A stretch of 35,203 nucleotides of DNA from Candidatus Thorarchaeota archaeon (GTDB taxonomy: Archaea > Asgardarchaeota > Thorarchaeia > Thorarchaeales > Thorarchaeaceae), in NCBI GenBank assembly GCA_048884965.1, contig JBHLQH010000003.1:1-35203 (forward strand). The letters are read 5' to 3'. The position numbers were made by a program, and so were the translations under genes. The notes under the pieces were generated by a model. That model made no database searches. It had not been told where the DNA came from and saw only the letters and a program-made list of their open reading frames with translations. Shown here piece after piece: positions 1 to 35,203 of this stretch. Numbering within the stretch: position 1 is the first letter of the stretch; every line of letters starts with the position of its first letter.

Positions 1-1719
1 ATCACTGAAGTGTGCCTTCAGGTCGTCATATGTGACTTCCTCCTTCTGCTCTAGGAGTCTAAGCACAGGCTGAGCAATCGTTTCTAGACGTTCCATAAGG
101 TACTGCTCCATCAACTGCAGGATGTTCTCAAGCTCCCCACGTGTTCTTGATCCTTCAATCATATCTGTGAAGATTCTATTGAAGAACTCTGGATTGAGCT
201 CAAGAGCTTGAGCTGTGGACTCTCTTAGAGGAACGTTCCGATTCAGGAGAACCTCAATGTTCGCCAACCGTCGGATGCCTGGCATCATGAATACTACCGC
301 AAACCGATAGTCCTCCTTGGTATGCATCGCCTTGTACGCCTTGTTTATGAGGTCTTTCGCAAAGACATAGTTTAGAAAGACCAAGTCCTCAAGGTCACGC
401 ACTCCAACATCATGGACCTCCTCAAAGATGTCATAGATGGTGTCATCGCGAGTGAAGAGAACCTTGCTCTTAGAAACATACGAGTTGAACACGCTTCCAT
501 CACGTCTTCGGTTAGCGAGCTTCCGGAAGCTATCCCTTTGCAAGACGAACACATCAAACGAAACATCCATCTCGATAAAGCCTCGGTAATCACTGTACGG
601 TTCATCTTTCGTAATCATGATCGCATCGATATCTGACTTCTCCCAGACCTTGTCGTATGAAAGACTACCACCTAGTGTGACTGTAAGCACATATTCGTCT
701 GACTTTGCTCGTTCTACAAAGGCATCTATGGCTTTCTGATAATCTGCATGTACTCGTTCCCGTTCAACTTGCGCGGGACCTACTTGAGTCGGTATTACCT
801 TGCTTTTATCAAACGAATCCCAGCTAAAGTGGTATTGAGCCTCATTGTATTCTACGACTCCTTTCTTTGTGAGCTTGACAGGAGTCACTGTTCGTCTGAG
901 AATGCGCCGTCTATGTAGATGAGTTAGATCTACTATGAAAGGAAATCCCCTTTGACCAAGATCTACCATTAGATCCGTTTGTGAAGTAGTCCCTCCCTGT
1001 TCGGAAATATGATCAAGTACTGGTTTGTAGATGATCAAGTCCAGCGAGTCCATAAACTCATACACTTTCCGCAATGACTGGTCCATGGACTCTTCTGTCA
1101 ACTCGTTTGCAATCAGGTCATCATAGACTTGGGAATAGAGTTCAGGTTCGAACTCTCTCCCTCGCAGAATGACTTCTCTTGGGGGAAAGACATCGTTGAT
1201 GTAGCAAAGCAAGTATCCTAGCTCGCTCAATGCGTGAATGAGAGAGTGGAAACTGTGCGCAATGTCTTTCTTGATGTAGAGATACTTCTCCGCCTTTGAT
1301 AGGTCATACAGCGTAGCAAGATGATAAAGAATCTGTAGATAATCTCTGTCTCTCTTACCAACGTTCCATAATATACCCTTGAAGAACTCGGTGAAGGAGC
1401 AATCTCGAGAGAAGACAAGCTTGCCAAAAGAGAGGACCTGTAGCATTCCTCTTCCCCGTGTAGACTGTAGTCTTCTCATGAATTCATCGCGGCTGTATAT
1501 CTCGACATCTATGGGAATCCCATACTCGATCATTCTAGTTGTTCTGTGACGCCCCTCATCCGTGATTACATACACATTGATGTTGGAACGCTCTGTGACC
1601 TCATCATATGCCATGCTACCATAGAGTATGATAGCAAGAACTCGCCTGTCTAGCTTTGCACGTTCGATGAAGCTTGATAGTGCGTCATCGAACTGTTTCC
1701 TTACTTGTGGATCTTCCAT
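1..1719 (-). CDS. Tandem-duplicated nucleotidyltransferase (Pol-beta/MNT-like) + helical + winged-helix protein; truncated by the window edge; not in the ORF track
   Basis: Hand translation: ATG at 1719 (alternative 1728), GGAG ~10 nt upstream, 573 codons open to position 1. Repeat 1: FDDALSSFIERAKLDRRVLAIILYGSMAYDEVTERSNINVYVI...YKPVLDHISEQGG. Repeat 2: YQKAIDAFVERAKSDEYVLTVTLGGSLSYDKVWEKSDIDAIMI...AQPVLRLLEQKEE. GS-x10-DxD is the Pol-beta superfamily signature. Confidence 0.9.
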   Translation of the reverse strand, partial: MEDPQVRKQFDDALSSFIERAKLDRRVLAIILYGSMAYDEVTERSNINVYVITDEGRHRTTRMIEYGIPIDVEIYSRDEFMRRLQSTRGRGMLQVLSFGKLVFSRDCSFTEFFKGILWNVGKRDRDYLQILYHLATLYDLSKAEKYLYIKKDIAHSFHSLIHALSELGYLLCYINDVFPPREVILRGREFEPELYSQVYDDLIANELTEESMDQSLRKVYEFMDSLDLIIYKPVLDHISEQGGTTSQTDLMVDLGQRGFPFIVDLTHLHRRRILRRTVTPVKLTKKGVVEYNEAQYHFSWDSFDKSKVIPTQVGPAQVERERVHADYQKAIDAFVERAKSDEYVLTVTLGGSLSYDKVWEKSDIDAIMITKDEPYSDYRGFIEMDVSFDVFVLQRDSFRKLANRRRDGSVFNSYVSKSKVLFTRDDTIYDIFEEVHDVGVRDLEDLVFLNYVFAKDLINKAYKAMHTKEDYRFAVVFMMPGIRRLANIEVLLNRNVPLRESTAQALELNPEFFNRIFTDMIEGSRTRGELENILQLMEQYLMERLETIAQPVLRLLEQKEEVTYDDLKAHFSD

Positions 1720-1737
1720 ATACAACATCTCCTGAGT

Positions 1738-4569
1738 CTAGGAAGACTCCACTATCTTCTGGAGGAACTTGCCAGTGTAAGACTGCTCACACTTGATGAT
1801 GTCATCTACAGTACCCTGAGCAATGATCTCTCCGCCTTCTGCACCACCCTCAGGTCCAAGATCGATGATGTAGTCGGAAGACTTGATAACGTCCATATGA
1901 TGCTCGATAACGATGACCGTGTTACCAGCATCGACGAGCTTGTGGATGGTCTTCAGGAGCATCTGAATATCCTCCATGTGGAGCCCCACAGTAGGCTCGT
2001 CCATGATGTAGAGGTTATCCTTCAGTCGTTTCAGCTTTCCTAGCTCCTTGGCGAGCTTGATGCGTTGGCTCTCACCTCCGCTCAAGGTCGGCGCAGGTTG
2101 TCCCACCTTAAGATAGCCTAATCCGAGATCCATCATGGTCTTCGTCTTGTGGCGAATCAACCGGGTTTCCCTGAAGAACTCGTTCGCTTCCTCAACGGTC
2201 ATGTTGAGTATATCGCCCATATTCTTCCCGTTATACCGGATCTCAAGGATCTCCTCTGAGAATCTCGCGCCTTTGCAAACTGGGCAGACTGTCTGGATGT
2301 CAGGCATGTACTGCAACTCTATGCGCACAAGTCCCTCACCGTTACACTCTGCACAGCGCCCCTCAGTCGAGTTGTAGCTGAATCTACCTAAAGTATATCC
2401 TCTATCTTTCGCTTCGGGCGTGTTCGCATAGATCTCCCTGATCTTGTTGAAGAAGCCTACATATGTAGCTGGGATTGATCGCGAGTGTCTTCCGATGGGT
2501 GACTGGTCAACGATCCGCACGTCTACGATGTTCTCGACGCCTTCTAGTCGGTCCAACTTTCCTGGTATCACACGAGGGTCTCGCATATCATGTAGGAGCT
2601 TGTTGCCAAGCACATCCTCGATTAACGTGCTCTTCCCACTCCCACTGACGCCTGTGATGCAGATGAACACACCTAGCGGGAACTCCACATCAATACCCTT
2701 CAGATTATTCTCGCTGGCACCAAAGACCTTCAGTTTCTTACCATTTGGCTTACGTGCCTTTCCCAGATAGGGAATCTGCTTCTTTCCTGTCAGATAATGC
2801 CCTGTCAAGAACTTCGGCTCATTAAGAATCGCTTCATAGGATCCTTGGGCTACAATCTCTCCGCCATGAACACCTGGTCCAGGACCGATCTCTATGATGT
2901 TGTCCGCCTGCATGATCGTTTCCAAGTCATGCTCTATGACGATAACAGTGTTCCCAGTGTCCCTAAGTCGCTTCAGGATATCAATAATCCTGTTGCTATC
3001 CCGCATATGAAGGCCAATCGAAGGCTCGTCCAGTACATACAGCATGCCCATCAGCTCTGAGCCTAGCTGTGTGGAGAGCTTTATTCTTTGCGCTTCACCT
3101 GCAGATAGTGTCCGAGCTCGTCTGTTGAGTCTGAGATAGTAGAGTCCTATATCATCTAGGAGTTGGATGCGCTTTCTGAGTTCGCTCTTGACTTGATTCC
3201 CTGCCTTCTCCCTGTCCTTATCCGCCTTGATGGAGTCTACGAACTCCAAGAGATGATTGATGAAGTACTCACCTAACTCGTCAATATTCTTACCTTCTAC
3301 TGTGACAAGTAGACGCTGTTTGATGAGTTTCTTCCCATGACAATCAGGACAGATGTTCTCAGCCATAATCTTCCGATACCACTCGTAGCGTTCGCCCTTC
3401 TTTCGGTCATTCCTGTACCATCTGTCTATAGAGTTGCAAATACCTCCATACTTGACCTTCTGTCCGATTGAACGATGTCTGTATTTGTTAGGCCAATCAG
3501 GAGGTTCCTGAAGGATGAACTCTTCCTCGATTCCATAGAAAAGCTGGTGTCGTGCACTTTCAGATATCTCTTCAAAGGGAGTATCAATATCGAATCCGAG
3601 ATGCTCTCCAATACTGAACATCCAGTACTTGGGATACCATGTCAGAGCTCCTTTCCTGATCGTCTTCTTTGGATCTATAATCATCAGGCGAGAGTCTGCC
3701 TTCAATAACGTTCCAACTCCTAGACAGGTTGGACATGAATGGTCTGGTAGATTCGGTGAGAATGCACCTGGAAGAAGCTTGTGCATGATGATATGATGCT
3801 CTTTGCAACCAAAGTCGCCATAGAACCTCTTCTTCACATCTGATGAAGATGATTCATCTACTTCGAATCTGATGAATCCACTTCCCACTCTATTGGCATT
3901 CTCTATTGATATTGCAAATTGATGATACAGGTCTCTCTTTATGATGATACGGTCTACCAAGACTTCTATCCGATAGTCCTTGGACTCATCAAGCTCGATC
4001 TTATCATTGATGCTATAGGCTACATCATCGACTCTGATCCGCTTGTATCCCTTCGTTCGTATATCATCAAAGAGAAAGGTATAGTCTTCATCATAGATCT
4101 TGTTCACAGGAGCAAGTATCTCTACACTTGTCCCCTCTGGCAAGGTCATGAGGTGATCAACAATTTGGTTTGCGTTACGTGTGTGGACCTTCTTGCCACA
4201 GTACGGACAGTGTGTCTGACCCAAGACCGAGAAGAGGATTCTCATGTAGCTTGAGATGTCCGTCATGGTTCCGACAGTCGACCTCGGGTTCACCGTTCCT
4301 GTTCGCTGTTCTATAGCGACGACAGGCGACAGCCCAATGATCGAGTCTACATCTGCTCTCTCAAGCATAGGTAGCATAGTCCGCGAAGTTGCTGACATCG
4401 ATTCGAAGAACTTACGTTGCGCTTCACTAAAAATAACGTCAAAAGCAAGCGAAGTCTTTCCCGACCCCGACACACCGGTAATAACGGTCAACTTGTCGCG
4501 CGGGATGTCCACGTCTATATTTCTAAGATTGTTAGTCCTAGCTCCTTTTACACTAATGCTTTCTCTCAT
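1738..4569 (-). CDS. uvrA: UvrA-family ABC ATPase (divergent excinuclease A homologue)
   Basis: GARTNNLRNIDV start; two Walker A motifs (GVSGSGKTS, GVSGSGKST); signatures LSAGEAQR and LSGGESQR; Walker B DEPSIGLH and DEPTVGLH; Zn-binding CxxC pairs; NPRSTVGT; UvrB-binding-like insertion present. GGAGG SD at 4579-4583. Confidence 0.95.
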   Translation of the reverse strand: MRESISVKGARTNNLRNIDVDIPRDKLTVITGVSGSGKTSLAFDVIFSEAQRKFFESMSATSRTMLPMLERADVDSIIGLSPVVAIEQRTGTVNPRSTVGTMTDISSYMRILFSVLGQTHCPYCGKKVHTRNANQIVDHLMTLPEGTSVEILAPVNKIYDEDYTFLFDDIRTKGYKRIRVDDVAYSINDKIELDESKDYRIEVLVDRIIIKRDLYHQFAISIENANRVGSGFIRFEVDESSSSDVKKRFYGDFGCKEHHIIMHKLLPGAFSPNLPDHSCPTCLGVGTLLKADSRLMIIDPKKTIRKGALTWYPKYWMFSIGEHLGFDIDTPFEEISESARHQLFYGIEEEFILQEPPDWPNKYRHRSIGQKVKYGGICNSIDRWYRNDRKKGERYEWYRKIMAENICPDCHGKKLIKQRLLVTVEGKNIDELGEYFINHLLEFVDSIKADKDREKAGNQVKSELRKRIQLLDDIGLYYLRLNRRARTLSAGEAQRIKLSTQLGSELMGMLYVLDEPSIGLHMRDSNRIIDILKRLRDTGNTVIVIEHDLETIMQADNIIEIGPGPGVHGGEIVAQGSYEAILNEPKFLTGHYLTGKKQIPYLGKARKPNGKKLKVFGASENNLKGIDVEFPLGVFICITGVSGSGKSTLIEDVLGNKLLHDMRDPRVIPGKLDRLEGVENIVDVRIVDQSPIGRHSRSIPATYVGFFNKIREIYANTPEAKDRGYTLGRFSYNSTEGRCAECNGEGLVRIELQYMPDIQTVCPVCKGARFSEEILEIRYNGKNMGDILNMTVEEANEFFRETRLIRHKTKTMMDLGLGYLKVGQPAPTLSGGESQRIKLAKELGKLKRLKDNLYIMDEPTVGLHMEDIQMLLKTIHKLVDAGNTVIVIEHHMDVIKSSDYIIDLGPEGGAEGGEIIAQGTVDDIIKCEQSYTGKFLQKIVESS

Positions 4570-4675
4570 GTCTTCATGCCTCCAATCATCAGTTCTACCC
4601 TGAGTTCAATACGTATTGGCGATCAACGCCAACAACTCGCAACAGGGCCTGATGCTAACTGAGGTCTCTCATGTC
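4562..4675 (-). promoter_or_regulatory. Structured uvrA 5' leader: SD-occluding nested hairpin with uORF MRDLS* (4672-4655), flanked by 11-nt direct repeats
   Basis: mRNA-sense pairings CCU-CAGU/AUUG-(G)-AGG, CAUCAG/CUGAUG, GCCCU/AGGGU, GAGUU/AACUC, GUUGGCG/CGCCAAU span 4664-4579. GACATGAGAGA occurs at 4675-4665 and 4572-4562. TTATAT box at ~4712-4707. Confidence 0.6.
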
Positions 4676-4918
4676 GATGAGTAGTCGTAGGTGAATCCGA
4701 GAACACATATAATAGAGCTGTTCAACGTAAGTACATCATCACGTTTGGGCATATGACTTTTGGCAAAATGAGTAGATTTTGCGCATTCCAGCGCTTAGCC
4801 ATCCGTACAGCTGTAATTTAAATCCCGGCAAGCCAATTATGGATATGTTTTTGCTAGGCCAATAAGTGTGCTAAGGGAGGTAGGGAACTTCCTGAGCACA
4901 TTGATTCCTTTTCCCCTA

Positions 4919-7420
4919 ATGGAGGATAAGAAATTGAAGCTAGTGAAGTCAAGTGTGATATTGATTTTGGTATTGATATTGTGCAGTTCAATATTGATGT
5001 TTGGTGGAGAACTGACGAACAAGATCATCATTAGCACAAAACCTGTTAGTCTAAGTGCTGGAGATCCGCCAATAGAGATAGCTGGCGATGTTGAATTCAA
5101 TACAACAGCCTTTGCCAACGGATGGAGCGGTAATGGGACCGAAATCAACCCGTATATCATCGAATATCAAGTAATCGACAAGGCTTTTGGACAAGGGCCG
5201 TGTATCAATATTAGTGATACTAGAGCCTATTTCATTATTCGATATTGTGACCTTCGATACGCAACTTACTATCTGAATGGTGCGGGAGTCTACCTAACTA
5301 ATGTCACCAATGGTCAAATTGTTCAGAATACAATCTTCTATAATGAATATGGAATCTACATGTCCTCCTGTCAAGACATTGTTGTGTTCAACAACTCAAT
5401 GTCTTCCATAGATCGTGCAGGACTTTCTCTCTTCAGCTCAAGTTCACTAACTATCGAAAACAATACTATGGATGCAGGGATTGAATTCTGGTGGAGTCAT
5501 TCGAATATCTTGGTAAACAACACACTGGCAGTCGATGGCTTTGATTTCGTCGGATACTATACGGGCGATTTTACGCAGAGTTTTGTTGACGATAATACAG
5601 TCAGTGGAAAGCCCATCATCTTCTGGCAGCATCAAATTGGTGGGACTGTTCCGACTGATGCTGGTCAAGTAATTCTTTTGAACTGTTCAGAATACACTGT
5701 ACGCGATCAGATAATCGACTCGTCGAAAAATGGTATTGACATTATTCGATGCACTGAGATTACAGTAACCAACAACACTCTAACAGGATGCTATAGAGGG
5801 ATTCGCCTCTGCTATTCGCAATCTATAGAAGTTTTCGAGAACAATTGTACTGCAAACAGTCGTTGGGGTATATATCTAGATTCAACATCGGACTCTGAGA
5901 TTCAATACAACCTATGCCAGAATCATTTTAGCTCCGGGTTAGGGGTCGGAATCTATGCCACCACAAGTGAAAACATAACGATTTCTGAGAATAATTGCAC
6001 AACGAATGATGTTGGCATTGAAACCTATTCAAATACCCAGAAATGTAAGATCTTTGATAATATTTGCAATGAGAATTCTCGTGGGATCTCAATGCAGATG
6101 TCTAGGTTGAATGAGGTCTTTGAAAATGAAGTGGTATGGAATACACAATATGGGGTGGTCATCTATAGTCCCTCTGATGACAACATGATAATGAATAACA
6201 ACTTGTCAGAAAATCCACGTGGTGTGTATCTGTCGAACTGTCCTCAGAACCACATCATCAACAACTCGATTTCTGCATCGCACGTAAGCGGGTCCTATGG
6301 AGTCTACGTTTCTGGTGGTTCTGAAGGCCATGTCATTTTTGACAATAAGATTCAGTTCGTAAATTGCGCGATATATCTGAAAGATTCTCTCTATAATACA
6401 CTGAGCTACAATAATCTCACACAGAACAATCTATCTATCTACCTTATCTCGTCAAATCACACCACAATCGCTCATAATCTTCTAGATGGGGGCGATGATA
6501 TCGGCCTCTATATGGAATCAAACACCTGCGACAATGAGATGACTTGGAATGTCTTCAATGATTGTGACATCAACGCTATTGATGATGGTTCTGATTCACT
6601 CTTTGATTACAATTACTGGAGCAACTATACAGGTATTGATGCTGATAGCGATGGAATTGGGGATACGCCACATCCGATTCAGGGCATTGCAGATAACTCT
6701 GATGCGCACCCAGTTGTTGTACTTCCAGAGACGCCAGTGTGGATGAATGGTCCTGAGGATCAGGTTCTCGAATTTGGCGAATCTTTCCACTACGACCTTA
6801 ACGCCACAGTAAGTACGGTTATAGGTGGGTGGAGTCTAAGTGATATGACGGACTTTACTATCAATTCCGAGGGGGTCATTACAAATATCACCTCTCTCTC
6901 AGTTGGTATCTATCCTCTCTATGTTGATGTTTTTGATATATATGGAATGACTCTCACTGGATTCTTTATTCTTGAAGTAGAAGACACCACATCTCCTTCT
7001 TGGGTATCGGTTCCAGAAAATCAGATTCTAGATTACGACGAGTCATTCTCATACCAGCTCGAAGCATTTGATCTTTCAGGAATTCATACTTGGTATCTCA
7101 ACAATACATCCGAGTTCTCCATTAACAACTCCGGTTTGATAACTAATAATACAATGCTTGCACCAGGGGTATACCATCTCTATGTAGAAGCTTCAGATGT
7201 GTATGGCAATCTAGTTAGTGCCACATTTGATGTGATTGTTCAAGAATCAACTACTACAACTACAGCCACAAGCACCAGTACAACTACATCAACTTCAACA
7301 CACTCAACGACACCCACTCAGCCACCCTTTTTGCTAGACCCCACACTGTTAATGGTTCTGGGAATAGGTGCAGCTGCTTTCGTCATTGTGATAGTATTAG
7401 TCCTTCGAAAACGGGCATAA
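4919..7420 (+). CDS. Cell-surface protein: NosD/CASH right-handed beta-helix, two cadherin/Ig-like repeats, Thr/Ser linker, C-terminal TM anchor
   Basis: Likely start MEDKKLK at 4919 (track starts 4868). Signal peptide; GNGTEINPYIIE; many GI-x-L...NN beta-helix turns; NYWSNYTGIDADSDGIGDTP; two 87-aa repeats; TTTTTATSTST linker; FVIVIVLVLRKRA end. Confidence 0.88.
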   Translation: MEDKKLKLVKSSVILILVLILCSSILMFGGELTNKIIISTKPVSLSAGDPPIEIAGDVEFNTTAFANGWSGNGTEINPYIIEYQVIDKAFGQGPCINISDTRAYFIIRYCDLRYATYYLNGAGVYLTNVTNGQIVQNTIFYNEYGIYMSSCQDIVVFNNSMSSIDRAGLSLFSSSSLTIENNTMDAGIEFWWSHSNILVNNTLAVDGFDFVGYYTGDFTQSFVDDNTVSGKPIIFWQHQIGGTVPTDAGQVILLNCSEYTVRDQIIDSSKNGIDIIRCTEITVTNNTLTGCYRGIRLCYSQSIEVFENNCTANSRWGIYLDSTSDSEIQYNLCQNHFSSGLGVGIYATTSENITISENNCTTNDVGIETYSNTQKCKIFDNICNENSRGISMQMSRLNEVFENEVVWNTQYGVVIYSPSDDNMIMNNNLSENPRGVYLSNCPQNHIINNSISASHVSGSYGVYVSGGSEGHVIFDNKIQFVNCAIYLKDSLYNTLSYNNLTQNNLSIYLISSNHTTIAHNLLDGGDDIGLYMESNTCDNEMTWNVFNDCDINAIDDGSDSLFDYNYWSNYTGIDADSDGIGDTPHPIQGIADNSDAHPVVVLPETPVWMNGPEDQVLEFGESFHYDLNATVSTVIGGWSLSDMTDFTINSEGVITNITSLSVGIYPLYVDVFDIYGMTLTGFFILEVEDTTSPSWVSVPENQILDYDESFSYQLEAFDLSGIHTWYLNNTSEFSINNSGLITNNTMLAPGVYHLYVEASDVYGNLVSATFDVIVQESTTTTTATSTSTTTSTSTHSTTPTQPPFLLDPTLLMVLGIGAAAFVIVIVLVLRKRA
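6734..7246 (+). repeat. Two tandem ~87-aa cadherin-like/Ig-like domains within the surface protein
   Basis: PVWMNGPEDQVLEFGESFHYDLNA...FTINSEGVITN...GIYPLYVDVFDIYG aligns with PSWVSVPENQILDYDESFSYQLEA...FSINNSGLITN...GVYHLYVEASDVYG; the period is 261 nt. Confidence 0.8.
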
Positions 7421-7438
7421 ATCTAGAAAATGTCATCT

Positions 7439-7463
7439 ATGACAGGGGACATACCCCTGTCAT
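7439..7463. terminator. Perfect 10-bp hairpin downstream of the surface-protein gene
   Basis: ATGACAGGGG-acata-CCCCTGTCAT, 18 nt after the stop codon. There is no strong U-tract, so the function is uncertain. Confidence 0.45.
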
Positions 7464-7573
7464 CTCTCTATTTAAGTTGAGCAATCTTGGATAGATTCTC
7501 TCATTACTCCCAAGATGCTAAATGCGACTTCGTCCTTGAACGACTATTAATGCTGAGAGGAGGAATCACATCA

Positions 7574-8059
7574 TTGCTGTTTTGCCCCAAATGCGGTAAG
7601 AAAACATTGGCCAAGAATCAAGAGAAAACCTATCGCGTATCCTGCTCTTCCTGCGATTATTTTGAATATGACAACCCTGCACCTGCAGTGGCTGCAATCT
7701 TGGTTTATAATGGCAATCTGATTGTAATGCAATACAAAGACAGACCTCATCTTTGGGGGCTACCTGGTGGGTTTGTCGATTCGGGCGAGGATTTAGAAAC
7801 AGCTTTGGTTCGCGAGGTGAAAGAGGAAACAGGTTTGGAAATCACCATTACTGGATATCTGAATTCCTACCCCACGAAGAGACACGATAAGGATGTCGTT
7901 TTCATCGTCTTTACCGCCAGAAGCACCTCTAACACCATAACTTTGGGTGATGAGCATCTACAGGTGCTAGCATTGCCGCCTCATGAGGCATATGATAGAC
8001 TCACAGGAACCTACTCAAAGCAAGCAGTCAGTGAGTGGTTGGAGTATACAGGAATGTAG
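7574..8059 (+). CDS. Nudix hydrolase with N-terminal zinc ribbon
   Basis: CPKC...CSSC ribbon; YDNPAPAV; Nudix box GGFVDSGEDLETALVREVKEETG. TTG 7574 follows a GAGGAGGA SD (track start 7487 is probably too early). Confidence 0.9.
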   Translation: MLFCPKCGKKTLAKNQEKTYRVSCSSCDYFEYDNPAPAVAAILVYNGNLIVMQYKDRPHLWGLPGGFVDSGEDLETALVREVKEETGLEITITGYLNSYPTKRHDKDVVFIVFTARSTSNTITLGDEHLQVLALPPHEAYDRLTGTYSKQAVSEWLEYTGM

Positions 8060-8127
8060 TGAGCAATTAAAACTCCATTTCATTTCTTTTACAGATTCTA
8101 GAATATTCTTTCATACGAGGCAATGCA

Positions 8128-9318
8128 TCATCTTCGCTTGAGCAGCACGACTATTGAAATCCCGATTACTGAGACAATGACTAATGTTGAAATCAGAATC
8201 GTGACTGGTCCAATGTATATTGGAATGCTCTGAGTAGGACCTGTAATTGACGGAAGAATATAGTTTCTAACCAAGAGTAGAACAGGATTTCCATAAGCAA
8301 TGCTTGCTGTTACACTCACCACCAAATCATAATCTGGAAGCACAATTAAGTGCTGATTGTACGCTCCCAATGCATAGAAAGCATTGATGTCTGGCATAGT
8401 CCACCAAAGATGACCATATCCTTTCGTTTCAGAGAACGAATATTGTGTTCCTATCGAATCTCGAATCCACTCTCGAGAGATCACTTGTTTGTTATCCCAT
8501 GTTCCATTGTTCAAGAATAAATAGCCAATCTTTGCTAAATCTAATGCAGTAAGTCCGAAATGACCCCCTGCTATGAAGTATCCATCAGGATTCTGTTCCC
8601 AATAGTAATCAGTGATTCCAATAGGATCAAAGAGATATTCCTCTGCGAATTCGCCCAAAGTCATGCCTGTCAAGCCCTCAATAATCGGGGAAATCAAGAA
8701 TATTGACCCTGAATTATACTCCCACTGAATTCCTGGTTCTGCTTCCATAGGAAGATCCAGCATGAACTGGATCCAGTCATCACTTTGGGTAAGCTGAAAA
8801 TAGCTATTCATCGGGCTCTCATACGAGTATGAAGTTTCATCCCAAGAAAGACCAGAGGTCATCGTCAGTAAGTGTTCTAATGTCCAGCTCTCCTTTCGAT
8901 TATCCATATTCGCAATTGTTCTATCTGGGAAGAAATCAATGACTCTTTGACTTAGATTGGAGATGTATCCTAAATCAATCACAATTCCAACCAATGCTGA
9001 AGACACACTTTTGGCAACTGATGCTAGGACATGGAGTCCTTCTCCATCATAATTCCCCGACGGAAGCTCATTCAACACAAGGTATCCATTTCGAATAATA
9101 GAGATGGAATCTATATCCATACTATGGTCGTTAATGTATTGTAGCATTTCACCAAGAAGAGATGAATTCAGTCCTTGGACTTCCGGTGCAACCTCTCTCC
9201 ATTCATTGGTAGGCCAGTAATCTCTTGACATAGATGTTATTTCATGTTGAAGAGGGCCCATGGTGAGTGATAGTGTAATTATCAGAGCAGATATGAGAAG
9301 GGTTGGTCTTGAAATCAT
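8128..9318 (-). CDS. Secreted, membrane-anchored serine hydrolase (beta-lactamase class C / NylB-like family)
   Basis: Signal peptide; SxxK (SVAK); LLTMTSGL; PGIQWEYNS; GYGHLWW; C-terminal TM + KRR. Confidence 0.9.
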   Translation of the reverse strand: MISRPTLLISALIITLSLTMGPLQHEITSMSRDYWPTNEWREVAPEVQGLNSSLLGEMLQYINDHSMDIDSISIIRNGYLVLNELPSGNYDGEGLHVLASVAKSVSSALVGIVIDLGYISNLSQRVIDFFPDRTIANMDNRKESWTLEHLLTMTSGLSWDETSYSYESPMNSYFQLTQSDDWIQFMLDLPMEAEPGIQWEYNSGSIFLISPIIEGLTGMTLGEFAEEYLFDPIGITDYYWEQNPDGYFIAGGHFGLTALDLAKIGYLFLNNGTWDNKQVISREWIRDSIGTQYSFSETKGYGHLWWTMPDINAFYALGAYNQHLIVLPDYDLVVSVTASIAYGNPVLLLVRNYILPSITGPTQSIPIYIGPVTILISTLVIVSVIGISIVVLLKRR

Positions 9319-9648
9319 TGTAGTTTTCAGCTCTCCAGCTAGCTATTATTTTTTGTAATTAAAGGTGGTTATCGCCGTAAAATTTGGTAACTGTCGAGTT
9401 GAGTCCACCTCTTCTCGCTCCTGAGTCGATAACTTCGAAACCAATTACGACTTGAGAACATCCAATCAATAATTCTAGCAGGATGACGGGCTTGATGGTT
9501 TTCACACTGGCAGGTGCTGCGCCGAGTCAGAGTTGGTTTTCCCCCTCTTTGATCGGTTTAGCATTCAGTCGGAAAGTGCCATTAGTCATTTTTACGAATG
9601 CTAATAACGATGGATGAGCCATAGTCACCTAGATGCGGGGAGAAATCT

Positions 9649-11022
9649 TTGTCGAAGTCATCTGTACATCCTAGAGTTCTACAACCTGACTACATTGAGC
9701 AGAGAGCGGATCTTTACCTTATGATATGGCGAGATATCCCTCACTGGATGGTTGCAGATGCAGATGTCCTCAAGACAATCAAGCTCGCAGATGGCACACG
9801 ACGCATATCTGATATAGTGTCAGTCATTCAAGAATCTGGCTCTCCTAGCCCAAGCTATGATGAGATAGGAATGCTGCTTGTCACTCTGGAGAAGGCTGAA
9901 CTAGTTCCTCAGGATGGACCTACACCTCAAGCGGCACCAATAGATCCACTCCTTGAGAATGTAACTGTCAATGTGACACGCCATTGCAATTTGAGATGCA
10001 CGCATTGCTTTGTACCAAATTCTGACAGCATAAGAACCACTCTTGATGTCAATGATTTGGAACGATTCTTAGAAGAAGGCTCTCAAAGCATATCCCCCAA
10101 TCTCAACTTTGCGATTCTAGGAGGAGAGCCCCTTCTTGAGAAAGAAAAGACCTTGGATATCGCTCGTTTGGGTAATAAGTTAGGTGCTGAGGTCATAGTA
10201 TCCACAAACGGTTTGCTTATAGATGATGAATTCGCGCAAAATGCTAAGGATTTAGGTCTTGCTGTACAGGTTTCGCTTGAGGGATCGACATCAGAGCTGA
10301 ACGATACAATTCGTGGCGAAGGAAGCTTCGAGCGAGCTATGAAAGGTGTAAAGATTCTCGTTAATAATGGGACCTATTCTCTAATCTCAATGGTTGTAAC
10401 GATGAATAACCTCAGTGATATTCCCGCCTTCTATCATCTAGGCCGCAAACTTGGTGTTAATGAAATCAGATTCATTGAGATGCGCCGCATGGGGCGCGCA
10501 TTGAGTGAAGGGATTGAACCAGTACCAAGTGCTGTTCTTGTGGAATCTATTCACAAACTTCTCACAGACCATCCAGAAGCCCGTAAGTATGTGATACGCG
10601 ACCATCTCTCTGTTATGAAGTACCTCTGCGCACGATCAAAGAAGCGCGCATACTGTGGAGCTGGTTTGAAGACGATCCTGATTGATGCAGATGGAGAAGT
10701 CTATCCGTGTCCCAATCACGCGAAACCGGAATTCTCCTGTGGTAATATCAGAAACCACTTATTCGGAGAGATTTGGATGGAATCTGATACTCTGAAGCAT
10801 CTTCGCTCAACCTATCAAATCGACCAAATCAACGAAGTATGCTCGCAATGTGCTATCAAGTATTGGTGCTTGGGAGGCTGCCGAGGAGAAACCTATGAGA
10901 ACACCACAAATCTACGGGCTGTTGGAGTGGGATGTGAATCTCTGCGTAAAGGCATCATCGAAACCTTTTGGCTACTTGCTACAGGGGAGGAAGCAACTGC
11001 AACCAAGACTGAATATTTCTAG
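9649..11022 (+). CDS. Radical SAM/SPASM peptide-maturase-like protein with N-terminal PqqD/RRE-like domain
   Basis: CNLRCTHC; GGEPLL; STNG; SPASM motif CGAG...GEVYPC...CSQCAIKYWCLGGC...C. The N-terminal ~90 aa have the RRE pattern (LYLMIW..HWMVAD..IKLADGTRRISDIV..LLVTLEKAELV). Confidence 0.92.
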   Translation: MSKSSVHPRVLQPDYIEQRADLYLMIWRDIPHWMVADADVLKTIKLADGTRRISDIVSVIQESGSPSPSYDEIGMLLVTLEKAELVPQDGPTPQAAPIDPLLENVTVNVTRHCNLRCTHCFVPNSDSIRTTLDVNDLERFLEEGSQSISPNLNFAILGGEPLLEKEKTLDIARLGNKLGAEVIVSTNGLLIDDEFAQNAKDLGLAVQVSLEGSTSELNDTIRGEGSFERAMKGVKILVNNGTYSLISMVVTMNNLSDIPAFYHLGRKLGVNEIRFIEMRRMGRALSEGIEPVPSAVLVESIHKLLTDHPEARKYVIRDHLSVMKYLCARSKKRAYCGAGLKTILIDADGEVYPCPNHAKPEFSCGNIRNHLFGEIWMESDTLKHLRSTYQIDQINEVCSQCAIKYWCLGGCRGETYENTTNLRAVGVGCESLRKGIIETFWLLATGEEATATKTEYF

Positions 11023-11088
11023 GTATGTGTGTCCGCGCTCACATCTAGATTAATATGGAAGTGAAACCATTTATTGTACGGTGGTAGT

Positions 11089-11313
11089 ATGAAGATTGTA
11101 GGACAGAGTTTCATCGACCCCTCTGAGAGGTTCTTCCATGGCATGTACCTCTCTGCTCAAGGAAATCCTGCCATTGATCCTATAGTTGGACTTCTAGGAC
11201 CTTATTTTCCATCTATAGTTCTTATGTTTCTGATAGCTGTAGTGCTAATTGGGTCCTTCATGTATCTAAGCAAAAGAACACCGCCAGTTGCTACAAATCT
11301 GCCCATGGAATAA
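11089..11313 (+). CDS. 74-aa single-TM small protein; candidate substrate of the adjacent rSAM/SPASM enzyme
   Basis: ATG 11089 with GGTGG SD, 66 nt after the rSAM stop, same strand. MKIVGQSFIDPSERFFHGMY..., TM SIVLMFLIAVVLIGSFMYL, then SKR. Confidence 0.65.
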   Translation: MKIVGQSFIDPSERFFHGMYLSAQGNPAIDPIVGLLGPYFPSIVLMFLIAVVLIGSFMYLSKRTPPVATNLPME

Positions 11314-11430
11314 TCTAGCCCTTTCATATCTAACTGGCGAACAGGTTGCTCTACAATTGAACTAGTGCATTCTCGATGAGAAGTATCTAGAGGTTGCGGA
11401 TTCACGAAAATAGTAATGTTTCATACTACT

Positions 11431-12255
11431 TCAGGAGCGAAGTATCTTCTGAAGAGATTCTTTCTTCATAAATTGGTAGTTTACCAGCTTACCATCAAAT
11501 ACAATCCCAAATACGCCATATGCTGAGGGGGACTTCTCCTGGAGTTCCTTTGCAGTTCTTAGATGCACAGTCTTTGCCTTGACTCCCTCTTCTTTTGCTG
11601 CTTCCAACGACATCTCTACTGCCTCCGGTGTATAAGGGCATTGAGATGAATAGAAGACTGTCAATCCCTTGCCACAGCGCTTCTGTCGCTCATCCCAGTT
11701 CGTTGGAAATGTTGGATTTGGCACATCTCTGAACCGCTTCACAACAAGCTCGAATCCCATTGGAGCTGAGTCGACCATCTCAAAACCGTTCTTGAGAAGG
11801 ATTTTCTTTCCGGTCAACCAATTCCCATCGTTAGTGACCATCGCAACTCCATCCATACCTCTTTTCTTTGCGTCAGCGACACAGGCCTCAAGTAGCATTC
11901 TACCGAAGCCCTTCTTCTTCCACTGACCTACTACCCATAGACAATGTATCACCATGAAGTTCGGTGCATGTACTACACGCCATGCATACTCTCCAGGGAT
12001 ATACTCGATGAACCCCCTTGATGTCATCTTTCCTCGTTCGTTGACGAATAACACCTTCATGCGCATGCCTTCATTGTATCTTTCCTGAAACCAACCTAGC
12101 TTCGATTGATACCCTTCTTCCTTCTTCTTTGATTTCTTACAGAAGAGGTCATATTGTGCTTCATTCTCGGGTGTGATATCAATGACTTCATACTCTGGGA
12201 GCATCTGTTTCAACTCCATTGAGAATTGGGTCCGATTGGTCCAATTAGAATTCAT
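11431..12255 (-). CDS. YoaP-family GNAT N-acetyltransferase
   Basis: GFIEYIPGEYAWR; IHCLWVVGQWKKKGFGRMLL (GNAT motif A); C-terminal YoaP-like QCPY...SPSAYGVFGIVFDGK. The true start may be a downstream ATG. Confidence 0.88.
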   Translation of the reverse strand: MNSNWTNRTQFSMELKQMLPEYEVIDITPENEAQYDLFCKKSKKKEEGYQSKLGWFQERYNEGMRMKVLFVNERGKMTSRGFIEYIPGEYAWRVVHAPNFMVIHCLWVVGQWKKKGFGRMLLEACVADAKKRGMDGVAMVTNDGNWLTGKKILLKNGFEMVDSAPMGFELVVKRFRDVPNPTFPTNWDERQKRCGKGLTVFYSSQCPYTPEAVEMSLEAAKEEGVKAKTVHLRTAKELQEKSPSAYGVFGIVFDGKLVNYQFMKKESLQKILRS

Positions 12256-12274
12256 CTCTCATTATATCCGAGTA

Positions 12275-14230
12275 CTATCTGGCATGCCGAATATCATCAA
12301 GAGACTCTGGGTTCACTAAGGCTGCGGTATCTCCTAAATCATCACCCAAATACGCTGCTCTAATCATCCGTCTCATGACCTTCGCATTTCGAGTCTTTGG
12401 GAGATCTCTCACAAAGAGAATCTCTTTTGGTGTGAGGGGACGGCCCATCTGGTTACCTATCAACGTCTTCAGCTCCTTTCTGAGGGCTTCTGTCGGGGCA
12501 GTATCTTCTCTTAGTACGCAAAATAGCACGAGCTCATTCAGTTTGATATCGTGTGGGATTCCTATAACAGCAGCCTCTACGACTGCAGGATGCGAAACTG
12601 CAATGGACTCCGGTTCAGCTGGTCCAACGCGTTTTCCTGCAACCTTTATGATATCATCCGACCTTCCAAGGATGTACCAGAGTCCATCGGCATCGATTGC
12701 TGCAAAGTCCCCATGAACCCATACATTTTCCCAGCGGCTCCAATAGGTATCTTCGTACCGCGATGGATTCTTCCAGAATCCTCTTGTCATGCCAATCCAA
12801 GGTGCCTTAATGACAAGCTCACCAACCTGCCCTTGCACAGATCTGCCCTGCTCATCGAAGACATCTGCTGCTATTCCCGGACAGGGTCCTGAAAAGGCAC
12901 ACGCCTTTAATGGGAGCAATGGGTTTCCCATTACAATCCCTCCAGAAACCTCTGTTCCCCCTGAGTAGTTGATAATCGGAATCTTCTTTTTTCCCACATT
13001 ATCGAATAGCCACATCCAAGGATCTGGGTTCCAAGGTTCTCCTGTAGATGCGAAGTAGCGCAATGATGACAGATCATGCTTTCTTACCGGCTCATCTCCA
13101 AATGTCATGAGTAGTCTGATCAATGTGGGCGATACCCCTAGAACATTGATTCTGTGTTTCTCCACCAAGCTCCACAATCGTTCAGGTCCTGGATAGTCAG
13201 GAGCTCCATCATACAGGAAGAACGTAGCTCCCAGCAATAGCGATCCAAAAACCAGCCATGGCCCCATCATCCATCCCATATCAGTCATCCAGTAGATTGT
13301 CTGATCCTCGTGCAAGTCTGTACCAAAAGCCATGTCTTGAGCAGCCTTGACTGGAAATCCGCAGTGCGTATGGACTGCGCCTTTCGCTAGTCCGGTCGTC
13401 CCCGATGTGTAGATGATCATTAAGGGGTCTTCTGCCTCAGTGATCTCTGTTTCAGCTTCATCAGGTTGCATGCCGATAATATCATTCCACCAGTGGTCTC
13501 TTCCCTCTTCCATGTCAACTGATTCATCTATGTTGTTTAGGACAATTACATGTTCAAGTGAAGGAATTTTCTCTGCTGCTTCATCAACGATCGCCTTCAT
13601 CTCAACAGTCTTTCCGCGTCGTGAAGAACCATTGACCGTGAATATCGCTTTTGCCTTAGCATCTCCTAGGCGGTCAACTATTGCACCTGGACCAAAGCCT
13701 GAGAACAGTGGGAGGATTATCCCTCCAATCTTTGCAATGGCTAACAATGCAACTACAATCTCTGGTATCATGGGCATGTAGATTCCAATAGAATCCCCTT
13801 TTTCAAGTCCAAGATCTCTGAGAGCATTTGCAGCCTTGTTTACTTCAATGAATAGGTCTCGATAGGTCATTGAACGAGTGTTTCCAAGCTCTCCTTCCCA
13901 GAGAAAGGCTGTTTTGCTCTCTCTTTGCGTATTGATGTATTTGTCCAAGCAGTTGTGGATGATATTCAAGCTCCCTCCAACGCACCACTTTGGCCAGGCA
14001 ATCCCTTCTGAGAGGTCTACGACTTTTTCATAATCATGATAGAACTTGATCTTTAGATAGGTCAATATGGCGTCTGTAAACCATGCAACGTCCTTGGTAG
14101 AACGGGTCATTAGATCTTGAAAATTGGCTATTCCATGTATTTGCATGAATTCTGTCAAGTTTGATGATTGAATATAGTCCTCTGTTGGTCTCCAGACTAT
14201 CTCTCCACCAAATTCGAAATTCTCTCTCAC
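12275..14230 (-). CDS. AMP-forming acyl-CoA synthetase, acetyl-CoA synthetase family
   Basis: YTSGTTGLAKG; STGEPW; SGGTE; HGD; GRSDD; A10 motif LPKTRNAKVMRR; ACS-type N-terminal domain. Confidence 0.92.
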   Translation of the reverse strand: MRENFEFGGEIVWRPTEDYIQSSNLTEFMQIHGIANFQDLMTRSTKDVAWFTDAILTYLKIKFYHDYEKVVDLSEGIAWPKWCVGGSLNIIHNCLDKYINTQRESKTAFLWEGELGNTRSMTYRDLFIEVNKAANALRDLGLEKGDSIGIYMPMIPEIVVALLAIAKIGGIILPLFSGFGPGAIVDRLGDAKAKAIFTVNGSSRRGKTVEMKAIVDEAAEKIPSLEHVIVLNNIDESVDMEEGRDHWWNDIIGMQPDEAETEITEAEDPLMIIYTSGTTGLAKGAVHTHCGFPVKAAQDMAFGTDLHEDQTIYWMTDMGWMMGPWLVFGSLLLGATFFLYDGAPDYPGPERLWSLVEKHRINVLGVSPTLIRLLMTFGDEPVRKHDLSSLRYFASTGEPWNPDPWMWLFDNVGKKKIPIINYSGGTEVSGGIVMGNPLLPLKACAFSGPCPGIAADVFDEQGRSVQGQVGELVIKAPWIGMTRGFWKNPSRYEDTYWSRWENVWVHGDFAAIDADGLWYILGRSDDIIKVAGKRVGPAEPESIAVSHPAVVEAAVIGIPHDIKLNELVLFCVLREDTAPTEALRKELKTLIGNQMGRPLTPKEILFVRDLPKTRNAKVMRRMIRAAYLGDDLGDTAALVNPESLDDIRHAR

Positions 14231-14356
14231 TATTGCAACATCCTACGTTTCCGAAGCTACTTTCGTAATCTCCTTCACCCTATTATAGATACGGGCCAAA
14301 GAGGAACCAATGTCAGAAAGACATAACTGCATCCTCATCCACGTAGTGATTCGTGG

Positions 14357-15964
14357 GTGGTTTGGTTGGTTAGACAGCTTGCGATAGACTTCTTGTACCG
14401 TAAACATGGGAATTCCTTGGCTTCTGAAACGAAGGCACTCGAAACTACCATGGCATTCATATGGGCCATTTCCAAAGAGGATGAGAGTGCTAGGATAAGG
14501 AGGCTATCACGCGTATCTTTTCCTTTTTGGCTAGTTCAGGTTTCTCCTGAGAACTCTGTTCTTTTGAGTGCATCAACCTCGGAATCAAAAAGGTTCTCTT
14601 TCACCCATGAGACCCGTTTAGCTGAAGTTAGAAGATCGATAAGTAACGAAGTGACCGAACCAAAAGACGTACCTGTTGTAGTTGAGAAGGTCCTATCTCT
14701 AATGGATGAGTTAGAAACAGTTGAGAAAAGCGTTCGGAATCTCTACGAGCCTGAATCATTGGTCGAAGTAGGACCATATGTTAGTGAACTAGAACCAAGC
14801 TATTCTCCCAACCGTGTCGAACAGACGTTTACTTCGCAACACGCGTTGGCTGAGAGTGAAGCCTTTCAGAGAATACGAGATGAGATTCTCGCCAGAGTCG
14901 AAAGGATGGAGGAGCTGAAAATCCTTGTTTCGGATCAATTACGAAGCCAACTCAAGGTCATGGAAAACATCGTATCCATGGAGAAACGAAAGTGGACTGA
15001 AAGGATATCATCGATGAAATCTAGCACAGAAGTTGCAACGCACGACCTCGAAGTGAGGAAGAGCGATCAGATCTATTCATTGAAAGAGGAGTACAAGAGA
15101 CATCTCAGAGCAAAGACTGCTGAATTTGCGAGAGCCAGCACAGATATCGAGAGCTATTTCACCTATCTACTTGAGCACGTTCAAGAAACGCGTGCAACCA
15201 TCGCACGGAAACAAGATGATATTGAAAGCGCTGTTGAAGAGTATCGAAAGCTCGCGAAGTATCTGTCTGATGCCCTTCCTCGATTTGAGGAGATACTTGA
15301 GGCATTGAATGAGAAATCATCTGAAGTGCTTCTTGATGCAAAGAGATACAATGAAGCCCTTACCTCAAGAACAGGTGAAGCAGCAATCTCTGCTGAGAGT
15401 GAGATTGATGACCAAAAGTATCGATTGCTGAGTCTTGAGAAAGAGCGTCAAGAGAGCGAATCAGAGCTGGATGAGTTGCTCCAGAAAGTCCTCTCATCAA
15501 TAGACCGTCTCGAAGGAAGAATAAAGAAGCGCCTATTGGAGCATCAAAGCGAAGTACTTGATATTCAAAGAAGTACCATCAAGAATGATGCAATACATGG
15601 CATAGCTCCATTGACACACCTTGATATCTACTTCTTTGTTGCAGAGTACTCAAATGGCAAATACGATATCTTCCCTCCCGGTCTAACTCCTGAAAACAGA
15701 TTTCGGTTACCTCTTCCCTACAGACGAATGAACGAGTCCTTGTATTCATTCGTTCAAGGGAACATTTCACGGCTCAAAGACTCAGATACATCTTTCAAAG
15801 ATAGATTCGAACATGCGCTTGGAACCGGCGATTTATTTGATGATCCTGATACCTTGGACTTGATTGAGAGTGGATTGAGGGACCTGCAGATGAAACAGCT
15901 CCTGGAAGAAGGCACCTATGAGAAGGTGCATCAGACGATTTTGAGATGTTTGAAGCGATCCTGA
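14357..15964 (+). CDS. Hypothetical protein with long central coiled coil
   Basis: 535-aa ORF. Residues ~160-405 are E/K/L/R-rich heptads flanked by globular ends (FPFWLVQV; IYFFVAEY...DIFPPG). No Walker motifs. Confidence 0.8.
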   Translation: MVWLVRQLAIDFLYRKHGNSLASETKALETTMAFIWAISKEDESARIRRLSRVSFPFWLVQVSPENSVLLSASTSESKRFSFTHETRLAEVRRSISNEVTEPKDVPVVVEKVLSLMDELETVEKSVRNLYEPESLVEVGPYVSELEPSYSPNRVEQTFTSQHALAESEAFQRIRDEILARVERMEELKILVSDQLRSQLKVMENIVSMEKRKWTERISSMKSSTEVATHDLEVRKSDQIYSLKEEYKRHLRAKTAEFARASTDIESYFTYLLEHVQETRATIARKQDDIESAVEEYRKLAKYLSDALPRFEEILEALNEKSSEVLLDAKRYNEALTSRTGEAAISAESEIDDQKYRLLSLEKERQESESELDELLQKVLSSIDRLEGRIKKRLLEHQSEVLDIQRSTIKNDAIHGIAPLTHLDIYFFVAEYSNGKYDIFPPGLTPENRFRLPLPYRRMNESLYSFVQGNISRLKDSDTSFKDRFEHALGTGDLFDDPDTLDLIESGLRDLQMKQLLEEGTYEKVHQTILRCLKRS

Positions 15965-16076
15965 CATCATTAAGGCCATTGACATAGAGAAATCAGTAAT
16001 CGGAGATACATCTACCTAGATGAATCTCCTTTCTTGGCAGTTGCTGTTGTTGCATATGAATGTGTGCGGGTCATTC

Positions 16077-16361
16077 TCAACGCTTTTGGACCGGTTTTCT
16101 TAGCTCATCTTGACGAATGTGAACTTTACCGGAGTGAACTGCACAGCTCACACAATAGTACGATGTCACTCTGCGACTTTGGATGTATGACCCTTGTTGC
16201 CTGAGTTCTCTCGCAATTTGCGGTTCTACCATGGAGGTGACCTTTGTGAATTTCTTTGCTTTATCTGCTGGTACCAGACGACCGCACCGTGAACATTGGA
16301 CAGTACCTTTGCTACCTGAGCCGCCTTTAGCTCGACCTGATGATTTTCTCTTCTTCGCCAA
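16077..16361 (-). CDS. rps26e: 30S ribosomal protein eS26 (S26e)
   Basis: AKKRKSSGRAKGG...VQCSRCGRLVPADKAKK...YYCVSCAVH. TTG start at 16361 after a GGTGA SD (track extends to 16400). Confidence 0.96.
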   Translation of the reverse strand: MAKKRKSSGRAKGGSGSKGTVQCSRCGRLVPADKAKKFTKVTSMVEPQIARELRQQGSYIQSRRVTSYYCVSCAVHSGKVHIRQDELRKPVQKR

Positions 16362-16551
16362 TTGGTATGTTTCACCACGACATTTCAAAGAATGCCACAC
16401 AAATCGCTATTCATCAGCTTAAATCCTTGTGCCTATGTTCTATTCACCAATTATGGACATAGAATTGCGTTCAATGCTTTTCTTTTATTGAGATAGCAAA
16501 TCCCTCACCTGAGTCTTTCTTATTTTGGAGATTTGCGAGATGGAGATTGAA

Positions 16552-17562
16552 ATGAATACGAGGAAATCTATTACAGTTATTTTATCACTTCTGCTAGTTT
16601 CTGTGGTATATTCAACAGATGTGGAGCTGAGTGTTAGCACTGCAGAAAGGGGGTTGGTCATCGCAACAAGCCTGCAGAACCATGATCTCTCTGGAGTTTC
16701 TATTGCTGTATTTCAAGGAGATAACACGGAGGTTGCCAATGCTTGTAGAATCGCTATGGTCAATATGTTTGAATGGATGAATGCAACAGTTGACCTTGTT
16801 TCCGCATCTATGATCAAGGAGGGCTTCCTTGGAGGATATGATGTCTTGGGGCTCCCACCAGGAAACCTTCCTTCATATAACATCCAGCTAGGGACACAAG
16901 GCCTTGAAGCCATCCGTAATTACGTGTCCCACGGAGGAGCGTATTTCGGAGTAGCTGGAGGAGCGATTTTTGCATGTGACCGTTTGATTTATGGTTCGAC
17001 TAATGATGAGTACCTGTTGAAACTGTACAATGGTACTGTACGAGGTCCTATCACTGGAGTGACTGATCGAAGCATAGAAGTCATGGAAGTCAACACTACA
17101 AATGGCGTTATTGACCTGACTGGAGTTCCATCGACTCTCTCGACCCTCTATTGGGGTGCTACCTATTTCATACCAAATGATGCAATCGACTATGTCAACA
17201 TCGCATCCGCTCCAGATGTATCATATCCCTCTCTAATTGCCTATCAGTATGGAAGTGGATGTGTGTTCCTCTCAGGCCTGCACCCTGAATTTGAAGAGAA
17301 CTCTGACAGAGATGGATCTTCTATGTTCGATGATTTGGACGATCCGGAGTCTGAATGGCCTCTCATGCTTAGGATTGCACGTTGGATGGTCGATGCATCC
17401 GTCTGGATTACAGATTCAACATCCACCGATACAACAAACACCTCGACGACCGATGTAACCGGTATCGGGCTACCCGATGGTGGTTCATTTCTGATAGTAG
17501 CTGTTGCTGCCTTTGGCATTGTCATTGTGGTTGTAGTTGCAAGGATGTGGCGTAAGCGATAG
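16552..17562 (+). CDS. Secreted, membrane-anchored BPL-N / class I glutamine-amidotransferase-like protein
   Basis: Signal peptide from MNTRKS; YDVLGLPPG; IRNYVSHGGAYFGVAGGA; YGSGCVFLSGLHPE; Thr-rich linker; TM + RKR. Confidence 0.82.
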   Translation: MNTRKSITVILSLLLVSVVYSTDVELSVSTAERGLVIATSLQNHDLSGVSIAVFQGDNTEVANACRIAMVNMFEWMNATVDLVSASMIKEGFLGGYDVLGLPPGNLPSYNIQLGTQGLEAIRNYVSHGGAYFGVAGGAIFACDRLIYGSTNDEYLLKLYNGTVRGPITGVTDRSIEVMEVNTTNGVIDLTGVPSTLSTLYWGATYFIPNDAIDYVNIASAPDVSYPSLIAYQYGSGCVFLSGLHPEFEENSDRDGSSMFDDLDDPESEWPLMLRIARWMVDASVWITDSTSTDTTNTSTTDVTGIGLPDGGSFLIVAVAAFGIVIVVVVARMWRKR

Positions 17563-17731
17563 CATCGAAAGAGTATCTTTTCGAGGAGTTCCAGTATTGA
17601 TTTTCATGATTGCTGGAATTCTCGCCACATCATACCTTTTATCAGAAATAGTTGCTCTGCAATCTCTGTATCCGATATGTTACTGGGAGGGACCCCTCCC
17701 CACAATCATCTCCAATCAAGATGGTGATAGA

Positions 17732-17980
17732 ATGAGCTATGATGAGGATGTCGCTCCTAGAAGCAGGCCAAAGAGTGTGTTGACGAATGATGATGCCCTC
17801 AAGCTCATGATTCTAATACTTTCATTACTCATGATAGTAATTGGTCTCCCATCGTTGTTCTCAGGCATCTATGAAAATCCACTTCCTGGAATTGCATTGT
17901 TTGGATTCCTCGCAATCATTCTCACACTTTTCTACATGACTAATCAAATACGAAGAACTCAAGAAATGTGGAATGTCTGA
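17732..17980 (+). CDS. Small two-TM membrane protein
   Basis: ATG 17732 after GGTGA; 82 aa with two hydrophobic helices. The track's upstream extension overlaps the previous gene. Confidence 0.7.
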   Translation: MSYDEDVAPRSRPKSVLTNDDALKLMILILSLLMIVIGLPSLFSGIYENPLPGIALFGFLAIILTLFYMTNQIRRTQEMWNV

Positions 17981-18060
17981 ATTGATAGAACCTCTCACAA
18001 GACTTCGTCAATCAAAAATTCCATAAACAAAAGGAAGACAATTACAATGGGGAATCGTAA

Positions 18061-18711
18061 TTGAATCAAAACGAACCTATACTCGAACAATCGAAGGGGA
18101 CTTTGAGCCCTCTTGCTGTAGCAGCAATCATGTTATTTGTCGCTGTTATTGGTCCAATAGCTGCAATGTATATGGCATATGAATGGAGCACTCAATTCCA
18201 AATAGTGGCATCGCTTTGGGCGATATATTATTACTCCGACCCCTTTTTCTATGAATACGGCTCAAATTTTACTTTTTCTTTCACTCCATACATTTTCTTT
18301 AGTACCTTGCCTGTAGTATTCATACGATATGTCTTTGTCTTCATGATGTACCGTTATTTCTCCGGAAAGACTACTCGCAAACGAGCTATTATTACTGGAG
18401 TCGCTTCTGAGATACAGCTCCCCGCGTTGTACTTAATCCTGATGATTCCATCGTTCCTCTTCACTCCTCCTGGAGGATATTTCTTCTTCCCCTTGATATT
18501 TCCTGTACCTGTGTTGTTCGTTGTTGGATACGCCATCATCAGATTCAGACCTCCTCCTGAAGATGAAACCTGGATTGATAAAGAGGTTGCAAAACAGTGG
18601 TGGGACTCATCAGCTGCCGTTTCTGAGGATGCTCCCGTTGAATCTCCTGTCTCAGATGACCCGGCACCTCAGGAAACGAAGGATGATTGGCTGGTAGATA
18701 CCCGACGGTAG
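18061..18711 (+). CDS. Hypothetical multi-pass membrane protein with acidic C-terminal tail
   Basis: 4-5 hydrophobic segments; tail RPPPEDETW...DDWLVDTRR. Confidence 0.8.
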   Translation: MNQNEPILEQSKGTLSPLAVAAIMLFVAVIGPIAAMYMAYEWSTQFQIVASLWAIYYYSDPFFYEYGSNFTFSFTPYIFFSTLPVVFIRYVFVFMMYRYFSGKTTRKRAIITGVASEIQLPALYLILMIPSFLFTPPGGYFFFPLIFPVPVLFVVGYAIIRFRPPPEDETWIDKEVAKQWWDSSAAVSEDAPVESPVSDDPAPQETKDDWLVDTRR

Positions 18712-18762
18712 CTAGACCTGTTCTAGCATTTTACTAGGCGCTATTCAGGCCTGTGATCATAT

Positions 18763-19131
18763 CTACTCTTGATTGAATTGAAGCAATTCAACGAGATTGC
18801 CTGAAGGGTCTCTCATTACGTTGAATAAACCCGCGACAAATTCCTGTGGCTTAGCGTGGATGAAATCCACTCCCTTTGTCTTGAGATCCTTCATGGTAGA
18901 CACAATATCCTTTGCTTCGACACATACTACGATTTGAGGTGTCCCAATCTCTCTTATCGGTGATTTTCCATCCACCTGTTCAAGAATGAGTGTTGGCCCC
19001 TCATTCTCAAGTCGCACGATACATCCGTTTGCATACCGCTGTGCTTCCTTGAATCCAAGCTTAGTACAATAGAACTCCACTGCGGCATCTATGTCATCTA
19101 CATAGATACCTATTACTACAACACTAGTCAC
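18763..19131 (-). CDS. VOC/glyoxalase-family protein
   Basis: IYVDDIDAAVEFYCTKLGF ... RDPSGNLVELLQ. Confidence 0.92.
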   Translation of the reverse strand: MTSVVVIGIYVDDIDAAVEFYCTKLGFKEAQRYANGCIVRLENEGPTLILEQVDGKSPIREIGTPQIVVCVEAKDIVSTMKDLKTKGVDFIHAKPQEFVAGLFNVMRDPSGNLVELLQFNQE

Positions 19132-19221
19132 AATTTTACACTCCAGACCTCCGCATAAACATCTTTTACGATTAAAACTTCTTTTTCAAGCAGATAGGTT
19201 CTAAAATCTGAATTGAATGAG

Positions 19222-19410
19222 TCACGATCTTCTTCCGCCGACTTTGAACAATGCGAAGATACCGATGAATAGATTGACTCCGAAAGTTGCGACAAAGAAG
19301 AGAGCAATGTTTTCGAGCTCTGGGCTGACCAATGAAACGACGGTGATTATTAGCAATGCTAACATCAGAGCTGTTAGGCCAACAATTGTCGCTCTGATTC
19401 TCCAGCCCAT
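19222..19410 (-). CDS. Small two-TM membrane protein
   Basis: 62 aa, two hydrophobic helices, basic C-terminus, GAGG upstream; fills the gap between two minus-strand genes. Confidence 0.65.
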   Translation of the reverse strand: MGWRIRATIVGLTALMLALLIITVVSLVSPELENIALFFVATFGVNLFIGIFALFKVGGRRS

Positions 19411-19498
19411 ATTAAATCCTCATCTCTATTCTTGGATATCCCGCAATATCAATTAGCTGCCCTATCCACCATCCTACTACAAGTCATTCAATTGCACG

Positions 19499-20761
19499 TT
19501 AGCCAATATACTCGTCCATATTCACGACTCTATTCTCGACACGAGCTCTCTCAGTTGCAAAGACCATTAGATGTGACTCAAGAGTTTCTTCTGGTCCGGA
19601 AAGGATGATATCTGGATTATTCTCCAGAAGGGCTGATACGAAGGAATGCATGAGCCAATAGTCACCACCGCCATGACCTTCAAGGGCAGTTGCTTCAGAA
19701 GATGTGTCATAGACTTCTGTCTTATTCGACAGAAAATCGTGAACATGAATCTTGGTTCCATCACCATATATCTCTCCAAGAGTTCCAAAGATCCTAGTTT
19801 CTCGTTGTCTAGCCCTTGTGAAAGCTGTCATCGTGAATGAAGATGTAGTGCCACCTTCAAATTCCATATTGACAATCTGATGATCTACAACATCATTATC
19901 GCACTCATAGACACATCTACCATACGGACCCTCACGAAGCGCGATCAGAAGACTCTCCTTGGTAGGATTGGGTGCTACAACGCTCACAGGCCATCCTTTT
20001 TTCCCTTGCTCAATGAAACCTAGATATATTCTCTTTGCTGAATAGGGACACTTAGGCTCATGTGCACAATCTAGACATCTTTGTGCGGCATTCACTGGTT
20101 TGTTGTCTTTCTTGAAATGAATTAGGGATCCGAAAGAAGAAACCTTCACACATTTTTTGCCAATGATATATCGAATCCAATCGAGATCATGACAGGATTT
20201 TGCGAGCAACATGAACGACGACTCATCTGCTCTTCTCCAGTTTCCTCTAACAAAAGAATGTGCCTGATGCCAGTACCCAACAGGCTCTAATCTATGCATG
20301 TCGATTATTTCCCCTATAGCTCCCGAATCTAGTATTTCCTTTAGCTTCTGAGTGAATCGTGTATACCTTAGGACATGTCCTACGGAAAAAATCACTCGAT
20401 TATCGAGCGCGGCTTGGACTATTCTCTTGCACCCCTTCTCATCAGGAGCCATTGGTTTTTCCAAGAGGATATGATATCCCTTGTTTGCGAAGGCGACAGC
20501 TGGATCAGTATGAAGTGCATCAGGTGTAGTGATTAATACTGCATCTGCGAATCTCTCACGTTCTGCTACTTCTCTCCAATCCTTGAATACGTTCCTTTGA
20601 GGAATCGAATGAGCATTTGCCATTTGCATTCGGTGGTAGTCTCTCGGCTCGGCAACCCCTACGATTTGAGCTCTATCAGGATGTTGTAAGGCATATCCTG
20701 CATAGGTTTCACCGCGATCACCTGCACCAACTATAATGAGTGTTACTGGATTCATTACCAA
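19499..20761 (-). CDS. Gfo/Idh/MocA-family NAD(P)-dependent oxidoreductase
   Basis: IVGAGDRG Rossmann motif; LLEKPMA; HSFVRGNWR; LLAKSCHDLD; GHGGGD. Confidence 0.93.
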   Translation of the reverse strand: MVMNPVTLIIVGAGDRGETYAGYALQHPDRAQIVGVAEPRDYHRMQMANAHSIPQRNVFKDWREVAERERFADAVLITTPDALHTDPAVAFANKGYHILLEKPMAPDEKGCKRIVQAALDNRVIFSVGHVLRYTRFTQKLKEILDSGAIGEIIDMHRLEPVGYWHQAHSFVRGNWRRADESSFMLLAKSCHDLDWIRYIIGKKCVKVSSFGSLIHFKKDNKPVNAAQRCLDCAHEPKCPYSAKRIYLGFIEQGKKGWPVSVVAPNPTKESLLIALREGPYGRCVYECDNDVVDHQIVNMEFEGGTTSSFTMTAFTRARQRETRIFGTLGEIYGDGTKIHVHDFLSNKTEVYDTSSEATALEGHGGGDYWLMHSFVSALLENNPDIILSGPEETLESHLMVFATERARVENRVVNMDEYIG

Positions 20762-20858
20762 GCACCAACAGATTATCGAGAAGGTATCAAGGCATCCTTC
20801 CTTTCAATCTGTTCCTCCCAGTGGTAAGAGGTATAAGCAGTGTATCTTTCATAGTACG

Positions 20859-21803
20859 ATGATATCCATGACGGAACGTCTACTCTCACTAGATGATCTA
20901 ACAAATGACATCGTTATCTCGCATGTTGAAGATGATAGTGTGATTAATGCTCTGGCGACCGATGGCGATTTGCTTTATTCTGTCAGCTCCACTGGAGTGT
21001 TAGGGACTTGGAGTATGGGAACGCTACGGGAGCTACATGCAGTCAGAATAGGCACTGAGAGTCTATTATGCCTCGCATTAGATCAGGAGTATGTATTCAT
21101 CGGGAGTTCGTACAGTACCGCAGCGATAGCGGTATGGAGAAAGGATGATTTCTCTCCTGTCATCTCTTTCAGAGATGATTTGAGCTCTGTACTCGCTATT
21201 TCTGATAATGGTAGGGAGGTTCTAGCTGCACGTTCAGGTGGTTCTGTGGATTTCTATAGTAAGTCTGAATGGGCAAAGGTCGTATCTCTCCCATCCCAGC
21301 AGAATATCGCAACGGCTCTTGCGGTTGATGACGAGTACATCTATGTAGGAGGCATCGACGACTTTGTCACTGTCTTCAAGAGGCAGGACTTCTCTCACGT
21401 GGTAAATTTGGAGGGTCATGATGCCGATATCTTCTGTCTTTTCTCCGATGGGGATTATTTGCTATCAGGATCAGGAGAGGTTTGGTGGGGAGGACCTGGT
21501 TCTCCGCGGCCTCCATCCTTTGAGAGTGCAGTGCGAATTTGGAAGAAAGGTACCTGGGAATGTGTCAGGGTCCTTGAGGGTCATGAAGATAATGTGAATG
21601 GGATAGCTGCAGATGATGAGAGGATATATTCAATCTCAGACGATGGCACCCTACGATCATATTTGAAGTCTGATTGGACGCAGACAGTCCTTCCCCTTAG
21701 CTCACGTCCTCTCAAATCAGTGATAAGTAATAATGAGTATTTGTATACCTGCGACGGCGCTGGACGTATAATGAAGGTTGCAAAGAGTGTATTCAAAGAT
21801 TGA
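20859..21803 (+). CDS. WD40-repeat beta-propeller protein
   Basis: About seven ~40-aa repeats, e.g. LEGHDADIFCLFSDGDYLLSGS...VRIWK and LEGHEDNVNGIAADDERIYSISDDGTLRSY. Start 20859 or 20868. Confidence 0.88.
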   Translation: MISMTERLLSLDDLTNDIVISHVEDDSVINALATDGDLLYSVSSTGVLGTWSMGTLRELHAVRIGTESLLCLALDQEYVFIGSSYSTAAIAVWRKDDFSPVISFRDDLSSVLAISDNGREVLAARSGGSVDFYSKSEWAKVVSLPSQQNIATALAVDDEYIYVGGIDDFVTVFKRQDFSHVVNLEGHDADIFCLFSDGDYLLSGSGEVWWGGPGSPRPPSFESAVRIWKKGTWECVRVLEGHEDNVNGIAADDERIYSISDDGTLRSYLKSDWTQTVLPLSSRPLKSVISNNEYLYTCDGAGRIMKVAKSVFKD

Positions 21804-21856
21804 GTTGGTATGATATCAGTAGGACTACAGTTATCAGATGACCTTTCATTGACCAG

Positions 21857-22561
21857 ATGATATCCATGAGTAAGGGTGTACAGAGGATTTTCTCTGAGGC
21901 AGCACGGACCTATGAGATGATAAACCATCTTCTGACCTTTGGTTTGGACATCTTACTTCGGAGGAAAGCAGCACATATCGCATCTGCAGTAGGAGGTCTT
22001 CGCTGGCTAGATGTCTGCAGTGGGACTGGAGAGATGGCTGCAAGCTTGAATCACGTTGCCAAAGATAACACTCAGATTGTATCTTCTGATTTCTCCATTG
22101 ACATGCTTCGACAAGCAAAGGAGAAACCTGCATTCGATACTATTATGCAGACCCTGGCTGATTCAGGGGCTCTCCCATTCAAGGATGACATGTTTGACCT
22201 CATCACGATCTCGTATGCGACTCGCAACCTGAATCCCACACAGGCACAACTCACGAAATACCTCAAAGAGTTCAGACGTGTTCTAAAACCTGGCGGCATT
22301 TTCATCAACCTAGAAACAAGTCAGCCGTCATCACGTATCATTCGGTTCTTGTATCATCTCTATATTCGAGTAGCTGTTCGAAGACTGGGAGAAATGATTT
22401 CAGGTTCAAGAACTGGCTATGCCTACTTGTCCTACACTATACCAAGATTCTACAATGTTTTGGAATTTGCTAAACTCATCAAGATGGCAGGATTTTCGGA
22501 TATCAAGTATCTGAGGTTCTTTCTTGGAATCTTTGCCATCCATCAAGCAACAAAGACCTAA
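21857..22561 (+). CDS. menG: UbiE/MenG-family SAM-dependent methyltransferase
   Basis: FSEAARTYEMINHLLTFGLD; LDVCSGTG; DFSIDML; LPFKDDMFD; RVLKPGG; YAYLSYTIPRF. Confidence 0.8.
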   Translation: MISMSKGVQRIFSEAARTYEMINHLLTFGLDILLRRKAAHIASAVGGLRWLDVCSGTGEMAASLNHVAKDNTQIVSSDFSIDMLRQAKEKPAFDTIMQTLADSGALPFKDDMFDLITISYATRNLNPTQAQLTKYLKEFRRVLKPGGIFINLETSQPSSRIIRFLYHLYIRVAVRRLGEMISGSRTGYAYLSYTIPRFYNVLEFAKLIKMAGFSDIKYLRFFLGIFAIHQATKT

Positions 22562-22610
22562 GATGATCGGTCCCCAAAAAGGACATCTTTGCGATTATTG
22601 GTGCGGCGGT

Positions 22611-25600
22611 CTACACCTCGCATGTAGGACAACCTCCAACGTAGAGAACCTGGGTATCAAGAGAGCCATCTCTGAACACGGTTATTCCCTTCAGCTTCAT
22701 CTCATCCGCCATTCTGAAGATTATCTCCACTTCCTTGGTAGTTGCGCTTTTTGGAAGATTGACAGTCTTACTTACTGCATTATCAACATGCTCCTGAAAG
22801 GCTGCTTGCATACGTATGTGCCATTCAGGGTCAATCTCATGAGCTGTTTTGAACACCTCTTTCACATCTTCAGGGACTACATCGATATGTTGTACCGATC
22901 CTGTCCTTGCTATCTCCCGCTCAATCGTTTCAGTCCAGAATCCTCTCTTCTCTGCGACTGATCTAAAATGATCGTTCACGTCTGTTAGTGCAATTCCCTC
23001 GGCAAGCATTCGACTATGGGTAATCGCAAAGAGCGGTTCAATTCCACTTGTGGTTTGAGCTATCAAACTGATACTTCCAGTAGGTGCAATCGTAATCAAT
23101 GTGGCATTCCTTTTCCAAGTATTTCGATCCTTCAAATAGGCGAAATTCTCGAAATTCCCCCGTATCTTTGCCAATTCTACTGACGCACGCTCGGCCTTCT
23201 GCCGAATGAAGGACATAACCTCTCCAGCTTTCTCAAGTGCATTCTCGGAGTCATATGGTATTCCTAGAGTTATCAGAAAATCTGCCCATCCCATGATGCC
23301 TAATCCGATCTTACGATTTGCTTTCGTTGTTCTCTCGATTTCCTCAACAGGATACACATTCAGGTCGATTATATTGTCCAAGAACCTCACTGCTAGTTTT
23401 ACGACCTCTTCCAAGCGTTCCCAGTTGATCCTTCCCTGATCAACCATCTTGGCAAGGTTAATACTTCCCAAGACACATGACTCATATGGTAGAAGGGGTT
23501 GTTCACCACAATTATGGACTACTAAACCATTTGCGACAAATCCGCCCAATGGTGTCCCAATAATATCATAGACGTCCTCTTCGTCTAGCGGAATCAATGT
23601 ATCGAACTGAGCGGTGAATCGTTCTTCATATGGGACTCTTTTTTCAAGAGACACAAGAGATTCAACCAGCTTGTTCTGTTTGTACTCGAGTAGGAATCCA
23701 AGTTGATCACGGAAACGAATCACATTATCTTTTGATATTTTCAATTCGTGATTCGCTGTGATGCCATACTCCTTTTGATCCCCTTTTCCATCTGGCATCA
23801 AGCTTCTTTGATTTCTTCTTCTCTTCTCGTCTATTTTGGATGCAATCCCAAAATTCAGAAGCATGATCTGAACGTTTTTCAATAATGCAAGATTACTTTG
23901 ATTGAGTCGCACAGTGACTCCTTTCTCTTTTTCTCCTTGAACAGAGCCATTCGCAGAAAACAATCCCTGAAGGAATCCTTTCTGGCAGGCTTCTGAAGCA
24001 GCAAGTAGTTGCATTGAGATATTCTTTGATTCAACTCCCCATTCAATGACTAAATCTAGCAGTTTCTTCGATATCACCTCATCTCCCTTTGTACTGCTAA
24101 TAGTAGAAAGATCGGAATCAAGTTCTTCATTCACAATTCTCTGGTAATATTCTACTAGTGGACCTTTGTCTTTATGATGGAATGAGAGTACTGCACCCTT
24201 ATCCTTCCCAGTAGTCCAACCTTCTCCAGCAAACCATCCAAGGATCTGCCCTATATGGAGATTACCCGCAACACCAAATCCTCCTTTCCCATTCTGCAAG
24301 ACTATCCGTTCACCTTTCTTTAGTGCCTGTGCTTCTTTCCATCCATCTTCAGTAAGAACACGATGATCTTTAGTCAGTTTCAGTTCGTATCCTTCCTTAG
24401 TCTTGAGAGAATAGAGAACTTTCCTAGACGTACGTACGGAATTAGGGACTTCCAGAATATTAACGAGTCCGCTACTTGTGGATACGATTGTATCTGAGGA
24501 TACGCAAGGATTAGTTGACTCGATTTCCATTCCATCCAAAGGATGTTCCTGATTTATCCTGTCAATGAAAATAAGCCCTGGATCCCCGGAATTCCATGCG
24601 TTATGCACGATTGCATCGAATATAGCACCAGCACTTATTCTCTTCACAACTTCTCTGTTCTGGGGTGCGATGAGGTCAATCTCTCCATTGTTTCGCAACG
24701 CCTCCATGAACTCATCAGTGATAGCGACTGAGATGTTGAAATTTCTGAAAGAACGCTTGTCCGATTTACATGCAATGAATTCCATGATGTCAGGGTGATC
24801 GCATCTTAGTATGGACATATTTGCTCCACGACGCCTTCCCCCCTGTTTTATCACCTCTGTAGCGGTGTCGTAGATACGCATGAATGAAACAGGTCCGCTC
24901 GCTACACCACCAGTAGTGCCAACAGTAGCCCCAGTTGGTCTCAATCTAGAGAATGAGAATCCTGTACCACCTCCGGATTTTTGTACCATTGCCATGTGCT
25001 TGAGCGAGGTGAAGATAGAGTTCATGTCGTCATGTATCGGTAGAACGAAGCATGCACTACATTGTCCAAGGGGCGTACCTGCATTGAACAGTGTTGGGCT
25101 GTTAGGAAGGAACTCAAGGTTGGCCATCATATCATAGAACAAATCCGCGTATTCATCTTCTTCGGATCCTTCCCCATACAACCTCTCGATACTGGCTGCT
25201 GCAGTAGCAACTCGTTGAAACATCTTTGAAGGAGTTTCCAGTGGGTTTCCTTCTTCATCCTTGAGCAGATACCTCTTCAAAACAGTGGCTGCATTTGGTC
25301 CAAACTTTAAATCATCTACCACTCCGACCTGATGAAGCAGTTTTCTGGCTTCACTGTGTTTCTCTCGATATTTGATATATCGCCTTGCTACTATCGTATA
25401 TCCTCGCAGCATCAGTGTGTCTTCAACTATATCCTGAATGGCTTCGATATGGATCTGTTCCACTTTCCGTTCTTGAATAAGTTGCACGACTTCTCGTGTT
25501 AGTCCCCGTACCGGTGTAGCATCCACTCCTGCTGACTGAAATGCACTCAGGATAGCATTCTCAATCTTATCCTCATCAAATTCAACTATGCGTCCGTCTC

Positions 25601-25616
25601 TCTTCTCAACCTTCAC
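22611..25616 (-). CDS. nrdJ: Class II (adenosylcobalamin-dependent) ribonucleotide reductase with ATP cone, interrupted by an intein
   Basis: ATP cone VEKRDG; FLPNSPTLFNAG; SACFVL; GGGTG; QGGRRRGANM; NP|intein|CGEQPL; ESCVLGS; TIAPTGSIS; C-terminal CPTC. GTG 25616 follows GGAGG (track start 25655). Confidence 0.95.
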   Translation of the reverse strand: MKVEKRDGRIVEFDEDKIENAILSAFQSAGVDATPVRGLTREVVQLIQERKVEQIHIEAIQDIVEDTLMLRGYTIVARRYIKYREKHSEARKLLHQVGVVDDLKFGPNAATVLKRYLLKDEEGNPLETPSKMFQRVATAAASIERLYGEGSEEDEYADLFYDMMANLEFLPNSPTLFNAGTPLGQCSACFVLPIHDDMNSIFTSLKHMAMVQKSGGGTGFSFSRLRPTGATVGTTGGVASGPVSFMRIYDTATEVIKQGGRRRGANMSILRCDHPDIMEFIACKSDKRSFRNFNISVAITDEFMEALRNNGEIDLIAPQNREVVKRISAGAIFDAIVHNAWNSGDPGLIFIDRINQEHPLDGMEIESTNPCVSSDTIVSTSSGLVNILEVPNSVRTSRKVLYSLKTKEGYELKLTKDHRVLTEDGWKEAQALKKGERIVLQNGKGGFGVAGNLHIGQILGWFAGEGWTTGKDKGAVLSFHHKDKGPLVEYYQRIVNEELDSDLSTISSTKGDEVISKKLLDLVIEWGVESKNISMQLLAASEACQKGFLQGLFSANGSVQGEKEKGVTVRLNQSNLALLKNVQIMLLNFGIASKIDEKRRRNQRSLMPDGKGDQKEYGITANHELKISKDNVIRFRDQLGFLLEYKQNKLVESLVSLEKRVPYEERFTAQFDTLIPLDEEDVYDIIGTPLGGFVANGLVVHNCGEQPLLPYESCVLGSINLAKMVDQGRINWERLEEVVKLAVRFLDNIIDLNVYPVEEIERTTKANRKIGLGIMGWADFLITLGIPYDSENALEKAGEVMSFIRQKAERASVELAKIRGNFENFAYLKDRNTWKRNATLITIAPTGSISLIAQTTSGIEPLFAITHSRMLAEGIALTDVNDHFRSVAEKRGFWTETIEREIARTGSVQHIDVVPEDVKEVFKTAHEIDPEWHIRMQAAFQEHVDNAVSKTVNLPKSATTKEVEIIFRMADEMKLKGITVFRDGSLDTQVLYVGGCPTCEV
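23511..24506 (-). mobile_element. Intein (332 aa) with LAGLIDADG-type homing endonuclease domain in nrdJ
   Basis: STNP|CVSSDT (block A); LTKDH (block B); LGWFAGEG and LQGLFSANG (LAGLIDADG-like blocks); VYDI (block F); VVHN|CGEQ (block G). Confidence 0.93.
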
Positions 25617-25793
25617 AGTATGACCTCCCGACGACCATTTCCTACTTGACCTCATTCTTGAGTACGAGCAGGAGAATTTATGCTCCTCTCTAATTCCTGC
25701 TTTTTGAATTTTAGCTCACAGATCATTGAAGAATCAATGAGGTCCCCTTAGAAACTCTTAATAACAGAAATTAACTATAGTTTATTGATTATT

Positions 25794-26099
25794 ATGACAT
25801 ATGTAATGCTATACAAGACTAAGGTGAAACCTGAAAAAATCGAGAGAATGAAGGAGCTTAGTGCTCAATTCTTTGAGATATACAAAGAGCATGATATTGA
25901 GGTACTCGGGCACTGGTCTCGCATCGACAAGCCAACAACCAACTACCTGATGATACAGTATGCTAGTGAGGCCGACTATGCTTCAAAGGTCGAGAAACTC
26001 AAGAGTGATGAAAGATATCAAAGTCTTTCAGTAGAACTGAATCAGATTCGTGAGGACTTCAAGATGAAAAGACTGGTTCCTACTGGAGTAATGTCCTAG
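25794..26099 (+). CDS. NIPSNAP-family (dimeric alpha-beta barrel) protein
   Basis: YKTKVKPEK...YKEHDIEVLGHW...YLMIQYASE...RLVPT. Confidence 0.75.
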   Translation: MTYVMLYKTKVKPEKIERMKELSAQFFEIYKEHDIEVLGHWSRIDKPTTNYLMIQYASEADYASKVEKLKSDERYQSLSVELNQIREDFKMKRLVPTGVMS

Positions 26100-26198
26100 A
26101 TATACAGTTAGCAGGGCTGCATAGTATATCCGTTCCTAAAAACAATGAAACTCATATACAATTCACTTCTATCTAAATCATCGTCAAGGTGATTTCGG

Positions 26199-27011
26199 AT
26201 GTGCGATCTGCTTGGTATGTCTTTTTCGAATGAGGTTCGTGCAGGAATATCTCTGAACCTTTTCCAGATACGGGGCAAAGAGAACCCCGATGGTTGGGGA
26301 TTAGCCTTCTACAAGGATAGTTATCTCCAGATAATCAAGGAAGCAAAATCTGCTACTCAAAGCACGTTGTATGATTTTATAGAACGCTATCCTCAATCTG
26401 ATACATTCATCTCACATGTTAGACGGTCTACTAGAGGGCAACCTAGCTATGTTAACACACATCCCTTCTATAGAGTCCTAGAAACAGGCGGGATACGCAG
26501 AGAGTACTGCTTCGCGCATAATGGGACACTAACTGATACTAGTATGTTGCAGCTGACGTATCAATCACCTTTAGGGTCGACTGACTCTGAGCTTCTCTTC
26601 TGTTATCTCTTGGAACGGATCAAAGAACGTGATCCTCGTGTCTGGAAAACGGATGACTTTCAATATATGGAGGGAGTGCTTCAAGAGATTAATAGTCAAG
26701 AAAACACGTTGAATTGTATGATGTCTGACGGAGAGTATCTTGTCTGTTACTCTGATGAGAATCAACACAATGGCGGATTGAGGTTCGCTCCGCACAAGCA
26801 TCCATACGGTCTCATGGATTTTGTGGAGGAAGGAACAACTCTTGGTACCGTTGATATCCAAGGTGCAAATGTCGGGGGCATGGAGCCATCCCCCTCCTCT
26901 GGATATATTGTTGTGACTAGAGAACTAGTCAGTCCGCTTTGGACCGAGTTTGACCGGGGACAGCTGATGGTATTCAAGCACGGAGAGATAGTATACCGGG
27001 GGCGTCCCTGA
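26199..27011 (+). CDS. Class II glutamine amidotransferase (YafJ/EgtC/Dug3-like Ntn hydrolase)
   Basis: N-terminal MC; NPDGWG; SHVRRST; NTHPF; FAHNG; GSTDSE; GGTGA SD. Confidence 0.92.
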   Translation: MCDLLGMSFSNEVRAGISLNLFQIRGKENPDGWGLAFYKDSYLQIIKEAKSATQSTLYDFIERYPQSDTFISHVRRSTRGQPSYVNTHPFYRVLETGGIRREYCFAHNGTLTDTSMLQLTYQSPLGSTDSELLFCYLLERIKERDPRVWKTDDFQYMEGVLQEINSQENTLNCMMSDGEYLVCYSDENQHNGGLRFAPHKHPYGLMDFVEEGTTLGTVDIQGANVGGMEPSPSSGYIVVTRELVSPLWTEFDRGQLMVFKHGEIVYRGRP

Positions 27012-27084
27012 CATCATTTCACATAAATGATGGCTCAAGCGTGAATGCATCACGCTCATATTCGTTCATGGTCTTACTACTAGC

Positions 27085-27930
27085 ATGTCTGTTCCGAGTC
27101 GTAGAGCATTTCATGTGATATATGACAAATCCCTTGAGGATGCATTGCAATACGCATCCAAGAGCGATTGGACAGGCATCGTTCCAGATATAGGAGTACC
27201 TCATTTCTCTCCTGAGAAGATCTCGCAGAAATCTCGAAAGAAGCTCCATGAACTATCCGAATCGTTAGGTATCGAATGGGGATTCCATGCCCCTGGTGAT
27301 GATATCAGCCTGTATACAACCTATTCTCCAATTCGTTCAGCTATCATGTCATACTTCAAGGAGGTCATTGATCTCGCAAGAGACCTCAGCAATACGATGA
27401 CCAATGTCGTTATCCATCCTGGTAGACCACCAAGCTTCCGAAAGGCAGGTGATACGGAAGATGCCTACGTAAATGAGAATTTCTCTATTTATGAAACGAC
27501 CCTCTTTGAGAATCTGCTTGAACTAATCGAATATGCAAGACCAAATGTGAATATTGCCCTCGAGAACAATGGTTGGAGTCCCCTAATTCGGCATTCTATC
27601 CCCTCCTTGATTGCCCGAGGGATGCGACTTTGCCTGGACATCCCCAAGTTGTATGACACCTCTTTGAAACTAAAGAAGGATGACTGGCGGCTTTTCCAAC
27701 AGTTCTCTGAAACTATTGAAGTGGTCCATATCCACGACTATATCCCCGAGTTGGGGTCTCACCAGCTGCTTGGTTCAGGGAAGATAGACTTCTCCGAATC
27801 TTTGAATCTTTTTTCTAGGATGGAACATCCGCCGCAGTATGTGTTCGAGGTGCGACCCAGAGAGGCTGCGACCGAGAGTCTAATACGACTGGACCGAGTC
27901 CTGTCTACCTTGAACCTGACACTTCTATAG
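27085..27930 (+). CDS. Sugar-phosphate isomerase/epimerase-like TIM barrel (AP endonuclease 2 family)
   Basis: FHAP..DISL; VIHPG; IALEN; CLDIP; VHIHD; HQLLGSGKIDF; VFEV. Confidence 0.85.
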   Translation: MSVPSRRAFHVIYDKSLEDALQYASKSDWTGIVPDIGVPHFSPEKISQKSRKKLHELSESLGIEWGFHAPGDDISLYTTYSPIRSAIMSYFKEVIDLARDLSNTMTNVVIHPGRPPSFRKAGDTEDAYVNENFSIYETTLFENLLELIEYARPNVNIALENNGWSPLIRHSIPSLIARGMRLCLDIPKLYDTSLKLKKDDWRLFQQFSETIEVVHIHDYIPELGSHQLLGSGKIDFSESLNLFSRMEHPPQYVFEVRPREAATESLIRLDRVLSTLNLTLL

Positions 27931-27936
27931 TAGATA

Positions 27937-28035
27937 CTACAAAAGCCCTGCATAGATGAGATACAGGACCACGAACAGTGTTATTGCAATCACCAGTAGA
28001 ATGGCTTTTAGTACGACTCTCCACAGCGGAAGCAT
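27937..28035 (-). CDS. 32-aa single-TM microprotein (below the ORF-track cutoff)
   Basis: Hand translation MLPLWRVVLKAILLVIAITLFVVLYLIYAGLL*; it starts 10 nt after the upstream stop and nearly fills the intergenic gap. Confidence 0.6.
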   Translation of the reverse strand: MLPLWRVVLKAILLVIAITLFVVLYLIYAGLL

Positions 28036-28045
28036 AGTAGGGACT

Positions 28046-28783
28046 CTACTCCTTTTCTTTGAGTATGTCCCGTATCTCCCTTAGTGTCTTAAGTATTTCA
28101 TCATCCAAAGAATCAGGAATATCTGGAATTGGTTCGTCGACTCCTGGGATTATCTCTGTGGCTGTGGCATATGGATGGCGGTACCTACGGAGCTCTTGAA
28201 GGACAAAATCACGCACTTCTTCATAGAATGGCAACCCTTCAAGCTTCTCCTCCGGTCCCTGTTGGTTCGCACCTGAGTATCCTGCAGTTTCGATCTCAAC
28301 GGTACCAATGCCAAATAGCCTGTCTAAAGGTCCTGCTCTGCTTGCGATGTTCGTAATGGTCCTGAATGGAACATGTTTCTTTGTGATATTGAGAAGTCCT
28401 TTCTTTACATAGACCTCTGGCATAGTTTCTCCACTTGCCGATATCACACTATACTCGATATTTCTGAAGTATAATGGGTATAGTATGCAGAATGGAAGGA
28501 CGAACACAAAGATCAGGATCGCTCCATATAGGTATGTGTACGGCCACCATGTTGGAATATACGATCCCCAATATAGCGCCGGTGCAAGTCCATCATCGAG
28601 TACTATGATGATATATCCAAAGCCGATCCATGCCAATATCCCCAGCAACCAAAAGAAGGAGAATGTTAGGAAAATTCCTGTAAATTCCTTCCATAGCAAT
28701 CTCATTGATGGCTTGATGATTTTCCCGCTGGATATATTGTCTATTGGAGGCTTAATTACTGTGCCGCGTTGTTCTTCATGCAT
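28046..28783 (-). CDS. bPH_2 (bacterial PH domain, YdbS-like) membrane protein, paralogue B
   Basis: Two TM helices, then VYVKKGLLNITKKHVPFRTITNI...GPLDRLFGIGTVEIETAG. Confidence 0.88.
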   Translation of the reverse strand: MHEEQRGTVIKPPIDNISSGKIIKPSMRLLWKEFTGIFLTFSFFWLLGILAWIGFGYIIIVLDDGLAPALYWGSYIPTWWPYTYLYGAILIFVFVLPFCILYPLYFRNIEYSVISASGETMPEVYVKKGLLNITKKHVPFRTITNIASRAGPLDRLFGIGTVEIETAGYSGANQQGPEEKLEGLPFYEEVRDFVLQELRRYRHPYATATEIIPGVDEPIPDIPDSLDDEILKTLREIRDILKEKE

Positions 28784-28785
28784 TC

Positions 28786-29556
28786 TTAGTCATCTCCTCT
28801 GTCTAATTTCCTATTGATACTCCGTAGAAGCTCACGCATCTCACGAAGGGTAATCAGAATCTCATCTTCCAAAGAGCCTTGTATCCGAGGGACCAACTCC
28901 TCAGTTTCAACACCCTCTTCTGTGCCAAGCACGTAAGGGGACTTGTATCTCCGCATCTCTGCAAGGATATAATCCCTAAGTTCCTCGAAGAACGGGATAC
29001 CCGCAATCTTTTCCTCTGGACCCTCGTCATACGCTCCCCTTGCACCAGCAGTTTCAATCTCAACATTGCCAATCCCAAAGAGCCTATCTAGAGGTCCTAT
29101 CTTAGTCGTGACATTGGTGATACTTCTTAGGGGAACATGCTTTCGAGTGACAGTGATGATCCCTTTCTTCACATACACCTCTGCACTTGCTTCTCCTGAT
29201 TCAGCTCGAACTGAATACTCAAAGGAGTTGATGTACACAGGTATCAAGATGGCCGTTGGTACCAGCCATGCTAGATTGAAGATCCAGAACCAGAGGTTCA
29301 CCGGTTCCCAGAGCGCATTGAACCAAATGTTCCATTGGACAATATCATCATTCAGCAAGTAGACGCCCCAGATTAATCCAAAGAATGTCACAATGGTCAC
29401 AAACCATAGTATGACAGCAAGTAAAATTGCTTCAAACCAGTACTTGTTCCTCAGCTTCGAGCTTGGCTTGAAAATCTTTCCACTACTAACCCGCTCAAGC
29501 GGGGGTCGTATCACAGTTCCACCATATTCGAATTCCCGTCCCACTTCCTTCCACAT
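28786..29556 (-). CDS. bPH_2 (YdbS-like) membrane protein, paralogue A
   Basis: VYVKKGIITVTRKHVPLRSITNV...GPLDRLFGIGNVEIETAG. Likely start ATG 29556, directly after the upstream stop. Confidence 0.88.
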   Translation of the reverse strand: MWKEVGREFEYGGTVIRPPLERVSSGKIFKPSSKLRNKYWFEAILLAVILWFVTIVTFFGLIWGVYLLNDDIVQWNIWFNALWEPVNLWFWIFNLAWLVPTAILIPVYINSFEYSVRAESGEASAEVYVKKGIITVTRKHVPLRSITNVTTKIGPLDRLFGIGNVEIETAGARGAYDEGPEEKIAGIPFFEELRDYILAEMRRYKSPYVLGTEEGVETEELVPRIQGSLEDEILITLREMRELLRSINRKLDRGDD

Positions 29557-29557
29557 C

Positions 29558-30175
29558 CTATTCTGATCGTTTGTAACGAGGAACCTCTTTGGCCGCAAGC
29601 TTGTTGAAGATAGCTACTGCCTGTTGGGTCATGTATAGTTGTTCTTCATCTGGTCTCAGGTTGATATTGTACTCGTTCACTATTGTATCTAGAGTATGTC
29701 GGCACTCATGAAACTTAGGACATTGCTTTCCATCAAAGGGCACATTTCCTAGGGGTGTTCCATCACACAGCTTGCCTGCATAGGAATCATGCCTGTACCA
29801 GACAATTGTTCCAAGTCGTATCGTATAGACAATGTATACTTGGGCATTTGCTTGGTAATCGAATCCAATCAAGACACCTTTGTAATCTTGGACAGACTCC
29901 ACATCAAGTCTATGACTGCTCGCATGGCTCCTCAAAGCCTTCTCGATCTTCTGTCTGGCTCTATTGAGAACCCGTGAAACATACGCAGAATCCTTCAGTT
30001 CAATCTTCTCATGAACGCGATTTCTCTCTGCCTCACTATCTGACTCATTGAAGACTTCAAAGATATACTTTGGAGCTGTTTTTCCATCCTCATACTCACT
30101 GGCAATCTCTGCTGTGGTCTTTCCATGATGAAATTCCCACCAGACAACTGCTTCGTGAGTCGAGAGTAGTACCAT
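29558..30175 (-). CDS. Putative transcription regulator: sigma-70 region-4-like HTH with an insertion, and a C-terminal His/Cys metal-binding domain
   Basis: LSTHEAVVW...GKTTAEIA...[~30 aa]...AYVSRVLNRARQKI; C-terminal WYRH...C...CPKFHEC. Confidence 0.65.
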   Translation of the reverse strand: MVLLSTHEAVVWWEFHHGKTTAEIASEYEDGKTAPKYIFEVFNESDSEAERNRVHEKIELKDSAYVSRVLNRARQKIEKALRSHASSHRLDVESVQDYKGVLIGFDYQANAQVYIVYTIRLGTIVWYRHDSYAGKLCDGTPLGNVPFDGKQCPKFHECRHTLDTIVNEYNINLRPDEEQLYMTQQAVAIFNKLAAKEVPRYKRSE

Positions 30176-30242
30176 CGTTAGTTTCCTCGTTTTTGTTGAC
30201 CTTCCATCTTAAGAAGATTTCTGGTCATTCTTTACTGCTTTA

Positions 30243-30303
30243 TGGTAAACATTTATATATAAACTCTTGGTATAATGCTACAGGAATTTGGTAAAGATTT
30301 ACA
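30243..30303. promoter_or_regulatory. Divergent promoter with palindromic TATA and two operator-like repeats
   Basis: TTTATATATAAA at 30252-30263; TGGTAAAcATTTAtA at 30243-30257; TGGTAAAgATTTAcA at 30289-30303. Confidence 0.6.
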
Positions 30304-30345
30304 ACAAGTGAATCGAGCCAGTCTTACGATGAAAAGTGAAAAACG

Positions 30346-31116
30346 ATGGCGAAAAACTCTCACGTTATCAAAACTCGAGGACTGTCGAAGAACTTCGACA
30401 CAGTTCAGGCAGTCAGAAACCTTGACCTGGAGGTTGCGACAGGCAGCCGGTTTGGATTCCTTGGCCCTAATGGTGCAGGAAAGACGACCACTGTTCGCAT
30501 ACTTTCAGGTCTTATGAAACAGACGAGTGGAGACGCAGAAGTCTGCGGATATGATGTGTCCACTCACAGGAACGAGATCAAGGCCGCAACAGGTCTGCTC
30601 CCCGAATCACCAGGTCTCTACTCAAAGCTCTCTGCTCGGGAGTTCCTAGAGTTCATTGGTGCCTTGAATGACAAGAATGGTGCAGATGCTAACAAGCGGA
30701 TAAACAACTTGCTTAGTATGTTAGGTCTTGAAAGTCGACAAGATGACCTACTTGAGTCCTACTCATCTGGTATGAAGCAGAAGGTGCTCATAGCATCAAC
30801 TCTCCTACATGAGCCAAAGCTCGTATTTCTGGATGAACCCACCTCACGACTAGATCCCGCTGCAAGTGCATTGGTCAAGGAGATTATCCTAGCACTGGCT
30901 GAGCAGACTGATACTAGTTTCTTCATTTGTACCCACATGACTGACTTTGCGGAGGATGTCTGTGATATTATTGGTATAATCAGCAATGGTGACATGGTCA
31001 TCTCTGGTGCTCCACAAGATATCATCCAGTCCGTTGGCGCTAAGGACCTAGAAGATGCATACCTGAAGATCGTTGGCGGAAAGGTAGACCGCGATACTCT
31101 ACTGGCCTGGAGGTGA
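30346..31116 (+). CDS. ABC exporter ATP-binding subunit (ABC-2/DrrA type)
   Basis: GPNGAGKTT; YSSGMKQK; FLDEPT; CTH. Confidence 0.95.
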   Translation: MAKNSHVIKTRGLSKNFDTVQAVRNLDLEVATGSRFGFLGPNGAGKTTTVRILSGLMKQTSGDAEVCGYDVSTHRNEIKAATGLLPESPGLYSKLSAREFLEFIGALNDKNGADANKRINNLLSMLGLESRQDDLLESYSSGMKQKVLIASTLLHEPKLVFLDEPTSRLDPAASALVKEIILALAEQTDTSFFICTHMTDFAEDVCDIIGIISNGDMVISGAPQDIIQSVGAKDLEDAYLKIVGGKVDRDTLLAWR

Positions 31117-32798
31117 AGATAGTGGCTAGGAACTGGCTTACTATTGCAAAGGCCGAGTTCTACGTGCTTACAGTTGGTATGAGGCCTCACAGAAAGCTAT
31201 ACACCATACTATTGTACGCCCTTGGCCTCATCTGGGCTACCTATGCCGCACCGATGGTCATGGTTGGATTCATTACAGCGCTTATTCCCCTTGAACAGAT
31301 TCGCATCATGTTATTGACGATGTTCCCTGGACTAATGCGTTCTATAATGATGTTCGTCTGGCTGATATTGATACTCTTTCCTCTCGCAAAAGGACTTGAA
31401 GAGATCAAGATTGGTCATTGGGAGCTATACCTCTCGAACAATGTGAAGACTCGTGATATCTTGACTGGCAACTTCCTTGGGCTCGCTCCTCTATATGGTC
31501 TGGTTGTGCTGGTGCTAGCTCCAATAGTCATATCCCCCTTCATGGTAGTCTATGAAGTATCACTAATTGGTCAGGTGCTTGTCTATGCATTTCTAGCAGT
31601 CTCAGCTATTACGGCTATATGGTTCTCCACATTCCTGACCGCCGCTATTCAATCTAGACTCGGTGACTCATCTCGCGGAAATGACATTGCAAAGGCTCTC
31701 TCGGTTGTCGTAGCTATAGCCGCGATCTTGCCTATGTATTCGCTAATGTTCGCAATGGAAGCAATGTCACAGATTCTTGGAATGAATGCGTTCCTCCTCC
31801 TACCATTTACTTGGAGTGCAGATGTCATTAGCTGGATTACCATCATGTTCAATGGCGTTGGTCTGACCGGGTCGCAGATACTTGGCTTCAGCTCGATCCT
31901 AGAACTCGATCTCCTAACAAGTGTTGCTTTAATGAGTGGCTTTACACTCTTGCTTATTAGCGGCTCTCTGTTATCGTGTGATAGGATTTTCAGCATCAGT
32001 GCTGGAGCACGAACTGAGCGAGTCACTACGATCAATAAGGAGAATATCTTCGTAAAGGGTCTTCGTAAGATGAATAGCGGTCCCTTTGGCACTCTCATGG
32101 CTATCAACGCAAAGGACTACTTCAGAAAGGCTCAGAACCTCTCGAAGCTGTTCTACGGTCTAGTCCTAGCATGTGTTTTACCTGTGATGATGACTTTTGT
32201 AGGTGACATGGATAGTGAAGGCATTCCCATCTTGCAACTGACTGGCATCTTTGGAATGATGTTTGCGATGGCAGGTGGCTTTCCCCATGCGGGAATTGCA
32301 TTTCTCGAAAGCCGGGATCAGCTCTGGATTCTTCAGGGAACTCCTAATGGAGCTTCGAAGTTCATCAAATCTCGTATTGCCATGTCTTCTATGACCAATG
32401 TGTTCATTGCGATGATTCCTACAGCAGTGATAGTCTTCCTCTTCCAGTTGAGTATTGTTGAAGCACTAGTGATATACTGCTTTGGATTGATTGTCATAAT
32501 CGGTTCATCGATGGTAGCAATTGGTGTTACAGCTAGGAATCCCAACTATGAAGATACCAAGTCTCCTGCACATCAAGCAAATGTCATGATGGCAATGATG
32601 ATACCGATGTTCGCAATGATGTCTTCATTCATCGTTCTGATAGTCTTGACAATCTCAAAACTCGATATTGCACTCGAGTCAGTACTTGGTGTGTTTGGCT
32701 TTGAGCTATTCTTCACGCTGATAGGTCCAGCCATACTCTTGACTCTTGGAGCGATTCTCTTGGTATCAGGCATTCGAAGTCTATCAAGACCAGAATAA
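31113..32798 (+). CDS. ABC exporter permease (multi-TM, two halves)
   Basis: Roughly 12-14 hydrophobic segments; 4-nt GTGA overlap with the ATPase stop codon. Confidence 0.85.
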   Translation: MKIVARNWLTIAKAEFYVLTVGMRPHRKLYTILLYALGLIWATYAAPMVMVGFITALIPLEQIRIMLLTMFPGLMRSIMMFVWLILILFPLAKGLEEIKIGHWELYLSNNVKTRDILTGNFLGLAPLYGLVVLVLAPIVISPFMVVYEVSLIGQVLVYAFLAVSAITAIWFSTFLTAAIQSRLGDSSRGNDIAKALSVVVAIAAILPMYSLMFAMEAMSQILGMNAFLLLPFTWSADVISWITIMFNGVGLTGSQILGFSSILELDLLTSVALMSGFTLLLISGSLLSCDRIFSISAGARTERVTTINKENIFVKGLRKMNSGPFGTLMAINAKDYFRKAQNLSKLFYGLVLACVLPVMMTFVGDMDSEGIPILQLTGIFGMMFAMAGGFPHAGIAFLESRDQLWILQGTPNGASKFIKSRIAMSSMTNVFIAMIPTAVIVFLFQLSIVEALVIYCFGLIVIIGSSMVAIGVTARNPNYEDTKSPAHQANVMMAMMIPMFAMMSSFIVLIVLTISKLDIALESVLGVFGFELFFTLIGPAILLTLGAILLVSGIRSLSRPE

Positions 32799-32816
32799 AA
32801 TTGGAGGGGGAATTTA

Positions 32817-34292
32817 GTGAAAAGAAACACAATTCGCGTGGCTTTGGTGTTGACTACTGTGGCACTCTTAGGGGTGCCACTTACAACACCCCACGCACCA
32901 CCGTCCTCTAGAAGAGATTTCTCTCCAAGTACAAGTACATACGGACATATCGATGGAGTCCCTTATGTGTGGCAAGAGATTAACGGCTACTGTTACTGGG
33001 CATCTGTCGATATGGCTTTACAGTATGCTGGTTTGAATTTGGATCTTGGTGGATTCTTTGCAGCTTCAGGAATTGGGTTTTCTTCAGTCTACATCATGAT
33101 AGATGATCTTCAGATGTTCATGTCTGGGTCCTCATTCAGGCAGCAACAGCAAATACCCTATATTGCTGAATTGCTAGGTCTTGATTATATTGCATATTTC
33201 GATTCGAACTCAGAATGGATCCAGATTGTTGCACCCTACTGGTCTGATTGGGGATTCAATTTCGAACTCATTGATGGTTCAGTTGAGGCCTTAGATAAAC
33301 TCCGAGATCTGATTGATACAGGATATCCTGCAGTTCTTTGGGTTGACCCATATTGGCTACCTGCAGAGGACTATGTTGACTTGAGAAGTGTATTTTCTCC
33401 TCAAGATCCTGCAGCCCCAGCGTCTGGGCATGCCATTGTAGTCACAGGATATAATGACACATCAGAAACTGTTGAGATTATGGATCCCGGTGTAGGTGCT
33501 TTTGGAGAAAATTATGGCTATCCTAGTGATGGGAGGTATTTCTATACTGCAAACTATACTACTCTTGATCTAGCTTGGAAGACTCTCGGGTATGGAACCA
33601 TTGCTTTCATGTCAGGAGATACTGTAGAAAACCAAGAGGAGCGCATTGGAGCCTTCATAGCGAATCGTCTTCTTGGCAATGCGACCTCCTATGCTTCTGA
33701 TCTAGAAGATCTTTTCTTCGCAGGCTTTGGCGAATCTGCATTTAGAGGGCTATCTCTAGATACAACAAAAGATGGGATCAAGAACTATCTAGGTGAACAC
33801 AACGATACTGCTGATTGGCCATATGTACTTGCTATTACTGGATTATCTCATGAGTCATACATGAGCCTTCAATATCCTGCCTACAGATCAGCCCTTGAAG
33901 CGTTGCCCTCCCTAATGCCATCTTATGATGTAACCGAAGTGGTTGAACTGGGCAGAGCGGCATATCCACATATGGTAGCATTAAGCAACAACGCATCTCT
34001 TGTTGACCTCTACTATACATACAATGGATCGGAATTGACAAGGACTTATTTTGGCATTGCTGAAAGATATCAAGAAACAGAGGATATTGATGTCGCCTTA
34101 GATGAATTTAGTGAGGACATAGAAAGTCTTACAGAGCATTTCCTAGGAATTGCGGATGCATGGCAAGCAGCTGGCGAGGCTTTGGAATCTGTTCTTGAGG
34201 ATGCTGATTCGGTTCTATTCATGTTAGTGGGTATCGGTACTCTAACTATGAGCATCTTTGCAGTACTCGTAGTTGTCCGGAGGAGGCGTTAA
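32817..34292 (+). CDS. Secreted, membrane-anchored C39-like/BtrH-N-like papain-fold peptidase
   Basis: Signal peptide; VPYVWQEINGYCYWAS (Gln, Cys); SGHAIVVTGY (His); IMDPG (Asp); C-terminal TM + RRRR; GGAGG SD. Confidence 0.82.
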   Translation: MKRNTIRVALVLTTVALLGVPLTTPHAPPSSRRDFSPSTSTYGHIDGVPYVWQEINGYCYWASVDMALQYAGLNLDLGGFFAASGIGFSSVYIMIDDLQMFMSGSSFRQQQQIPYIAELLGLDYIAYFDSNSEWIQIVAPYWSDWGFNFELIDGSVEALDKLRDLIDTGYPAVLWVDPYWLPAEDYVDLRSVFSPQDPAAPASGHAIVVTGYNDTSETVEIMDPGVGAFGENYGYPSDGRYFYTANYTTLDLAWKTLGYGTIAFMSGDTVENQEERIGAFIANRLLGNATSYASDLEDLFFAGFGESAFRGLSLDTTKDGIKNYLGEHNDTADWPYVLAITGLSHESYMSLQYPAYRSALEALPSLMPSYDVTEVVELGRAAYPHMVALSNNASLVDLYYTYNGSELTRTYFGIAERYQETEDIDVALDEFSEDIESLTEHFLGIADAWQAAGEALESVLEDADSVLFMLVGIGTLTMSIFAVLVVVRRRR

Positions 34293-34294
34293 TC

Positions 34295-34576
34295 ATGGAA
34301 CTGCCTTCTAGCGCGATATCTGTCCTTCAGAGCCTTATCAGCTGTGGTCCTCTGAGTCCCAAGGATATCAGCAGGAGAGGGAATATCCCCATTCGAACAG
34401 TAAACTTCGCAATCAGGAAACTGAAAGGAAGAGGACTGATTCGGAGAATTCCCAATCTGCAGGACATGAGAAGCCCCTTGTATACGACTGATCTAGAGGC
34501 TGCAAAACAGATCGTCATAAAGCATGGTTCTGATTCCATCATAGCGTGTCAGCTTATGATGGTTTTACGACGCTGA
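34295..34576 (+). CDS. Small winged-helix (MarR-like) DNA-binding protein
   Basis: LPSSAISVL...GPLSPKDI...IPIRTVNFAIRKLKGRGLIRRIPNLQDMRSPLY. Confidence 0.85.
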   Translation: MELPSSAISVLQSLISCGPLSPKDISRRGNIPIRTVNFAIRKLKGRGLIRRIPNLQDMRSPLYTTDLEAAKQIVIKHGSDSIIACQLMMVLRR

Positions 34577-34598
34577 TAAGTCACTCAATGTCTCCTCA

Positions 34599-34629
34599 TG
34601 GCACTTCGAGAGCCAATCTCGAAGTGCCA
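34599..34629. terminator. Perfect 13-bp inverted repeat after the wHTH gene
   Basis: TGGCACTTCGAGA-gccaa-TCTCGAAGTGCCA, with CCTTTT shortly downstream. Confidence 0.55.
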
Positions 34630-34675
34630 AACTCCTTTTCGACAAGTTCTTCAATCGAATATACATGGATAGGGC

Positions 34676-35137
34676 ATGTCTAATGGCGACCCCTTGAGCA
34701 ACTGGAACTTCTTAATTGGAAAATGGAAAGGTGGTTCCTCAGACCAATTCGGCGATGAGGGAGAGATAGTCAGTACTGCCCATTTCTCAAAGGAGCTTGG
34801 GAAATACATCATGGGCAAGATCGATTCATTCCGAAAAGGAAAGCTAGAGAACGCAAGTATATCTATGATGTTCTATGACCCACGCGATGAGAAGATTCGA
34901 AGGAAGACCTTCTTCTCCTATGGCTTTGTGAACAACGAGGTCGAGTATCAGAGCTCTGAAGATGAGATTAGATTCATTGTTGAGTCTGAGCCTACACCTC
35001 AGGCGTTCGATGGGTTGCGATGGCGCGCGTATATCAAGAAGATCTCTGATTCTGAGATTCGAATGGGACTTGAATCTGCAAAGGAAGGCGAAGACTTCGA
35101 GTCATATGGCGAATCCATCCTGAAACGAGCAGATTGA
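34676..35137 (+). CDS. Hypothetical beta-barrel protein (DUF1579/nitrobindin-like)
   Basis: LSNWNFLIGKWKG N-terminal motif and an alternating beta-strand pattern. Confidence 0.65.
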   Translation: MSNGDPLSNWNFLIGKWKGGSSDQFGDEGEIVSTAHFSKELGKYIMGKIDSFRKGKLENASISMMFYDPRDEKIRRKTFFSYGFVNNEVEYQSSEDEIRFIVESEPTPQAFDGLRWRAYIKKISDSEIRMGLESAKEGEDFESYGESILKRAD

Positions 35138-35203
35138 TGGATTAGCGTCATTGAAAGTGGCTATAACATCCCACTTAGGCAATCGTTTCAATTTATTAGC
35201 GAT

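Follow-up and report, generated by a model that had tools for sequence, protein, structure and literature searches.

The window analysed here, a 35,203-nt stretch of a Candidatus Thorarchaeota archaeon contig, opens with two genes on the reverse strand, the first encoding a UvrA paralogue (P0001) and the second a tandem nucleotidyltransferase (NTase). The features of this locus are as follows:

1738-4569, reverse strand: intact open reading frame of 943 aa for the type-1 UvrA paralogue P0001, from translation
1740-1738, reverse strand: UvrA stop codon TAG, read from the sequence
1720-1737, reverse strand: intergenic spacer of 18 nt, whose AGGAG ribosome-binding site lies 9 nt upstream of the ATG at 1719
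1-1719, reverse strand: first 573 codons of the tandem NTase, from the ATG at 1719
4570-4690, reverse strand: structured 5' leader of about 120 nt, conserved in type-1 loci
4707-4714, reverse strand: TATA-like box TATTATAT, from the sequence and its alignment

ATG codons follow the uvrA stop at 1728 and 1719. The second, 18 nt past the stop, is the MEDP... start in all orthologues and in an independent gene call (P0036), and orthologues share the same layout of spacer and ribosome-binding site; the 18-nt distance given in the initial annotation holds with this start. Because the window begins at a contig end, the NTase reading frame is incomplete at 576 visible aa. The full length is 627 aa, as reconstructed from a 77-nt overlap with contig C86 and from P0036, which comes from another assembly; the last 54 codons lie on C86. 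No uvrB or uvrC is present in the window, as had been remarked, and C86, the contig continuing past its edge, carries neither; elsewhere in the genome, contig C14 alone has full matches. The other window neighbours (a NosD-like beta-helix protein, a NUDIX protein, a beta-lactamase-fold protein, a radical SAM protein, a GNAT protein and an acyl-CoA synthetase) say nothing either way about a role against genotoxins.

P0001 consists of two ABC modules, a UvrB-binding-like domain (residues ~118-256), an insertion domain (~287-398) and Zn modules, the first of which is CCCH, and it matches the Pfam families UvrA_inter (PF17760, 87.3 bits) and UvrA_DNA-bind (PF17755, 45.7 bits). Walker A, Walker B and signature motifs are intact in both ABC modules, and the Cys/His ligands are invariant across 29 orthologues. 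The unusual motifs quoted previously (DVIFSEAQRKFFESMS, LSAGE and ELQYMPD) were each found in the translation, but LSAGE is no hallmark of the group: part of the clade has it in signature I and the remainder has LSGGE. Divergence is greatest in the UvrB-binding-like and insertion domains, at 11-31% identity to the canonical copies of the genome; the UvrB-binding-like domain is 75% identical inside type 1 and 23-31% identical to the canonical copies of the same genome.

The genome holds five UvrA-family genes, and the search for a separate canonical uvrABC located a uvrB-uvrA-uvrA'...uvrC set on contig C14, apart from the window. P0001 scores 1094 bits on TIGR00630 (cut-off 729.8) and 1130.9 bits on the NF001503 equivalog model, below the cut-off of 1147, as does a further UvrA copy on contig C4 (1138), whereas the uvrB-linked C14 copies score 1417.6 and 1330.3. 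Protein searches with P0001 were swamped by double-length UvrAs, for which the scores of two copies are summed, and gave two useful single-length rows. A tree of 89 UvrAs sets 86 paralogue rows apart, as one clade, from the three canonical-type rows (both C14 copies and P0220), with an SH-aLRT of 100 and a stem of 0.62. This clade of full-length paralogues includes clusters labelled Chloroflexi, Anaerolineae, Poribacteria and Paenibacillus, while the 30 type-1 rows form a clade of their own (stem 0.48) nested among Asgard lineages. A bona fide uvrB was found elsewhere in four of the five other type-1 genomes checked. The window UvrA is therefore a paralogue and not the housekeeping UvrA, in agreement with the earlier proposal of a UvrA outside classical nucleotide excision repair (NER). 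As part of the public record labels this ATPase "excinuclease ABC subunit UvrA", genome-based counts of NER capacity may be inflated.

The linkage between the two genes was surveyed across genomes and metagenomes. In all seven GTDB Thorarchaeota loci the NTase gene comes directly after uvrA and the flanks differ, and the two genes adjoin in 28 of 28 non-truncated Asgard loci from four families, in one of two layouts: uvrA followed by the double NTase, or a single NTase followed by uvrA. The same genome has a second pair of this kind on C4, in which a 314-aa NTase overlaps the start of a 962-aa UvrA. In 61 of 80 metagenome loci, too, a single NTase has a UvrA paralogue immediately downstream; among the remaining 19, most have too little room for one. 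These contigs are bacterial-like, judging from GC content and from the similarity of their UvrAs to clusters that carry the labels Poribacteria and 'bacterium' (the Chloroflexi, Anaerolineae and Paenibacillus labels belong to other rows of the paralogue clade), so the single-copy NTases proposed beside bacterial uvrA paralogues have a counterpart here. Across 36 longer loci, only the NTase and uvrA recur, and the cassette is patchy, occurring in 40 of 400 Asgard genomes. Since the adjacency is kept while the flanks differ, the pair is a self-contained two-gene cassette, as first suggested. A housekeeping uvrA that happens to sit beside an unrelated NTase would fit the TIGR00630 match and the public record names, but the uvrB-linked canonical copies outscore P0001 by ~200-290 bits on the equivalog model, and about 90 independent loci show the adjacency, in either gene order, which is far beyond chance. 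The neighbourhood survey and the tree refute this explanation, to which we give almost no credence. The pair occurs in Asgard archaea as well as on metagenome contigs of bacterial type, and literature searches combining UvrA with nucleotidyltransferase, Asgard, GyrI-like and paralogue found no description of such a pair.

The partner, initially described as a single NTase with a winged helix, is a "dead + live" tandem of KNTase/YgxA-like modules, each comprising an NTase domain, a HEPN-like four-helix domain and a winged helix. The N-terminal half carries a GS...SNIN motif, in which NxN stands for DxD and the catalytic carboxylates are missing, and the C-terminal half carries GS...WEKSDID, a live hG[GS]...DxD site. 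SNIN is nearly invariant in the N-terminal half; SD.D is invariant in the C-terminal half and in single-module homologues, and this invariance of the live site implies that catalysis matters. We also considered whether a KAEK helix motif decays in complementary fashion in the two halves, but dropped the idea since single-module homologues do not all keep the glutamate. A word-indexed search with the 314-aa NTase returned only 12 close relatives, and in Clostridial relatives the module is fused to an AraC-HTH DNA-binding domain.

An AF2 model of a 63%-identical orthologue (pLDDT 90.4, pTM 0.89) had its best structural match in 3c18 (Z 17.9, 279 residues aligned, rmsd 4.8) and also matched ANT(4') (Z 14.4, 240 residues aligned, rmsd 3.6), LinB and ANT(4')-IIb. 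Each half shows the NTase plus helical-domain fold of these structures, with target-normalised Foldseek TM-scores of 0.70-0.72 (0.72 for ANT(4')), at sequence identities of only 11-17%. Apart from 3c18, the matched structures are small-molecule-modifying enzymes; the modelled ANT-like fold does not fix the substrate, as HalB, MntA and HEPN-associated NTases share it. Like ANT(4') and KNTase, the C-terminal half joins a Pol-beta-type NTase domain, bearing hG[GS] and DxD, to a four-helix domain; unlike them, the protein is a fused two-module chain with one dead site and is tied to a UvrA paralogue. Among the NTases compared, only 3c18 shares the extra C-terminal winged helix of each module. ANT(4') works as a homodimer, an arrangement that a tandem fusion would mimic. 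The protein falls outside the MNT-HEPN and Hailong families, scoring 20.1 bits on the MntA profile (cut-off 60) and 24.5 bits on the HalB model NF051895 (cut-off 190), with a HalB fold similarity of Z 9.7. Inspection of the alignments showed no Rx4-6H RNase motif in the helical domains, and no HalA-like neighbour of the NTase was found.

To place the pair among known systems, P0001 was compared with both classes of UvrA. It has the length and domain order of class I UvrA (9gxk, 3zqj, 2r6f, 3pih; TIGR00630/NF001503), aligns end to end with 9gxk (934 bits) and keeps both ABC sites, the Zn modules and the UvrB-binding-like and insertion domains, but differs in falling below the equivalog cut-off, in forming a separate clade and in being linked to an NTase rather than to uvrB/uvrC. 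Class II proteins lack the UvrB-binding domain and have ~800-840 aa, whereas P0001 has 943 aa and the domain is present. DrrC, Ecm16 and Deinococcus radiodurans UvrA2 are class II UvrA-like proteins without this domain, and Ecm16 requires its ATPase activity for resistance to a DNA bis-intercalator (PMC9328131, PMC10192343). They are much more distant from P0001 in sequence than class I is, with 458 bits for 7sh1, whose best-scoring stretch covers only P0001 residues 685-939, and 608 bits for 2vf7, which aligns only from residue 269. As UvrA paralogues outside classical NER, they are the closest functional analogy for a response to genotoxins, but they act without a dedicated partner gene. The analogy with DrrC drawn in the initial annotation is thus functional at most, and does not extend to architecture, because P0001 keeps the UvrB-binding domain and aligns like class I. 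[quoted passage not shown] This operon also joins a uvrA paralogue to non-NER partners, but PG1037 is described as a SWIM zinc-finger protein rather than an NTase and the PcrA helicase is included, so it was rejected as a counterpart of the pair.

All 14 distinct type-1 loci that were examined, which come from two Asgard families, have the structured leader. It comprises a P1 hairpin (4682-4668), an anti-SD CCUC (4664-4661) that pairs with the SD GGAGG (4583-4579) and a long-range P2 helix (4654-4645 with 4600-4587) around a variable hairpin. RNAalifold and pair counts showed 98% of cells paired, against 34-47% with the partner slid, and four pairs have compensatory changes, a covariation that mostly separates just two clades. 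Minimum free energy folding gave the same fold (-39 kcal/mol, z -2.47). In this model, the leader would sequester the ribosome-binding site and is a candidate regulatory element. Like SD-sequestering riboswitches and leader switches, it has a long-range upstream CCUC-GGAGG helix within a covarying multi-helix leader; unlike known riboswitches, it belongs to no Rfam family (no match among Rfam 15 covariance models at E up to 1 across 4400-5000). Searches with the leader model turned up neither a second copy in the genome nor any significant match among 54 loci, type-2 loci included (best 16 bits, E 0.06). Orthologues have TGTATATA at the same place as the TATA-like box, which would act as the promoter and place the transcription start near 4690-4685. 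A palindrome, CTCA-N4-5-TGAG, lies at this predicted start, and the P1 palindrome might also be a DNA operator. A three-codon uORF overlaps the uvrA start in most family-f1 leaders; it is absent in L032 and family f20 and was therefore treated as incidental. To our knowledge, few structured regulatory RNAs have been described in Asgard archaea, for which this leader is a candidate.

As P0001 retains the UvrB-binding domain, it might still hand off to UvrB. The pair could in that case be a specialised branch of NER in which the paralogue loads the cell's UvrB, while the NTase is an operon regulator or sensor, or AMPylates UvrA or UvrB in the manner of MntA or GlnE. We regard this as unlikely, although the UvrB-binding and insertion domains are not only kept but under purifying selection, uvrB co-occurs in most of the type-1 genomes checked, each NTase module ends in a winged helix, Clostridial relatives carry the AraC fusion and the palindrome sits at the predicted transcription start. 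The winged helices and Clostridial fusions would also fit a mainly regulatory NTase. However, the UvrB-binding-like domain shares less than a third of its residues with canonical copies, an operon kept so strictly in distant lineages suits a stoichiometric partner better than a regulator, the long-range compensatory pairs of the leader point to RNA structure rather than to a DNA operator, and the live NTase site is invariant, as expected if catalysis matters.

Further context comes from type-2 sister loci and not from the window itself. The C4 island reads DinB_2, ArsR-HTH+GyrI-like, NTase, UvrA, GNAT-OB, a 1631-aa double UvrA and an AlkZ-like glycosylase, and two further loci (L083 and L115) have ArsR-GyrI, NTase, UvrA and an MFS transporter, whereas bacterial-like loci have unrelated flanks, often without the sensor gene. 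This context of drug sensors, efflux and a glycosylase favours a genotoxin-response role for the pair by association, and makes DNA damage or drug resistance the likelier of the two roles first envisaged, the other being defence. Defence against phages or plasmids, in which the UvrA-like ATPase would sense foreign or modified DNA and the NTase, by analogy with Hailong HalB or CBASS-type NTases, would make a nucleotide signal or modify the invader's nucleic acid, appears quite improbable to us. The patchy two-gene cassette with unconserved flanks would suit it, as would the weak similarities to HalB and to the PADLOC candidates PDC-S09 and mad3, and a layout of ABC ATPase plus effector that recalls PARIS and Gabija-like systems. 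Yet the HalB score is far below its cut-off, the PADLOC matches are generic ABC (mad3, mad8, AriA) or minimal-NTase (PDC-S09) models, the flanks examined showed no defence genes and tblastn of 72,556 plasmids with the 314-aa NTase gave no match, while the sister-locus neighbours are drug sensors, efflux pumps and repair enzymes. Neither flanks nor PADLOC thus gave any pointer to an anti-phage function.

On balance, we lean towards the UvrA paralogue and the tandem NTase forming one accessory unit beside the housekeeping UvrABC, in which the NTase would act at the lesion, and the pair probably protects against DNA-binding toxins. Its transcript would start with the structured leader that sequesters the SD. 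The paralogue, as a dimer, would use its intact ATPase sites and Zn3 hairpin to scan DNA and would stop where a genotoxic small molecule, bound or adducted, distorts the helix; there we infer that it engages the KNTase-like pseudo-dimer instead of, or besides, loading UvrB. The single live C-terminal site would then transfer a nucleotide to a target at that spot, most likely the drug itself, in the manner of ANT and Lnu enzymes, and failing that the lesion or an end of the DNA, and the dead N-terminal half may retain a binding or scaffolding role. More speculatively, and with distinctly less confidence, the cassette could be a new DNA-surveillance system of Asgard archaea and, going by these loci, of bacteria, in which the class-I-like paralogue has swapped UvrB for a KNTase-like NTase, which it brings to lesion or drug sites to nucleotidylate the DNA-bound toxin or the lesion; in Asgard type-1 operons, a new riboswitch-like leader would sense the inducer. 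UvrA is a long-studied sensor of DNA damage. If true, a UvrA scanner that serves as a delivery platform for a modifying enzyme, and not for the UvrB helicase, would be a new use of this protein. Known UvrA paralogues act alone as drug-resistance factors, so strict linkage to an enzyme would be novel, and a genotoxin role would make the pair a new resistance determinant and possibly a marker for mining genomes for DNA-targeting natural products.

Complex prediction with an orthologous pair from genome G011 (UvrA residues 110-405 and the whole NTase) scored 0.60, while the best of three controls scored 0.00; the runs agreed in at least 73% of contacts, with a partner pLDDT of at least 84. Of 80 solved complexes, 58 reached the mark, as did two of 110 mismatched pairs, and scores up to 0.60 accounted for only seven of the 80 solved complexes and for both mismatches that passed, counts that hold only roughly as our own alignments were used. 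The separation from the controls is consistent with a complex, but 0.60 falls in a weak band, in which a pass is wrong more often than right for pairs that were not likely to bind beforehand, and the prediction gives no interface. DNA of this locus was present in four sequencing runs, all of DNA and all from one sediment study.

The UvrA-family protein encoded in the window, P0001, is a UvrA paralogue that is tied to a KNTase/YgxA-like nucleotidyltransferase (NTase), a linkage that spans distant lineages and occurs in both orders of the genes. The source is a metagenome-assembled genome of 4.09 Mb in 99 contigs (completeness 95.7%, contamination 7.2%), whose nearest GTDB relatives carry the title Candidatus Thorarchaeota, an Asgard lineage. 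The window covers bases 1 to 35,203 of contig C3, and the pair lies at its beginning:

1738-4569, minus strand: P0001, UvrA-family protein, 943 aa (ORF translation)
from an ATG at 1728 to the contig end, minus strand: NTase ORF downstream of P0001, 576 codons

Past the TAG stop codon of P0001, the sequence reads ACTCAGGAG, the ATG at 1728, TTGTAT and a second ATG (1719). This second ATG, 18 nt past the stop and 9 nt past AGGAG, matches the MEDP... start in every orthologue and in an independent gene call; the 18 nt gap given in the initial annotation therefore stands, with the second ATG as the common start. The first 77 nt of another contig of this genome, C86, exactly match the window start read as its reverse complement, and the NTase frame goes on there for 54 codons. 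P0036, a 627 aa protein from a 21 kb contig of another assembly, differs from the window NTase at 2 of 573 positions, and its C-terminal end is exactly the tail encoded by C86. P0036 and the C86 overlap together indicate that the partner NTase is 627 aa long and that C86 adjoins the window. C86 has one ArsR-like wHTH gene, several further genes to which Pfam gives no call, and neither uvrB nor uvrC.

As a UvrA paralogue, P0001 is genuine and intact, and it is not one of the housekeeping copies. In all, the genome carries five genes of the UvrA family: P0001, a 962 aa copy on contig C4 (54% identical to P0001), two tandem copies on contig C14 (45% and 44%) and a 1631 aa double UvrA on C4. Bona fide genes for UvrB (1002 bits) and UvrC (546 bits) occur solely on C14, where successive 4 nt overlaps join uvrB, uvrA and uvrA', with uvrC ∼5 kb further on, so a separate canonical uvrABC set is present. 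C3, C4 and C14 match in GC and tetranucleotide make-up, which makes contamination an unlikely explanation for the extra copies. The NF001503 equivalog has a cut-off of 1147; scores against it are 1418 and 1330 for the C14 copies, 1131 for the window copy and 1138 for the C4 copy. A maximum likelihood tree of 89 UvrAs, inferred by a quick tree search and with only three outgroup rows available, placed P0001 apart from the canonical copies, in an 86-row clade (SH-aLRT 100, stem 0.62) that excludes both C14 copies and one other canonical-type row. Besides Asgard lineages, this clade comprises clusters that carry the labels Chloroflexi, Anaerolineae, Paenibacillus and Poribacteria. Within it, P0001 falls in a tight subclade of 30 type-1 UvrAs that share 75% identity or more (stem 0.48); this subclade is nested among type-2 branches from Hod-, Odin-, Heimdall- and Thor-archaea. 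A full uvrB is found elsewhere in the genome in four of five other type-1 genomes checked. On C14 (L064:2670-10407), the first uvrA copy has TLAGGE in signature I and the second has GLSAS at the H-loop GLH.. place of its C-terminal ABC module; uvrA and uvrA' may form a heterodimeric housekeeping UvrA.

The full length of P0001 can be aligned with class I UvrAs of solved structure (9gxk, 934 bits; 3zqj, 889; 2r6f, 888), whereas its matches to class II UvrA2 (2vf7, 608 bits, from residue 269 on) and Ecm16 (7sh1, 458 bits) are far weaker. The earlier comparison with DrrC is at most a functional one: P0001 is not of the class II DrrC/Ecm16 type. Walker A, Walker B and both signatures are intact, the Zn ligands are invariant in 29 orthologues (module 1 has a Cys-to-His change), Pfam finds both the UvrB-interaction and insertion domains, and by these motifs the protein looks functional. 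Among its described departures from canonical sequence, LSAGE is present, but only in some of the clade, the others having LSGGE. The UvrB-binding-like domain has a mean identity of 75% within type 1 and is therefore under selection, yet it shares just 23-31% with the canonical copies of this genome; the corresponding values for the insertion domain are 68% and 11-25%. Judged by sequence, P0001 works like a class I UvrA and nearly qualifies as one, but it scores below the equivalog cut-off, sits in a separate clade and differs in genomic linkage. [quoted passage not shown]

In each of the seven GTDB Thorarchaeota loci, the NTase gene comes directly after uvrA, with varying flanks. A profile search found the NTase in 40 of 400 Asgard genomes, across four families, and a UvrA gene adjoins it in 28/28 non-truncated loci (30 Asgard loci fetched). 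In one form, a type-1 UvrA (80-93% identical) lies upstream of a double NTase, in two families; in the other, a 311-336 aa single NTase precedes a type-2 UvrA, in four families, these UvrAs being 39-46% identical over the first half. Both forms occur in the window's genome, the 314 aa NTase on C4 overlapping the start of the 962 aa UvrA by 4 nt. A metagenome scan with the single-NTase alignment identified 427 relatives; of the 80 loci obtained, 61 encode, directly downstream and on the same strand, a UvrA paralogue that is 38-70% identical to P0001, and most of the remaining 19 stop too early to show one. Across 36 loci of at least 5 kb, the NTase and UvrA are the only recurring genes. UvrAs from GC-rich loci (52-68% GC) group with bacterial-labelled clusters, and those from loci of 30-34% GC group with Asgard branches. 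As far as these metagenome contigs allow, the earlier suggestion of bacterial single-copy NTases beside uvrA paralogues is thus borne out. With adjacency conserved in this neighbourhood survey, chance proximity of the two genes is highly improbable.

We found no description of this pairing in the literature searched; the Porphyromonas gingivalis uvrA-PG1037-pcrA operon has a different partner set. In the second Asgard family, a 278 aa alpha/beta hydrolase is encoded between type-1 uvrA and the NTase gene (L043:3376-4212, with the same gap in L045). At metagenome locus L078:3379-6763 (L077 is similar), an IS605 OrfB/TnpB-like gene directly follows a UvrA paralogue that matches the query only up to residue 632, apparently because an insertion has truncated it.

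Pfam places two Pol-beta-type NTase domains in the partner. An AlphaFold2 model of a full-length orthologue (63% identical to the window NTase; alignment of 31 sequences; pLDDT 90.4, pTM 0.89) shows one three-part module twice, each with an NTase domain, a HEPN-like four-helix domain and a winged helix. This corrects the original NTase-wHTH assignment to a tandem of two such modules, each with a helical domain. The top structural match, YgxA-like 3c18 (VIA Z 17.9, 279 residues, rmsd 4.8), spans a whole module including the winged helix, followed by the kanamycin nucleotidyltransferase ANT(4') (Z 14.4, 240 residues, rmsd 3.6; Foldseek E 1.6e-8, TM 0.72), with ANT(4')-IIb, LinB and, lower down, HalB also matched. 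The fold and catalytic motif are those of ANT(4')/LinB antibiotic nucleotidyltransferases, at 11-17% identity. GS...WEKSD[IV]D is found in the C-terminal half and in all single-module relatives; the N-terminal half has GS...ERSNIN, in which other residues take the place of both metal-binding aspartates and which hardly varies among 31 orthologues. The remaining family-invariant residues are kept in both halves. This pattern indicates a fused pseudo-dimer with one live site. The NTase of this lineage is thus a dead-plus-live tandem, and reads as a descendant of a single-module, presumably homodimeric ancestor. A decayed double NTase with one TAG and three TAA stops in its N-terminal part occurs in another genome (G120:C34:17837-19542, locus L047). 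In Clostridia, P0069-P0074 (434-436 aa, ∼30% identical to the Asgard NTase) fuse an AraC-type HTH to one NTase, helical and winged-helix module, located where a GyrI-like effector domain usually sits.

As the window NTase is cut by the contig end, complex prediction used one orthologous pair from one genome, comprising UvrA residues 110-405 (82% identical to P0001) and the whole NTase. The pair scored 0.60 (best of three controls, 0.00) under a calibration that is only rough for these alignments: among 80 solved complexes, 58 reached the mark, as did 2 of 110 mismatched pairs; passes at scores of 0.60 or less numbered 7 of the 80 and included both mismatches. Runs agreed in at least 73% of contacts, with a partner pLDDT of at least 84 and no interface given. 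The prediction makes physical coupling slightly more likely.

The genes around the window pair (NosD-like beta-helix, NUDIX, beta-lactamase-fold, radical SAM/SPASM, GNAT and acyl-CoA synthetase) are uninformative on function. The radical SAM/SPASM gene (9649-11022), near the beta-lactamase-fold, GNAT and NUDIX genes, has no visible link to the pair. Unlike these flanks, the C4 sister locus provides a telling context, a repair and xenobiotic island:

L063:2775-17359, first part: DinB_2, ArsR-HTH with GyrI-like sensor, 314 aa NTase, 962 aa UvrA
L063:2775-17359, continued: GNAT-OB (Ssb-like OB fold fused), 1631 aa double UvrA, squalene-hopene-cyclase-like protein, AlkZ-like DNA glycosylase

A Ras-family GTPase gene adjoins this island. 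The same ArsR-GyrI-type sensor gene lies upstream in a related genome, and two low-GC metagenome loci (L083:3079-8913 and L115:3097-8895) encode ArsR-GyrI, single NTase, UvrA and an MFS transporter on one strand, a predicted four-gene unit with the layout of a classic drug-response operon. We lean towards reading the pair as an accessory system that responds to small molecules which bind or damage DNA, in which the UvrA paralogue would find a distorted DNA site and the NTase would act there. An anti-invader defence system, the other role first suggested for the pair, is also unlikely, slightly more so than the NER side branch: the flanks examined showed no defence genes, and PADLOC and NCBIfam gave only generic or far sub-threshold matches. 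The leftover probability is reserved for other roles.

In every type-1 uvrA examined, a conserved leader of ∼120 nt separates the start codon from a TATA-like box upstream (14 distinct sequences, two Asgard families). RNAalifold and single-sequence folding give the same structure: a 5' hairpin, CCUC paired with the GGAGG ribosome-binding site, and a long-range helix (CAUCAG-GCC with GGU-CUGAUG) enclosing a variable hairpin. By pair counting, 98% of cells pair, versus 34-47% with the partner column slid. Compensatory changes occur at four pairs, among them U-A to C-G inside a single genus and GCC/GGU to UCC/GGA across families; independent covariation events are few, since the covariation mostly just sets two clades apart. 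The leader has no Rfam match, a single copy in the genome and no significant match in 54 loci searched, type-2 loci included. It may act as a translational switch, under the control of a ligand, as in a riboswitch, or of a protein. Most leaders in family f1 contain a 3-codon uORF (ATG-NNN-NNN-TGA; window 4575-4567 and orthologues) whose stop overlaps the uvrA ATG, and which is probably incidental because it is absent in locus L032 and in family f20. The short palindrome located where transcription is predicted to start could also be a DNA operator.

Follow-up and report, generated by a model that had tools for sequence, protein, structure and literature searches.

The 5′ leader of a uvrA gene in a Thorarchaeota (Asgard) genome is a conserved and previously undescribed cis-acting RNA control element, in which the ribosome site and the start codon are both predicted to be base-paired. 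It was taken for a real RNA control element because the hairpin that pairs the ribosome-docking site and the start codon is evolutionarily conserved. The leader probably acts as a lineage-specific RNA that embeds the ribosome-binding site (RBS) in a defined fold and modulates initiation on the uvrA message. Its parts are listed in Table 1, with positions in the window, the whole stretch of 35,203 nucleotides that was analysed.

The uvrA operon

The product of the gene contained the Pfam domains UvrA_inter and UvrA_DNA-bind and scored 1093.9 bits against TIGR00630, for which the cut-off is 729.8. This uvrA is an accessory, bacterial-type copy that heads a uvrA-nucleotidyltransferase operon; the nucleotidyltransferase gene lies downstream, and the adjacency was kept in five of six loci. 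The closest bacterial uvrA loci were those of Paenibacillus and Chthonomonadales, with 56-57% identity. Inheritance of the leader from a bacterial donor was rejected, as the nearest bacterial uvrA loci had an upstream ORF and no such leader. The operon can be described as a horizontally acquired, repair-type operon, and the leader as a lineage-specific addition around its Shine-Dalgarno (SD) sequence.

The predicted transcript start was placed by the archaeal spacing rule. Archaeal TATA boxes are centred near -26/-27 relative to the transcript start, and the TATA box upstream of uvrA puts the predicted start at the A near 4682, in agreement with the position near 4685 originally expected. In all 17 orthologous leaders described below, the first T of the TATA-like box was 30-34 nt upstream of the C of the CUCA that begins the first helix.

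Table 1. Features of the uvrA gene and its leader, with positions in the window.
Feature	Position	Strand	Evidence or remark
uvrA	1738-4569	-	943 aa
TATA box TATTATAT, predicted uvrA promoter	4707-4714	-	TATA-like box at like position in 17/17 leaders
uvrA 5′ leader, predicted, ~113 nt (5′ end inferred)	4570-4682	-	Covariance model, fold, 17 orthologues
5′ arm CUCAU; CUCA core complementary to both UGAG copies	4677-4681	-	CUCA invariant in 17/17
Decoy start-region copy, AUGAGAGA, shared with the opening codons of the 5-codon frame	4665-4672	-	UGAGA invariant in 17/17
5-codon frame MRDLS*, AUG AGA GAC CUC AGU UAG	4672-4655	-	Not conserved as an ORF
Anti-SD CCUC	4664-4661	-	Invariant; paired with GAGG in 17/17 (100% of cells)
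5′ strands of covarying stems H4 (CAUCAG) and H5 (GCCCUG)	4643-4654	-	Two-sided changes
Apical domain, sequence and length varying by lineage	4603-4642	-	Predicted hairpin in every leader
3′ strands of H5 (CAGGGU) and H4 (CUGAUG), internal loop AGAA between	4587-4602	-	Consensus fold, covariation, RNAfold
Shine-Dalgarno GGAGG	4583-4579	-	9 nt before AUG at 4569
Spacer CAUGAAGAC and uvrA start AUGAGAGA	4562-4578	-	AUGAGAGA invariant in 17/17

Fold and conservation of the leader

The leader sequence as spelled in the original prediction was confirmed by reading the DNA, and its nested helices were reproduced by RNAfold as CCUC/GAGG, CAUCAG/CUGAUG, GCCCUG/CAGGGU, a 3-bp helix, and an 8-bp apical stem. 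The hairpin alone (4578-4665, minus strand) folded at -34.0 kcal/mol (z -3.81), and the span from the predicted transcript start (4558-4686, minus strand) at -41.4 kcal/mol (z -3.37); in neither case did any of 200 shuffles reach so low an energy. The 151-nt span first proposed gave a z of merely -1.77 because it included promoter DNA. The plus strand of 4578-4665 folded more weakly, at just -24.6 kcal/mol (z -2.46), so the earlier argument that the G-U pairs work only on the uvrA strand holds. Against 146 genes of the same genome with GGAGG 7-10 nt before ATG, the region from -115 to +15 of uvrA had the lowest minimum free energy (-41.4 kcal/mol, against a mean of -27.3 and an sd of 5.7). The proposed basal helix that pairs the SD was upheld in its CCUC/GAGG core, which was kept in all 17 leaders, but it was only 4 bp long and not the 7-8 bp that had been bracketed.

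The comparison covered 17 distinct orthologous leaders, 11 from genomes of the same family and 6 from metagenome contigs, and the fold was kept in all of them. Across the alignment 91.9% of the cells were paired, versus 35-46% when the partners were slid. The stems above the SD pairing covaried: two-sided changes occurred at eight pairs, a number that none of 500 shuffles reached, and they included two of the six pairs of H4 and five of the six of H5. G-U pairs at several positions of the alignment were tolerated only on the uvrA strand. Identity between genomes was 0.78 in the basal leader, 0.36 in the apical domain, and 0.43 at fourfold-degenerate sites of the adjoining uvrA, which speaks for selection on the basal part. 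The sequence further upstream and the neighbouring genes differed from genome to genome. Covariation can neither confirm the pairings of the SD helix, the 5′ arm, the decoy, and the start, all of which were invariant, nor pick between the folds described below.

A covariance model of the leader gave a single match in this genome (4558-4689, 103.7 bits). It gave one match per genome in 11 of the 86 genomes of the family, always before the accessory uvrA, and nothing credible in 125 genomes of 26 other Asgard families. Weaker matches in three genomes (G064, G061, and G056) were found to be deletion relics and not the leaders of other genes. None of the Rfam covariance models matched the leader at E values up to 10, and the sole Rfam matches were two weak C/D-box matches off the leader, at 4946-5036. 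A repeat or MITE was rejected as the origin of the element, the intergenic DNA being unique in the genome with one covariance-model match per genome. An internal promoter in the hairpin was rejected: the weak ATACGTAT at about 4616-4609 that suggested it was not conserved in the other leaders, and the covarying stems require both of their strands to be transcribed. By inspection, a K-turn (L7Ae) motif at the AGAGA bulge lacked the needed GA on the opposite strand.

The SD site and the cost of opening it

Genome-wide, the distance of GGAGG before ATG peaked at 7-10 nt (49, 41, 31, and 26 occurrences, where the background is about 3). Judged from these counts, this Thorarchaeote plainly uses GGAGG at bacterial-type spacing and the SD site of uvrA is real; the 16S rRNA 3′ end, the source of the anti-SD sequence, was not found in this MAG. 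In Lokiarchaea, SD sequences are described as rare in reviews (PMC12993045, PMC7531240).

The predicted cost of opening the stretch from GGAGG to AUG+5 was 5.6-10.3 kcal/mol across the leaders, not above the mean of 7.3 ± 2.7 kcal/mol for the GGAGG-led genes of the genome. When the upstream part of the leaders was dinucleotide-shuffled, 35-116 of 150 shuffles were at least equally costly. An unusually strong occlusion of the RBS was therefore not found. With an opening cost this ordinary, equilibrium thermodynamics does not flag the uvrA RBS as unusually occluded, and a cost no higher than that of the shuffles points to a tunable mask, not a lock.

An upstream arm with two alternative partners

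An 11-nt direct repeat, GACATGAGAGA, was located at 4665-4675 and again at 4562-4572, where 0.09 would be expected by chance. The CUCA core of the 5′ arm could pair with the UGAG of the decoy or with that of the start codon in 17 of 17 leaders, so one upstream strand has two conserved and mutually exclusive pairings, one local and one long-range to the RBS. The decoy was the partner in the RNAalifold consensus and the true start in 15 of the 17 single-sequence MFE folds; the spacer and uvrA start were bound by the 5′ arm in one fold and closed into a CAUG/CAUG mini-hairpin in the other. The energy difference between the two folds ranged from -4.0 to +0.6 kcal/mol over the 17 leaders, with whole-leader energies of -26 to -47 kcal/mol, and the findpath barrier between them was about 9-11 kcal/mol. 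Blocking the decoy in silico raised the cost of opening the RBS by 1-4 kcal/mol. In every lineage the decoy matched the true start, which is constrained by coding, at 6-7 of 7 positions, an identity to be expected only where the arm has to fit both. An arm offered the choice between a decoy and the true start-codon copy is, according to the modelled folds, the new feature of this leader.

In the mechanism that we propose, the invariant CCUC would be brought to face the GAGG of the SD by a long, imperfect hairpin whose stems covary and whose apex drifts freely, and the CUCAU arm would have two possible partners: the adjacent decoy, or the spacer together with the true start codon. If the arm took the decoy, a local 5′ hairpin would form and nothing but the 4-bp SD helix and a mini-hairpin of 4 bp would hold the RBS, whereas pairing with the true start would give a closed rod clamping the SD, the spacer, and the AUG. 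Nascent transcripts would form the 5′ hairpin first and be more open, exchanging later with the clamped rod, and a trans-acting factor that held the 5′ strand would shift the balance between the folds. The most likely role of the leader would be to set and modulate the initiation of uvrA translation. That the arm truly toggles between the decoy and the real start region as a bistable translational switch is conceivable from the models, though doubtful. The output of such a switch would depend either on how long the nascent RNA stayed in the open fold or on a factor holding the arm, which might be an RNA, a protein, or a 5′-proximal ribosome. If real, it would be the first covariation-supported SD-masking riboregulator in the prokaryotic lineage closest to eukaryotes.

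Other readings of the conserved fold

It is unlikely that mRNA stability, processing, or protein binding was the main reason for selection of the fold, for instance as a 5′-terminal helix against 5′-end-dependent decay or as a platform for an operon-encoded protein, with the SD masking being incidental. The predicted 5′ end did lie within 2-5 nt of a helix in both folds, the cost of opening the RBS was ordinary, and the nucleotidyltransferase gene found beside uvrA in five of six loci could encode such a protein. Processing of 5′ UTRs is also documented in a methanogen, where it stabilises transcripts and activates translation (PMC5499594). However, a stability hairpin needs neither the SD nor the start codon as helix strands, and the CCUC/GAGG and arm/start pairings were kept in 17 of 17 leaders while the parts of the leader not tied to the RBS drifted. 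Even if the masking were incidental, the leader would still be a new conserved RNA motif absent from Rfam.

The original prediction proposed translational attenuation of the ermC/cat type, in which CCUC is unwound, and the SD freed, by a ribosome that translates the short frame from 4672 or stalls on it. By geometry alone, a ribosome on this frame would free the downstream SD: codon 4 (CUC) is part of the anti-SD, and its occupation by a ribosome would unwind the SD helix together with the stem that follows. The leader fold did not open by itself in silico, which makes an active unwinder attractive, and an AUG or GUG stood at the frame-start position in 17 of 17 leaders. The start codon was AUG in 4 and GUG in 13 of them, an alternation of A and G that is explained equally well by A-U/G-U pairing, and the first four codons were conserved because of the helix strands that they form. 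Attenuation was not supported by the rest of the frame, as its length, stop, and phase were not conserved: the length spanned 5 to more than 30 codons across the leaders (5 codons in 3/17, 14-30 codons in 11/17, and an in-frame run into uvrA in 3/17), and the phase relative to uvrA was 0, 1, or 2. No conserved leader peptide, stall motif, or stop was found among the 17 leaders, and no SD-like motif stood upstream of the frame to serve as its own ribosome-binding site. Leaderless initiation would need a start closer to the predicted 5′ end than the roughly 10-13 nt at which the frame begins, and the start codon of the frame was base-paired in both predicted folds. We consider control by translation of this frame to be improbable. 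The open frame was not a coding N-terminal extension of uvrA either, since it ran through the leader only in G068, G011, and L170 and was broken elsewhere.

Release of the SD by a temperature shift, also suggested originally, was judged to be most improbable because the SD stays paired in silico: in 14 of 17 leaders the predicted pairing probability of GAGG did not fall below 0.9 between 5 and 55 °C. ROSE and fourU thermometers place the SD in a short helix with internal loops on either side, and the uvrA SD likewise lies in a short imperfect helix (the 4-bp CCUC/GAGG) between internal loops; the opening cost was also greater at 15 °C than at 37 °C. Nevertheless, a total fold of -26 to -47 kcal/mol speaks against warming melting the SD helix, as does the gene itself, a repair ATPase of a sediment archaeon and not a heat-shock or virulence gene. 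Release by a ligand was unlikely because the apical domain was not conserved in sequence. With an apical identity of 0.36 and a length that differed by lineage, this domain held no conserved aptamer core of the kind that marks a riboswitch, and the conserved parts of the leader were the helix strands around the RBS.

There is very little likelihood that the 5′ mini-hairpin was conserved not as RNA but as a DNA palindrome at the transcription start, the operator of a dimeric repressor. A CTCA-N5-7-TGAG spans roughly +1 to +20 relative to the predicted start, and TTCTCA-N4-7-TGAGAA occurred 6-11 times per genome versus 1-5 times for a reversed control, a small excess, but the spacer between the half-sites varied (5, 6, or 7 nt), which suits a hairpin loop and usually not a dimeric operator, and the downstream covarying stems would be left unexplained.

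Comparison with known systems

The preferred reading, in which the leader modulates initiation by embedding the RBS, has parallels in several known systems. In the 5′ UTR of the Levivirus (MS2) gene for the maturation protein, folding is delayed by a kinetic trap (PMC4615214). As in MS2, an upstream complementary strand of the uvrA leader would close the ribosome site by long-distance pairing in the equilibrium fold, and a local metastable 5′ hairpin would capture the closing strand first to give a translation window for the nascent RNA. Unlike in MS2, the uvrA SD has a partner of its own, CCUC, and stays bound to it in either predicted fold; what the switching arm would target is not the SD but the start codon with its spacer; the folds are near-equal in energy, with a modest computed barrier of about 9-11 kcal/mol; and the leader belongs to a cellular archaeal mRNA, not to a phage genome.

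Type I toxin mRNAs of the hok family carry metastable anti-SD structures of a related kind. In the H. pylori aapA1 toxin mRNA of this type, successive metastable anti-SD hairpins are combined with 5′-3′ closure (PMC6733600). The uvrA leader resembles both in that short upstream anti-SD tracts mask the SD, with local and long-range helices as alternatives, but it has neither an antisense RNA partner nor a toxin gene, and the 3′-end processing that relieves their masking has no visible counterpart at uvrA. As in ermC/cat, a hairpin sequesters the SD and a short upstream frame overlaps the 5′ strand of that hairpin; the uvrA leader differs in having no conserved peptide, frame RBS, conserved stop, or inducer logic. 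In E. coli rpoS, a self-inhibitory leader is opened by the small RNAs DsrA, RprA, and ArcZ. In both leaders a long hairpin pairs the RBS with an upstream strand, and relief would need that strand to be sequestered; the small RNA partners described are those of rpoS.

Post-transcriptional control in Asgard archaea is little known, and this covariation-supported, single-copy leader of about 113 nt offers a test object for how archaeal ribosomes of eukaryotic type deal with a masked SD. The original remark that little has been described of such control in archaea was a fair one, yet RBS-masking stem-loops have been predicted in the long 5′ UTRs of Methanolobus psychrophilus (PMC5378194). Those, too, are SD-led archaeal mRNAs in which a long leader would, by prediction, mask the RBS. 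They are single-genome predictions tied to alternative transcription starts (PMC5378194), whereas the uvrA leader has cross-lineage covariation, one promoter, and an Asgard host.

Fold and covariation of the uvrA leader

The sequence of the predicted uvrA leader was identical to that transcribed in the original prediction. Folded from the predicted transcript start (4558-4686), it reached -41.4 kcal/mol (z -3.37), and the hairpin by itself (4578-4665) reached -34.0 kcal/mol (z -3.81), values not attained by any of 200 shuffles in either case; the longer 151-nt span originally proposed gave only z -1.77. The complementary strand folded to merely -24.6 kcal/mol, which bore out the claim that the G-U pairs favour the uvrA strand. 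The proposed basal helix between the Shine-Dalgarno (SD) sequence and CCUC was present, with 4 bp (CCUC/GAGG) instead of 7-8.

Covariation was seen in an alignment of 17 distinct leaders, of which family genomes supplied 11 and a pattern scan of metagenomes the other 6. Compensatory changes were found in the stems H4 (CAUCAG/CUGAUG) and H5 (GCCCUG/CAGGGU), with variants such as CACCAG/CUGGUG, CAUCAU/AUGGUG, GCACU/AGUGU, and GCCACU/AGUGGU. In the full "rod" structure, in which the 5' arm is paired to the true start, 91.9% of cells were paired across the 17 leaders, compared with 35-46% when the partners were slid, and 8 pairs had changed on both sides; the observed values were reached by none of 500 shuffles. 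CCUC/GAGG was paired in all 17 leaders with a sequence that never varied, so covariation says nothing on the SD helix. Identity between genomes was 0.78 in the basal leader, 0.43 at the fourfold-degenerate sites of uvrA (near saturation), and 0.36 in the apical domain, the length of which also differed between genomes. Such basal identity beside near-saturated fourfold sites reflects selection on the RNA rather than recent ancestry.

A TATA-like box was present in all 17 leaders, its first T lying 30-34 nt upstream of the C of CUCA. The usual archaeal TATA-to-start spacing predicted that transcription begins from the A near 4682, not far from the 4685 anticipated originally. The DNA farther upstream and the neighbouring genes were unrelated between genomes, which indicated that promoter, leader, and operon travel as a unit. 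In most leaders the TATA box was preceded, at a distance of about 9 nt, by another conserved box, (C)TGAGACCAAA or TTGAACAG (about 4725-4735 of the window, reverse strand); it resembled the leader's own TGAGA-ACC and may represent a BRE together with a site for a regulator.

Coordinates of the leader, its operon, and related loci (window positions unless a contig or extracted locus is named)
Feature	Position	Strand	Remark
uvrA	1738-4569	-	943 aa; Pfam UvrA interaction and DNA-binding domains
Nucleotidyltransferase gene (tandem)	1-1728	-	directly downstream of uvrA, adjoining its stop
SD GGAGG	4583-4579	-	9 nt before uvrA AUG
Anti-SD CCUC	4664-4661	-	
Frame AUG AGA GAC CUC AGU UAG	4672-4655	-	
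TATA-like box	4714-4707	-	
NosD/beta-helix gene	start 4868		divergent
Other UvrA loci of the genome	contig 14: 36678-44334; contig 4: 91157-100796		
Leader relics	L184:1429-1564	+	family genomes without window-type uvrA
	L185:3431-3545	-	
	L186:1552-1643	+	
Strongly occluded GGAGG-led genes	contig 97, start ~1780	+	
	contig 1, start ~196744	+	

Two predicted pairing partners of the 5' arm

An 11-nt direct repeat, GACATGAGAGA, was found at 4665-4675 and 4562-4572 (0.09 expected by chance). In every leader a "decoy" with the sequence (A/G)UGAGA(G/A)A lay directly upstream of CCUC and mirrored the true start, AUGAGAGA, and the invariant arm CUCA(U) was complementary to both. The decoy was 6-7/7 identical to the coding-constrained start in all lineages, as expected if the arm is required to pair with each of them; this gives indirect support to a two-state leader element. 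The RNAalifold consensus consisted of a local hairpin of arm and decoy, the big hairpin, and a mini-hairpin (CAUG/CAUG) that involved the start codon. The single-sequence minimum in 15 of the 17 leaders was the closed rod, with the start codon paired to the arm and the SD-AUG spacer to the segment after the arm; this spacer helix was backed by one compensatory change, in genome G003. The energy gap between the two folds ranged from -4.0 to +0.6 kcal/mol (mean -1.9), and the barrier was about 9-11 kcal/mol (findpath). The decoy repeat and the predicted alternation of the arm were missed in the original prediction and are new here. A three-codon frame, AUG AAG ACA UGA (4566-4577, reverse strand), began 1 nt past the SD, overlapped the uvrA start through AUGA, and was found in 14 of 17 leaders; it is probably merely a strand of the CAUG helix.

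The system closest in logic is the 5' UTR of the Levivirus maturation gene, in which the ribosome site is closed by a long-distance pairing, and a metastable 5' hairpin delays this closure (PMC4615214). Type I toxin mRNAs are also near, in that they form metastable anti-SD hairpins (PMC6733600). Stem-loops predicted to mask the RBS were described in Methanolobus (PMC5378194), and activation of translation by 5' UTR processing in a methanogen (PMC5499594).

Predicted masking of the ribosome site and alternative mechanisms

Reviews describe Lokiarchaea as having few SD sites (PMC12993045, PMC7531240). In the window's genome, GGAGG was strongly enriched 7-10 nt upstream of ATG, with 147 cases among 2545 long ORFs collected crudely (peaks of 49, 41, 31, and 26 versus a background of about 3). 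The predicted cost of single-stranding the region from GGAGG to AUG+5 was 5.6-10.3 kcal/mol across the leaders. This cost was not raised relative to the GGAGG-led genes of the genome (average 7.3 +/- 2.7; uvrA ranked 74th of 146) and was no higher than with the upstream leader dinucleotide-shuffled, so the evolved fold does not maximise predicted occlusion. Blocking the decoy increased the cost by 1-4 kcal/mol. The modelled fold appears to be one specific, moderate, exchangeable mask, and we concluded that the leader would tune translation or be regulated rather than act as a lock. Ribosome sites much more occluded than that of uvrA were predicted at other GGAGG-led genes: opening one of them would cost 16.2 kcal/mol, and in a second the pairing of SD and of AUG was 0.99 or above.

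The original interpretation was partly supported: its SD masking was retained as a modelled feature, and its ermC/cat-type attenuation, in which a ribosome on the five-codon uORF MRDLS* frees the SD, was not supported. Geometrically a ribosome at that position would free the SD, but no hallmark of a leader-peptide attenuator was conserved. The start codon of the upstream frame was GUG in 13 leaders and AUG in 4; the frame stopped after five codons in three, ran for 14-30 codons in 11, and continued in-frame into uvrA in three, and all three frames relative to uvrA occurred. It had no SD, and its start, separated from the predicted 5' end by about 10-13 nt, was paired in both predicted folds, the A/G alternation keeping an A-U or G-U pair. 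The stop-free GUG frames that ran into uvrA occurred in loci L096, L098, and L170 (genomes G068 and G011 and one metagenome contig), where initiation at GUG would lengthen UvrA by about 30 residues. Release of the SD by a ligand is unlikely because the apex was unconserved and an Rfam search gave no match to the leader. Release by a temperature shift is likewise unlikely, since in 14 of 17 leaders the in silico pairing of GAGG did not fall below 0.9 up to 55 C. Half-site spacing that varied from 5 to 7 nt disfavoured an operator in the DNA of the 5' palindrome. The leader was filed as a probable RBS-embedding cis-regulatory leader, and not with ermC-type attenuators, riboswitches, or thermometers.

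The uvrA operon and the distribution of its leader

The uvrA product scored 1093.9 bits on TIGR00630 (cut-off 729.8). The genome (a MAG of 99 contigs, 95.7% complete) encoded four full-length UvrA genes above this cut-off and a 1647-aa double UvrA. Because a canonical uvrB-uvrA-uvrA' cluster was located on contig 14, in addition to further UvrA paralogues, the window uvrA is an extra copy. Its nearest non-archaeal relatives were bacterial (56-57% identity), and uvrA was likewise followed by the nucleotidyltransferase gene in 5 of the 6 orthologous loci that were examined. Together with the canonical cluster elsewhere, these results showed that the operon behind the leader is accessory, comprises two genes, and was acquired horizontally. 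PADLOC gave partial matches only (mad3/mad8 to the C-terminal half of UvrA and PDC-S09 to the nucleotidyltransferase). Two weak C/D-box snoRNA-like Rfam matches at 4946-5036, in the opening part of the NosD-like gene, had E values of 2.2 and 6.9, scored far under the gathering cut-offs, and are probably noise.

Of the 86 family genomes, 11 carried window-type uvrA. The closest loci in public genomes belonged to Candidatus Thorarchaeota / Promethearchaeota MAGs, three of which had leaders identical to those of G068, G065, and G087. The leader covariance model R1 matched once per genome, solely upstream of window-type uvrA, and gave nothing credible in 125 genomes of 26 other families of the phylum. 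Weak matches in G064, G061, and G056 were relics that had kept the promoter and the leader's 5' half and lost the SD and uvrA. The relic core of about 40 nt retained 90-95% identity, and the G061 relic adjoined the C-terminal end of the nucleotidyltransferase gene. These relics, including the G061 junction, indicated that the two-gene operon has been deleted repeatedly.

Follow-up and report, generated by a model that had tools for sequence, protein, structure and literature searches.

The window analyzed here, a 35,203 nt stretch of a Candidatus Thorarchaeota genome, contains two neighboring genes that encode a radical SAM enzyme and a small membrane protein. The features of both genes are collected in Table 1. 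The ATG at 11089 is the best start for the smaller of the two, and an equivalent Met begins every homologue.

Table 1. Features of the enzyme gene and the small membrane protein gene, in window coordinates.
Feature	Position	Strand	Basis
RRE / radical SAM / SPASM enzyme gene	9649..11022	+	ORF, 457 aa, TTG start
Shine-Dalgarno-like GGGGAG	9637..9642	+	6 nt 5' of the enzyme TTG; read from sequence
RRE domain, N-terminal, ~aa 11-83	9679..9897	+	model secondary structure; co-alignment with the CteB and TigE RRE
CxxxCxxC, SAM-binding cluster ligands C113, C117, C120	9985..10008	+	alignment
SPASM region, eight conserved Cys	10627..10935	+	Pfam SPASM and alignment conservation
74-aa membrane protein gene, presumed substrate	11089..11313	+	ORF, ATG start; homologues; adjacency in orthologous loci
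Shine-Dalgarno-like GGTGGT	11080..11085	+	3 nt 5' of the small-gene ATG; read from sequence
Leader-like segment aa 1-10 (MKIVGQSFID)	11089..11118	+	conservation; co-fold
Core aa 15-23 (FFHGMYLSA), invariant His17 and Tyr20	11131..11157	+	conservation; co-fold
Transmembrane helix aa 42-60	11212..11268	+	hydropathy; TM helix at the homologous position in all partners
Lys62-Arg63, basic cluster after the helix, predicted cytoplasmic side	11272..11277	+	K+R bias of partners

The larger gene had been described in an earlier note as a maturase with an RRE-like N-terminus, a CxxxCxxC motif and a full SPASM motif, and each of these elements is borne out. Pfam assigns residues 107-263 to Radical_SAM (E 1.7e-22) and residues 336-401 to SPASM (E 2.4e-11), and the C113-x3-C117-x2-C120 motif is invariant across 22 homologues. 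Eight Cys are conserved in the SPASM region of the family (327, 336, 354, 398, 401, 407, 411, and 429), of which C336, C354, C401, C407, C411, and C429 are invariant, with conservation of at least 90% at C327 and C398; the enzyme carries both the seven-Cys SPASM auxiliary-cluster motif and the radical SAM core that define the class. The N-terminal region has no match to the Pfam PqqD model at E 0.01. In the AF2 model of the enzyme (mean pLDDT 90), this region folds with pLDDT above 90 into the three strands (15-19, 22-27, and 32-37) and three helices (38-46, 53-62, and 70-82) of a PqqD-like RRE, and W27, P31, W33, V35, D37, and E39 are conserved within it. Residues 11-447 of the model superpose on CteB (Z 28.6) and residues 4-446 on TigE (Z 25.4); the best structural matches are CteB, anSME, SuiB, TigE, and ChlB, and the best PDB sequence match is CteB (E 1e-29), in an alignment that includes part of the CteB RRE.

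In the 74-aa protein, a single TM helix separates a soluble tail at the N-terminus from a basic tail at the other end. All of the elements previously read from its sequence are present, namely MKIVGQSFIDPSE, the aromatic patch RFFHGMY, a second IDP, GPYFP, the hydrophobic stretch at 42-60, and SKR, and comparison with its relatives (the homologues are 56-60% identical) separates those that matter from those that do not. Conservation covers the MKIxGQS leader, the FFHGMY-x-SA core, the TM helix and the basic cluster behind it, whereas the second IDP and GPYFP occur only in this protein or its closest relatives, and are therefore probably incidental. The protein contains no Cys, as had been remarked, and because its core is Cys-free it is not a substrate of the sacti- or ranthipeptide type. 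Pfam and NCBIfam searches with the 74-aa protein returned no match, and a protein-atlas search gave only scores below 0.9, without informative neighbors. A C-terminal signal of the archaeosortase type (GPYFP, TM helix, and SKR) was considered and rejected, because the relatives do not share the motif in front of the helix and because 11-20 residues follow the basic cluster.

The small protein is a real, conserved partner of the enzyme. An enzyme orthologue occurs in 5 of 400 Asgard genomes, and the N-terminal module of the small protein occurs in the same five, beside the enzyme and nowhere else (profile E-values down to 1e-18); a single orphan module without the enzyme was found in an Asgard genome that is 66% complete. 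Beyond these genomes, an HMM scan of approximately 55 bacterial and archaeal orthologue loci recovered 89 distinct partners, while the same scan found the module at none of 17 paralogous radical SAM loci and none of 20 distant-homologue loci. The co-occurrence that the earlier note had proposed to look for in the flanks of the orthologues is present with almost no exceptions. Of the three refuting conditions set out in that note, two were examined, those on co-occurrence and on the PqqD fold, and the proposal withstood both. Three loci of the family with adequate flanks (L030, L077, and L088) have no partner. The genes adjoin directly in Thorarchaeota, Loki-type and other Asgard contigs, and in bacteria also in Victivallales, Armatimonadota, and Planctomycetota. 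A profile built from six Thor-type partners retrieved only nine proteins from 1.84 billion representatives; it is too narrow for the bacterial relatives, which were instead found as neighbors of the enzyme, for which 243 homologues with E below 1e-40 were obtained among the candidates scored.

This distribution does not agree with the initial description of an archaeal system, as the Asgard occurrences are few and most members of the family are bacterial (Planctomycetota, Armatimonadota, Myxococcota, and others). The pairing is found in archaea and in roughly twelve bacterial phyla, whose base compositions differ greatly. In a quick tree the Asgard members form a monophyletic clade (support 100) nested among bacterial rows, while in an AU test a tree with all bacteria in one clade was not rejected (p 0.65) and this constrained tree scored higher, so neither the origin of the system nor a direction of transfer can be claimed. 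One carrier, the Lentisphaerae bacterium WC36, is represented by a complete genome and may be amenable to culture.

Conservation among the partners is concentrated at the very start of the protein, where the module reads M-K-I-x-[GA]-[QH]-S followed by [FY]-x-H-x-G-Y-x-[SA]-A, with leader variation of the form M-[KRQ]-[IVL]-x-[GA]-[QH]-[SG]. The core His and the core Tyr are each present in 96 of 96 partners, an aromatic residue at -2 in 95, and [SA] at +5 in 92; Met1, His17, and Tyr20 are invariant in a set of 47 diverse sequences. The distance from Met1 to the His is 16 in 70 of the 96 partners and 17 in a further 19 (together 89), and overall the core lies 15-19 residues from Met1, usually 16, with one module per protein. 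Any Cys at all is found in only 8 of 96 modules. Two aromatic-x-X triplets are conserved ([FY]-x-H and Y-x-[SA]), the presence of which does not in itself imply cross-linking. Neither a conserved Glu four residues before the Tyr (among the 96 modules) nor a conserved cleavage motif between core and TM1 (in the partner alignment) was found.

Co-folding of the enzyme with the partner, as the earlier note had suggested for the RRE and the N-terminus of the small protein, placed the leader on the RRE in the predicted complex. The score was 0.86, compared with 0.00 for the best control; in calibration, 58 of 80 solved complexes attained this mark, as did 2 of 110 mismatched pairs, under conditions that do not include the custom alignments and riding ligands used here. 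The leader-RRE complexes SuiB-SuiA, CteB-CteA, and ChlB-ChlA are already solved, and since such related complexes exist the co-fold may pass by likeness. Three runs share at least 43% of contacts, and the pLDDT of the partner is at least 47 (about 50). The lowest-error contacts are between partner residues 3-7 and enzyme residues 31-37, at RRE strand beta3; in all, RRE residues 31-37, 39-43, and 68-83 touch the partner. Partner residues 13-18 are modeled in the catalytic cleft, in contact with enzyme residues 103-104, 149/151, 322-342, and 354, and Tyr20 falls outside the confidently placed residues.

Partner sizes vary from 37 to 386 aa with 1-4 TM helices (two in 65 of 88), and many bacterial partners, 180-386 aa long, combine 2-4 TM helices with a folded domain that resembles a pseudopilin. 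The pseudopilin motif SAG-x-DG-x-FGT-x-DD occurs in 29 of 89 partners, Pfam T2SSG exceeds its cut-off of 21 in two bacterial partners (21.6 and 27.5 bits), and Foldseek gave weak matches, to pseudopilins only. The 74-aa protein of the window has no T2SSG domain and ends 14 residues past its TM helix. The putative substrate is less a small precursor peptide, as originally envisaged, than the N-terminal tail of a membrane protein 37-386 aa in length.

These proteins also provide a basis for predicting topology. Lys and Arg are more numerous after TM1 than before it in 84 of 88 partners (means 3.5 vs 0.73). Pseudopilin domains belong outside the membrane, and in a partner with two helices an outside domain places the N-terminal tail outside as well. 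The positive-inside rule, together with homology to the bacterial partners, therefore predicts that the partner N-tail faces outward.

We consider it likely (probability approximately 0.7) that the two genes are an enzyme-substrate pair, in which the enzyme modifies the N-terminal tail of the small protein and the modified tail is displayed on the outer face of the membrane. Under this reading, the RRE would grip partner residues ~2-8 (MKIVGQS) as an added beta-strand, and the docked leader would bring the core (15-FFHGMYLSA-23) into the cleft that separates the SAM barrel from the SPASM domain; delivery of this kind is suggested by the near-constant distance of 16-17 residues between Met1 and His17. 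A 5'-deoxyadenosyl radical would then abstract a hydrogen atom from the core, and two auxiliary clusters, for which the eight conserved Cys are available, would take the electron away. On insertion, the modified protein would cross the membrane once, leaving the basic tail in the cytoplasm and the N-tail outside, an orientation that would expose the modified tail on the outer face. The reaction that we favor is an oxidative cross-link (-2 Da) that would involve His17 and Tyr20, and could be either a bond from His-N to Tyr-C-beta, as in dynobactin, or a cyclophane-type bond from ring to C-beta within F15-F16-H17 and Y20-L21-S22. By analogy with characterized enzymes the His/Tyr cross-link is our best guess, and epimerization, hydroxylation, desaturation or another reaction are possible alternatives.

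Several characterized systems share parts of this arrangement. The enzyme has the same three-domain RRE-rSAM-SPASM architecture as CteB (which acts on CteA), StsB, PapB, and the SCIFF maturases, and StsB is its best NCBIfam model (159 bits, cut-off 625); PapB (97 vs 340) and the SCIFF maturase (70 vs 425) are likewise far below their cut-offs. In the solved leader-RRE complexes the leader lies on RRE strand beta3, as is predicted by the model for the pair in the window. CteB leaves an auxiliary-cluster site open for a substrate Cys; the enzyme studied here differs in having eight Cys available to ligate both auxiliary clusters fully, and the system as a whole differs from those of the thioether maturases in that the core is Cys-free and the putative substrate is a membrane protein. 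An archaeal example with this enzyme architecture is CrpC of Methanococcus voltae, which was shown to modify not a short peptide but CrpA, a protein encoded beside it (PMC13692751). CrpA is Cys-rich and receives ranthionine thioethers (PMC13692751), whereas the partner described here is Cys-free, membrane-embedded, and conserved in its first ~23 residues only.

For the presumed chemistry, the invariant His and Tyr three residues apart make DynA the closest precedent. In the dynobactin system (DynA/DynB), DynA installs a bond from His-N to Tyr-C-beta, a His-Tyr N-C(sp3) link (PMC10288494). Both DynA and DarE, the latter from the darobactin system, act on Cys-free aromatic cores like that of the partner. 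The DynA model scores 94 bits against the enzyme (cut-off 450), the linked residues of dynobactin are His-x-Tyr (i, i+2) while the core here is His-x-x-Tyr (i, i+3) with a hypothetical link, and dynobactin and darobactin are short antibiotics that are secreted and derive from precursors both small and soluble, unlike the membrane protein of the window. Triceptide maturases, also RRE-containing rSAM-SPASM enzymes, join an aromatic ring to the C-beta two residues on in aromatic-x-X motifs, and the precursors known for them, which are small and soluble, carry the motifs in repeats; the family described here has one module per protein, followed by TM helices, and no triceptide model is among the 25 NCBIfam matches listed for the enzyme.

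The systems of PqqE/PqqD/PqqA and MftC/MftB/MftA, which make redox cofactors, resemble the proposed one in that an RRE-dependent SPASM enzyme acts on a conserved Tyr. Among NCBIfam models, MftC ranks second for the enzyme (140 bits, cut-off 265) and first for one bacterial homologue (132 bits), and PqqE scores 90 bits (cut-off 381). In PqqD and MftB the RRE is a separate protein, while here it is fused to the enzyme. The Tyr of MftA is C-terminal (Gly-Val-Tyr) and that of PqqA lies in Glu-x3-Tyr, while in the partner the Tyr is internal (residue 20 of 74), lacks a conserved Glu at -4 and belongs to a membrane-anchored protein. A sulfatase maturase of the anSME type, which has no RRE and acts on Cys/Ser-x-Pro/Ala-x-Arg of a sulfatase, was tried as an assignment, also for the bacterial homologues with sulfatase genes in their flanks, and set aside (100 bits, cut-off 349): an RRE is present, the sulfatase neighborhood is not conserved, and the small residue at +5 of the module alternates between Ser and Ala and so is not an obligate Ser target.

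The main competing explanation, which we regard as unlikely though the strongest of the alternatives, is that the small protein is a true RiPP precursor: once modified, the module would be freed from its anchor by a protease, intramembrane or of another kind, to act as a signal, bacteriocin or metal-binding peptide, and the TM helix would be only a follower or an export handle. The genomic context of the bacterial members lends this some weight, as in 29 bacterial loci the gene immediately upstream of the enzyme encodes a CPBP intramembrane protease. The linked protease is Rce1-like (PF02517, 67.8 bits), and its nearest NCBIfam models, all of them below their cut-offs, are the sorting-type MrtS (50 vs 130) and MrtJ (45 vs 75) together with MroQ (28 vs 270). 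A CPBP link is shared with peptide precursors at the membrane that CPBP proteases process, such as AgrD with MroQ, and with the CPBP-type sorting enzymes MrtS, MrtJ, and myxosortase; the known CPBP sorting signals are C-terminal, however, while the module here is N-terminal, and the Asgard loci have no linked CPBP. The genome from which the window derives encodes 15 CPBP proteins, all elsewhere than at this locus, which also counts in favor of release, and tandem precursor paralogues, as seen in this family, are typical of RiPP clusters.

The earlier note had remarked that neither a protease nor a transporter is adjacent, which holds for the window and for all five Asgard loci, where no adjacent protease or exporter was found and the pair is the sole conserved unit, but does not extend to the 29 bacterial loci with CPBP. 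This absence from every Asgard pair argues against a released peptide, as does the region between core and TM1, in which no cleavage motif is conserved. The pseudopilin-like partners of 180-386 aa resemble modified membrane proteins, not disposable precursors, and multi-TM partners with a periplasmic-type domain favor tethering over release. We infer that the product stays anchored in this archaeon; in the CPBP-bearing bacterial lineages, the module may be cut off after modification. Elsewhere in the window, 19-23 kb away, are genes for an ABC ATPase, a permease, and a Peptidase_C39_2-like protein, with no evidence linking them to the pair.

A second and improbable alternative is that the small protein is a tether in place of a substrate, which would either regulate the enzyme or use its RRE to dock it at the membrane, with a lipid, a cofactor or another protein as the real target. 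Such a role would suit RRE-type domains, which are binding modules, and the substrate role of the partner is itself deduced; in addition, the enzyme core is anSME-like and two bacterial homologues (L024 and L025) are near sulfatase-family genes. Sulfatase genes are not shared neighbors of the family loci, however, and the enzyme falls far short of the anSME cut-off. A tail predicted to be outside could not hold a cytoplasmic Fe-S enzyme, and the invariant His/Tyr core, its near-constant distance from the leader and its contact with the cleft in the co-fold are substrate-like. Partner genes are often in tandem, with up to five paralogues per enzyme, which fits a substrate better than a stoichiometric subunit. 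Finally, a chance ORF, to which the short length and the uninformative database and atlas searches might have pointed, is refuted by conservation at the protein level in archaea and roughly twelve bacterial phyla, where the module always opens a membrane protein encoded next to an orthologous enzyme, and by whole-genome profile matches that fall only next to the enzyme.

The enzyme-substrate reading can be extended to the family as a whole, albeit tentatively and at somewhat less than even odds: in a widespread, undescribed system, shared by Asgard archaea with Planctomycetota, Armatimonadota, Myxococcota, Lentisphaerota and further bacteria, a cytoplasmic enzyme may install a His/Tyr cross-link or cofactor on the first ~23 residues of integral membrane proteins, after which the tail would be flipped outward and permanently displayed, in bacteria often on pseudopilin-like proteins, and the product would not be a secreted natural product. 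Against NCBIfam, the enzyme reached no curated cut-off, and no description of the pairing was found in the literature searched on Asgard RiPPs, membrane precursors, CPBP/CAAX with radical SAM, His-Tyr links, or Planctomycetes/Armatimonadetes.

To our knowledge, RRE-dependent radical SAM/SPASM enzymes are known almost entirely for small released peptides or diffusible cofactors. The conserved substrate proposed here would be of another kind, the extreme N-terminus of membrane proteins with a leader of ~8-10 residues. Given a large family that reaches no curated cut-off and for which the literature searched gave no match, a confirmed modification would open a new family. If the pairing is real, it would also provide a compact enzyme and tag, in which a 23-residue module is recognized by a fused RRE, that could be easily tested. 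It would furthermore extend RiPP-type chemistry to the maturation of membrane proteins, and the question would become what role a modified His/Tyr tail plays on the outer face of such different organisms.

The window derives from an Asgard genome of Thorarchaeota type, Thorarchaeota MAGs being the source of the closest named homologues. The enzyme gene and the small partner gene are each preceded, on reading of the sequence, by a Shine-Dalgarno-like motif, and both flanking genes lie on the opposite strand; the pair therefore forms an isolated two-gene unit. The downstream flanking protein combines a GNAT acetyltransferase domain and a C-terminal thioredoxin-like domain (both weak Pfam matches), and an acetyl-CoA-synthetase-like gene, identified by sequence motifs only, adjoins it. 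Upstream of the pair, at a distance of a few kb, lies a gene for a large NosD/right-handed beta-helix surface protein, as it does in the Loki_b31 locus (L021), and this may be coincidence, such proteins being common in these genomes. Nothing was found linking the pair to a unit 19-23 kb away made up of genes for an ABC ATPase, a permease-like protein (561 aa), and a protein of 491 aa that has a Peptidase_C39_2/BtrH_N-like domain.

The 457-aa enzyme has Pfam matches to Radical_SAM (residues 107-263) and SPASM (336-401), and many radical SAM/SPASM models in NCBIfam match it, none near its curated cut-off (e.g., StsB, 159 bits vs. 625; MftC, 140 vs. 265). In an alignment of 22 homologues from Asgard archaea and bacteria, the CxxxCxxC motif (C113, C117, C120), the GGEPL motif, and the SPASM cysteines at 336, 354, 401, 407, 411, and 429 are invariant, and C327 and C398 are conserved in at least 90%; these eight cysteines would be enough for full ligation of two auxiliary clusters. 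The N-terminal ∼95 residues are likewise conserved in both domains of life (W27, P31, W33, V35, D37, E39). In the AlphaFold2 model (mean pLDDT 90.1), three strands (15-19, 22-27, 32-37) precede three helices (38-46, 53-62, 70-82), and this predicted order is that of an RRE (PqqD-like) domain. Superposition of the model covers residues 11-447 with CteB (Z 28.6, 411 aligned) and 4-446 with TigE (Z 25.4), both RRE-rSAM-SPASM enzymes with the same three domains, whereas anSME, ChlB, and PqqE, which are without an RRE, align only from residue ∼98 onward. CteB is also the top PDB sequence match (E 1e-29), beginning within its RRE. The structural comparison supports a three-domain reading of the modeled enzyme, and the description of the protein in the earlier note as an RRE-rSAM-SPASM maturase was confirmed at the level of the fold.

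The 74-aa protein has no family match in Pfam or NCBIfam, and its homologues are 56-60% identical. In two same-family relatives whose enzymes are orthologous (74 and 55% identity), the small gene directly follows the enzyme in one or two copies; it lies directly upstream in a Loki-type contig, and four paralogues lie downstream in a JGI contig. Directly comparable are the full-length bacterial homologues of the enzyme in Victivallales, Armatimonadota, and Planctomycetota (35-40% identity): the genes that follow them open with the same module. Across 80 loci on one-genome-per-species contigs, every possible ORF was scanned with an HMM of partner residues 1-32, yielding 89 distinct partners in ∼55 loci of the orthologous clade. 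Almost every one adjoins the enzyme on the same strand, and many form tandems of 2-5. The scan found no partner in 17 loci with paralogous rSAM/SPASM genes from related genomes, nor in 20 loci with enzyme homologues below ∼30% identity. Family loci without a match are mostly contig ends; within about 4 kb of a Thermoplasmatales enzyme (L030) and of a sister pair (L077/L088) no partner was detectable, and these enzymes may have a partner encoded elsewhere or another substrate. We consider the two proteins to be enzyme and substrate with a probability of about 0.8.

The enzyme is rare among the Asgard archaea: five of the 400 genomes carry it, three of them among the 86 of the window's own family. 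The module occurs in the same five genomes, adjacent to the enzyme and nowhere else in them. One of these five enzyme-adjoining copies (L107) has no ATG, GTG, or TTG start and has GGTGA 7 nt upstream of an ATT codon, so it probably starts at ATT; a standard ORF caller misses such a gene. An extra copy of the module was found in a sixth, incomplete genome, with no orthologous enzyme found within 1.5 kb or elsewhere in the assembly; this is either a true orphan or an assembly gap. In the enzyme phylogeny, the family clade holds 62 enzymes (support 100), among which the six Asgard enzymes form one clade (support 100). In a quick tree, the archaeal clade fell within bacterial rows, and an AU test did not reject bacterial monophyly (p 0.65), so no direction of transfer is claimed.

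Features of the gene pair, related loci, and their surroundings
Feature	Location	Strand	Basis or remark
Enzyme gene, 457 aa	window 9649-11022	+	ORF
Small partner gene, 74 aa	window 11089-11313	+	ORF
Membrane-anchored beta-lactamase-family hydrolase	window 8128-9318	-	ORF + Pfam
GNAT/thioredoxin-like protein, 274 aa	window 11431-12255	-	ORF + Pfam
Acetyl-CoA-synthetase-like gene	window 12275-14230	-	
NosD/beta-helix surface protein	window 4868-7420	+	
NosD/beta-helix surface protein	L021:123-1415		
ABC ATPase/permease/Peptidase_C39_2 unit	window 30346-34292	+	
Partner-type protein, 58 aa (possible orphan)	L115:1498-1674	+	module, TM helix, basic tail; genome G162, 66% complete
Partner with non-standard start	L107:823-1050	+	K-I-I-A-H after ATT codon; Loki-type genome G295
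Two-TM partners, then major-pseudopilin-like domain (D-x-W ... SAG-x-DG-x-FGT-x-DD)	L052:5379-6161, L024:5616-6155, L043:5372-5968		26 more
CPBP/Rce1-like protease gene	L041:3129-3998	+	PF02517; one of 29 loci
CPBP/Rce1-like protease gene	L072:3071-3952		PF02517 family; one of 29 loci
Thermoplasmatales family enzyme	L030:2757-4175		
Two ∼200-aa proteins	L022:5593-6207, 7127-7726		
Sulfatase genes	L024:2506-3858, 6317-7747		

Module statistics were compiled from 96 partners. The His and the Tyr three residues after it are present in all 96, the Tyr never replaced by Phe and the His by no other residue. Counting from the His, an aromatic residue stands at -2 in 95 partners (60 Tyr, 35 Phe), Gly at +2 in 75, Ser or Ala at +5 in 92, and Ala at +6 in 81. 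Residues 1-7 follow the pattern M-[KRQE]-[IVL]-x-[GAS]-[QHE]-[SG], the spacing from Met1 to the His is 16 residues in 70 partners and 17 in 19, and only 8 have any Cys in the module. Past residue ∼25, partners keep only a TM helix and then a basic cluster; the second IDP and the GPYFP of the 74-aa protein, singled out in the earlier note, are unconserved among homologues.

In the mechanism we propose, the RRE would dock the short leader, the near-constant leader-to-core spacing would bring [FY]-x-H-x-G-Y-x-[SA]-A to the active site, and the enzyme would then carry out a radical, probably oxidative, modification of the core. The enzyme was co-folded with partner residues 1-45, three 4Fe-4S clusters, and SAM, using our own alignments (the 22-homologue enzyme set and the partner set). 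The co-fold passed its controls, with a median score of 0.86 vs. 0.00 for the best control; 58 of 80 solved complexes reached that mark, as did 2 of 110 mismatched pairs, a calibration that does not extend to own alignments and ligands. Over three runs, contact agreement was at least 43% and partner pLDDT at least 47. The surest predicted contacts pair partner residues 3-7 with enzyme residues 31-37 (RRE strand beta3), and residues 13-18 are modeled touching 103-104, 149/151, 322-342, and 354, in the region between the barrel and the SPASM domain; Tyr20 is outside the confidently placed residues. The pass may reflect likeness, because similar leader-RRE complexes are already solved. The invariant Tyr and His favor a cross-link using both, which we put forward tentatively, and the dynobactin enzyme offers a precedent in its His-N to Tyr-C-beta bond (PMC10288494). 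Alternatively, the link could be of the cyclophane type and lie within the core's two aromatic-x-X triplets.

Lys and Arg are more numerous in the 15 residues after TM1 than in the 15 before it in 84 of 88 partners (means 3.5 vs. 0.73), which, by the positive-inside rule, places the N-terminal tail outside the membrane. Two TM helices are present in 65 partners, and 29 of 89 carry the motif SAG-x-DG-x-FGT-x-DD, two of these 29 with Pfam T2SSG above cut-off. For the AlphaFold2 model of a 199-aa partner (pLDDT 82), Foldseek matches are weak, the highest-ranking ones being exclusively to major pseudopilins or type IV pilins (e.g., 3g20, prob 0.96, target TM-score 0.63). Pseudopilin-type domains are located outside the membrane, and with two helices this again places the tail outside. 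The rSAM-targeted tail and TM1 of these bacterial partners occupy the usual place of a prepilin leader. The Asgard partners are the minimal form, in which the tail and a single helix are followed by a short, basic end in the cytoplasm.

When all ORFs from the family loci were clustered, the sole shared neighbor besides the enzyme and antisense artefacts was a ∼250-aa CPBP (Rce1-like) intramembrane protease (PF02517, 67.8 bits), found in 29 loci and in most of them encoded immediately upstream of the enzyme. The 29 comprise the Armatimonadota loci together with those of a clade that spans Myxococcota and further bacterial phyla. Its closest models in NCBIfam, CPBP sorting proteases and MroQ, all score below cut-off. 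The protease might be a third component of the system, one that could free the modified module from its anchor. Of the 15 CPBP genes in the window's genome, none lies on the window's contig. We rate the chances that the product stays membrane-anchored in this archaeon as about even. Other neighbors include sulfatase genes on both sides of the pair in a Victivallales genome (L024) and a phosphodiesterase/sulfatase-superfamily fragment upstream of it in L025, a gene type not conserved as a neighbor across the family. In an Asgard-type metagenome contig (L022), genes for two proteins that match no family are interspersed among four partner paralogues, and upstream, on the opposite strand, there is a faint exosortase-like gene.

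Neither the enzyme nor the partners nor the CPBP protease score above the cut-off of any curated NCBIfam family, and the enzyme-partner pairing was not found described in a literature search. Among archaea, the nearest precedent in which the substrate is a protein and not a peptide is CrpC, which installs thioethers on the Cys-rich protein CrpA (PMC13692751). The catalytic machinery and the leader-guided logic are already familiar; what is new is the module and the class of substrate, the N-terminal tails of integral membrane proteins, and presumably also the product.
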